Shown here: positions 1-26,922 of the stretch, one piece after another | How positions within the stretch are numbered: the first letter of the stretch is position 1 | Layout of the letters: each line of letters starts with the position of its first letter | Origin: a virus | Taxonomy: Duplodnaviria; Caudoviricetes | Length of the DNA: 26,922 nt | IMG/VR virus record: IMGVR_UViG_3300037313_001071 | Coordinates: 1 to 26,922 of that record | Direction: 5' to 3' (one strand) | Position numbers and translations under genes: made by a program | The notes under the pieces: generated by a model | Database searches by the model: none | The model's input: the letters and a program-made list of their open reading frames with translations, nothing else | Told to the model about the DNA's origin: nothing

Positions 1-418
1 CAAACACGCCCTTCATGGTAGCAATGAACGCGGCCTGCAGACGCAGAGCCCAGTAGTGGCCGACGCGGCGTGCCATCGCATCCATCGGGTCACGGGCAAT
101 CAGGTCGCCCGCCAGGTCCATGCTGGACCAGGATTGGTTGCGAGACAGGCGCACCTGGATTTCGGTCAGGGAACCGATCTTCTGCGGGGTGCTCTTTTGG
201 GTCTCGTCGTCCGTAGCGACGTTTTCCGCCACGTTGTCCACGTCCTTGAAGCTGGGTTCGTTGAACGTGAGACCGGCACCAGCCAGGTCCGCATTCAGCA
301 CAGGGTCGCTAACAGCGGCACCGGATTGCACCAGGGCGGAGAGCTCCATGGTGAGTTGTTGGCTGTAGCCTGTGAAGACCTCTGGCACAACAACATCTGA
401 AACTTTCACAATTGCCAT
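1..418 (-). CDS. Major capsid protein, N-terminal part (runs off the window)
   Basis: Not in the ORF track. Read by hand from ATG at 418 (RBS AAGGAG upstream): MAIVKVSDVVVPEVFTGYSQQLTMELSALVQSGA...TFNEPSFKD...SRNQSWSSMDLAGDLIARDPMDAMARRVGHYW. Resembles siphophage coat-protein N-termini and lies directly after the scaffold gene. Confidence 0.88.
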   Translation of the reverse strand, partial: MAIVKVSDVVVPEVFTGYSQQLTMELSALVQSGAAVSDPVLNADLAGAGLTFNEPSFKDVDNVAENVATDDETQKSTPQKIGSLTEIQVRLSRNQSWSSMDLAGDLIARDPMDAMARRVGHYWALRLQAAFIATMKGVF

Positions 419-459
419 TTCTAGCTCCTTCGTAAGGGTTATGGCTCAAGTTGCTAAAC

Positions 460-556
460 TCGAAGCCGGTCCCCATGGAAGGCGTTCGAAAGGGAAATTA
501 CTGAAGCCCATGCTTCATTGCGTCGTAATGTAGCATGGGGTTCCAGATCCGACAAG
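460..556 (-). promoter_or_regulatory. Capsid-gene leader: sigma70-like promoter plus two hairpins with AUGG loops
   Basis: Minus strand TTGTCG-17nt-TACATT with TGn extension, then TGAAGC-ATGG-GCTTCA (502-517) and TCGAA..TCC-ATGG-GGA..TTCGA (460-489). Confidence 0.55.
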
Positions 557-569
557 TTAGATAAATATC

Positions 570-1397
570 TTACTTGCGCGGCGGGGGCTTACCTCCGCCA
601 ATGGACGTACCAGCCGCCTTGGCCATGTTCTCGGCCTGCGCCCGGTTCTCACGCACCAGCCTGCCCTGCTCAGTCAGGTTCCAGTGTTCGTTGGTGAAGG
701 GGTTGGTGGTTCCGCCGCCACCTGCACCTCGGTTTCCACCAGCCCCACCACCAACGCTTTCGGCAAACCAGTGGGGACGCTTGTTGGTCATTTCGGTCAG
801 CCAGGTCACGGGGTCAATGCCAGGCGTAACCCCAACACCGTCCTTCGCAATCACCTGTCCGGTGCTTTCGTCGACTTCAAACGTGCGTTCCGCGTACAGC
901 AACGCGTCTTCCACCGCCGTATCCCGCACCTTTGCCTTTTGGGCAGCGGTACGCACGGCGTCATGGATCGTGCGCGTCTTGTCTTTGGACTTGTAGCCGT
1001 CCACCACCTTGGTCAGTTCTTCGTTTTGGGCTTTCAAGGTGTCGCGTTCGCGTTGCACCGGGCCCAGCCTACCGGCAATGCGTTGCTCCACAATCTTGTC
1101 GACCTTCTTGTCGTCGATCTTCCCTTCCGCGGCAATCTCCAGCTCAGGGATGCGAGCCAGTTGGCTTTGCACCTCTTCGATGTTCAATCCCGCAAACGGC
1201 TTCAACTGCTCACGCGTCTTGTTGTGGTCAGTGCGTTCTTTGCGCAGTGCCTCATGCACGCGCGTGAACTCTGCTTCGGGCTTCATGCCCTTCACAGCAA
1301 TCGTCAGGTGGTGCTTACCCTCGCGCTCTTCATAGAGGCCCTGGTATTCGCTATCCACCGTGCTAATGTCGTCAACGACGAGCTCCAGCTCTTTCAT
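570..1397 (-). CDS. Head scaffolding protein
   Basis: 275 aa, charged and coiled-coil, Gly-rich linker, C-terminal NPF...WNLTEQGRL motif. Lies between portal and capsid; RBS GGAG. Confidence 0.8.
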   Translation of the reverse strand: MKELELVVDDISTVDSEYQGLYEEREGKHHLTIAVKGMKPEAEFTRVHEALRKERTDHNKTREQLKPFAGLNIEEVQSQLARIPELEIAAEGKIDDKKVDKIVEQRIAGRLGPVQRERDTLKAQNEELTKVVDGYKSKDKTRTIHDAVRTAAQKAKVRDTAVEDALLYAERTFEVDESTGQVIAKDGVGVTPGIDPVTWLTEMTNKRPHWFAESVGGGAGGNRGAGGGGTTNPFTNEHWNLTEQGRLVRENRAQAENMAKAAGTSIGGGKPPPRK

Positions 1398-1428
1398 CTA
1401 CCTACTCCTGCAGAATCACTCTGCGTTT

Positions 1429-1450
1429 ATTAGCGGACCATTCCGCCAAT
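1429..1450 (-). promoter_or_regulatory. Hairpin with AUGG loop in the scaffold-gene leader
   Basis: ATTGGCGGA-ATGG-TCCGCTAAT on the minus strand, with one G-U pair. Confidence 0.5.
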
Positions 1451-1453
1451 TCT

Positions 1454-2986
1454 TTACTTCTTGGGCTTGTTCCCAGTCTTGTTACTTTGCGTCGGAGTCT
1501 TCTTAGGCCCACCCGCCGCTTCCAATGCATTGTTCCCCTTCAAGCCAACGGCCATCTTTTCCGCCCTGTCCATCAGCAGCGTCGGGTCTTTTTCAATGAG
1601 CGCCATTTCTTCCGCGAACGTGGTGTCCACCAGTCCACGCGCCTTCGCAATCTTGTGCAGGCTCTCATAGCTAATGGGGTAGCCCAGGTTCTTAGCCGTA
1701 ATGAGCTGCACGATGTCCTGGCCTTCAATTGCCACGTTGGTGAAGTCGAGGTTAGGTACAACCTTCACTTCTTCTGGCTTCTCGCCCATCCACTTAGCAA
1801 GCGTGCGCAGCAACCGCTCGAGGCCCCAGGCGCTGCTGAGCGCAACGCTGGTAAGTGTAGCAGTCTGCGCCGCAACACGCGTCTTGAGCGCCTCACCGCT
1901 CTCCATCGACATCTTGCCTGGTGCCAGCAACTGTCCCGTCCGCACAGCCGCAGCCATCTTGTCGTTCTGGATGGCTTCCTTCTGTTCGCTCAACCCGTCA
2001 CTGCTAACGCCAATGTATTTAGCGTCCCCGCCAAGGTTCACGTCAATGCGCGCACCAGCACCAACCCGCAGGCTCTCCCCAGCGTTCACGTTCGTATCCA
2101 GCACGCCGCCGATAACCACAAGGGTGTCCTGGCCCTGCATGAACAACGTGAAGCGGTAGTCTGCTTCCGCGCGGTAGATGGTGTAGCAGAGGCGGCCCAG
2201 GCCAAGGAGCGGGGGCACATCCGGTTCAGTCAAGTTGTCCTTTGCGTTAATGAATACAAAGGGAATCTCGTCCAACGGTTTGCCCCGCAGCATTGCCGTT
2301 GTCATTTGGTCTTCCACGAAGTCTTGTTCGCCGTCAAAGACCCCGAACTTGTAGACGCCCTTGGTTTCGTTCGCGTCAGCGGAGCCAAGGAGCAGTGCGC
2401 GGTAGATCTCTTTCCGCTCCCAGGAAGCACCCGTGCGCTTGTTCGTGGTCTCGTCCAGCACCACCAAGTTCAAGGTCTCAGCCATGTCCTCCGCTTCACC
2501 GTCGTCCCAGTTCAGGATCGATTCCGCTGTGTAAAGCGCCATGTACGGCAACGGGTTCTTCGGGTCCGGTCGCGCTGGCAAATCCCCAAGCAACCCAACC
2601 CGCCCGGTAATCAGAACCTGTTCATGTATCCGCCGCAACAACGCGTCCAGGCTCTCGCCCTTGTTCGTCGCCTTCTTCAGCAGGTACTCCATCTTGGCCG
2701 GGAGCTGGAACTTCGCTGGTTGCGCATTCAGCACCCCCACCAACGTCTCAACGCCCACCTGTACGTAGTCAGGGAACACCGCCCGCATCAGGTAGGACTC
2801 ATACGCGATCTTGCCCTTGTCCGTCGGCTTATTCATGCCGTCCAGCACATGGCTAACAAGCGGGGGCAGGTACACTGACCCCTTCCCCTTCACATGCCTT
2901 TCGCCCTTGAACGCGTCACGCAGCATGTCCCAATCAGGTTTGCTATCTGCGTACAACGGATGTACATCTCTAATGCTCATGCTCAC
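1454..2986 (-). CDS. Portal protein (DUF4055-like)
   Basis: 510 aa directly downstream of TerL. HPLY...WDMLRDAFKGE, YLMRAVF, IPFVFIN, PPLLGL and SGEALKTR motifs are typical of DUF4055-type portals. Confidence 0.88.
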   Translation of the reverse strand: MSMSIRDVHPLYADSKPDWDMLRDAFKGERHVKGKGSVYLPPLVSHVLDGMNKPTDKGKIAYESYLMRAVFPDYVQVGVETLVGVLNAQPAKFQLPAKMEYLLKKATNKGESLDALLRRIHEQVLITGRVGLLGDLPARPDPKNPLPYMALYTAESILNWDDGEAEDMAETLNLVVLDETTNKRTGASWERKEIYRALLLGSADANETKGVYKFGVFDGEQDFVEDQMTTAMLRGKPLDEIPFVFINAKDNLTEPDVPPLLGLGRLCYTIYRAEADYRFTLFMQGQDTLVVIGGVLDTNVNAGESLRVGAGARIDVNLGGDAKYIGVSSDGLSEQKEAIQNDKMAAAVRTGQLLAPGKMSMESGEALKTRVAAQTATLTSVALSSAWGLERLLRTLAKWMGEKPEEVKVVPNLDFTNVAIEGQDIVQLITAKNLGYPISYESLHKIAKARGLVDTTFAEEMALIEKDPTLLMDRAEKMAVGLKGNNALEAAGGPKKTPTQSNKTGNKPKK

Positions 2987-4524
2987 GTTCCCTTCGTCGT
3001 TCCGCTCTTCGCACCGCCCGCATCCAGCACGCGGTAGCGAAATTCGTCGCCAATGTGGTCTTCACTATCTGTATCCACGTCTTCCGGGTCTTTCTCGTCG
3101 CGTGGCAATATCGGGACGAGTTCAACAAAGTGTTCGCAGTATTCTCCAAATACAAACAAGCCAGGCTTTTCCCGCGGCTGCCCGGGACCTGGAGGCTGTG
3201 CATGCTGGATATACGTTCTGCAACGCTCCCACCCGTTCCTTCTGGAACCAGGACTCTTATCAGCACGCGTCCACATAACACCCGGATACATCTTGCCGTC
3301 ATCCAGACGCTGTGGTTTAGACATATCGGCAGCAATACTTCCGCCGTTCTCGACGTCAAATATGCTACCGTCAGCAGGTCCAGGTACCACGCGCCCATGG
3401 ATGCCCCATGCGAGTTCGCGCTCGATTATACCTTTTGCGACATCGGATGCGAGCATCTGGAGGCCTTGGTTGGCCTTACCCGTGGTGCCGTACCATTCGC
3501 GGATCCGGAACAAGTCTCCCTTCACCGTGCTCCTATACCGCCCGTCCGGCAGCAGCACATCACTCCCGTCGCTCTCGGCCCACCAGCCCACGCTAAACGG
3601 TTTGGTGCTGCCCCAGTCAAAGCTGCGGTTGATTTTCCAGGTGTGGGGAATCTTAAAGGCGCCAACCAAGTTATGGTCTGCTGACCACACATCGTCAAAC
3701 ATACCTCCGCTCACAATGTCCCAGCTCCCCTCCAGCCAAGCCTTCTTCTTATTAATGTCCGTCATGCTCACAAGCTCTGCCACGTACTTCGGGTCCAGAT
3801 ACTTGTTCTCTTTGTACGTACCAAACAGATGCGTCTGCGTCGTTACAAAGTCTTCTTCCTTGCGCGTCTGTGGGTTAAACACCCGCACAGTCTTCCGCAC
3901 AATCTGTCCAGGGCGCCCAGCCTTAATAAACTTCTTTTTCACCCAATTGTGCCCAGGTCCAAATGGGTTTGTTGTTGCCACCACCTCCAGCGGCATCTTG
4001 GGTGGGTACCCAATAACACGCCCAGCGCGGTCATAAATCGGGTAATCCTCAGGTCTAAATGAACTGCGGTTGCAGCTCATCATCATTTCAAACAACTCAT
4101 CGGTCGGGTACTTCGTTAGCTCGTTCCAGCCAATGAAGGGAAATTCTTGCCCGTGGTAGTTCCAGTAATCCTGGGGGCGCTCGATGGTCCGGAACAACAG
4201 TTCTTCACCTGTTTTCCACACCCACCTGTAGTCGCTTTTGCTGCTAAGGAAGCGGCACCCGTCCTTGAACTCTGGAAACCACCTCAAGCTCTTGCTCACC
4301 AAGTCGTCCAGGTTCTTGTACTCGCGGTCAAATATGACGCCGCGCCAGTGCCGCCCAAACCCCTGCCCCACCCATTGGCGGAAGCGCATGAGCTGCCCAT
4401 CTGTCTTCCCTGGACCCCGTGTGCCGTGCACGAGTAAGACGTGCGCAGGGCACGTCATCATGAGAGTCTGGGACCCGGGCAGGGGTTCCCAGACTACTTT
4501 GACGCCGTCAACTAATCTTGCCAT
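2983..4524 (-). CDS. terL: Terminase large subunit
   Basis: Walker A GTRGPGKT, Walker B FIGWNELT, coupling motif ATTNP, nuclease SFDWG and C-terminal EDHIGDEFRY. Confidence 0.95.
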   Translation of the reverse strand: MARLVDGVKVVWEPLPGSQTLMMTCPAHVLLVHGTRGPGKTDGQLMRFRQWVGQGFGRHWRGVIFDREYKNLDDLVSKSLRWFPEFKDGCRFLSSKSDYRWVWKTGEELLFRTIERPQDYWNYHGQEFPFIGWNELTKYPTDELFEMMMSCNRSSFRPEDYPIYDRAGRVIGYPPKMPLEVVATTNPFGPGHNWVKKKFIKAGRPGQIVRKTVRVFNPQTRKEEDFVTTQTHLFGTYKENKYLDPKYVAELVSMTDINKKKAWLEGSWDIVSGGMFDDVWSADHNLVGAFKIPHTWKINRSFDWGSTKPFSVGWWAESDGSDVLLPDGRYRSTVKGDLFRIREWYGTTGKANQGLQMLASDVAKGIIERELAWGIHGRVVPGPADGSIFDVENGGSIAADMSKPQRLDDGKMYPGVMWTRADKSPGSRRNGWERCRTYIQHAQPPGPGQPREKPGLFVFGEYCEHFVELVPILPRDEKDPEDVDTDSEDHIGDEFRYRVLDAGGAKSGTTKGT

Positions 4525-5023
4525 TGGCCAGGTCCGCCTGGCTTTGCACCGCTGTGGCTTCCCATGCTTCCGTGCTATTGGGAGGCGCAGGGATACGCAT
4601 CACGCCACCCTGCATGTTCACATCGTGCTTATGCTGCGACGCCGGTTCCATGTTTTCCAGCTTCGCCAGCGCGGCAAGCGCACTGACACGGGCAGCGTGG
4701 CTACTACCGGGGCCCCTGTAGTGCGCCTCACGCATCAGCTGGTTCTTAATCCGCTTGCGGTTGTACTCAGCTTCTGCAACCTCGTCGTTTCCAGTGTATT
4801 CAACACTCTTAATCTTCCGTTGCACATACGCCTCGTCCATGAACTGGCTGGCGTAGCGCACTGCGAACTCGCGCGGGAACCCGCAACGCATGGCGGCGTT
4901 GACTTGGTTGTAGTCAATCAAATACTCAGCCACGAACATATCCCGGAGCGCCTTTTCACGCTCGGTCATCGTGTCTGCCCTGATGTAATCTTCTTCCCTT
5001 GGAGGATCTGGAATTGCGGCCAT
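4508..5023 (-). CDS. terS: Terminase small subunit
   Basis: FVAEYLIDYNQVNAAMRCGF helix-turn-helix typical of Terminase_2; overlaps the TerL start. Confidence 0.88.
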   Translation of the reverse strand: MAAIPDPPREEDYIRADTMTEREKALRDMFVAEYLIDYNQVNAAMRCGFPREFAVRYASQFMDEAYVQRKIKSVEYTGNDEVAEAEYNRKRIKNQLMREAHYRGPGSSHAARVSALAALAKLENMEPASQHKHDVNMQGGVMRIPAPPNSTEAWEATAVQSQADLANGKIS

Positions 5024-5081
5024 TTTGATCTCCTATCGGAGGTCGCTTTCCTGGAGTATAGCTGATCCGCGAGGTCAGATA

Positions 5082-5300
5082 CTAAAACTCGCAACTAAAG
5101 CCGGCCTTTACAGCAGCAATACAAATTGCAGGCTGCGAAGGACCGGCTTTAGTGCAGTAGAGGGGAGGCGGCCCAGGTTCCGCCTTCGTCACCTCAATCT
5201 TTGGGCGGCAAGATTCCAACCTTATCGGAAGTGGCGTAGTTGAGGAACACGCCGACAACGATAGCAATGGCGCTAGCCACCGTAGTAGCCTCAGCTTCGC
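5082..5300 (-). CDS. Putative lipoprotein (spanin-like) overlapping the 3' end of the upstream membrane gene; start uncertain
   Basis: Frame reads KLRLLRWLAPLLSLSAC-SSTTPLP...PGPPP...GFSCEF: basic residues, hydrophobic stretch, lipobox LSAC and a Pro-rich mature part, within the lysis cassette. No ATG just before the signal. Confidence 0.4.
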   Translation of the reverse strand, partial: AKLRLLRWLAPLLSLSACSSTTPLPIRLESCRPKIEVTKAEPGPPPLYCTKAGPSQPAICIAAVKAGFSCEF

Positions 5301-5469
5301 CGAAGGGGAGCTGGATGCCCTGCGCGGCAAGGTACTGCACAATGGCAACGAACATGCCGCTGAGCACCATGGTGAGCGTCGAGACGTTCTTCCAGGTTGC
5401 TGCGTTCGTAAGGGATTCACCCTTACGCAAAAGGTCCAAAAGGACAAAGATTTTCGAAAGACCAAACAT
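5194..5469 (-). CDS. Two-TM membrane protein of the lysis cassette (holin/antiholin- or spanin-related)
   Basis: 91 aa with two hydrophobic segments; RBS GAGGAG; directly after the endolysin. Confidence 0.65.
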   Translation of the reverse strand: MFGLSKIFVLLDLLRKGESLTNAATWKNVSTLTMVLSGMFVAIVQYLAAQGIQLPFGEAEATTVASAIAIVVGVFLNYATSDKVGILPPKD

Positions 5470-5499
5470 ATCATCTACTCCTCACAGTGGGTTAATATT

Positions 5500-6060
5500 T
5501 CACGCGCCCTCTTTCAAGGTCGTGACCACACGCTGTAGCATCCAGCCGTAAATGAAATCCTCCTGCGTCACTTGCGACTTAGCAAGTTGCAAGAAGTGTC
5601 CACCCTGGCTGCACGCAATCGCGTACCGCATAACCTCAGCACCTTCAGCACCTCTCCACCTACGATAAGCACGAAAAGCGCTAAGAGTAACAGAGCCAAT
5701 CCGACCGTCCACAAACACATCTGCATAGCGGCTTCCTTGCATGTTAAACGCATTGAGCCACTCTTGGAACATCGGGGAAACGCGCGCCGGGCCCATAAGC
5801 ACCCCTGCGTCCACAAGCCTTCGCCCGACGCCTTCATCGATCTCTGCCACCTTATCAAACTTAGGCGCCGCGATGTAGCGGTCCCTGTAGATTTCACGCG
5901 CGACGGACACAGGTAGGTTCTGCATCGCACCCGTGTAACCCCATTTGGCGGCGGTGGCTTGTGTGATGCCCCAATTGGTTGGACCGCCCCGGTCATTCGG
6001 ATGATCGACAAAACCCTTCTCCCTGGCAATGACATCGTCAATCACGTCTTCAAAGTTCAT
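5500..6060 (-). CDS. Endolysin, glycoside hydrolase family 108 with C-terminal peptidoglycan-binding domain
   Basis: EKGFVDHPNDRGGPTNWGIT GH108 motif; VDGRIGSVTL and FIYGWMLQRV PG_binding_3-like end. Confidence 0.93.
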   Translation of the reverse strand: MNFEDVIDDVIAREKGFVDHPNDRGGPTNWGITQATAAKWGYTGAMQNLPVSVAREIYRDRYIAAPKFDKVAEIDEGVGRRLVDAGVLMGPARVSPMFQEWLNAFNMQGSRYADVFVDGRIGSVTLSAFRAYRRWRGAEGAEVMRYAIACSQGGHFLQLAKSQVTQEDFIYGWMLQRVVTTLKEGA

Positions 6061-6260
6061 TGCTTAGGTCCTTTGCGCCTACCGCGCATCCAGTCTTTCT
6101 CTTCCCGCCACCATTTCCGCAGCAGGTACGCAGCCTGGATAACCACATAGCAGCCCGTCAGGAAGCCAATCCAGTTCAAGCTAGTGGCCCAATACAGCCA
6201 GGTCCCGCCAACAGCAGGAGTCCCCTGTGCCGCTTGAGAAAAGAATTCACTCCTGAACAT
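6057..6260 (-). CDS. Holin (class II, T7 gp17.5-like)
   Basis: 67 aa from ATG 6260 (RBS GGAGG): hydrophobic core SLNWIGFLTGCYVVIQAAYLL with a basic C-terminal tail; ATGA overlap with the endolysin. Confidence 0.72.
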   Translation of the reverse strand: MFRSEFFSQAAQGTPAVGGTWLYWATSLNWIGFLTGCYVVIQAAYLLRKWWREEKDWMRGRRKGPKQ

Positions 6261-6405
6261 CTGATGCCTCCTTGGGTTCTGTGCAAGGCACTTCAGAAGG
6301 TTTCGCGTCATATTGCCTCTCATCGCGGGGCAGCTTGCGCACATCCCCGTTCATGTCCATGCTCTTACGCATGCACCACTTGGCGTATTCTTCTGCTTCG
6401 GTCAT
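6247..6405 (-). CDS. Small hypothetical protein (52 aa)
   Basis: Below the track cut-off. RBS AGGAG + ATG; MTEAEEYAKWCMRKSMDMNGDVRKLP...; overlaps the holin start. Confidence 0.5.
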   Translation of the reverse strand: MTEAEEYAKWCMRKSMDMNGDVRKLPRDERQYDAKPSEVPCTEPKEASDVQE

Positions 6406-6550
6406 TTCACTGCTCCTACTTAGTGAAAAGGCCGTAACAGAGGGAGGTCAGGCCTTGTTATTGCTTTGGCCCAAGCATACGACTTTGCGGGTTTGAGAAA
6501 AGGCAGGCGCCTAAGATAATTCGCGCTGACCGGGCGAAACCGGGTGTGGG

Positions 6551-6793
6551 TTAGATGCTAATGTTGAGCCCCAGCTCACGGAAGAGCTGGACCTGTAGGG
6601 CTAGTTTGTCAAGCAACACACCCTGGAGCTCGAGACTGGATTCACGCAGCCGTTCCATTTCTTCCTTGTCGCCCTGCTTACAAGCCAGAACGTACATTTC
6701 GATATTCGCTTTGGCTTTGAGCGTAATGACGTTGACCTCGTACAGGATCTTGTCCAGTACGGCTTGCTTCTGTCTGCGCTCTGCGTCTTCCAT
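6551..6793 (-). CDS. Hypothetical helical protein (80 aa)
   Basis: MEDAERRQKQAVLDKILYEV...; starts 1 nt after the nuclease stop. Confidence 0.6.
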   Translation of the reverse strand: MEDAERRQKQAVLDKILYEVNVITLKAKANIEMYVLACKQGDKEEMERLRESSLELQGVLLDKLALQVQLFRELGLNISI

Positions 6794-6794
6794 T

Positions 6795-7313
6795 TTAGCC
6801 ACCCATGGCAAATTGGACTGGCGGGAGGGGGACGGCGGGATTCCGCGTATCCAGTTCAGGATGCTCTGCACGAAGGTTTGCGCGGACGTGCCACCGGAAC
6901 CATTCCTTGAAGTCGTCATAGTCAAGCTCCACCCTGAACGGGAAATAGCTTTGCGCCGTCGCCCCCTGGAACTCGGCAACCGTAATACAGCGCCACTTCG
7001 TGCGCTGCCCAGGCTTAGCGTTTTGACGGAACAGGAGCACAGGGATCCCGTTCAGCGCCTTCGCACTCGCCAAGCACTGCGCCCACCAGGAGTTGATCGA
7101 GAGGGTTTCCTGCCTCTTTACCTCAATGGCAAAACCATACGTGCCAACCAAGTCACATCCGCCCACAGCGCTTTGCTGCTGGTTGCGCTGGACCTGCGGC
7201 TTTGTGAGCGCGGGTAGGCCAAGCTGGGCCCTGACCACAGTGATGATGGCGTTAAGGTCGTCAGCGATTTCCCGCTCACCCACCTGGCCCTTGGCACGTA
7301 TGTTGATGCCCAT
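6795..7313 (-). CDS. PD-(D/E)XK endonuclease / Holliday junction resolvase-like
   Basis: RAKGQVGEREIA...GCDL...AIEVKRQE...PVLLFR motif order of Hjc-like resolvases. Confidence 0.8.
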   Translation of the reverse strand: MGINIRAKGQVGEREIADDLNAIITVVRAQLGLPALTKPQVQRNQQQSAVGGCDLVGTYGFAIEVKRQETLSINSWWAQCLASAKALNGIPVLLFRQNAKPGQRTKWRCITVAEFQGATAQSYFPFRVELDYDDFKEWFRWHVRANLRAEHPELDTRNPAVPLPPVQFAMGG

Positions 7314-7320
7314 GATGTGG

Positions 7321-7536
7321 TTACACCTGTTCTTCGACGTCTTCTTCGGGGATGAAGAACGCCATTGCTTCCGGGTCACGCGCCCCGTCCAGCGTTACGC
7401 GGACGTGGGGCACGGACATCTCGATGTCGTTCTCCACAGGGTCCAGCTCGTACACCTTCGTACCCTCGGGCAGCGGGGCAATGAAGGGGCCGGTGGTAAC
7501 GAGGCGGTCACCGCGTTTGACTTTGAAGATTCTCAT
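7321..7536 (-). CDS. Hypothetical protein (71 aa)
   Basis: ATGA coupling with the upstream gene; fits operon packing. Confidence 0.6.
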   Translation of the reverse strand: MRIFKVKRGDRLVTTGPFIAPLPEGTKVYELDPVENDIEMSVPHVRVTLDGARDPEAMAFFIPEEDVEEQV

Positions 7537-7895
7537 GCTACTATTCCTTTGCTTGATGGAAGATTGAGGTCCCGCAGAGCTTGCGGAAGGGATTGGGATT
7601 CGAGGCGTGCTTTTTCGAGAATGACCTTACGCTTACCGTAATGCGCCACCTTCTCGTAGTTGTACAGCGCCTCGTGACCACGCTTGGCCTTACCCAACGT
7701 CCGTGCCGCAGCCGTTCGCCACAGCGCCTTGAACGCCTCGCCCTCGTTGAAGTCCATGCCGAGCGCCTCAATGATATCGCTGCACTCAGCCTGGTAAGGC
7801 TCACCCAATTGGTTCGGGTGCTTAACTTCAACAATGTAGTAGTTGACCGGTCCCCCGGTCCACTCTGTCGTAAAGCTCTTATCAGCCATGGTCAT
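7533..7895 (-). CDS. DUF3310-like (T7 gp1.7 nucleotide-kinase related) protein
   Basis: GGPVNYY...ECSDIIEALGMDFNEGEAFKALWR...YEKVAHY pattern. Start moved to the ATG at 7895/7889 because the longer ORF overlaps a terminator. Confidence 0.7.
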   Translation of the reverse strand: MTMADKSFTTEWTGGPVNYYIVEVKHPNQLGEPYQAECSDIIEALGMDFNEGEAFKALWRTAAARTLGKAKRGHEALYNYEKVAHYGKRKVILEKARLESQSLPQALRDLNLPSSKGIVA

Positions 7896-7964
7896 TTGTT
7901 TGTGGGGTCCGCGCAGTGTACAGGTACAGCCAACAGGATAGCAAGTGTGCGGGGATGTAAAGTC

Positions 7965-7994
7965 AAAAAAAATCCCCGCACACAGGCGGGGATT
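7965..7994 (-). terminator. Rho-independent terminator
   Basis: AATCCCCGC-CTGTGT-GCGGGGATT followed by a T run on the minus strand. Confidence 0.85.
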
Positions 7995-8988
7995 AAGATC
8001 CAAATCCATGCCAACTTACGCTGACGGAGAAAGGCGTAGGTTGCAGAGGGGACTAGCGCACAGACGTTGGATCACACCTAACAGTGGCAACTGCGTGGAG
8101 GTGCAAGGATGCGGGTCGGTAGCCCAACCAAACCGGAATTCGCCCAACCGGAAAGGGCGCGAACCTATAAACCACCGACCCGCAAAGGGGAGCTGACTAC
8201 CTGAATCAACTCTCCCTTGCGGACTGGCACAAGGGGACCTGAGCTTTTTACGTTGGAGCGGTACCCCCAACCGAGGACTGACAGATCATCGACCTCTTGT
8301 TTGCGTGACAGCAAAGGTCCGCCGGCTAGCGGTGTTGCAGCAGGAACCCCATGGCGAACATGGCAGTCGTCCTCCACTAACCGGCGGGCCTTTGCCGTCG
8401 CTTCACAGCGATACGCAAAGGATGCTGGGTTGCAAAATCCCAGCTGGCGGCGCACATTCTTTTTGATTCGACCCAAGCACCGGGGGTCTCCTCCACAATG
8501 GAGTGTGTTTTAGGGGTTGGGCAGGGTGTGCGTGGATCCTCTCGGGAAACAGAGGGCTCCCAACGCGTCCTATTCAGTAGAAACTACCTTCACATGGACC
8601 AAACGGGGGCCGGTCATCCTCCGACTCACACTCGCACAGTACCCAACCTCTAAAAGACACTCCTGGAATGTGTTTTTGGCGCTACCCGACTGCATGGTCT
8701 GATTGCATTCAGACTGGTATTGGGACCAACCTCACAGTCTTAAACGGACAAGTCCGTCTGCGATCTACACCCGGATAGCGGCAGAAACACATTCCTGCGC
8801 AGCGGTACTTCTTTGAATTGCGCCCCGCTGAGGCCCAATATACGGCACAGTCCCACGCGGCATCTCCCGACTGGCAGGTTCGTCTTTGTGCCACAAACGG
8901 GCGGGACAGAGGCTCTACGGACGTTGACACCCGTCAAGCCAAGTCGGTATCCATTTCTGGCTACCAACACCCGTTTGCTGCGTGGTGC
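7995..8988 (-). ncRNA. Candidate ~1 kb highly structured non-coding RNA
   Basis: No credible ORF; bounded by a promoter and a terminator. Many nested helices (8500-8523/8640-8663, 8319-8332/8374-8387, 8110-8122/8172-8184, 8665-8689/8771-8795, 8894-8901/8970-8977), with most imperfect pairs being G-U on the minus strand. Confidence 0.75.
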
Positions 8989-8992
8989 ATGC

Positions 8993-9021
8993 ACTATAAC
9001 ACGGGTTGCACGGATGAGCAG
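8993..9021 (-). promoter_or_regulatory. Extended -10 promoter driving the candidate ncRNA
   Basis: Minus strand TGT-TATAGT (TGn + -10 at 8993-8998), just downstream of the 9050 stop codon. Confidence 0.55.
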
Positions 9022-9049
9022 TGGGCGAAATTGTAAACGGATATTGCGT

Positions 9050-9424
9050 CTATGTTGAACTCGGATCTCCGATAGGAAGCAGGATCGACCCCTTGATATC
9101 CGTGATCGTAATTTCACCCTCAAAGGGGCAGTTAGGCACAGGGTCGACGTGCAAAACCTTCCCTTCATGCGAATATTCAATGATTACGCCGTGCTCAGGG
9201 TGCTTGTAAACGATGATTTTGTCGAAACGAGCGAACCATTTCGACCCTTCAATGTAGAAGTCCTTGTTGTCCTGCAAAGCCTTCTTAAACATCGAGGCCA
9301 GAGTGTGCGGTACATGCTTTGCCGGCTCCGGTGCCTGTTCCTGCACGTCGTGTATGACCACAGTAGGCTTTTCACACACGCACAGCTCCGGTTTCCTGTG
9401 GCATTTTGGACAAATTGTCTGCAT
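9050..9424 (-). CDS. Hypothetical protein with N-terminal Cys cluster
   Basis: MQTICPKCHRKPELCVC; RBS GGAG. Confidence 0.7.
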   Translation of the reverse strand: MQTICPKCHRKPELCVCEKPTVVIHDVQEQAPEPAKHVPHTLASMFKKALQDNKDFYIEGSKWFARFDKIIVYKHPEHGVIIEYSHEGKVLHVDPVPNCPFEGEITITDIKGSILLPIGDPSST

Positions 9425-9527
9425 TTCGCTTACTCCAAGCTCTTTTCATACCCTCACTCGCCACCTTAAACAGTGGCACGTTGAAGATTTTGCTGGCTAA
9501 TTCCGGCTTTTTGCCCGAAATTTCCAT
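9372..9527 (-). CDS. Possible small hypothetical protein
   Basis: GGAGG RBS + ATG (MEISGKKPEL...), but overlaps the next gene by about 50 nt. Confidence 0.3.
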   Translation of the reverse strand: MEISGKKPELASKIFNVPLFKVASEGMKRAWSKRNADNLSKMPQETGAVRV

Positions 9528-9540
9528 TGCCAGCCTCCAA

Positions 9541-9744
9541 TCATGCGCGATCCGGTGCATTTTCAGCCCTTTCAAGCCACATGAGGCCTATGAGAATGGG
9601 GATGTTAAGGACGGGAATGAAGGCAAAGGGGATGGTTTTGACTGTGAAGCGGACGCCGCAGAGCACGTACCAGCACAGGTTCATGGTTCCGACCACGACG
9701 GTGACAAAAATGAGCACCGTGAGCACGAATGGGTCATACGGCAT
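9541..9744 (-). CDS. Small two-TM membrane protein (67 aa)
   Basis: MPYDPFVLTVLIFVTVVVGTMNLCWYVL...FAFIPVLNIPILIGLMWL; RBS GAGG. Confidence 0.6.
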   Translation of the reverse strand: MPYDPFVLTVLIFVTVVVGTMNLCWYVLCGVRFTVKTIPFAFIPVLNIPILIGLMWLERAENAPDRA

Positions 9745-9745
9745 G

Positions 9746-10117
9746 TTAGAGGTCCTCATAGCGGATTGGTGTCCGGGTAGCACAGCTCTTTGCATGCCCA
9801 ATGCTGCTGGAACCACCGCAGGTGCAGATGTGCACGGTGCTGAATTCACCTTGGAGGTGCTGTGGCTGTGGAGAGTAAGGGCACCGCTCCAGGTGCATCT
9901 CGCTCTCGTGCGCCCCGCAGCTAACGCAGTACCCACCGCTGCGAATGTGCTTAGGCGGAACATGACCCGCCGTGTACGCCACCGCGTCCCAAGCCGCCTT
10001 CACTTCTTCCTGTAACTCGTGCCAATGCGGCGGCGCAGTCTTTTTGTGGTTCGCAGGCGTCAGCCAAATAGCCCTGCGCCAGACTTCGTATAGGATTTCC
10101 GCTCGTGCCGTTGCCAT
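9746..10117 (-). CDS. Hypothetical protein with Cys/His (Zn-binding-like) motifs
   Basis: ATG 10117 with RBS AGGAGG; CVSC...H...C and CTC...H...C motifs. Confidence 0.7.
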   Translation of the reverse strand: MATARAEILYEVWRRAIWLTPANHKKTAPPHWHELQEEVKAAWDAVAYTAGHVPPKHIRSGGYCVSCGAHESEMHLERCPYSPQPQHLQGEFSTVHICTCGGSSSIGHAKSCATRTPIRYEDL

Positions 10118-10141
10118 GGGTTTACCTCCTGCAAAACACAC

Positions 10142-10195
10142 AGCTTAACGCAGGTTAACCCGATTTGCAAGTCAGCAGGAAGATCGATTTGCAAG
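10142..10195 (-). promoter_or_regulatory. Sigma70-like promoter with tandem CGATTTGCAAG repeats
   Basis: Minus strand TTGCAA-17nt-TAAGCT. An 11-bp direct repeat at 10161-10171 and 10185-10195; the first copy covers the -35. Confidence 0.6.
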
Positions 10196-10200
10196 CCTGA

Positions 10201-10368
10201 TCAGAGATTTAGAAGTCGGATGACAGCAGCAACCCAAGCACCGCCAAAGAACATAGAGGCGCAGATGGTCAGCTCCGTGGCACCGGCCGAGACTTTATTG
10301 TGGGTGACCACACTGTAAGCGAACAGGGTGATGCTGAGGACGAAGCAGATGAAGATGAGGTAGAACAT
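10201..10368 (-). CDS. Small two-TM membrane protein (55 aa)
   Basis: Hand-read: MFYLIFICFVLSITLFAYSVVTHNKVSAGATELTICASMFFGGAWVAAVIRLLNL. TATACT lies 10 nt upstream (near-leaderless). Confidence 0.5.
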   Translation of the reverse strand: MFYLIFICFVLSITLFAYSVVTHNKVSAGATELTICASMFFGGAWVAAVIRLLNL

Positions 10369-10769
10369 AGTGGTGGGCAGTATAAGTGCTGGAAGGCTCT
10401 GATGTGGATCCTGCCCTTACGCGTGCGTGCGTTATGCGTACAGGCGTGTTATGGGCAGAAAAGGCTATTACGAAGAAATAAAGGGTGTGCATTCCATAAC
10501 GAATATCGATTTAAATTGAGAATCATGTGTTGATGGTACCTCCGCCCGGTCAGCCCAGCAGTAAAGATGGTAGCCGGTGAGGTAACAGATTACATGCTCT
10601 GCAGTTCCAGCTGGGCAGTAGACAGCACAGCAATAGGGTAGCTGTGCAGTAGCAGCTGGACTGTATGGAATGGACGTGCTAGCAGCAACAGCGGGGTAGT
10701 GCTAGCGCAGCAGGAAGTACGGATGTGCTGTACGGTACAGCGTGTGTCTAATTGGAACTTAGACTACTG

Positions 10770-11130
10770 CGTGTTAATGGTAATTGCGTTATGGGTTATG
10801 CAATGGGAATTAAGCGATTTATTAAGCGCTGTGCGTTATGGGGTAATTAAACAAAGCCCCAAAGTTCCGTTTAGAACAGATTTGCTGGGGGTTTTACTAT
10901 AGTGCTTTTACTGTTATGTTATATATATATTATTTTTACCTTATACCATTGGTAATGGGGTGTACATTAAGCGAGGCGCGTTTCTTTTATTTATTAATGT
11001 ATTTAATACCATTACCATTGGTGTTTACACACATATGGCATACCGTATAACGCATAGCGCACTACCATTACTAATACCCCATTACCAATACCCCATTAGT
11101 AATCGTATTTGCATCCAGCATAACGCGTTA
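10770..11130. repeat. AT-rich region with mirrored short repeats (candidate origin/terminus)
   Basis: GCGTTATG and TAATGG motifs on the left, ATAACGC and CCATTA motifs on the right, around a TA run at about 10920; lies at the transcription divergence point. Confidence 0.45.
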
Positions 11131-11187
11131 AACTACACAATTACGCACACTACCCCTTCCCTTAAATCCTCTTTACGTCTTTACGCA

Positions 11188-11730
11188 ATGGCACGCATTA
11201 ACCACTTTGTGCACCCTACGTGGAGTGTTACGGAATGTATAGCCCATGCGGAACAGCATGCGCAACTGTTTAGCAAACCCATTGCACAGCAGCAAGCTGA
11301 GCAGGCGGAATGGGAGCGGAAGCGCGCGGCTGTGCTAGCGGGTAAAGCGGTACCCAAAGCTAAAGCTGAGCTACCAGTGGCACAGCAGCAGGGCGTACAG
11401 CCCAACAACTACGGATATACGCCTTTGCTGTGCACGGTTACTACGGTTGAGCTAAACCGTGCTGGTGTGGTTAAGCTAGAGCTAAAGGCTAAGCTGGACC
11501 GCATGTACGCAACCATAGGTGGCACAGCAGAGGGTAAGCCAATAGATGAGTTGCGGTGCGCGTATAACCCTGCGTGTGACATGGTTACTAACCACACCGC
11601 TGCTTTCAAGCTCATGGTACAGCAGCACCCCCAGCTCAACGGTAAAATGTTTATTGCTGTGCCATGGTCAAAAAAGGTTACGCAGTTTGCCGAAGTGCAC
11701 ACACCCGCTGTGCTAATAGCTGGTCAGTAA
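11188..11730 (+). CDS. Hypothetical protein (180 aa), first gene of the right arm
   Basis: Long ORF; ATG 11188 chosen because the upstream part is low-complexity repeat sequence. Weak RBS. Confidence 0.55.
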   Translation: MARINHFVHPTWSVTECIAHAEQHAQLFSKPIAQQQAEQAEWERKRAAVLAGKAVPKAKAELPVAQQQGVQPNNYGYTPLLCTVTTVELNRAGVVKLELKAKLDRMYATIGGTAEGKPIDELRCAYNPACDMVTNHTAAFKLMVQQHPQLNGKMFIAVPWSKKVTQFAEVHTPAVLIAGQ

Positions 11731-11793
11731 TATTCATGAGTTGCTTGCGCACCACGTAGCAAGCACCGTACCAATCACCTCAAAGTAGTACGC

Positions 11794-11831
11794 ACACCCT
11801 GCAACAGCGCACACCGCTTGCAGGGTGTTTT
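11794..11831 (+). terminator. Probable terminator hairpin
   Basis: ACACCCTGCAA...TTGCAGGGTGT followed by TTT. Confidence 0.5.
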
Positions 11832-12368
11832 AGTATTATGACGCAATTTGCGTACCAGCTAACTTAGTGCTTCGGTTTGCAGCGTGCTATGGTTTTTGCG
11901 TAACCAGTCGTACAAACGCGTTTTAAGCGCTTTTTTAAGGGTACCCGCTACCCTAGTACCAACCCTCAAAAGTTTTTTGCTGTTGCGCTGACGTTTTGCG
12001 CACTTGGGTATTACTTGCACTATGCTTTGCATAGCACATTTGCAAACGAGGGTACTACAAACACTGCTGAGCTTACTACAGCGTGGGTGCTACTGCTGCG
12101 CTTGGTGCTTATGCATGAGCTTAAAACGCAGCACGACAGTAGCTACTGCTGTGTTTAACGCGTGTTAACGCCACCCGTTACCATGTTAACTACCACGTAG
12201 CCCACAACCGGCGTAGCAAGCGCACAATGTAGTCATGGGTGGTTATTGCACCACCCCACCTGAAGCGAGGGGTACCCACCCCGCGCACACAGGGTAGCTC
12301 AACGGTGTGGTGCTGGTGCTGTACAGCACCCGTGCGGTGCTCAACCGCTTACCACATCAAAGCGCTAG

Positions 12369-12384
12369 CGCTACTTTAACAATT
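12369..12384 (+). promoter_or_regulatory. boxA-like antitermination site
   Basis: CGCTACTTTAACAATT versus rrn boxA TGCTCTTTAACA (one extra base); upstream of the early operon. Confidence 0.4.
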
Positions 12385-12543
12385 CACACACTAGGTTAGC
12401 TCTACTATATTTTGGGTAACTCAACCTTTGCGCTTGCTGTGTAAGCACCGCGCATCGCAGCTCAACCTTACAGCACATCAGCTACGCGCTGGTGTGCTGT
12501 GCGGTGCAAGTTGCACCAGTAGTAACCCAACCGGAGTAACACC

Positions 12544-12813
12544 ATGTTTGTAGTCTCTAGCAATGGTACTGACCAGCTTCAACCCATCCGGGCAGTTGGC
12601 AGCACACCAGCTAACGCGTGCATCGTTTACGTTACGTTGCTCAACGCACAGCTCATTGCAAAGGTGCAGAAGGGTACGTACACAAACGCAGTAAACGGTG
12701 TTGTGTACGAAAGTGTTATTAGCTTTGACCAGCTAACAGCATTTGAAGAGCTTGCGCCATTTGTTTACGAGATGTTTGATGGGCAAGTAAAACTTACACT
12801 CAAAAAGGTCTAA
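12544..12813 (+). CDS. Early hypothetical protein (89 aa)
   Basis: GGAG-7nt-ATG after a hairpin module. Confidence 0.75.
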   Translation: MFVVSSNGTDQLQPIRAVGSTPANACIVYVTLLNAQLIAKVQKGTYTNAVNGVVYESVISFDQLTAFEELAPFVYEMFDGQVKLTLKKV

Positions 12814-12905
12814 ACCTCAAGCGCTACCGCGTATGTAGCGCACAGCTCAACCGTTCTGGTAGCTGTGCGGTGCATATGCACCTCAACCATACTAGGAGCT
12901 CAACC

Positions 12906-13169
12906 ATGTCAAACAACCTCACCCGTACCTACACTGTGCAACTGTTTATGCAGTTTGTGTTTAACGGTACTGATGAGAAGCAAGCGGAACAGCAGCTTGA
13001 TGAGCTTAAGCTGGTGCTTAAGCTGTTGCATAAGGTCGACCCAACAGAAGTTGAGTACGAGCTTGCAGACGCTGGTACCGATGAGCTGCATTACCGCATG
13101 TGGGTGTGGTGTACATACAACACAGCACCCGCTGTGCTTCAAACCATCAGCACCACCTACAAAGCGTAA
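12906..13169 (+). CDS. Early hypothetical protein (87 aa)
   Basis: GGAG-7nt-ATG; flanked by near-identical repeats. Confidence 0.75.
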   Translation: MSNNLTRTYTVQLFMQFVFNGTDEKQAEQQLDELKLVLKLLHKVDPTEVEYELADAGTDELHYRMWVWCTYNTAPAVLQTISTTYKA

Positions 13170-13255
13170 ACCTCAAGCGCTACAGTGCGTAGCGCACAGC
13201 TCAACTTCAACGTTAGCTGTGCAGTACGCACCAAACGTACTAAACCGGAGGTATT

Positions 13256-13378
13256 ATGTCACACTTTTACCACATACACCTTAAGTGTGTCCAACTGCTG
13301 TGGAAGATGTTGCAAGAGGCGCATGTAACGCATGCACCGTATTGCTGGGTCGAAAACCACGCAGAAGCACAACCGTAA
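13256..13378 (+). CDS. Early small protein (40 aa)
   Basis: Hand-read MSHFYHIHLKCVQLLWKMLQE...; GGAGG RBS after a hairpin module. Confidence 0.55.
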   Translation: MSHFYHIHLKCVQLLWKMLQEAHVTHAPYCWVENHAEAQP

Positions 13379-13402
13379 CCAACCACCAACCGGAGCCCAA
13401 CC

Positions 13403-13564
13403 ATGCACGCTACCTCAACCGCATTCGTCAACGGTCCAGTCAAGGTCCGCCAGCTCATGCGTAAAGCCACCCGCCAGCCCAGCTGGAAGGTGGCACAGCG
13501 GGCACCCAGCCCATGTGTGGTTATCAAACCACAACAGCAGCAACAACCAGAATCCCGAAGCTGA
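13403..13564 (+). CDS. Early small basic protein (53 aa)
   Basis: Hand-read MHATSTAFVNGPVKVRQLMRK...; CAACCGGAGCCCAACCATG leader. Confidence 0.6.
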   Translation: MHATSTAFVNGPVKVRQLMRKATRQPSWKVAQRAPSPCVVIKPQQQQQPESRS

Positions 13565-13650
13565 ATTTCGAATTCACCGCATTGCACATCCGTAGGGTGT
13601 GCTCTGCAGTGCATTTGCACTACCACGCAACCCAACCGGAGTAATACACC

Positions 13651-13845
13651 ATGAAAGTCGCTGCAATCGAAATCCGTTGCGAGCATGCGGAAGCTGTTAC
13701 GGATTTTATGCAAGAGCTTGAAAACCAGTGCATACAAACGCTGGAGTTCGGGCAGCTGGACAGCAACCCGCTAGTTGTGCGCATTGCGCCACACTTTGGG
13801 GACCACCTGGACCCCGAGTTGCTTGTCACGCTTAACCTCGACTAG
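13651..13845 (+). CDS. Early hypothetical protein (64 aa)
   Basis: GGAG RBS after a hairpin module. Confidence 0.7.
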   Translation: MKVAAIEIRCEHAEAVTDFMQELENQCIQTLEFGQLDSNPLVVRIAPHFGDHLDPELLVTLNLD

Positions 13846-13925
13846 CAAACACCACCTAGCACATCCATACGTGTGCTAGCTAGTGTTTACTAACACTGCC
13901 CAACCCAACCGAAGGAGAACCTACC

Positions 13926-14348
13926 ATGTCCGACAAATTTGTTGCAACCGTTAAGGGTCTGGAACAACTGGAAAACGGCGATTACACCGATAAAATGGTG
14001 CAAATTGCAACCCAGGAATTCGAAACGCTTACGGAAGCTTGCAATTATTGCGAAATGGAAGCGCACGGCATTAAGGGCGCGGACTGGACCGTAGCGGCAA
14101 AGCTCAGCTTCAAAAAAGCCTGCTCAACCGTTGCTGCCAGCCGTAACCGCAAGCTGTTCCTTTACATGCAACTGGACGCGCTTAATGCGGGCGGGGACCA
14201 CCTGCCTCTGCAGTCCAGCGTGGAACTAAAAGCGCCGCAAATTTGCAAAGTGTTGCATGAAATGGAAAAGCGGGTGCACCCGGAATACGAGCCGGAAAAG
14301 TGCACCGTGCGTCTGCTTGTAACCAAAGACCACATGATTGCTGGTTAA
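13926..14348 (+). CDS. Early hypothetical protein (140 aa)
   Basis: AAGGAG RBS after a hairpin module. Confidence 0.78.
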   Translation: MSDKFVATVKGLEQLENGDYTDKMVQIATQEFETLTEACNYCEMEAHGIKGADWTVAAKLSFKKACSTVAASRNRKLFLYMQLDALNAGGDHLPLQSSVELKAPQICKVLHEMEKRVHPEYEPEKCTVRLLVTKDHMIAG

Positions 14349-14446
14349 CCACACAGCTCAGCCAGCCGCTAGCACATCCACCGGGTGTGCATGCGGGTGA
14401 CAGTTGCGAGTCACTAACATCCACAGCCCAACCAAGGAGTAACACC

Positions 14447-14698
14447 ATGCAAGTTCACGTCATTGCGCTCGACGTTGCGTACACAGGCAATATGCAACAG
14501 TTTGCAGGTGCAACGGAAGCCGCTGTTGTGGAGAAGGTAAAGGCGTACCTTGACGGTACACCTTTAACGGACCACGAAACGCAGCCGCCCAAGTGCCTGT
14601 ATGACCTGGGCAACGCGACCACGTTTAAGGAGCTGGAGAATTGGTTTGCCACATGGCTGGACCAGTACCAGCTTGCCTATAACGAATTGGAAGTCTGA
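14447..14698 (+). CDS. Early hypothetical protein (83 aa)
   Basis: AAGGAG-7nt-ATG (MQVHVIALDV...). Confidence 0.75.
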   Translation: MQVHVIALDVAYTGNMQQFAGATEAAVVEKVKAYLDGTPLTDHETQPPKCLYDLGNATTFKELENWFATWLDQYQLAYNELEV

Positions 14699-14780
14699 GT
14701 AACTAACTGCATGCCCATCTATAAAGTGGGCATGAGGGTAGCGACTCGTTACCATCCACCTCAACCCTAGGAGCCCAACC

Positions 14781-14984
14781 ATGTTCACCTGTAACTTCGA
14801 CAACAAAGTGTTGAATATCCGGCTCATTGCTGCCAAGCAAAAGGCTCAGCAACGCAGCCGAGAGCGCCGCTGCACCGTATTTGTCAACTTCAGCGTAATA
14901 GCTGGCACGTTTTACGCAACTGATTGGTATGACGGCGACTCAACCGTTGCTAGATTCCATGACGGCAAAGAAACTGAGTTTTAA
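14781..14984 (+). CDS. Early hypothetical protein (67 aa)
   Basis: AGGAG-7nt-ATG. Confidence 0.72.
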   Translation: MFTCNFDNKVLNIRLIAAKQKAQQRSRERRCTVFVNFSVIAGTFYATDWYDGDSTVARFHDGKETEF

Positions 14985-15056
14985 GTCCTGTCAGCCGCTA
15001 GCCCGTTCTGCGGGTTAGCTGGTGGCGACTTGCTACCATCCATTAGGAGCCCAACC

Positions 15057-15350
15057 ATGAACCTCTACATTAAGGTGCCTGGTACCAACCTTCCAGCGCA
15101 CAGCGCGGACATTGCCGAAATGCTGTTCGGCAACCGCAAGGCGAAGTTGCCGGTCAGCGGTCTGCTCACGCAAAAGCTTCAGGGTATCAAAATCTGGGCT
15201 ATGCCCTTACAAGCTACCCGCAACACGCGCCCAAACCAGCGCTTCCACCTACGCCTTATGGCGCAATGCCCCGTGTGCGGCAAAGTGACGGCAGCGGGTA
15301 GGCTCGCGCAACATTCCAAGGTCCACGCAGCGCCCAACTTTTGGGGTTGA
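15057..15350 (+). CDS. Early protein with C-terminal C2H2 zinc-finger-like motif
   Basis: CPVCGKVTAAGRLAQHSKVH; AGGAG-7nt-ATG. Confidence 0.75.
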   Translation: MNLYIKVPGTNLPAHSADIAEMLFGNRKAKLPVSGLLTQKLQGIKIWAMPLQATRNTRPNQRFHLRLMAQCPVCGKVTAAGRLAQHSKVHAAPNFWG

Positions 15351-15354
15351 CCAC

Positions 15355-15528
15355 ATGCCGCGACTCAAATACATCCACGCCATGCGCTTGCTGGCGTCTG
15401 AGCCCAAGCTGCGCCGCGACCCGGGCTATAGCCGTTGGAACCGCATTTGTGGCGGAACCGTGCGGTGCCTGCCAGCTGCTGGGCGTTGGGACTTTTACGT
15501 TAACTTGAAGGAGCGTAACCATGGCTAG
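15355..15528 (+). CDS. Small basic hypothetical protein (57 aa)
   Basis: Hand-read MPRLKYIHAMRLL...; fills the gap exactly and overlaps the next start. Confidence 0.5.
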   Translation: MPRLKYIHAMRLLASEPKLRRDPGYSRWNRICGGTVRCLPAAGRWDFYVNLKERNHG

Positions 15529-15793
15529 ATTTATACGTGAGGTTGAACCTCGCGAGTTGACGCAGGGTTTCCTACAGCACAGCCTTGGCACGTCCAGCTT
15601 GGCGTGGAACCAAACAGTCAACCTCATGCATTACGGCGAGGACGGCCCAGGCTATGAAATCGGCGTCACCCGTTGCATGTTTATTGAAGAGGAAATTGAT
15701 ATGCACTCAGTTTCCGAGTTCCAGGAATGGGCGTTTGTGGAGCGTGCGGACCAATGGTACGCAAGCGCCGAGCTGAACTACGGCGACTCGTGA
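15521..15793 (+). CDS. Acidic hypothetical protein (90 aa)
   Basis: AAGGAG RBS. Confidence 0.72.
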   Translation: MARFIREVEPRELTQGFLQHSLGTSSLAWNQTVNLMHYGEDGPGYEIGVTRCMFIEEEIDMHSVSEFQEWAFVERADQWYASAELNYGDS

Positions 15794-15873
15794 ACTTCCA
15801 TCCTGTTGCAACTAGGCATCCTGGTTGCAATGGAATGGGCGTACAATATGTCCATGTCAACAAGGAGCACGAA

Positions 15874-16152
15874 ATGATTATTTGCACATTGACAGTCATG
15901 CGGGCCGACGTGCATGGCTGTGAAGAGCCAAAGGTGTTTGCGGGCACCAGCATTGCACTGGCGCTGGAGGACTTTAAGGCGGAGTTCGCGAGCCGCTTAC
16001 CCCGCACACAGGGCATTGACCTGGAGGAGCAGGCTGAGCTGCTGCAGGAACTGCGTGCATGCGGCAACTTGCGAGACGCCCAGGTGTGGTTAACGAAGGT
16101 GTACGGTTATTACGCCATCCGCTGGGATACCCTTTCCGTGCGAACCGAGTAA
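15874..16152 (+). CDS. Hypothetical protein (92 aa)
   Basis: AAGGAG RBS + ATG 15874. Confidence 0.7.
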   Translation: MIICTLTVMRADVHGCEEPKVFAGTSIALALEDFKAEFASRLPRTQGIDLEEQAELLQELRACGNLRDAQVWLTKVYGYYAIRWDTLSVRTE

Positions 16153-16155
16153 GAG

Positions 16156-16204
16156 AACAGCGACGAGCCTGGAACTTCCACCAGCACAGGCTCGTCAGTG
16201 TTTT
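16156..16204 (+). terminator. Stem-loop (terminator or processing site) closing the first early operon
   Basis: GACGAGCCTG...CAGGCTCGTC followed by AGTGTTTT. Confidence 0.45.
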
Positions 16205-16221
16205 CCCTATCTAAATTTCTG

Positions 16222-16250
16222 TTGCATCGGGTGTCAGCTTCCCCTATAGT
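16222..16250 (+). promoter_or_regulatory. Sigma70-like promoter
   Basis: TTGCAT-17nt-TATAGT. Confidence 0.7.
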
Positions 16251-16323
16251 TAACGCACGTTGCAATAAATAAGCGGACGCTGCTGCCGCGAGTCAGCAGC
16301 TAGACTCAACCGGAGTTTACATC

Positions 16324-17064
16324 ATGACCGACCAAACCGAGGACGATAACGTCCGCAGCTATGCGGAAAAGAGCAAGGCCAAGCGCGGGCTCAAGGTGTT
16401 CACGAAGCTCGAGGGTGCTGCGCTGGACGACGCTGCGCATGCGCTGGTGTACCAGTGTGGCGAGCGGTGGTGCTTTGAGGAGGACCAGGCGCTGAAGTAC
16501 GTGCGTGACCTGGAAGCGGGCGCCGCGAGCCAGGAGGATCCCCAGCCGGGCGAGTGCGACCTGCCCATGGAGGAAACTGTGCAGCAACAAGAAGAAGCGC
16601 CTAGCAACGGCGACCAACCTGTGCCTGGTGCTGGGTTTACGACGAGCGACGATGCACAAGGCCCCCAGGACGCAGACCACATTGCGGGCGCTGGCGTGTT
16701 CGGTGCTATGAACCACACGCTGCAGAACGTTCCGCAGGCGCCCACCGCTTCGGCTCCCCAGCAACGCAACAGTGCGCGGGGCGCGTACAAGATCGAAAAG
16801 AACCGCCCGGAACAAAACGGCATCAAGCGCCCCAGCGTGGGTGGGCTGTGCAGGCAGGTGTGGGACGCGATGGACGCGCTGCGTGAAGCACAAGAGGGTG
16901 TGGTGCCCACCTCACAACAGGCTCGTGCACTTGCTGCAGAACGTGGGTGGAACTTGAACAACGCAATGATCGAGTTCTACCAATGGCGCAAGTACAACGG
17001 TATCACGGGTCGTGCACCCAAGGCCGCGACCCAGCAACAACCACAGCAGGAGCAGCAGGCATGA
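16324..17064 (+). CDS. Phage protein with acidic low-complexity linker and basic helical C-terminal domain (possible DNA binding)
   Basis: 246 aa; C-terminal NGIKRPSVGGLCRQVWD...GWNLNNAMIEFYQWRKYNG; own promoter and GGAG RBS. Confidence 0.8.
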   Translation: MTDQTEDDNVRSYAEKSKAKRGLKVFTKLEGAALDDAAHALVYQCGERWCFEEDQALKYVRDLEAGAASQEDPQPGECDLPMEETVQQQEEAPSNGDQPVPGAGFTTSDDAQGPQDADHIAGAGVFGAMNHTLQNVPQAPTASAPQQRNSARGAYKIEKNRPEQNGIKRPSVGGLCRQVWDAMDALREAQEGVVPTSQQARALAAERGWNLNNAMIEFYQWRKYNGITGRAPKAATQQQPQQEQQA

Positions 17065-17216
17065 AGCGAGGGTGTTGCGGAACGGATGCGCTTAAAGAAC
17101 GCATCCAGACGCTCTATAACTGGCTGCTCGTTCAGCATCCAACGTGGTCGCACCGCAGGGTGCATGACCGCGCTGTTATCGAAGCCTACAAGGGGACTCC
17201 CCTTGGGCTGCTGTAG
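17061..17216 (+). CDS. Small hypothetical protein (51 aa)
   Basis: ATGA overlap; AGGAG RBS. Confidence 0.55.
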   Translation: MKRGCCGTDALKERIQTLYNWLLVQHPTWSHRRVHDRAVIEAYKGTPLGLL

Positions 17217-17330
17217 GACGCGACTCAGTAACATCCACATCCGGTCTCCAGTGGGCAGTGCTTGCATAATGCGAGCACTGTAACAGTGCAGACCTTAACA
17301 ACCAACCCTGCACAGAAGGAGAATGCTATC

Positions 17331-17825
17331 ATGTCTTCTCAACACGTTGTCCACACGACTGCGCAAGCGCAACGAGAGTGGAGCCAGAGCTTGGCGGTGC
17401 TGTACAAGGATGCGCGCTGCCCAATGGAGCTTTACTATCGCTTCGACATCCTGAAGCTGAAAACCCTTATCCAGTTCAGCGACCGCAACGACCGCGCACA
17501 GGCCTTGCATAGGCGCTACCAGGCGCGAAAGGACCTGCATGTGTTGCTGCGCGAATGTGCGCAGGATGGGAAGGTCCTGGTTATCGAATCCGGCATGGAC
17601 TGCGACTGTGTGCAGTACGATGGGCGCCAGCACCTTATCAATGCCACAATCGAGGCGTATGACAAGCTGTACAATGACGTCGCGGAGTGGGCCGATGGTC
17701 CCTTCTCGTTCAGCATTACCAGCCCGAGCGAGGCGCGTTACCACACGTACCGCAGTGTTGACCTTGTTATGGAGGCATACGAAAATGGACACCGCCATTC
17801 CATTCGCCCGCACGCTGTCATCTGA
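17331..17825 (+). CDS. Hypothetical protein (164 aa)
   Basis: AAGGAG RBS after a twin-hairpin module; ESGMDCDC...WADGP motif. Confidence 0.75.
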   Translation: MSSQHVVHTTAQAQREWSQSLAVLYKDARCPMELYYRFDILKLKTLIQFSDRNDRAQALHRRYQARKDLHVLLRECAQDGKVLVIESGMDCDCVQYDGRQHLINATIEAYDKLYNDVAEWADGPFSFSITSPSEARYHTYRSVDLVMEAYENGHRHSIRPHAVI

Positions 17826-18075
17826 CACGTTCCAGTGCAGCCTCCTATTTGACAATGACACGTTCGTCGTTGTCGGGCACCAGACGCTTGGCATCCCTGC
17901 CTACGAAATCGTAGACAAGCGCAGCAATGCCGCTGTCTTCCTCCACGGTATCGCTGCCGGTGGCTTCAAGCTCCACGTTGACCATTGGAACATGGTTACA
18001 CCTACGGAGGAAGAAGTCGAAACCGTCATTGACGGATACGTCCAACTGTGTACAATACCCCTCATGATTCAATAG
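17785..18075 (+). CDS. DUF3567-like (betaproteobacterial BTH_I0359 family) protein
   Basis: LFDNDTFVVV...YEIVDKRS..VFLHG..A..F...W...TPTEEEVE..IDGY..L...PL matches the DUF3567 pattern as I recall it; GGAGG RBS. Confidence 0.75.
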   Translation: MDTAIPFARTLSSDTFQCSLLFDNDTFVVVGHQTLGIPAYEIVDKRSNAAVFLHGIAAGGFKLHVDHWNMVTPTEEEVETVIDGYVQLCTIPLMIQ

Positions 18076-18086
18076 AGGTACAACAA

Positions 18087-18497
18087 ATGCACATCCTTCC
18101 CATCTCCCTCTCCATTACGCCCACGCTGGAACTGCTGGGCGACATTGCGACTACGGCTGCAGAGGGCGGCATTGGCTACTGGGCAGTGGCTGACGAATAC
18201 GTTTGGGCACGCGACGAAGACAAGGGGAAGCCCGTAATGGAGTGGAGGCCCAAGCCCTTCCCGACGCTGGTTATTAGCCCGCGCGATGAACCGGACGACT
18301 TTCCGGCTCGCACGGTTGTCACCCCGGAAGTTATCCACCGCGGCATTCAGCGCCTTCTGATGCTGCCCAACATCAACCCGCAAACAAAGGAATACGTGAC
18401 TCGGGCGCTCGTTGAAAATGACGCGTGCAACATTGACGCCAACATTTCGGACCTTATTGTTCAGCTCGGGTTGTTTGACACCGAGGTCTTCTGCTAG
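18087..18497 (+). CDS. Conserved phage hypothetical protein (136 aa)
   Basis: TAAEGGIGYWA...IDANISDLIVQLGLFDTEVF pattern seen in phage early proteins; GAGG RBS. Confidence 0.78.
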   Translation: MHILPISLSITPTLELLGDIATTAAEGGIGYWAVADEYVWARDEDKGKPVMEWRPKPFPTLVISPRDEPDDFPARTVVTPEVIHRGIQRLLMLPNINPQTKEYVTRALVENDACNIDANISDLIVQLGLFDTEVFC

Positions 18498-18508
18498 GAG
18501 GTGTGGTT

Positions 18509-18850
18509 ATGACGAAGCGCATCCGTATCTACTCGAAACCTCGTTTCATCGCGAGCCCCGATGGTTGGAAGTACGGGTGCCTAACCATCCCCCTCGTGGG
18601 CGGTGCGACTGAACAGGAGGCGCTGGATTCCTACCACCAGCACTTCGACGACACTGTTATCGTGGCGCACGAAACGGTGGACGATGACGAGGCAGGCTTT
18701 GTGATGTGGCCCAGCCAAGTTATGATTGACCAGGCAGTTGAACGGCTGCTGTGGCCAAAGGGGCGCCCCGGCTGTCCCCTGGAAGTCTACCAGGACCGTC
18801 CTGTTGATTGGACGCGAGCCTGGGAGGCAGTTAAGAATAGTTGCAAATAA
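18509..18850 (+). CDS. Hypothetical protein (113 aa)
   Basis: AGGAGG RBS. Confidence 0.7.
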   Translation: MTKRIRIYSKPRFIASPDGWKYGCLTIPLVGGATEQEALDSYHQHFDDTVIVAHETVDDDEAGFVMWPSQVMIDQAVERLLWPKGRPGCPLEVYQDRPVDWTRAWEAVKNSCK

Positions 18851-18934
18851 AACAACCCCTTGCAACGTACAGTCGCCTTTGTCTGCTTAACGGGTGTAAA
18901 CTGTACGCACCAACTAACCAGACCGGAGTCTCAA

Positions 18935-19195
18935 GTGGCCAAACTTGGCAAGCATGCGCGTCCGTACCAGACGCGCTACTACATCGAATCCGAAGGGTAC
19001 AGCAGCAAGCCCGTGCATAAATACGGCTACGCTGCGAGCTTTGACAATGCGAAGCGGAACAGCGCCATGCGCCTCATCGTGGAGCAATACGGAGCCGCCG
19101 TTATCTGCAACCGCAACAGCGGTCACGACTTGCTGGTGCTGAAGCGGACGGAGCACAGCATTAGGCTCATTGGGGAAACCCATGAAGCGAAATAG
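18935..19195 (+). CDS. Hypothetical basic protein (86 aa, GTG start)
   Basis: CCGGAG-6nt-GTG. Confidence 0.65.
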   Translation: MAKLGKHARPYQTRYYIESEGYSSKPVHKYGYAASFDNAKRNSAMRLIVEQYGAAVICNRNSGHDLLVLKRTEHSIRLIGETHEAK

Positions 19196-19364
19196 CTGTA
19201 ACCACACCTTGGCAACGCTGGTGCGGCAGCGCGAGAAGCTCGAAGAGCGAATCGCTGAGCTGCGTGCCCAGCTGTTGCAAGAAGCGATTGCGCAGTGTCG
19301 CACCCTTATTGCAGAGCACGGGCTTACGGAGGCTGACTTGTTTAAGAAACGGAAGCACAAATGA
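19182..19364 (+). CDS. Truncated H-NS-like protein (oligomerisation domain only)
   Basis: LATLVRQREKLEERIAELRAQLLQEAIAQCRTLIAEHGLTEADLF matches the N-terminal half of betaproteobacterial H-NS; stops before the DNA-binding domain. Confidence 0.75.
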   Translation: MKRNSCNHTLATLVRQREKLEERIAELRAQLLQEAIAQCRTLIAEHGLTEADLFKKRKHK

Positions 19365-19927
19365 TCTTCAACGATCAGATGTTCGAGTCGTATGAGGCTC
19401 AGCAGGAGTTCTACGAGCTCACCAAGAACCTGCCTGCGGCTCGTGTGGAACAGTTGCGAAGTGTGCTGGGTAAGCCCAGCCAGTTCGTAGGCTGCCCAAA
19501 AACGTACCACCGGGCGGTGGAGCACTGGCGCCTGTGGCAGGAGTTCATGGACAACGACCAGGCAGAGTTTGACAGGCAGATGGCGGAGATACGGCAGGAG
19601 GACCAGGCGGTGCAGAAGCGCAGGGGCCGACCGCCGAACCCGCTAAAGGACGTGGAGGTGCATGTGCCACGCGACCCCAGCGAACCCCGTGGAAGGGGGC
19701 GCCCTCGCATTGCACCTGGAACGGACAGAAAGGCTCTCAAGGAAGCTCACGACCTGTGGAATAAAAGAAGGGTCGAGCTCAACGACTTTGCGCGCGAGTG
19801 CAACGCATGGCTTATGAGCCAGATTAACGCTATGAAAGCACAGATACAGGAGCAGGTAGACGCGCGCCAAGTTCTCGTTAACGAGGCGCGAGCGGAATAC
19901 GAAAAACTGCGGGACGGCAGCGGTTAA
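19361..19927 (+). CDS. AT-hook-containing coiled-coil protein
   Basis: KRRGRPP and PRGRGRPR motifs flanked by helical segments; ATGA-coupled to the H-NS fragment. Confidence 0.75.
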   Translation: MIFNDQMFESYEAQQEFYELTKNLPAARVEQLRSVLGKPSQFVGCPKTYHRAVEHWRLWQEFMDNDQAEFDRQMAEIRQEDQAVQKRRGRPPNPLKDVEVHVPRDPSEPRGRGRPRIAPGTDRKALKEAHDLWNKRRVELNDFARECNAWLMSQINAMKAQIQEQVDARQVLVNEARAEYEKLRDGSG

Positions 19928-19933
19928 CAATCG

Positions 19934-19963
19934 TTGTTGTAACGCAGCGGCAACGCATATACT
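19934..19963 (+). promoter_or_regulatory. Possible sigma70 promoter for the replication module
   Basis: TTGTTG-18nt-TATACT. Confidence 0.4.
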
Positions 19964-19988
19964 GCGCAGCTTGCGCTTAGGACAAACG

Positions 19989-20258
19989 ATGACTAATACC
20001 GAGACGCCCGCCGCCGCACCGCCTAAAACGGCGCAAGAGCGGTTTGACGAAAAATACATTACGGCGACCCAGATTGCGGAGGAGGTTGGTGTGAGCAGAC
20101 CGGCTGTGTTGCGAGCTAAGCAGCGCGGGTTCCTACCTGAACCCATTTCCGTTGGCGACACTGTTGTTACAGTGTGGGAGCGCGAAATCATCCGCAAGCA
20201 CCTTGAAGCGTGGAAGCTCACCGTGGGCTGCCGCAAGCAAGGGGGCGTCAACGAATGA
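19989..20258 (+). CDS. AlpA/excisionase-like HTH DNA-binding protein
   Basis: YITATQIAEEVGVSRPAVLRAKQRGFLPEPI...VWER. Confidence 0.8.
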   Translation: MTNTETPAAAPPKTAQERFDEKYITATQIAEEVGVSRPAVLRAKQRGFLPEPISVGDTVVTVWEREIIRKHLEAWKLTVGCRKQGGVNE

Positions 20259-22609
20259 CACCGGAGCAGGCTGCGAGAATCCGCAACCTGCCCGAGGAGA
20301 TGCGAGCTGTCCGGCAATGGTGCATTGCGGGTCCAGACCGTGCTCCCTACGCAGTCAGCGGCGAACAAGTCACACACGCGAGCCTCCACAAGCCTGAGCA
20401 GTGGATGGACTTCGAATCCGCCGTACAGTGGGCCTCCAGAATGGAGGGCGCTGAAATAGGCTTCATGATTACACAACAAGACCCGTGGGCGTGCGTTGAC
20501 CTGGATGTGGTCAACGAGGAAACGCAACGGCGCAAGGGGAAACCAATTGATCCGCTCAAGTGGACTAGTGATTCTGAACTCAGCCGTTATAACCGCATCA
20601 TCAACGAACTCGACTCGTATACTGAAGTATCTAGCGGTGGCTACGGCGTCCATATCTGGGTTCGCGCTTTCATCGGCGCAGGAGCGCGACGTCAGGGCGT
20701 GGAGGTTTATTCCCAGGAACGGTTCATTGTCTGCACAGGTAACGCCGTACGGCCCAAGGGAATCGAAGACAGGCAGGAGGTTATTGACCTCCTCGTTGAC
20801 GAGATCCGCAGCCAGGGCAGCGACATCCGGACAGAGCTGGAAGAGGTTGAACCCGAAGACACAGACATGGAGGTGTTCGAGAAGGCCTCTACAGCAGCCA
20901 ACGCGGACAAGTTTTTGGCGCTATGTGAAGGGAAGTGGAAGGAGCTGGGGTTCACGAGCCAGAGTGAGGCGGACCTAGCGCTGATGTCCATGTTCGCGTT
21001 CTATTCCAAGTCCAACGAGCAGTGCAGGCAGTTGTTTAGGTGCACTGCGTTGGGGCAGCGCGAAAAGGCGGTAAAGAACGATAGATATCTGAACTATACC
21101 CTGGAGGTTATTAGGGGTAGGCAGAAGCGAGAGGCTATTGTTACGCAGAGCCAAGTGGCAATGGCGGCGGAGCTGGTTAAGGAGCTGACGGGTGGTGTGA
21201 CCACACAGCAGCAAGCAGACCAGATGGCGGCGCAGTTGGCGGGACAGCAGCGGATTTACCCTGAAGAAGAGGGGACGCTGCCCTGGCCTCCTGGTAACGC
21301 GGGCTCCATTGCCCAGTTCATTTACTCGAGCTCCCCGAGACCCGTGAAGGAGGTCTCCATTGTAGCCGCACTCGGTTTCCTCGCCGGCGTCTGCGGTAAA
21401 GCCTACAGCATCCCGCAGTCCGGGCTTAACGTCTACATCATTCTTGTTGCACGCAGTGGCGTGGGCAAGGAGGCGATGCACAGCGGGTTGGCGCTGTTGC
21501 TGCAGAGCTTGCAGCTTAGCGTCCCTTCGGCGTGCCGGTTCGTAGACTTCACGGACTATGCCAGCGGCCCCGCACTGCGCAAAGCCTGCGCCGTCAACAA
21601 CAGCTTTGTGAACGTGAGCGGTGAGTGGGGGCGCAAGCTCAAGCGGCTGTCGAACGACGATAGGGCTGACGGCCCCATGGCTACGCTGCGCACTGCTATG
21701 ACGGACCTGTACCAGAAGAGCGGACCTGCGAGTCTGGTGGGTGGCATGGGGTATAGCGACAAAGAGAAGGACGTTAAGACGGTGCAGGGTGTGGCGTACT
21801 CGATGATAGGCGAGACCACACCGGGGACGTTCTACGACTCGTTGACGCAGACGATGATGGAAGACGGGTTCTTGAGTCGTTTTACGGTGGTGGACTATAA
21901 CGGGGAGCGACCGGCGCTGAACACGAACCCGGACAAGCAAGTCCCGGGCCTGGTGGCGCAGGCCACGCAAGGTTTGTGCCAGCACGCCATACAGCTCATT
22001 GGCCGGCACGCTACGCAGCAAGTGCTGTACAGCCCAGAGGCTGCGGCAATACTTAACGCGTTTGACGTTGAGTGTGACGCGGAAATTAACAGCACCACGG
22101 ACGAGACGAAGAGGCAGATGTGGAACCGTGCCCACCTCAAGGTCTGCCGCTTTGCAAGCCTGCTGGCATGTGCGGACAACCACGTTAACCCTGTGGTCAC
22201 CAAAGCCCACGCCGAATGGGCGCTGGGACTTATCCGCCGGGACATCTACATCATGGATGTTAAGATCCGAAGCGGGGACGTTGGCAATGACGACGTTAGC
22301 AGGGAACGGAAAATGGCGGCGGTGCTCAAGGAATACATCCAAGAAGGCGCTAAGTCCGAATCCTACGGGTGCCCGGAGTCGCTGAAAAAGGCCCACATTG
22401 TGCCCCGTAGGTACCTACAGATTCGCTTGGGCAGAATCAGTTGCTTTCTCACCGCCAAAAACGGCAGCACCTTTAGCATTGACCAGACAATTAACGCGAT
22501 GCAGAAGAACGGATACTTGTCCGAGGTCGACAAAGTACATCTAGCAGAGAAACATGACTATCACGGTGTTGCATACCGTATAGTTTCCCTTCCCCCTATT
22601 CGGGGGTAA
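20255..22609 (+). CDS. Primase-polymerase (AEP superfamily) fused to a DUF3987-like P-loop domain
   Basis: CVDLD, YTEVSSGGYGVHIW, VEVYSQERF, SQSEADLAL helical bundle; Walker A ARSGVGKE; SMIGETTP, DGFLSRF. Confidence 0.88.
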   Translation: MTPEQAARIRNLPEEMRAVRQWCIAGPDRAPYAVSGEQVTHASLHKPEQWMDFESAVQWASRMEGAEIGFMITQQDPWACVDLDVVNEETQRRKGKPIDPLKWTSDSELSRYNRIINELDSYTEVSSGGYGVHIWVRAFIGAGARRQGVEVYSQERFIVCTGNAVRPKGIEDRQEVIDLLVDEIRSQGSDIRTELEEVEPEDTDMEVFEKASTAANADKFLALCEGKWKELGFTSQSEADLALMSMFAFYSKSNEQCRQLFRCTALGQREKAVKNDRYLNYTLEVIRGRQKREAIVTQSQVAMAAELVKELTGGVTTQQQADQMAAQLAGQQRIYPEEEGTLPWPPGNAGSIAQFIYSSSPRPVKEVSIVAALGFLAGVCGKAYSIPQSGLNVYIILVARSGVGKEAMHSGLALLLQSLQLSVPSACRFVDFTDYASGPALRKACAVNNSFVNVSGEWGRKLKRLSNDDRADGPMATLRTAMTDLYQKSGPASLVGGMGYSDKEKDVKTVQGVAYSMIGETTPGTFYDSLTQTMMEDGFLSRFTVVDYNGERPALNTNPDKQVPGLVAQATQGLCQHAIQLIGRHATQQVLYSPEAAAILNAFDVECDAEINSTTDETKRQMWNRAHLKVCRFASLLACADNHVNPVVTKAHAEWALGLIRRDIYIMDVKIRSGDVGNDDVSRERKMAAVLKEYIQEGAKSESYGCPESLKKAHIVPRRYLQIRLGRISCFLTAKNGSTFSIDQTINAMQKNGYLSEVDKVHLAEKHDYHGVAYRIVSLPPIRG

Positions 22610-22643
22610 TTTCCCCTCCCCAACCAACCTACAAAGGAATATC

Positions 22644-23243
22644 ATGGACCAATCCATTATCGCGCGCCCCACGTTTGAACAAATGGTCAAGGACCTGTTC
22701 AAGGTCATGGAAGGCCCCGGTGCCGCTATGCTGCACGCCGCCATCGGTATCGCAGGCGAGACGGGCGAGCTGCGGCAGGCGACCACACGCAAGAACCAGC
22801 TGGAGGAGCTGAGCGACATCGAATTCTACCTTGAAGCCGCTTGGCAGCAAGTGGACATGACGCGCGAGACAGCGAAGTCGGAATACGGCATGTACATCAT
22901 TGGCGTCGGCGTTGACGCTGGTAGCGCGCTGGACTATATCCACATCGAAGCGTGCGAGATCCTGGACCATGCCAAGAAGGTGTGGGTGTACGGAAGCGGC
23001 AACCGTGACGAGCACATCATCCCGCACCTCGTGGCGCTGGAATCGCACTTGGCGGACTACTACGAGCTGATCGGGACGTCCCGCGAGCAAATCCTGCAGA
23101 TCAATCAGGACAAGTTGCTGGGCAACGAAAAGATCGCGGGCCGGTACGCGACGGGGAAGTACAGCGACGAGCAGGCGCTGGCGCGCGCGGACAAGGTTGA
23201 GGAAGAAGGAACGAAACGTAGTTTCCTGGGTCAAAGGCAATAA
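22644..23243 (+). CDS. MazG-like nucleotide pyrophosphohydrolase
   Basis: LHAAIGIAGETGEL...EELSDIEFY motif; second degenerate repeat EACEILDHAKK; N..KL..RY tail. Confidence 0.8.
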   Translation: MDQSIIARPTFEQMVKDLFKVMEGPGAAMLHAAIGIAGETGELRQATTRKNQLEELSDIEFYLEAAWQQVDMTRETAKSEYGMYIIGVGVDAGSALDYIHIEACEILDHAKKVWVYGSGNRDEHIIPHLVALESHLADYYELIGTSREQILQINQDKLLGNEKIAGRYATGKYSDEQALARADKVEEEGTKRSFLGQRQ

Positions 23244-23312
23244 TCTACTTGGCCGAGTGGACGCGGGTTATAATTAGCTCACGTCCACAACCTTTAACCC
23301 GGAGTACAACAA

Positions 23313-23879
23313 ATGACTCTTATCCCTCCCCCGCCCACGGTCTCCACCGCGGATATCCACCGCTGGTGTGAGCTCAAGAAGCAACTTGACGTGCTCAAGT
23401 TCCAGGAATCTGAGCTGCGCAAGAAGCTGTTCGGCGCCCTGATTGTGAACCCGAAGGAGGGCGCGAACGAGTACGCGCTTCCAGACGGTTACGTGTTCAA
23501 GGCCACGCACGTTATTACCCGCACTGTTGACCAAGTGCAGATGTCTGTGCTGCAGACGACGAAGGTGCGTGACGGTTTGCACATCCTACGCGCCGCTGGC
23601 TACCCGGACGACCAGATTGCCAAGATGGACCCGGACGCCATGCTGTTCACGGTGCTGGGGCTGAGCGTGGACAAGCTGATCAAGTTCAAACCCGAGCTCA
23701 GCGTTGCGGAATACCGTAAGCTGACGGCGGAACAAACTGCTGTGGTCAATATGTTCATTGACTCCAAGCCGGGCTCCCCGCAGTGCAAGCTGGAACCCGG
23801 CAAGGAACTCAAAGCGCGTCTGGAAGCTGCGGCAGCCCCGCAAGCTCCCAGCCTTGTCCCGCCTCCGCCAGTTAAATGA
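23313..23879 (+). CDS. Conserved phage replication-module protein
   Basis: ESELRKKLF...PKEG.N...L..GY..K...KFKPEL...EYRKL...KPGSPQ pattern; CCGGAG RBS; TATAAT at 23269. Confidence 0.78.
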   Translation: MTLIPPPPTVSTADIHRWCELKKQLDVLKFQESELRKKLFGALIVNPKEGANEYALPDGYVFKATHVITRTVDQVQMSVLQTTKVRDGLHILRAAGYPDDQIAKMDPDAMLFTVLGLSVDKLIKFKPELSVAEYRKLTAEQTAVVNMFIDSKPGSPQCKLEPGKELKARLEAAAAPQAPSLVPPPPVK

Positions 23880-24244
23880 CTATGCCGAAACAGGTCCGGG
23901 TGCTCCCGCACCTGTTCGCCATGCTTGTGGCTGGCTTACAGGAGGAGGCACTAGATTACTTCGAAATGGCAGATCTCACTGGTCTGCACAACCGCACAAT
24001 CCGTGATTGGGTCCATGCGCTGCACGATCGCAAGTTGGTTCATATTGCCGAGTGGCACCCGGACTCGCGCGGGTTCCCGCTCAAGCCCGCGTTCCGCTGG
24101 GGCAAAGGTGTGGACGCGGCGCGTGGCGCGCTGACAAGAGCGGAGTTGGCAAGGCGCTACAGGCGCAAGCAGAAGGCGATTAAGATTAACCACATGATGG
24201 CAGGAGTAACAAGAAATGCAACTGACGAAATTCCAGCTGGCTGA
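23876..24244 (+). CDS. Winged-HTH-like DNA-binding protein
   Basis: EMADLTGLHNRTIRDWVHALHDRKLVHIAEW with a basic tail. Confidence 0.7.
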   Translation: MTMPKQVRVLPHLFAMLVAGLQEEALDYFEMADLTGLHNRTIRDWVHALHDRKLVHIAEWHPDSRGFPLKPAFRWGKGVDAARGALTRAELARRYRRKQKAIKINHMMAGVTRNATDEIPAG

Positions 24245-25184
24245 AGATTGGGACCCTGAGCGGGTTGAGTTCCCTGTCATTGCGCAACCGAAGGTAGATG
24301 GGGTGCGCGCGGGGAACTTGTTTGGCAGGCTGAGCGGGCGGAGCCTGAAACCGTTTGGGAACCTGCACGCCGGTCTGTTCTTCTCGCAAGGTGCGTTCCT
24401 GGGCTTTGACGGCGAGATGACGGCCGAAAAGGAAACACATCCCAACCTGTGCCACCTGACGACGAGCGCGCTTAATACGCACGAGGGGACGCCGTGGCTG
24501 CTGTGGATGGTGTTTGACTACCTGCGTCCAGAAACTGTCATGCTGCCGTACCATGAGCGGTATAAGCTGGCGGAACAACGCGTGAACGAGATTAAAGAGC
24601 AGCGCCCAAACCTGGGCGCGCACCTGCAAATGATGCCAAGTATGAACCATGTGGAAGACATGGAAACGCTGGAGTGCCTCATCCAAGACTGGGGCGAAGC
24701 GGGGTACGAGGGTACCATTATCCGCAACCCCTATGGCATCCACAAGAACGGGCGCAGCAGCCCCACGCACCGCGGGCTCTTGCGCATTAAGAACTTCATT
24801 GAGGTCGACTGCCAGATTCACAATGTGCGTGAAGGGCGGACGAACCTGAACGAGGCTAAGATCAACGCCAATGGGCACACTGAGCGCAGTACGCACCAGG
24901 CAAACATGGTACCGAACGGAATGGTGGGTACCATTGTCGCCGAGTTGCTGGAAGACGCCAAGCACCCGTTTACGGGTAAGGTGGTGCACAGGCGCGGGGA
25001 GCTTATTGAGTTCAGCCCTGGTAAAATGGGGCACGACGAGCGCAAGAAGTTTATGCGCGAACCACACCTCATCCAAGGTCGACGCATGAAGGGGCAAATC
25101 TTCCCTCACGGTGTCAAGGACAAGCCCCGTTTCCCCACCTTCCAGTCTTTCCGCTCGCTGGCAGACACCATCGAAAAGGATTAA
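24216..25184 (+). CDS. ATP-dependent DNA ligase
   Basis: Motif I PKVDGVR, III FDGE, IIIa VFDY, IV YEGTIIR, V LLRIK, VI PRFPTF. Confidence 0.93.
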   Translation: MQLTKFQLAEDWDPERVEFPVIAQPKVDGVRAGNLFGRLSGRSLKPFGNLHAGLFFSQGAFLGFDGEMTAEKETHPNLCHLTTSALNTHEGTPWLLWMVFDYLRPETVMLPYHERYKLAEQRVNEIKEQRPNLGAHLQMMPSMNHVEDMETLECLIQDWGEAGYEGTIIRNPYGIHKNGRSSPTHRGLLRIKNFIEVDCQIHNVREGRTNLNEAKINANGHTERSTHQANMVPNGMVGTIVAELLEDAKHPFTGKVVHRRGELIEFSPGKMGHDERKKFMREPHLIQGRRMKGQIFPHGVKDKPRFPTFQSFRSLADTIEKD

Positions 25185-25188
25185 AATC

Positions 25189-25383
25189 ATGGCATTGGAA
25201 CTGAAGTCACCTGAACCAATGAACGTGACAAGGCTCATTATGGAGTTGATGAAGTACCCGCCAGACATGCTGGTGCTCGTACCCCCAGATAACGACGTGT
25301 TCGAGGAGTGTACTGTACCGTTCCTTCGTCAGGAGACTGTCAAAGTTGACGGTGTGGACACTCAAGCTGTCATTATTTACTAG
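25189..25383 (+). CDS. Small hypothetical protein (64 aa)
   Basis: MNVTRLIMELMKYPPDMLVLV pattern; AAGGA RBS; flanked by a 13-bp direct repeat. Confidence 0.65.
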   Translation: MALELKSPEPMNVTRLIMELMKYPPDMLVLVPPDNDVFEECTVPFLRQETVKVDGVDTQAVIIY

Positions 25384-25457
25384 AATATCTAAAGGATTAA
25401 AATATCCAGCATGAATCCACGTTTCCGCTATAGTTACCCGCTCACCCCAGGACAAGC

Positions 25458-26180
25458 ATGTCACTTCAATTCACTACGTCTAACCAGCACTCAGACAACC
25501 ACGGCATCAAGGGGCTCGTCTATGGTGAAGCTGGTACGGGCAAGACCACACTTGCCGCCACCGCACCTTCTCCGCTCATCCTCGCCGTGGAGGCTGGTAT
25601 GCTTTCGCTGCGCCGGTCAAACCTGGAGAGGCTTTTTGGAGTCGGTACGCCGGGCATCACCTATGATGTACCAGCAATTATCATCCGCTCCCTGGAAGAC
25701 CTGAACGAGGCCTACACGTTCTGCACCACCAATCCCAGCATGGGTGCAATCCAAACGCTGTACCTGGACAGCTTAACGGAGATTGCAGAAGTGGTGCTGA
25801 ACGCGGCTAAGCGGACGGTGAGGGACCCGCGACAGGCTTACGGGGAACTGATTGAAAAGATGGAAACGCTGATCCGGGCGTTCGTTAACTTGCCCGGGAA
25901 GCATGTGATTATGACCAGCAAAATGGAGCCCATGAAGGATGAGCTCACTGGTGTGGTCAGGTACGGTCCCATGATGCCTGGAGCTAAGCTCAGCGTCAAG
26001 CTGCCGTATATGTACGACGAAGTTTTTAGGCTGGGTGTGAATAAGGATCCGCAGGGTAACACCTTCAGGTTCTTGCAGACGCAGCCTGATATGCAGTTCC
26101 AAGCCAAGGATCGGTCGGGCGCCTTGGCACCTATGGAACCTCCCCACCTCGCCCACATTTTTGCCAAAATAGGAGCCTAA
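25458..26180 (+). CDS. AAA_24 / Sak4-like ATPase
   Basis: LVYGEAGTGKTTLA, LYLDSLTE, DPRQAYG, AKDRSG. Confidence 0.9.
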   Translation: MSLQFTTSNQHSDNHGIKGLVYGEAGTGKTTLAATAPSPLILAVEAGMLSLRRSNLERLFGVGTPGITYDVPAIIIRSLEDLNEAYTFCTTNPSMGAIQTLYLDSLTEIAEVVLNAAKRTVRDPRQAYGELIEKMETLIRAFVNLPGKHVIMTSKMEPMKDELTGVVRYGPMMPGAKLSVKLPYMYDEVFRLGVNKDPQGNTFRFLQTQPDMQFQAKDRSGALAPMEPPHLAHIFAKIGA

Positions 26181-26184
26181 TAGA

Positions 26185-26922
26185 ATGGCATTGCTTAACT
26201 TTGATAGCTCGCAAGTCGCACCCGATACGGGTGTGGGCGACCCCATTCCTGCGGGGTGGTACAACGTGATGATGGACGAGTCGGACGTTAAGCCGACGAA
26301 GGCAGAAGGGGGCATGTACCTGGAATGCCGCTTCAACATCATCGACGGTCAGTTCGCTGGGCGCAAGCTGTTTGCGCGGTTCAACATCCGCAACGCCAAC
26401 CCCATGGCGCAGGAAATCGGCTACAAGCAACTCTCCGCCGTCTGCCACGCCGTGGGCATGGTTGGCATGGTTGCGGACAGCCAGATGCTGCACGGCAAAC
26501 CCTTGAAGGTGAAAGTGAAGGTGCGGAAAGCGGATGGTGACTACGAGGCCTCCAATGACATCACTGCCTACAAGAACATTAACGAACCCACGGGCACCAC
26601 GGCCGGCGCCCCTGCGGCGATGGGGATGCCTGCGCTGCACCAAACCGCGGCGGCCGCTGCTACCGCTGTGCCAGCTGGTTTCCCCGCGCAACCCTGGGCA
26701 GCGGGCGGCGCAGCAGGCACAGCAGCACCGGCCCAACCCATGGGTGCACCCGCTGGGTTTCCCGGTTTTCCGGGAGCCGCAACTGCGGTCGCTGCAACTC
26801 CTGCTCAACCTCCGGCTGCACAGCCTGTGGCGGCTCAGCCCGCTGCGGTCAACAATGCACCCGTGGTCAACGCGCCGCCGGCCCCCCCCCCCCCCCGCCC
26901 CCCCCCCCCCCCCCCCCAACCA
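26185..26922 (+). CDS. DUF669-like ssDNA-binding protein (partial; Ala/Pro-rich tail)
   Basis: Not in the track (no stop in window). MALLNFDSSQVAPD...PIPAGWYNVMMDESDVKPTK...G.YL...F.IIDGQFAGRKLF.RFN...LSAVCHAVG; follows AAA_24 as is usual. Confidence 0.88.
   Translation, partial: MALLNFDSSQVAPDTGVGDPIPAGWYNVMMDESDVKPTKAEGGMYLECRFNIIDGQFAGRKLFARFNIRNANPMAQEIGYKQLSAVCHAVGMVGMVADSQMLHGKPLKVKVKVRKADGDYEASNDITAYKNINEPTGTTAGAPAAMGMPALHQTAAAAATAVPAGFPAQPWAAGGAAGTAAPAQPMGAPAGFPGFPGAATAVAATPAQPPAAQPVAAQPAAVNNAPVVNAPPAPPPPRPPPPPPQP

Follow-up and report, generated by a model that had tools for sequence, protein, structure and literature searches.

A large structured RNA predicted in a soil phage genome, the longest member found of a modular family of phage non-coding RNAs

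What does a tailed phage encode in about one kilobase of DNA that holds no credible gene for a protein? The question is raised by positions 7965 to 8986 of the stretch of DNA analysed here (the window, 26,922 nt), which is a whole virus record and the partial genome of a tailed phage. A first inspection of the letters, hereafter the sequence-only reading, had proposed a structured minus-strand RNA at this locus, with its own promoter and terminator and possibly of a new large class. In our analysis, the locus is best read as a large structured RNA on the minus strand that falls outside Rfam, and we put the probability that it is a real non-coding RNA gene at roughly 0.9.

By PHROGs annotation, the minus strand of the window carries the genes for scaffold, portal, TerL, TerS, endolysin, holin and a RusA-like nuclease, and the plus strand those for primase, ligase and Sak4. 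TerL is ~66% identical to that of Iggyvirus and to that of Seurat-like coliphages, a sequence similarity on which the phage is termed Queuovirinae-like. The sequencing runs with this DNA are soil metagenomes, and five of the eight listed runs contain at least half of its words. The tight packing that had made the gap conspicuous does not hold everywhere: 10.2-13.9 kb is gene-poor, with an AT-rich divergence point at 10.4-11 kb. The element is intergenic, the flanking ORFs ending and beginning outside it, and its neighbours are:

9050..9424, minus strand: upstream orphan ORF of 124 aa, with no PHROG or Pfam match
7533..7895, minus strand: downstream small gene, in PHROG families of unknown function, with homologues in loci L001, L002, L016 and L079
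6795..7379, minus strand: PF24608 PD-(D/E)XK / RusA-like nuclease gene, which served as synteny anchor

Among 5.8 billion proteins, the 124-aa ORF has no relative besides its own cluster; placed directly upstream of the RNA on the same strand, it is a possible partner. The RNA lies 3 kb upstream of terS/terL, on their strand, a position that recalls phi29 pRNA, the RNA of a packaging motor. An analogous role is extremely improbable, given that the RNA is missing from close kin whose terminase genes are the same and that the phage has an ordinary TerS, TerL and portal.

Other parts of the window are structured as well. The early-gene region at 12085-15174 (plus strand) is over-folded, 48-59 kcal/mol below shuffles, and contains several families of recurring intergenic hairpins and near-identical ribosome-binding leaders, possibly processing or promoter elements in multiple copies. 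A long imperfect hairpin at 5083-5155, between a 91-aa gene and terS (200-nt window z -8.4, plus strand), is by eye not a U-tailed terminator, and the intergenic stretch downstream of the scaffold gene, 400-570, is structured too (z -7.1, plus strand). In strain X3, differences are dense at 6879-6987, where the nuclease gene ends and the next ORF starts, which suggests a recombined patch.

The ends of the proposed transcript were examined for signals of transcription, and both elements named by the sequence-only reading were recovered on the minus strand:

7965..8986, minus strand: predicted non-coding RNA of ~1,020 nt, on the grounds of its fold, its tile excess and the lack of Rfam or tRNA matches
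8993..9001, minus strand: extended -10 promoter (TG-n-TATAGT), predicted start near 8986
9030..9058, minus strand: alternative sigma70-like promoter, predicted start near 9023
7965..7994, minus strand: intrinsic terminator with a 9-bp stem and U8, by scan and direct pairing check
7935..7943, minus strand: candidate extended -10 for the downstream genes, read from the sequence, not scored by the scan

With two promoter candidates, the 5' end lies at ~8986 or ~9023. The terminator scan by itself is not significant: where 4.3 terminator-like sites are expected over 4 kb, it found 4. Because the candidate -10 at 7935..7943 would serve the downstream genes, the RNA appears to be a stand-alone unit. 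In the relatives described below, a sigma70-like -35/-10 is seen by eye a few bases before the 5' domain D1, and L076 and L043 resemble the window just after the -10 (also by eye). Many relatives have a conserved 9-nt motif ~20 nt upstream of the sigma70-like promoter (L024:3679, L032:4506, L037:810, L017:766, L028:279), perhaps an activator site; a resembling stretch occurs in the window at 9363 (minus strand), inside the 124-aa ORF.

No internal reading frame is credible as a gene, as had been claimed, although several frames of 50-146 aa do exist. None of the three tested matched PHROGs and none of the eight tested matched Pfam, and indels in strains X2 and X4 shift the frame of seven of the 11 internal ORFs examined, breaking the larger ones; the four unaffected are plus-strand frames of 51-83 aa. 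The claimed novelty survived the search of Rfam: in all 26,922 nt there was no match at the gathering score, including to the GOLLD, ROOL and OLE covariance models, and at E<=10 only terminator-shaped noise appeared in 7700-9300. Neither Rfam nor ARAGORN found a tRNA, tmRNA, RNase P, SRP RNA or 6S RNA in the window, in line with the missing hallmarks reported earlier, and relaxed ARAGORN settings returned just noise scattered across it. A group I or II intron was rejected, as Rfam found no intron core and no gene is interrupted. Full-length homologues were found neither by blastn in 50,697 phages or 72,556 plasmids nor by blastn/nhmmer in 166 loci, where the best hit (E=0.1) was the D5 hairpin introduced below. 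The pattern of arm 1 had no homologue among viral contigs, and self-BLAST of the contig showed no antisense target, all matches beyond the element having E>=1.

The fold is strong. The 996-nt minus strand folds at -437.7 kcal/mol (z -8.3; none of 20 shuffles as good), and of 25 1-kb tiles folded on the sense strand, that of the element lies furthest below its shuffles, by 74 kcal/mol, with the next tile at 59. Folded one by one, five sub-domains out of six reach significance (z -3.4 to -6.4); the exception is arm 2, folded as a 150-nt piece that lacks its outer 5' strand. Each of the six helices that the sequence-only reading had listed was reproduced on the minus strand:

8500-8523/8640-8663, minus strand: 24 bp (21 Watson-Crick, 1 G-U, 2 mismatches)
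8785-8795/8665-8675, minus strand: 11 of 11 bp Watson-Crick
8771-8780/8680-8689, minus strand: 10 bp (8 Watson-Crick, 2 G-U)
8374-8387/8319-8332, minus strand: 14 bp (12 Watson-Crick, 2 G-U)
8172-8184/8110-8122, minus strand: 13 bp (12 Watson-Crick, 1 G-U)
8970-8977/8894-8901, minus strand: 8 of 8 bp Watson-Crick

A hairpin with a GNRA loop is likewise present, at 8411-8398, but only 3 bp of its stem survive in the MFE fold. Comparing MFE z-scores on both strands, a check that had been proposed, established structure without picking a strand, since the plus strand scores -9.1 (again none of 20 shuffles as good) against -8.3 for the minus strand. The strand is indicated by other evidence. Among the non-Watson-Crick pairs of the six helices, 6 are G-U when read on the minus strand and 1 when read on the plus strand, as had been noticed, and pairs with p>0.9 number 227 on the minus strand, 21 of them G-U, against 164 with 10 G-U on the plus strand. 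The minus strand is preferred because this bias agrees with the direction of promoter and terminator and with the homology of module D2, discussed below.

With no full-length homologue to be found by sequence, 160 loci were gathered around the downstream PF24608 gene; TerL as anchor gave 5 viral and no GTDB loci, and the upstream ORF none. Several PF24608 loci have a promoter-led non-coding gap upstream of the gene, some with tRNAs, which occur in six of 166 loci. In related Queuovirinae-like phages, this slot holds a set of RNA motifs that is unannotated, led by a promoter, 200-900 nt long and often followed by tRNAs; short members measure ~200-450 nt. The AT-rich conserved gaps of the L024/L037 type were set aside, as they mostly fold poorly and resemble the promoter/divergence region, not this RNA.

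The 5' domain of the family, D1, is a three-way junction closed by a loop-to-tail pseudoknot. In 11 sequences, the same ones from which the structure was drawn, 84.5% of cells pair, and in 12 of the 22 pairs both partners vary, including all six of the pseudoknot; none of 500 shuffles reaches this pairing, and sliding the partners lowers it to 30-39%. Covariance model R1, built on D1, matched 16 of the 100 loci given to it, 11 being its seeds, and found the held-out L181 (E=1.5e-7) and L234 (E=7.7e-7); the pseudoknot of L234 carries a compensatory change. Members occur in two cultured phages, Alteromonas phage R7M, with no annotated feature under the match, and Pantoea phage Vid5, where hypothetical ORFs overlie it. 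The papers on these phages make no mention of noncoding RNA, ncRNA or intergenic features, no earlier description of an RNA family with D1, D2 or D3 was met in the literature searched, and Rfam had no match on the motif in the family loci scanned. Because most anchor loci are without any module, and D1 was not found in Iggy or four other whole records (a scan that had no positive control), the RNA is regarded as accessory.

The modules occur in different combinations. D1, D2 and D3 are found together in L030, L053, L060 and L086; D1 with D3 in L051; D1 and D2, 380 nt apart, in L181; D1 only in L079, L175 and L234; D5 alone in L014, L017, L028 and L096; D2 with D5 in the window; and D2 alone, inside a tRNA array, in L196. 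D3, a third pseudoknot, is present in five short members and missing in L181, L079, L175 and L046. Downstream of the family RNA lie tRNAs in L046, L097, L079, L175 and L181, a protein gene in L030, L053, L060 and L086, and a terminator in the window. Three of the four distinct tRNA-bearing anchor loci carry D1, and in L079, L175 and L181 structured stretches of 650-900 nt precede the tRNAs.

This association with tRNAs brings up another explanation, in which the RNA is a precursor cut into small stable RNAs and D1 and D2 are processing or exonuclease-blocking signals, or D2 a small ribozyme. HDV-like ribozymes are nested double pseudoknots with a P3/L3 element; an HDV-like (theta) ribozyme was rejected, as D2 is a simple H-type knot without P3/L3 and has no Rfam ribozyme match. 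The solitary D2 between tRNA-like elements in L196 would suit a precursor, as would T4 and T5, whose records list 2 and 8 stable RNAs among the tRNAs, with no function assigned. So would the modelled topology of D1, which is that of flaviviral xrRNAs; these also block the bacterial RNase J1 (PMC8374639). The window itself speaks against processing, as it has no tRNA to process and D1 is at best degenerate there, and we hold this explanation to be rather unlikely.

The tRNA neighbourhoods contain further units. L196:1-2720 is a large tRNA array with several aberrant tRNA-like units and a sub-threshold match to YrlA (Y RNA-like). A second module just before the tRNAs is common to L079:730-805 and L175 (minus strand, ~780-715; 78% over 68 nt, E=1.7e-9), and L181 has other pieces in common with each of the two. 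More unannotated structured or tRNA-like units adjoin tRNAs at L097:5035-5390, L046:5790-5990 and L090:4180-4680.

Does the window belong to this family? The slot is the same: its RNA lies upstream of the PF24608 nuclease gene, on the same strand, behind a sigma70-like promoter. An unbiased pairwise alignment linked window 8838-8797 to L047 and L053 and thereby revealed D2, whose stem 1 (S1) is formed by 8836-8832/8824-8820 with a G-G opposition, followed by a loop 1 of 1 nt, and whose stem 2 (S2) is formed by 8830-8825/8805-8800, with an A-rich loop 3. A D2 descriptor, written with the window in view, was run over 1.47 Mb of loci and matched nothing but family members and the window; the window has one match, its 100 shuffles none. 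The descriptor leaves S2 unspecified, and S2 pairs, counted by script, are Watson-Crick at 40 of 40 positions in eight sequences, two of them chosen for pairing and the other six, including the window, not; four of five positions vary. The top pair of S1 alternates between U-A and C-G, and the Vid5 variant has a C-G pair in place of the G-G opposition. A first HMM of D2 and D3, built on a raw MAFFT alignment, missed the window; an HMM built without the window finds its D2 at E=1.4e-5, with six Watson-Crick S2 pairs. As controls, 24 of 34 viral matches to the bare D2 pattern have S2 runs of 0-4, and none of its 10 GTDB matches has a paired S2 (runs 0-4). D2-like knots of a generic kind arise by chance at 0.37 per kb. 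L181, found via D2 alone, carries D1 too. The distance from the start of the RNA to D2 is 131-157 nt in six short members and 155 nt in the window, offsets measured from segments cut at or just before D1. Through D2, the window RNA is very probably homologous to the family.

The other modules vary in their support. The D5 hairpin precedes a terminator in the same slot in its four relatives, and an HMM built from these scores E=0.0026 in the window and E=0.15 over all loci, so that a hairpin common to window and relatives has moderate support. R1 has no match in the element at E<=10; a D1-like core 49 nt upstream of D2 reaches a PWM score of 12.9, where members have 20.8-32.1, and ranks sixth in the window, making D1 at best degenerate there. 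D3 is absent from the window by HMM search of the element, which a by-eye candidate at 8274-8236 also failed.

The layout of the window RNA, read from its 5' end, is as follows:

8893..8978, minus strand: 5' arm at the position of family helix P2, two hairpins at its tip, z -3.4
8845..8885, minus strand: possible degenerate D1 core, a hairpin 8878-8866 with a loop complementary to 8852-8848, PWM 12.9
8800..8836, minus strand: D2 H-type pseudoknot, by alignment, descriptor, HMM and pair count
8661..8797, minus strand: arm 1, with the 11-bp and 10-bp helices and a three-way junction, z -6.4
8497..8665, minus strand: arm 2, with the 24-bp helix, by pairing check; probable diverged duplicate of arm 1
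8424..8444, minus strand: 6-bp hairpin whose loop has a 6-nt palindrome and a 5-nt complementarity to 8708-8703
8300..8419, minus strand: arm 3, with 7-, 11- and 14-bp helices and the GNRA side hairpin, z -6.4
8110..8218, minus strand: two further long hairpins, z -5.1
8074..8106, minus strand: D5 hairpin, common to terminator-ended units in L014, L017, L028 and L096

The RNA thus adds to the 5' layout of the family ~700 nt of arms of its own, followed by D5 and a terminator, and at ~1,020 nt it is the longest member found. No homologue of the ~700 nt of central arms was found, and the modules with covariation behind them are D2, for the window, and D1, for the relatives; of the ornate nested fold described by the sequence-only reading, the helices are present, and covariation supports single modules of it. 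Arms 1 and 2 align with a score above all of 500 shuffles and all of 637 genome tiles, and their interiors alone are not significant (44 of 500 shuffles). Judging by this similarity, arm 2 is probably a diverged, old duplicate of arm 1.

Long arms radiating from a centre, two of them probably duplicated, invite a structural reading, in which arms and loop-loop contacts would join copies into an RNA-only homo-oligomer or nanocage like those of GOLLD and ROOL. These RNAs resemble ours in size, phage location and tRNA-island neighbourhood (PMC12286853), and a loop that is palindromic and two pairs of loops with 5-nt complementarity could provide contacts. Such complementarities are at chance level, however (one palindromic loop against 0.4 expected, not significant), Rfam gives no match to GOLLD or ROOL, and a length of ~200 to 1,020 nt with only short modules conserved fits a fixed cage poorly. 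An assembly of this kind is accordingly not likely.

The arm-1 loop 8724-8719 (minus strand) has a 6-nt complement at 8839-8834 (minus strand), overlapping S1 of D2, and this pairing is a possible alternative fold. Such a switch would suit a cis-acting leader or attenuator governing read-through into the nuclease, lysis and packaging genes, upstream of which the RNA lies on the same strand, and short members do run into a ribosome-binding site without a U-tract. A leader is nonetheless quite unlikely in view of the strong terminator with no evident antiterminator, the candidate promoter behind it, the 1-kb length and the change of downstream genes across the family.

Variation between strains bears on whether the element acts as RNA at all. 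X2 and X4 each have one contig covering 7900-9100, with 13 and 12 substitutions, respectively, all within 8918-8960; outside it, only single bases are lost, in homopolymer runs at 7965 and 8264. The segment 8916-8960 of the 5' arm is thus hypervariable between strains. Read by hand, the GNRA-capped 3-bp stem 8960-8951 is swapped in X2 and X4 for a different 4-bp stem with the GNRA loop kept, and the foot of the hairpin beside it still pairs, which gives the minus strand a slight sign of compensatory change.

X7 and X8, root metatranscriptome runs from a single study, gave one contig each inside the element. That of X7 spans 8220-8477 with 1 difference; that of X8 joins 8596-8660 to 8793-9000. 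No other long match occurs in 6000-11000, and at a depth of ~2 missing cover elsewhere is no evidence. The runs were found with a query about half of which was the RNA element, and DNA can occur in such libraries, so that the contigs are a weak hint of expression. The X8 joint, 8660/8793, falls on 5-nt direct repeats that stand at the base of the 11-bp helix, takes out arm 1 and nothing else, and is absent from the DNA runs X2, X3, X4 and X6; it fits either a reverse-transcriptase template switch on folded RNA, a known mechanism, or a strain with one arm fewer. This contig reaches 9000, 14 nt upstream of the start predicted from the extended -10, and the second promoter or read-through may contribute to the transcript. 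In X8, the stretch 8845-8894 also differs by 9 substitutions and several gaps, evidence against strong constraint there.

A relic or DNA-level element with no RNA function, such as a degenerate intron, MITE-like insertions, an origin or a pac site, could account for arm 1, with its inverted ends, 5-nt direct repeats on both flanks and absence from one contig, and for a plus-strand z-score as strong as that of the minus strand. It is very unlikely all the same: no intron family matches the intergenic element, G-U bias and pseudoknot covariation are signatures of RNA, the element in X2 and X4 is free of substitutions outside one hairpin, and the AT-rich divergence point is elsewhere, at 10.4-11 kb.

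As to what the RNA does, we tentatively propose, ahead of the other roles weighed here and by analogy with other phage RNAs, that it might work in trans, serving as decoy or scaffold against host RNA-binding defence proteins. Host sigma70 polymerase would produce a stable RNA of ~1 kb from a stand-alone, protein-free phage gene, and the RNA would accumulate during infection, guarded from decay by its 5' knot, pseudoknots and terminator. A partner would then read the conserved face of D2 (S1 and the A-rich loop, with S2 free to vary), and this partner may be a nuclease of the host or another of its defence proteins, the kind of opponent met by phage tRNAs and pseudo-ToxI; lineages would gain, copy and lose modules as they meet other hosts. 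Trans action is preferred to cis control because the downstream context differs across family members, and the free combination of modules across loci counts in favour of a decoy or scaffold. There are precedents: a T5 tRNA neutralises the PARIS defence (PMC11464382), and phage TE evades ToxIN via a pseudo-ToxI RNA mimic (PMC5086642). Against it count the single copy of D2 and, given the rate of chance knots, the restriction of its likeness to CptI to architecture. So do the shallow signal of expression, the ~700 nt of arms that lack a homologue and the accessory distribution of the RNA. A wider form of the proposal, which we consider doubtful, is a cassette-like class of phage RNAs, in which modules would be strung, duplicated and swapped behind one promoter in a tRNA-island slot, each neutralising or recruiting a different defence protein; the window RNA would be the largest, and D2 a mobile module that reached the tRNA array of an unrelated phage. 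The functions proposed here are not fully mutually exclusive.

Several known systems offer comparisons. Type III antitoxins include an H-type pseudoknot of ~37 nt, and CptI has a 1-nt loop 1 and a long A-rich loop, as does D2; they are tandem 34-57-nt repeats followed by a terminator and toxin gene (PMC5086642), whereas D2 is without direct repeats, the downstream gene has no toxin family match and Rfam finds none of these RNAs. D1 in the family, as modelled, resembles flaviviral xrRNAs in that its three-way junction, placed at the 5' end, is combined with a loop-to-tail pseudoknot (PMC8374639), and differs in belonging to a bacteriophage DNA gene; in the window, D1 is not convincing. T5 RNA X (719 nt) and the small stable RNAs of T4 and T5 are likewise phage RNAs that are stable, lie in tRNA clusters and have no known function; in the record annotation, RNA X stands before a tRNA and is served by a promoter of its own. 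Yet T4 rnaC and rnaD and eight T5 stable RNAs show no match to D1, D2, D3 or D5 and no alignment to the window RNA. Fremin et al. (2023) listed 10,006 viral candidate structured RNAs of 29-151 nt from IMG/VR intergenic regions (PMC10690425). The short modules D1, D2 and D3 could be among these, the window RNA being far longer; the readable supplements held no match to our motifs or contigs, the alignment files lying outside the search.

The closest comparison is with GOLLD and ROOL, which are large, highly paired, pseudoknotted, phage-encoded, of unknown function and often near tRNA islands (PMC12286853). By the marks of that group (phage origin, more than 500 nt, tRNA proximity), the window RNA has the first two, and tRNAs occur only downstream of five family members. 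The window and the scanned family loci fail the GOLLD and ROOL models of Rfam, and the family is modular and variable in length. Few classes of large structured RNAs are known in bacteria and phages, and their functions are a long-standing question. To these the present work adds a family with covarying pseudoknots, unannotated even in the cultured phages R7M and Vid5, whose existing phage-host pairs allow work on expression, structure and knock-outs, and whose lengths of 200-1,020 nt form a natural series for the growth of large RNAs by module gain and duplication. The new class suggested by the sequence-only reading is thus not a singleton, having short relatives, and becomes a new family outside Rfam within a known kind of large orphan phage RNAs: real, modular, and like GOLLD and ROOL in kind while a member of neither.

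What the first reader, a model, noticed from the sequence alone, without database searches (positions are those of the whole stretch)
8542..8977. Potential pseudoknots/kissing loops and an alternative pairing inside the candidate RNA
Seen (minus-strand RNA): UCGGGAGAUG (8861-8870) is complementary, with G-U pairs, to the loop-centred UGUUUCCCGA (8542-8551). UAUUGGG (8834-8840) complements CCCAAUA (8718-8724), which lies inside another helix and would form a pseudoknot. The 5' CAAACGGG has two perfect partners (8894-8901 and 8600-8607). Inference: tertiary or intermolecular contacts, as in ribozymes or multimerising large RNAs, or a conformational switch.
Basis: partly seen in the sequence, partly recalled or inferred. 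Interest (0 to 1): 0.7.

Follow-up and report, generated by a model that had tools for sequence, protein, structure and literature searches.

The report
Kilobase phage RNA with swappable hairpins
The flagged pairings are in the sequence but are about as frequent as chance and remain unproven; they sit in a 1-kb protein-free stretch of a soil phage that matched no known RNA family and likely makes a large folded RNA, whose first hairpins come in alternative, structure-preserving versions among near-identical strains and may contact a host factor.

Summary
All three complementarities are at the stated coordinates. Helices of that length occur at chance frequency. The 8869-8862/8550-8543 kiss is the best non-nested pairing, but 19 of 52 loop shuffles do as well. 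The distal partner of the 5' end loses by 20-27 kcal/mol once the RNA is complete. No homologue was found, so covariation at these pairs could not be tested.

The real object is larger: a minus-strand unit of about 1,020 nt (8986-7965) in a soil siphophage, between an extended -10 box and a strong terminator. Both halves fold far better than shuffles (z about -5.5), and Rfam has no match.

Four near-identical strains show no substitution over 7800-8915. Three of them swap hairpins H1 and H2 (8916-8960) for a second allele that keeps the stems, one compensatory pair and a GNRA loop. A relative from an RNA library recombines these alleles and skips a 132-nt hairpin domain.

Best reading: a new large phage ncRNA, loosely GOLLD/ROOL-like, with exchangeable, likely host-facing 5' modules. 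Tertiary contacts, multimers and function are unshown. raiA and group I intron resemblances failed.

The parts
7965..8986 (-). Predicted large noncoding RNA, about 1,020 nt; 5' end inferred from the -10 box, 3' end from the terminator
   Evidence: z -5.50 for 8495-8985 and -5.57 for 7965-8495, 0 of 100 shuffles as stable in each; minus-strand MFE -450 vs plus -417; no Rfam family
8993..9001 (-). Extended -10 promoter-like box TGtTATAGT
   Evidence: Only exact copy of this motif in the window; function inferred. An RNA-library contig runs over it to 9000, so the true start may lie further upstream
9030..9058 (-). Weak alternative sigma70-like site (9 of 12 matches)
   Evidence: 0.6 expected by chance
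8968..8978 (-). 5' strand of closing helix P1, containing CAAACGGG
   Evidence: Pairs with 8903-8893 at probability 0.96-1.0
8943..8968 (-). Hairpin H1 with GNRA loop; two alleles among strains
   Evidence: A8958-U8953 becomes C-G, loop GAAA becomes GCAA, the G.A mismatch is replaced and one pair is added in X2, X4, X5
8910..8941 (-). Hairpin H2; two alleles with the outer stem kept and the apex rewritten (paired in the window, an open 14-nt C-rich loop in the other allele)
   Evidence: read by hand from the difference tables; X5 fully determined, X2 and X8 have unlisted deletions
8893..8903 (-). Local 3' strand of P1 (first CCCGUUUG)
   Evidence: G8894 changed in X8
8841..8895 (-). Domain D2, weakly folded; carries the kiss strand
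   Evidence: Closing stem probability about 0.5; re-sequenced in X8 with a closing stem still possible (by hand)
8861..8870 (-). Kiss candidate, 5' strand UCGGGAGAUG
   Evidence: changed at 8869, 8864, 8863 and 8862 in X8, central GGGA kept
8834..8840 (-). Pseudoknot candidate, 5' strand UAUUGGG
   Evidence: Net -1.4 kcal/mol after opening costs; invariant in X2-X5 and X8
8800..8830 (-). Hairpin D3 with a 19-nt A-rich loop
   Evidence: Probability 0.7 in the 5' fragment, 0.02 in longer folds; unchanged over 8800-8830 in X8
8665..8795 (-). Domain D4: long helix ending in a junction with three hairpins; flanked by a CAGGA direct repeat
   Evidence: Helix probability about 1.0; 8661-8792 skipped in RNA-library contig X8, intact in DNA contigs X2-X5
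8718..8724 (-). Pseudoknot candidate, 3' strand: exposed loop CCCAAU(A)
   Evidence: Unpaired about 0.9; rival partner UGGGACU 8855-8849 scores better, net -4.1
8500..8663 (-). Domain D5: 35-nt arms, 80% complementary, enclosing both distal partners
8600..8607 (-). Distal alternative partner of the 5' end (second CCCGUUUG)
   Evidence: Probability 0.48 in a transcript ending at 8590, 0.00 once D5 is complete
8542..8551 (-). Kiss candidate, 3' strand UGUUUCCCGA
   Evidence: Opening cost 0.9 kcal/mol; net kiss -5.1, matched or beaten by 19 of 52 loop shuffles
8300..8419 (-). Domain D7: long hairpin with a GUGA tetraloop side arm
   Evidence: Probability about 1.0; U8376-G8330 becomes U-A in X9
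8113..8181 (-). Long G-U-rich hairpin
7997..8073 (-). 3' branched hairpin with C/U-rich loops
   Evidence: only sub-threshold sRNA-like Rfam matches, driven largely by the terminator
7965..7994 (-). Intrinsic terminator, 9-bp stem plus U-tract
   Evidence: U-tract one shorter in X2-X5
7935..7943 (-). Second extended -10-like box in front of the downstream genes
   Evidence: function inferred
9050..9424 (-). Upstream orphan gene, 124 aa
   Evidence: No PHROG; only itself among 5.8 billion proteins; weak atlas lead 0.76
7533..7895 (-). Downstream gene of unknown function, first of the run leading to RusA-like resolvase, endolysin, terminase, portal, scaffold and capsid
   Evidence: phrog_9919 and neighbours; capsid inferred from position and the match to L004

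Best explanation
The stretch 8986-7965 encodes no recognisable protein and is likely a stand-alone large RNA gene, predicted to be read from an extended -10 box to an intrinsic terminator and to fold into long branched domains that likely act in trans as a compact scaffold whose exchangeable 5' hairpins likely contact a host factor.

Shown: the sequence, the folding signal, strain invariance of the body, and two structure-preserving alleles of H1 and H2.

Inferred: transcription, the boundaries, tertiary packing (retained GNRA loop), exchange of modules by recombination between invariant linkers, and the host-facing (decoy or regulator) role.

Of the flagged contacts I put the 8869-8862/8550-8543 kiss at about 0.35, the UAUUGGG/CCCAAUA pseudoknot at about 0.2 and a functional 5'-end switch at about 0.1. 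That a structured RNA is made here at all I put at about 0.75.
For: Folding: z -5.50 and -5.57, 0 of 100 shuffles each. The minus strand is 33 kcal/mol more stable.

Boundaries: promoter-like box and terminator bracket the unit.

Strain variation: 0 substitutions over 7800-8915 in 4 of 4 strains, while 13 of 15 (X2), 12 of 13 (X4) and 12 of 13 (X5) substitutions fall in 8916-8960. These keep H1 (A-U to C-G, GAAA to GCAA, mismatch removed) and the H2 outer stem, with new G-U pairs that work only on the minus strand. X8 joins the window's H1 to the other H2 allele and a different D2, yet has no substitution over 8942-9000, 8793-8844 and 8596-8660.

Expression, weak hint only: the only long RNA-library contigs in 6000-11000 lie inside the unit. 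One skips hairpin D4 exactly at a 5-nt direct repeat, the pattern described for reverse-transcriptase slippage at a folded hairpin (PMC8240250, passages).

Precedent: phage GOLLD and ROOL RNAs held together by kissing loops and A-minor contacts (PMC12286853, passages).
Against: No homologue outside near-identical strains, so the covariation rests on about four independent events, read by hand from difference tables.

The plus strand of 8495-8985 scores as well by z (-5.99). Other stretches of the window also reach z below -3, and the 5' windows 8700-9000 are not unusual on their own. Single-sequence folding is weak evidence (PMC8250186, passages).

The RNA runs were found with this very stretch, come from one study, have depth about 2 and may hold DNA. 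X8 runs over the predicted -10 box.

Clustered strain differences also occur at about four other places in 15.6 kb of this phage, so patchiness alone does not show selection. No target or partner was identified; the allele-b loop motif has only chance matches in the window.
Confidence: 0.4

Rival explanations
1. Cis-acting leader of the late operon. The nascent RNA would control read-through of the 7994-7965 terminator into the resolvase, lysis, terminase and head genes, with the adjacent H1 and H2 stems binding host RNA polymerase in the manner of HK022 put RNA; the alleles would track host polymerases.
For: Position and orientation directly in front of the late gene run. Two adjacent stems near the 5' end, one unpaired base apart in the second allele. 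put RNAs are two stem-loops downstream of a promoter that suppress terminators over 10 kb (PMC9378689, passages).
Against: put RNAs are about 70 nt, so 950 further conserved structured bases are unexplained. A second extended -10 box follows the terminator. Relatives with the same gene order have no comparable ORF-free stretch in front of this gene run. No sequence comparison with put was run.
Confidence: 0.2
2. Multi-seed antisense regulator. The RNA would present several C/U-rich loops that pair with G-rich ribosome-binding sites of host or phage mRNAs, as staphylococcal RNAIII does (recalled, not from a call).
For: Many predicted loops are C/U-rich. The 3' end looks like Hfq-type sRNAs, though only below threshold. 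The second H2 allele opens a 14-nt C-rich loop.
Against: In the window's own allele the H2 apex is paired. No target was found in the window. The host is unknown, so host targets were not searched.
Confidence: 0.15
3. RNA-only multimer (GOLLD/ROOL-type cage) in which the flagged kiss and the duplicated CCCGUUUG act between molecules, without a specific host partner.
For: Size and phage location. The kiss is the best non-nested helix (net -5.1). The 8-mer triple has p about 0.02. GNRA retained in both H1 alleles.
Against: The kiss is no better than loop shuffles (19 of 52). X8 changes four bases of the kiss strand. No GOLLD, ROOL or OLE match and no tRNA nearby.
Confidence: 0.12
4. Not a functional RNA: a DNA-level element or decayed insertion rich in inverted repeats, whose strain patches are ordinary recombination.
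For: Both strands fold by z. Narrow distribution. Patchy differences elsewhere in the phage.
Against: Allele changes preserve pairing and a GNRA loop. The body has no substitution while neighbouring coding DNA differs. Promoter-like box and terminator bracket it.
Confidence: 0.09
5. Ribozyme, self-splicing intron, raiA derivative or two-state switch, as the first reader suggested in part.
For: Two isoenergetic folds in a transcript ending at 8590 (0.51 vs 0.48). A window-derived motif retrieves raiA RNAs. A partial P3/P7-like arrangement can be drawn by eye.
Against: No family match. raiA P3b, PK1 and P1b do not form, and a raiA HMM does not hit the region. No interrupted gene flanks the unit. 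The local fold wins by 20-27 kcal/mol in the full RNA.
Confidence: 0.04

Closest known systems
GOLLD and ROOL RNAs (large ornate RNAs of phages and prophages)
   Same: Large, protein-free, multi-domain, phage-encoded, function unknown; candidate kissing loops and GNRA loops; variable 5' part as in GOLLD (PMC12286853, passages).
   Different: No covariance-model match even at E 10; no tRNA neighbours; about 1,020 nt; long rod-like domains; allelic hairpin cassettes among near-identical strains; multimers not shown.
raiA motif RNA (Rfam RF03072)
   Same: A 21-base spaced motif of the window (8898-8868) is also the P1c-P3 start of Clostridium-type raiA RNAs; short likenesses near 8637-8610 and 8538-8531.
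   Different: Five times longer; P3b, PK1, PK2 and the P1 closing stem cannot be formed; no CM or HMM hit; raiA is chromosomal in Bacillota and Actinomycetota (PMC10861870, part 2).
HK022 put RNA and promoter-proximal antitermination leaders
   Same: Two adjacent stems near a promoter, with a terminator in front of an operon.
   Different: put is about 70 nt with a triplex and specific conserved bases; here the stems sit inside a closing helix and are followed by 900 nt of structure; not tested by sequence.
Group I intron (RF00028)
   Same: By eye, a GGCCUCA/UGAGGUU helix and a GACUG/CAGUC helix in P3/P7-like order.
   Different: No CM hit; these helices conflict with D4 (probability about 1.0); no split gene.

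Membership tests
GOLLD / ROOL / OLE | Match to the family covariance model | tested here: not met
   No match at E<=1 in the window or E<=10 in 7900-9100
GOLLD / ROOL | Often next to tRNA genes | tested here: not met
   0 tRNA or tmRNA genes in the 27-kb fragment; the record is about 42% complete
GOLLD / ROOL | Covarying kissing loops or long-range pairs | tested here: inconclusive
   Invariant in X2-X5; kiss strand changed in X8 with partner unseen; no other homologue
GOLLD / ROOL | RNA-only homo-multimer | not testable with these tools
   Needs mass photometry or cryo-EM
raiA motif RNA | Match to RF03072 or to a profile of raiA RNAs | tested here: not met
   0 matches at E<=10; HMM from 111 fetched raiA loci does not hit the region
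raiA motif RNA | P3b stem whose loop forms the 6-bp PK1 with the P5-P6 linker; PK2; P1 with GU and GGU bulges closing the ends | tested here: not met
   By inspection against the Rfam consensus and PMC12968392 (parts 2-3): no GGC strand after the loop, no complementary linker, no P1b partner; PK-linker block p 0.999
raiA motif RNA | Ordered conserved sequence blocks | tested here: inconclusive
   Single blocks p 0.03-1.0; colinear chain reached by 2 of 200 shuffles, but the training loci were selected with the window's own motif
Group I intron | Catalytic core model RF00028 and an interrupted gene | tested here: not met
   0 matches at E<=10; flanking ORFs are complete
Small self-cleaving ribozymes, group II intron, RNase P, tmRNA | Match to the family model | tested here: not met
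HK022 put RNA | Two adjacent stem-loops downstream of a promoter | tested here: inconclusive
   H1 and H2 are adjacent but enclosed by P1; generic feature
HK022 put RNA | Sequence-specific polymerase contacts and processive antitermination | not tested
   No put sequence was fetched; activity needs an assay

The most novel reading that the evidence does not exclude
A previously undescribed class of about 1-kb phage RNA in which an invariant scaffold, locked by the flagged loop-loop contacts, displays hairpin cassettes that phages swap by recombination to retune a host target: an RNA host-range or counter-defence determinant that evolves like a modular tail fibre.
Probability: 0.15. Interest if true: 0.85.

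Novelty: new variant of a known kind. Interest (0 to 1): 0.52.

Why it matters
Large phage RNAs such as GOLLD and ROOL have solved structures but no known function. An RNA whose body is invariant while two hairpins come in natural, structure-preserving, recombining alleles offers ready-made variants for asking what such RNAs touch. It also gives one sharp prediction: the kiss partner must change in the X8-type allele. If the flagged pairings fail that test, the case shows why single-sequence pseudoknot calls need covariation.

Tried and rejected
Homologue searches that found nothing:
- BLAST against 50,697 phage and 72,556 plasmid records at E<=1.
- IMG/VR exact patterns: 0 matches; 14 matches that were all chance.
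- Translated noncoding frames used as degenerate probes: 0 of 64 and 0 of 12 candidates in IMG/VR, 0 of 597 in metagenomes, 0 of 600 in GTDB.
- Downstream gene as bait: 1 distant locus in IMG/VR and 0 of 163 candidates in metagenomes.
- Terminase and primase relatives: 5 and 3 loci. Their records have no match (0 of 5; only 14-17 nt chance matches in 2 of 3). The one near-identical record, L144, ends before the RNA.
- nhmmer over 157 held loci: nothing below E 2.
These tools may withhold records very near the window's genome and need close identity, so absence is not shown.

Families rejected: raiA; group I intron; CsrB-like GGA sponge (GGA-containing words are not among the most frequent 4- to 6-mers). 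GUUGG occurs 8 times against 2.3 expected but is not significant as a best-of-all-words count (p 0.11).

Statistics that did not help: a loop-kiss test tied to the MFE missed the candidate because the MFE does not form that hairpin (observed -1.1, null -4.5, 396 shuffles); it was replaced by the accessibility test.

My first reading as many alleles was wrong.

Other: X9's piece at 8141-8198 continues into unrelated sequence and was not used. Parts of the phage not covered by RNA-run contigs are not counted as silent. The self-alignment was not used further. Literature searches showed no description of this RNA; subscription papers and bioRxiv supplements were not searched.

Full report
Context. 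The window is a linear virus record of 26,922 nt, about 42% complete. It encodes portal, scaffold, terminase, endolysin, a RusA-like resolvase, primase, ligase and a Sak4-like protein. Its terminase is about 66% identical to those of Pseudomonas phage Iggy and of 56-62-kb enterobacterial and Acinetobacter phages, and the gene order resembles Iggy's. Near-identical DNA occurs in soil metagenomes: 9 runs hold part of the stretch, 5 of them half or more of its words, and one may be the window's source. The host is unknown.

Checking the observation. All seven segments are at the stated coordinates. Their number is not unusual. Helices of 10 bp or more with G-U number 6 against 5.8+-2.7 in 60 shuffles, and Watson-Crick helices of 7 bp or more number 4 against 4.7+-1.9. 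Only the 8-mer with two perfect partners is mildly rare: 108 of 5,000 shuffles.

The kiss and the pseudoknot. With opening costs included, the 8869-8862/8550-8543 kiss is the best non-nested helix of 8495-8985 (net -5.1 kcal/mol). However, 19 of 52 shuffles of the weakly paired bases reach that value. The UAUUGGG/CCCAAUA pair nets only -1.4, and its exposed loop has a better rival, UGGGACU at 8855-8849, at -4.1.

The switch. The local helix 8978-8968/8903-8893 has probability 0.96 and the distal one 0.00 in 8495-8985. They are level (0.51 and 0.48) in a transcript ending at 8590. Constrained energies favour the distal fold by 2.6-6.5 kcal/mol for 3' ends at 8590-8530, and the local fold by 9, 20 and 27 kcal/mol at 8510, 8495 and 7965. 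The distal fold could only be a transient state, and it would need earlier helices to melt.

What is there. The pairings lie in the 5' half of a longer unit. An extended -10 box at 9001-8993 and a terminator at 7994-7965 bracket about 1,020 nt with no recognisable gene; the two longest overlapping ORFs tested have no PHROG. Both halves fold better than all 100 shuffles (z -5.50 and -5.57). The z-score does not choose the strand, since the plus strand gives -5.99, but the minus strand is 33 kcal/mol more stable. Confident parts are P1 with hairpins H1 and H2, domains D4, D5 and D7, two further long hairpins and the terminator. The region 8890-8800, which holds both 5' strands of the flagged contacts, has no settled fold. 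Rfam gives nothing above any family threshold, and its weak matches centre on the terminator. Caveats: other stretches of the window also reach z below -3 in 200-nt windows, and single-sequence folding is weak evidence (PMC8250186, passages).

Natural variation, the main new evidence. Four strains span 7800-9200 in one contig each. None has a substitution in 7800-8915; the only listed changes there are one-base indels at 7965 and 8264. Yet 13 of 15 (X2), 12 of 13 (X4) and 12 of 13 (X5) substitutions fall in 8916-8960, and X3 has one there. Read by hand, these form a second allele of H1 and of H2. In H1, A8958-U8953 becomes C-G, the GAAA loop becomes GCAA (still GNRA), the G.A mismatch disappears and a pair is added. 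In H2 the outer stem is kept and extended by a G-U pair, while the paired apex becomes an open 14-nt C-rich loop. X5 is fully determined. The strains come from four study codes of one year and habitat and may be one campaign. The three flagged pairings are invariant in all four, which carries no information either way.

A more diverged relative. X8, from an RNA library, has the window's H1, probably the second H2 allele, and a re-sequenced D2 in which a closing stem can still be drawn. It has no substitution over 8942-9000, 8793-8844 and 8596-8660. This pattern suggests modules exchanged between invariant linkers (inference). X8 changes 8869, 8864, 8863 and 8862 of the kiss strand. Unless the partner loop, which the contig does not reach, changed too, the kiss shrinks to about four pairs. 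X8 also breaks the outer pair of the local P1 (8894) and keeps the distal partner, and the second H2 allele breaks only some pairs of the distal fold, so variation does not exclude that fold. Background: the window and the near-identical record L144 are 98.9% identical and also differ in about four clustered patches over 15.6 kb, so patchiness alone is ordinary in this phage. The preserved pairing is what counts, and it amounts to about four independent events.

Expression. In 6000-11000 the two RNA runs give only two long contigs, 8220-8477 (X7) and 8596-9000 (X8), both inside or at the edge of the unit. X8 skips 8661-8792, exactly hairpin D4, at a 5-nt direct repeat, while DNA contigs X2-X5 keep it. 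That fits reverse-transcriptase slippage at a folded hairpin (PMC8240250, passages), but a genomic deletion fits too. The runs were found with this stretch, come from one study, have depth about 2 and may contain DNA. X8 also covers the predicted -10 box. This is a weak hint only.

Homologues. None was found outside these strains; the searches and counts are listed under Tried and rejected. From memory I noticed a likeness to raiA RNA. A spaced motif taken from the window retrieved 120 GTDB loci, 112 with one fixed spacing. Of 12 loci scanned, the 6 with that spacing were raiA and the other 6 had no Rfam match. The window itself fails: no RF03072 match, no hit from an HMM of 111 raiA loci, and the P3b, PK1 and P1 elements described in PMC12968392 (parts 1-3 of 6 read) cannot be formed. 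The colinear block score (2 of 200 shuffles) is circular. A group I intron model also fails.

Mechanism. I commit, at 0.4, to a stand-alone trans-acting RNA scaffold with exchangeable host-facing 5' hairpins. The rivals are a late-operon antitermination leader like HK022 put (0.2; PMC9378689, passages), a multi-seed antisense regulator (0.15; the RNAIII comparison is recalled), an RNA-only multimer like GOLLD or ROOL (0.12; PMC12286853, passages), a non-functional or DNA-level element (0.09), and a ribozyme or switch (0.04). Against the leader: a second extended -10 box follows the terminator, and relatives with the same late gene order show no comparable ORF-free stretch there.

Novelty. It is not a member of any Rfam family tested. 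It resembles the loose class of large phage RNAs of unknown function, and I found no description of it in nine literature searches. Other papers seen: PMC10861870 (part 2 of 7), bioRxiv 10.64898/2026.09.22.753630 (parts 1-3 of 10; its supplements were not seen and could list such loci), bioRxiv 10.1101/2023.10.13.562163 (passages) and PMC12916289 (passages). None of the text read covers this element. Earlier notes of this scan held nothing for this genome or sequence. Word searches showed other unclassified large phage RNAs in other genomes, which I did not test.

Verdict. The surrounding RNA candidate is the interesting part. Interest 0.52.

Noticed in passing
window 12297-13420 (+): The motif (G)CTCAAC(C) recurs 7-10 times around the first small early genes, far above shuffles (best-of-all-words p about 0.001 for the 7-mers); possibly processing, antitermination or protein-binding sites.
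   Followed up: partly
window 8325-8375 (-): A GGAGG-led 11-codon ORF starting at 8361 (MFAMGFLLQHR) is buried in the apex of hairpin D7.
   Followed up: no
window 8403-8494 (-): A GGAGG-led 25-codon GTG ORF starts at 8480, but strain X6 changes that start and deletes two bases nearby, in two small hairpin loops at 8474-8498.
   Followed up: partly
window 13650-13799, 16500-16549, 10500-10549, 24300-24349: Clustered difference patches between the window and near-identical record L144 (up to 16 differences in 50 nt) against a 98.9% background; about 1 kb between window 10729 and 11718 does not align at all.
   Followed up: no
window 10493-12543: AT-richer, ORF-poor region between the two divergent gene blocks, with locally strong folding at 12300-13100; likely promoter, origin or genome-end region.
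   Followed up: no
window 7945-7983: A perfect 12-bp inverted repeat overlaps the terminator's 3' arm and the downstream promoter region (I6), an alternative hairpin that could couple termination to the next promoter.
   Followed up: no
window 8898-8868 (-); loci L024-L143: A spaced 21-base motif of the window is an efficient probe for Clostridium-type raiA RNAs in GTDB (112 of 120 loci with one spacing), though the window is not raiA.
   Followed up: yes
L144 16700-21562: The near-identical record extends the phage about 4.9 kb beyond the window (ssDNA-binding-like, nuclease-like and helicase-like ORFs by my reading); no reverse transcriptase was evident by eye, and about half the genome is still unseen.
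   Followed up: partly

Follow-up and report, generated by a model that had tools for sequence, protein, structure and literature searches.

The stretch of DNA analysed here (the window; 26,922 nt, positions 1 to 26,922 of IMG/VR record IMGVR_UViG_3300037313_001071, Duplodnaviria; Caudoviricetes) is part of the genome of a Queuovirinae-like siphophage, as was found by comparison of its terminase, its primase and its gene order. The terminase shares 65-66% identity with those of iggy, Seurat and HD01 and the primase about 50% with those of NP1-like phages, while the gene order matches that of iggy, in which tiny genes are followed by the genes for primase, MazG and ligase and by a Sak4-like gene (at 25458 in the window). 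The packaging and lysis genes lie on the opposite strand. At the head of the rightward arm, in the early region, the tiny genes are interspersed with an array of structured modules (Table 1), and a non-coding stretch of about 800 nt upstream of this array folds better than shuffled sequence (z -5.45, 20 shuffles). The sigma70-type promoter-like site just upstream of module 1 is likely the start of the early message, such sites being called by consensus match only, with four found against 4.5 by chance. A betaproteobacterial host is suggested by the DUF3567 gene in the window, on what is presumably the range of that family. Near-identical phages are present in DNA runs from soil and rhizosphere (run X1, the possible source, left out), and one IMG/VR contig is a near-identical relative (98.5%); a nucleotide search of positions 11700-16400 against cultured phages gave no match.

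The first-pass annotation had described eight intergenic twin-hairpin modules, and all eight were found on the plus strand where it had placed them, with first hairpins at 12470, 12840, 13194, 13584, 13856, 14372, 14710 and 14997. The layout that it had reported, in which the twin hairpin is followed by a C/A-rich tail (5-20 nt), GGAG and ATG, also holds in each of them. A detector, which had been tuned on the eight modules themselves, returned 8 modules in 12400-15100 against a mean of 0.01 (maximum 1) in 200 dinucleotide shuffles, and 12 against 1.4 ± 1.2 when its SD condition was removed. The eight modules are a real element. The linker between the two hairpins had been given as 0 to 3 nt; it is actually 0-5 nt between perfect stems and 0 nt after extension of hairpin 1. 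The sequences do vary from module to module, as had been stated, but they are not free: an A, a C, a GC step and an RGU..ACY motif are fixed in position, and when the modules are aligned where hairpin 2 starts, RGU follows the end of the GC step at a distance of five bases in all eight (GU in module 8). Hairpin 2 consists of six pairs, with 48 of 48 cells paired and three columns covarying freely, and one U-G pair recurs at the same position in six of the eight modules. The plus-strand G-T pairs from which a single-stranded structure had been argued are indeed present (12 G-T against 0 A-C among 122 stem positions), but six of the 12 belong to a single column. The reported lack of U-tracts was borne out, 8 terminator-like sites being found in 10300-17500 against 9.2 ± 3.4 by chance.

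It had also been claimed that each tiny gene is led by a module, and this is the case for eight of the nine genes from 12544 to 15350, but not for the gene at 13403. The genes between the modules show no mutual similarity (gene 2 being compared in the wrong frame), in agreement with what had been proposed. No array gene matched Pfam, PHROG or NCBIfam above the cut-off, and the search for a function returned none for any array protein. A search for proteins resembling that of gene 6 returned no match above the threshold, and Rfam gave no match near the array or in the window. To call these anti-host genes would be to argue by analogy.

Table 1. Features of the module array and its surroundings. 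C2 is the predicted cut in the 3' strand of the stalk and C1 the second predicted cut, each between the two bases given; scores refer to the junction register described in the text.
Feature	Position	Strand	Stalk	Predicted C1	Predicted C2	Cap hairpin	GGAG	Score	Remarks
Sigma70-type promoter-like site	12383..12411	+							TTCACA-17-TATATT; 10/12 consensus matches
Module 1	12459..12536	+	12459-12511	12469/12470	12502/12503	12503-12517	12533-12536	-28.0	not its best register
Gene 1	12544..12813	+							89 aa; no function found; missing together with one module in relatives
Module 2	12821..12898	+	12831-12877	12841/12842	12868/12869	12869-12882	12895-12898	-20.4	extra hairpin 12821-12841; top site of the window
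Gene 2	12906..13169	+							87 aa; no function found
Module 3	13177..13250	+	13185-13231	13195/13196	13222/13223	13223-13241	13247-13250	-21.5	extra hairpin 13177-13195; second site of the window
Genes 3 and 4	13256..13564	+							40 and 53 aa; short spacer between them, with GGAG and no module
Module 4	13570..13641	+	13570-13616	13580/13581	13607/13608	13608-13621	13638-13641	-24.7	
Gene 5	13651..13845	+							64 aa; no function found; N-terminal part different in the 98.5% identical relative
Module 5	13845..13917	+	13845-13890	13855/13856	13881/13882	13882-13897	13914-13917	-26.4	second-rank register
Gene 6	13926..14348	+							140 aa; no function found; two relatives, 68% and 61%
Module 6	14358..14439	+	14358-14404	14368/14369	14395/14396	14396-14415	14436-14439	-30.2	weakest
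Gene 7	14447..14698	+							83 aa; no function found
Module 7	14699..14773	+	14699-14745	14709/14710	14736/14737	14737-14753	14770-14773	-24.1	
Gene 8	14781..14984	+							67 aa; no function found
Module 8	14987..15049	+	14987-15029	14997/14998	15020/15021	15021-15037	15046-15049	-26.8	
Genes 9-12	15057..16152	+							97, 57, 90 and 92 aa; no function found; genes 10-12 without full module
Module 9	16153..16205	+		16163/16164	16196/16197			-21.9	same stalk and register
Joint in relatives	13378 to 15045								in shared RBS
Joint in relatives	15867 to 16155								borders of replaced gene
Joint in relatives	14711 to 15685								module arm into gene
Joint in relatives	15030 to 15800								cap loop to intergenic site

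The twin hairpin is only one of two possible folds; both can form in all eight modules, and both covary. In the alternative fold, the spacer upstream of hairpin 1 is paired in register with the 5' arm and the loop of hairpin 2, which gives a single stalk of about 20 bp. In its lower stem, 51 of 72 positions are paired, against 28.2 ± 3.9 with shuffled flanks, and the upstream arm matches its own module to the extent that only 11 of 40320 assignments are equally good. Modules 2 and 3, which are near-duplicates (81% alike over 63 nt), carry compensating changes exactly in the lower stem. Counted over all 20 pairs of the stalk, 78.8% of 160 cells are paired and 13 of the pairs change on both sides; slid controls gave 19-48% pairing, a comparison which favours the stalk because its structure was derived from the same sequences. 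The covariation exceeds that of all 500 shuffles, and the stalk has the form of an imperfect hairpin of about two helical turns. In nascent RNA ending before the 3' arm of hairpin 2 the stalk is favoured (P 0.47-0.99). Equilibrium folding of the full-length sequence gives the stalk in modules 1-3 and the twin form in modules 4, 5, 7 and 8 (P 0.82-0.95), with module 6 split, and because of this preference for the twin form the stalk may be short-lived. Among the matches listed, the substitutions of relatives inside modules keep both folds, as they fall in a loop (13592) or in mismatches (13604 and 14391) or give a G-U pair (13613).

A ninth stalk (16153-16205) was found out of sample: it came third, after modules 2 and 3, in a scan of the whole window, and a covariance model of the other eight modules identified it in register with 26.8 bits. 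Module 9 has no cap hairpin (the hairpin 2 of the other modules), no nearby RBS and no gene close behind it, and it closes the array ahead of a promoter-like site at 16222. Neither the long alternative fold nor this ninth site had figured in the first-pass annotation.

One of the two branches of interpretation offered in that annotation was an RNA processing element comparable with the RNase III sites of T7. The comparison was supported by a position-specific match both to the rules for RNase III and to five T7 early sites, but the likely substrate is the long stalk and not the twin hairpin. The stalks were scored with pair counts from 85 in vivo RNase III sites of E. coli (PMC6212723, Table S4), in an implementation of our own which differs from the scoring of that paper. 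The best of 15 registers was the one in which the 3' cut falls at the first base of RGU, at the hairpin junction (sum -202.0, next -222.8). This junction register is the best single register in five of the eight modules and the best of 15 in module 9, and modules 2, 3 and 9 are the top three sites on both strands of the window. Its score was reached by none of 150 independent threadings and by 2 of 400 draws from a conservation-preserving null in which the best of seven registers was allowed. The strict threshold given in PMC6212723 is reached by only four of the eight modules and also, among the matches listed, by some 40 places per strand. When T7 was used as a control, the true sites scored -25.0 to -35.7 and the top match lay one base off R1.3. 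All of these scores are to be read with the shared ancestry of the modules in mind, and with determinant rules that are those of E. coli and may not be those of the phage's host.

In the junction register, D' is A-U in all eight modules and D is A-U or U-A in six and a mismatch in the other two, so that G-C, which at proximal-box position 2 (D, D') blocks binding (PMC1540722), never occurs there. The guanine at +3, described as an RNase III determinant in PMC9291653, is found on the 5' strand of all eight and on the 3' strand of six. The recurring U-G pair sits at the distal-box position in the six modules that have it, being missing from the bulged modules 2 and 3; a distal-box U-G is named a stringent requirement in PMC1540722. 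The mismatches that the modules have at C' and B', G-G and C-A, also occur at these positions in the E. coli table (PMC6212723). C-G pairs are found next to the C2 bond (B') in five of the eight and at B in four, and a C-G next to the scissile bond is an antideterminant that can uncouple binding from cleavage (PMC1540722). The distance between C1 and C2 is 27 nt in five of the nine modules, against 28 nt for the T7-derived model substrate. The helix above C1 measures 11 bp in modules 1, 4 and 6 and 9 bp in modules 5, 7 and 8, and is bulged in modules 2 and 3, the minimum being 11 bp. Stacked helices can reportedly be processed by RNase III. The stacked twin hairpins were tried as a substrate and gave a weak fit (p 0.31 for the best register, 0.047 for the fixed one). 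An alternative register, which would set both fixed G at three bases from the cuts, was discarded since it would bring G-C to an antideterminant position. A loose consensus regular expression was too permissive as a detector, with 392 matches in 1.31 Mb. A contig from an RNA library starts at 14397, one base off a predicted cut; it was set aside, as a second contig spans that site, the runs come from a single study and contigs reveal neither ends nor strand.

The T7 early RNase III sites were placed at what we take to be their positions. The register of R1.1 was checked against the numbering of PMC1540722. The match of the modules to the five T7 early stalks (R0.3, R0.5, R1, R1.1 and R1.3) peaks in the junction register (35.0, next 21.8). 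Like the T7 signals, the modules are intergenic stalks between early genes on the coding strand, probably within one polycistronic message, and they share with the T7 stalks A-U at D, G-C at E, C-G at H, A-U at I, U-G at J and a U three bases after the 3' cut; in modules 1, 4, 5, 6 and 7, four to five of seven pairs are identical to those of R1.1. They differ in that C-G replaces G-C at F, that there is no large asymmetric loop at the cut and that they belong to an unrelated phage group which uses the host RNA polymerase. A further difference concerns the product. The predicted junction cut would leave the downstream message with a perfect 6-bp hairpin, opened by the post-cut bases RGU at its first base, in all eight modules, whereas only one of the five T7 products (R1.1) folds a similar hairpin, and from base 2. 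In the region, 53 of 2671 positions are able to open such a hairpin. The downstream product is calculated to close this cap at base 1 with P 0.73-1.00, and the predicted SD accessibility in the cut product is modest (0.22-0.65).

The reading preferred here, to which a probability of roughly two in three is given, is that the modules are T7-type RNase III processing signals with a built-in refolding 5' cap, cleavage being predicted from the sequence. One long early transcript would be made from host-type promoters, and the stalk of about 20 bp would form first, as the message is made. Host RNase III would cut the 3' strand of the stalk (C2) at the first base of the fixed RGU, with or without the second cut (C1), and the freed downstream end would refold so that the 6-bp hairpin starts at its very first base. 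In modules where mismatches or a C-G pair beside the bond block C1, hairpin 1 would stay on the upstream message and protect its 3' end, in the manner of the single cuts of T7; the 3' hairpin left by a single cut is a known stability determinant (PMC3867540). The early transcript would be divided into short messages carrying one to four genes each, with protection at either end and the RBS outside the cap. Incidentally, the sequence that neighbouring modules have in common would let them recombine in register occasionally. A comparable product is described for the cspA leader of Staphylococcus aureus (PMC3386247): RNase III cuts within a long hairpin, the resulting message begins with a short hairpin at its 5' end, and the half-life rises from under 2.5 to over 16 min. 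That element is the 5' leader of one bacterial message and has a helix of 32 bp, whereas the modules form a repeated intergenic array.

An explanation that does without cleavage would make the twin hairpin the working form, shielding the upstream message from 3' exonucleases and separating the RBS from the upstream gene, and RNase III might then bind without cutting. The preference for the twin form at equilibrium in four of the eight modules agrees with this, as does the capacity of C-G beside the predicted bonds to uncouple binding from cleavage (PMC1540722). RNA-library contigs also cross modules 1, 3 and 6, although a contig is no single transcript and presence in a library is no proof of transcription. 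It is nevertheless judged improbable, because it leaves unexplained the covarying lower stem, the fixed A opposite the fixed U, and module 9, where the stalk is present without a second hairpin. Any protein might make use of the fixed GC step and RGU..ACY, and most early proteins of the phage have no assigned function; the modules might then be sites for another nuclease or RNA-binding protein, either phage-coded or acting on RNA polymerase through a put-like antitermination RNA. This seems decidedly improbable in view of the coincidence of the fixed positions with RNase III determinants and with the T7 stalks in one register, and there are no terminators between the genes to read through. The put antiterminator of HK022 consists of two stems one base apart just behind the promoter and acts on RNA polymerase, unlike the eight copies between genes seen here.

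Integron attC sites are bounded on the top strand by RYYYAAC (5') and a GTTRRRY core (3'). The second branch of the first-pass annotation had likened the modules to such structure-defined sites, at which site-specific recombination would swap gene cassettes, and it is not supported: the modules are most probably not an attC-like recombination site, and the chance left to this reading is very small. As in attC, structure is kept while sequence varies, with one element per small gene, and RYYYAAC occurs near five of the nine modules, at differing places. A top-strand GTTRRRY, however, is found in none of the nine, no integrase was seen among 45 ORFs scanned in the window, which holds part of the genome, and the wobbles and determinants fit plus-strand RNA. 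Breakpoints of gene gain and loss had been expected at the modules, but of five distinct joints given by contigs of relatives (the joint from 15139 to 15291 being excluded from this count) only one runs from module to module, and not at G/TT (a cut between G and TT). This joint, from 12511 to 12877, is found in runs of three studies (X5, X6 and X7) and removes gene 1 and one module exactly in register, and module 2 resembles a hybrid of modules 3 and 1; yet it lies in 6 shared bases beside 13 more, and ordinary annealing explains it, given the Sak4-like gene. The remaining four joints fall within a shared RBS, at the borders of genes or out of register (Table 1), and three of them rest on single low-depth RNA-library contigs from one study. 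Gene 5 and the gene at 11188 were swapped without modules. By their sequence, the joints appear to fit ordinary exchange at short homologies and not a dedicated site. It is tentatively conceivable, although unlikely, that the module is a dual-use cassette border, serving both as an RNA cut-and-refold switch, by which each early gene would obtain a self-capped message irrespective of the genes beside it, and as a preferred in-register DNA exchange point at which ready-to-express genes would come and go.

The PeSL cassettes of T4-type phages each hold a sigma70 promoter and a terminator (PMC2839356). Like these, the modules are repeats between ORFans in a plastic region, where a gene can be gained or lost by occasional in-register exchange from copy to copy, but no promoter-like site lies in any module and U-tract terminators are not in excess, which leaves hardly any weight for promoter-terminator cassettes acting at the DNA level. 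A tRNA-like (RNase P) reading was rejected, CCA being found one base after hairpin 2 in only one of the eight modules.

The fetched regions of six cultured relatives held no comparable array, with 0-1 match each. No array was found in 105 loci anchored on the family of the gene at 16324 (42 matches in 1.13 Mb, never more than 2 within 3 kb), many of which are not early regions or not phage. A stalk-plus-cap scan of relatives likewise gave no array, and the same scan missed modules 4 and 6. The covariance-model search of phage loci that had been proposed at the outset also returned no array, but three weak matches in 98 loci (best 17.9 bits); on whole records, single matches were obtained in three of five (E 0.01-0.25). 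The model matches are isolated, weak stalks of T7-like type, one of them in the cultured coliphage CAjan (NC_028776 52078-52121, minus strand), where it precedes a small gene, and the others in two further loci. A degenerate DNA pattern search returned three loci, two of them unrelated. In the open-access literature, no paper was found that describes RNase III-type sites for this group of phages or a cut-and-cap design in an array. The modules are most likely a hitherto undescribed form of the T7-type RNase III signal, with a refolding 5' cap; the class of mechanism itself is familiar.

If the preferred reading of the modules as RNase III signals with a refolding cap is true, they would provide nine single-base predictions and a natural set of substrates for the rules of RNase III, as well as a part of 60-80 nt for decoupling and stabilising genes in synthetic operons. 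Their design would be compact, the hairpin that protects the 5' end being produced by the cut itself, and the splitting of early messages in the style of T7 would be extended to an unrelated, likely base-modifying lineage of siphophages.

The DNA around the start of the early arm, the rightward arm headed by the array of repeated intergenic stalks (modules 1-9), was found to be poor in certain short motifs. Between window positions 10500 and 15500, GA/TC is low, falling to 0.28 of expectation at 11501-12500, and GGC/GCC drops to 7 occurrences against 32 expected; both depletions fade, and about 0.9 of expectation is regained by 17 kb. Of the 20 plus-strand copies of the hexamer CTCAAC, 13 fall within 12298-14944, often in spacers and leaders.

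The depleted stretch includes a non-coding leader which folds more stably than shuffled sequence (z -5.45 against 20 shuffles) and carries, in relatives, a compensating double change (G12239T and C12254A); no match to it was found in Rfam. The gene preceding it is replaced by other sequence, up to the stop codon, in the phage record L001 and sequencing run X4 and also in run X2, and the L001 version shares 27% identity with that of the window across 59 amino acids.

Features in and around the array and in other phages
Feature	Location	Strand	Remarks
180-aa gene preceding leader	window 11188-11730
Non-coding leader, ~730 nt	window 11731-12460		many hairpins
Third hairpin of module 2	window 12821-12841
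Third hairpin of module 3	window 13177-13195
Intergenic hairpin	window 15794-15842		13.9 bits, weak (covariance model)
Intergenic hairpin	window 17244-17293		13.3 bits, weak (covariance model)
Single T7-like upper stem	L006 (CAjan) 4079-4122	minus	weak score; flanked by two small genes, ahead of GGAG
Single T7-like upper stem	L055 (IMG/VR Queuovirinae-like contig) 12019-12058		weak score

Within the array, modules 2 and 3 each carry a third hairpin, a fold in competition with the stalk's lower stem. The identity shared by these two modules begins at the upstream stop codon, and module 2 resembles a hybrid between modules 3 and 1. The N-terminal half of gene 5 (13676-13770), which lies between modules 4 and 5, diverges strongly (72% protein identity) in a relative 98.5% identical elsewhere. 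The two weakly scoring intergenic hairpins are possibly degenerate sites.

The depleted motifs coincide with dPreQ0 targets, which are GA and GGC in the cultured phage CAjan and GA alone in iggy. A matching GA/TC hole is present where the early arm of iggy begins (0.29) and in four further records, L090, L091, L092 and L100 (0.11-0.2), GGC being undepleted in these four. The base-modification gene dpdA is absent from the window, which covers part of the genome. The motif counts suggest that this phage would have a GA+GGC modification enzyme and that the DNA transcribed first avoids modification sites.
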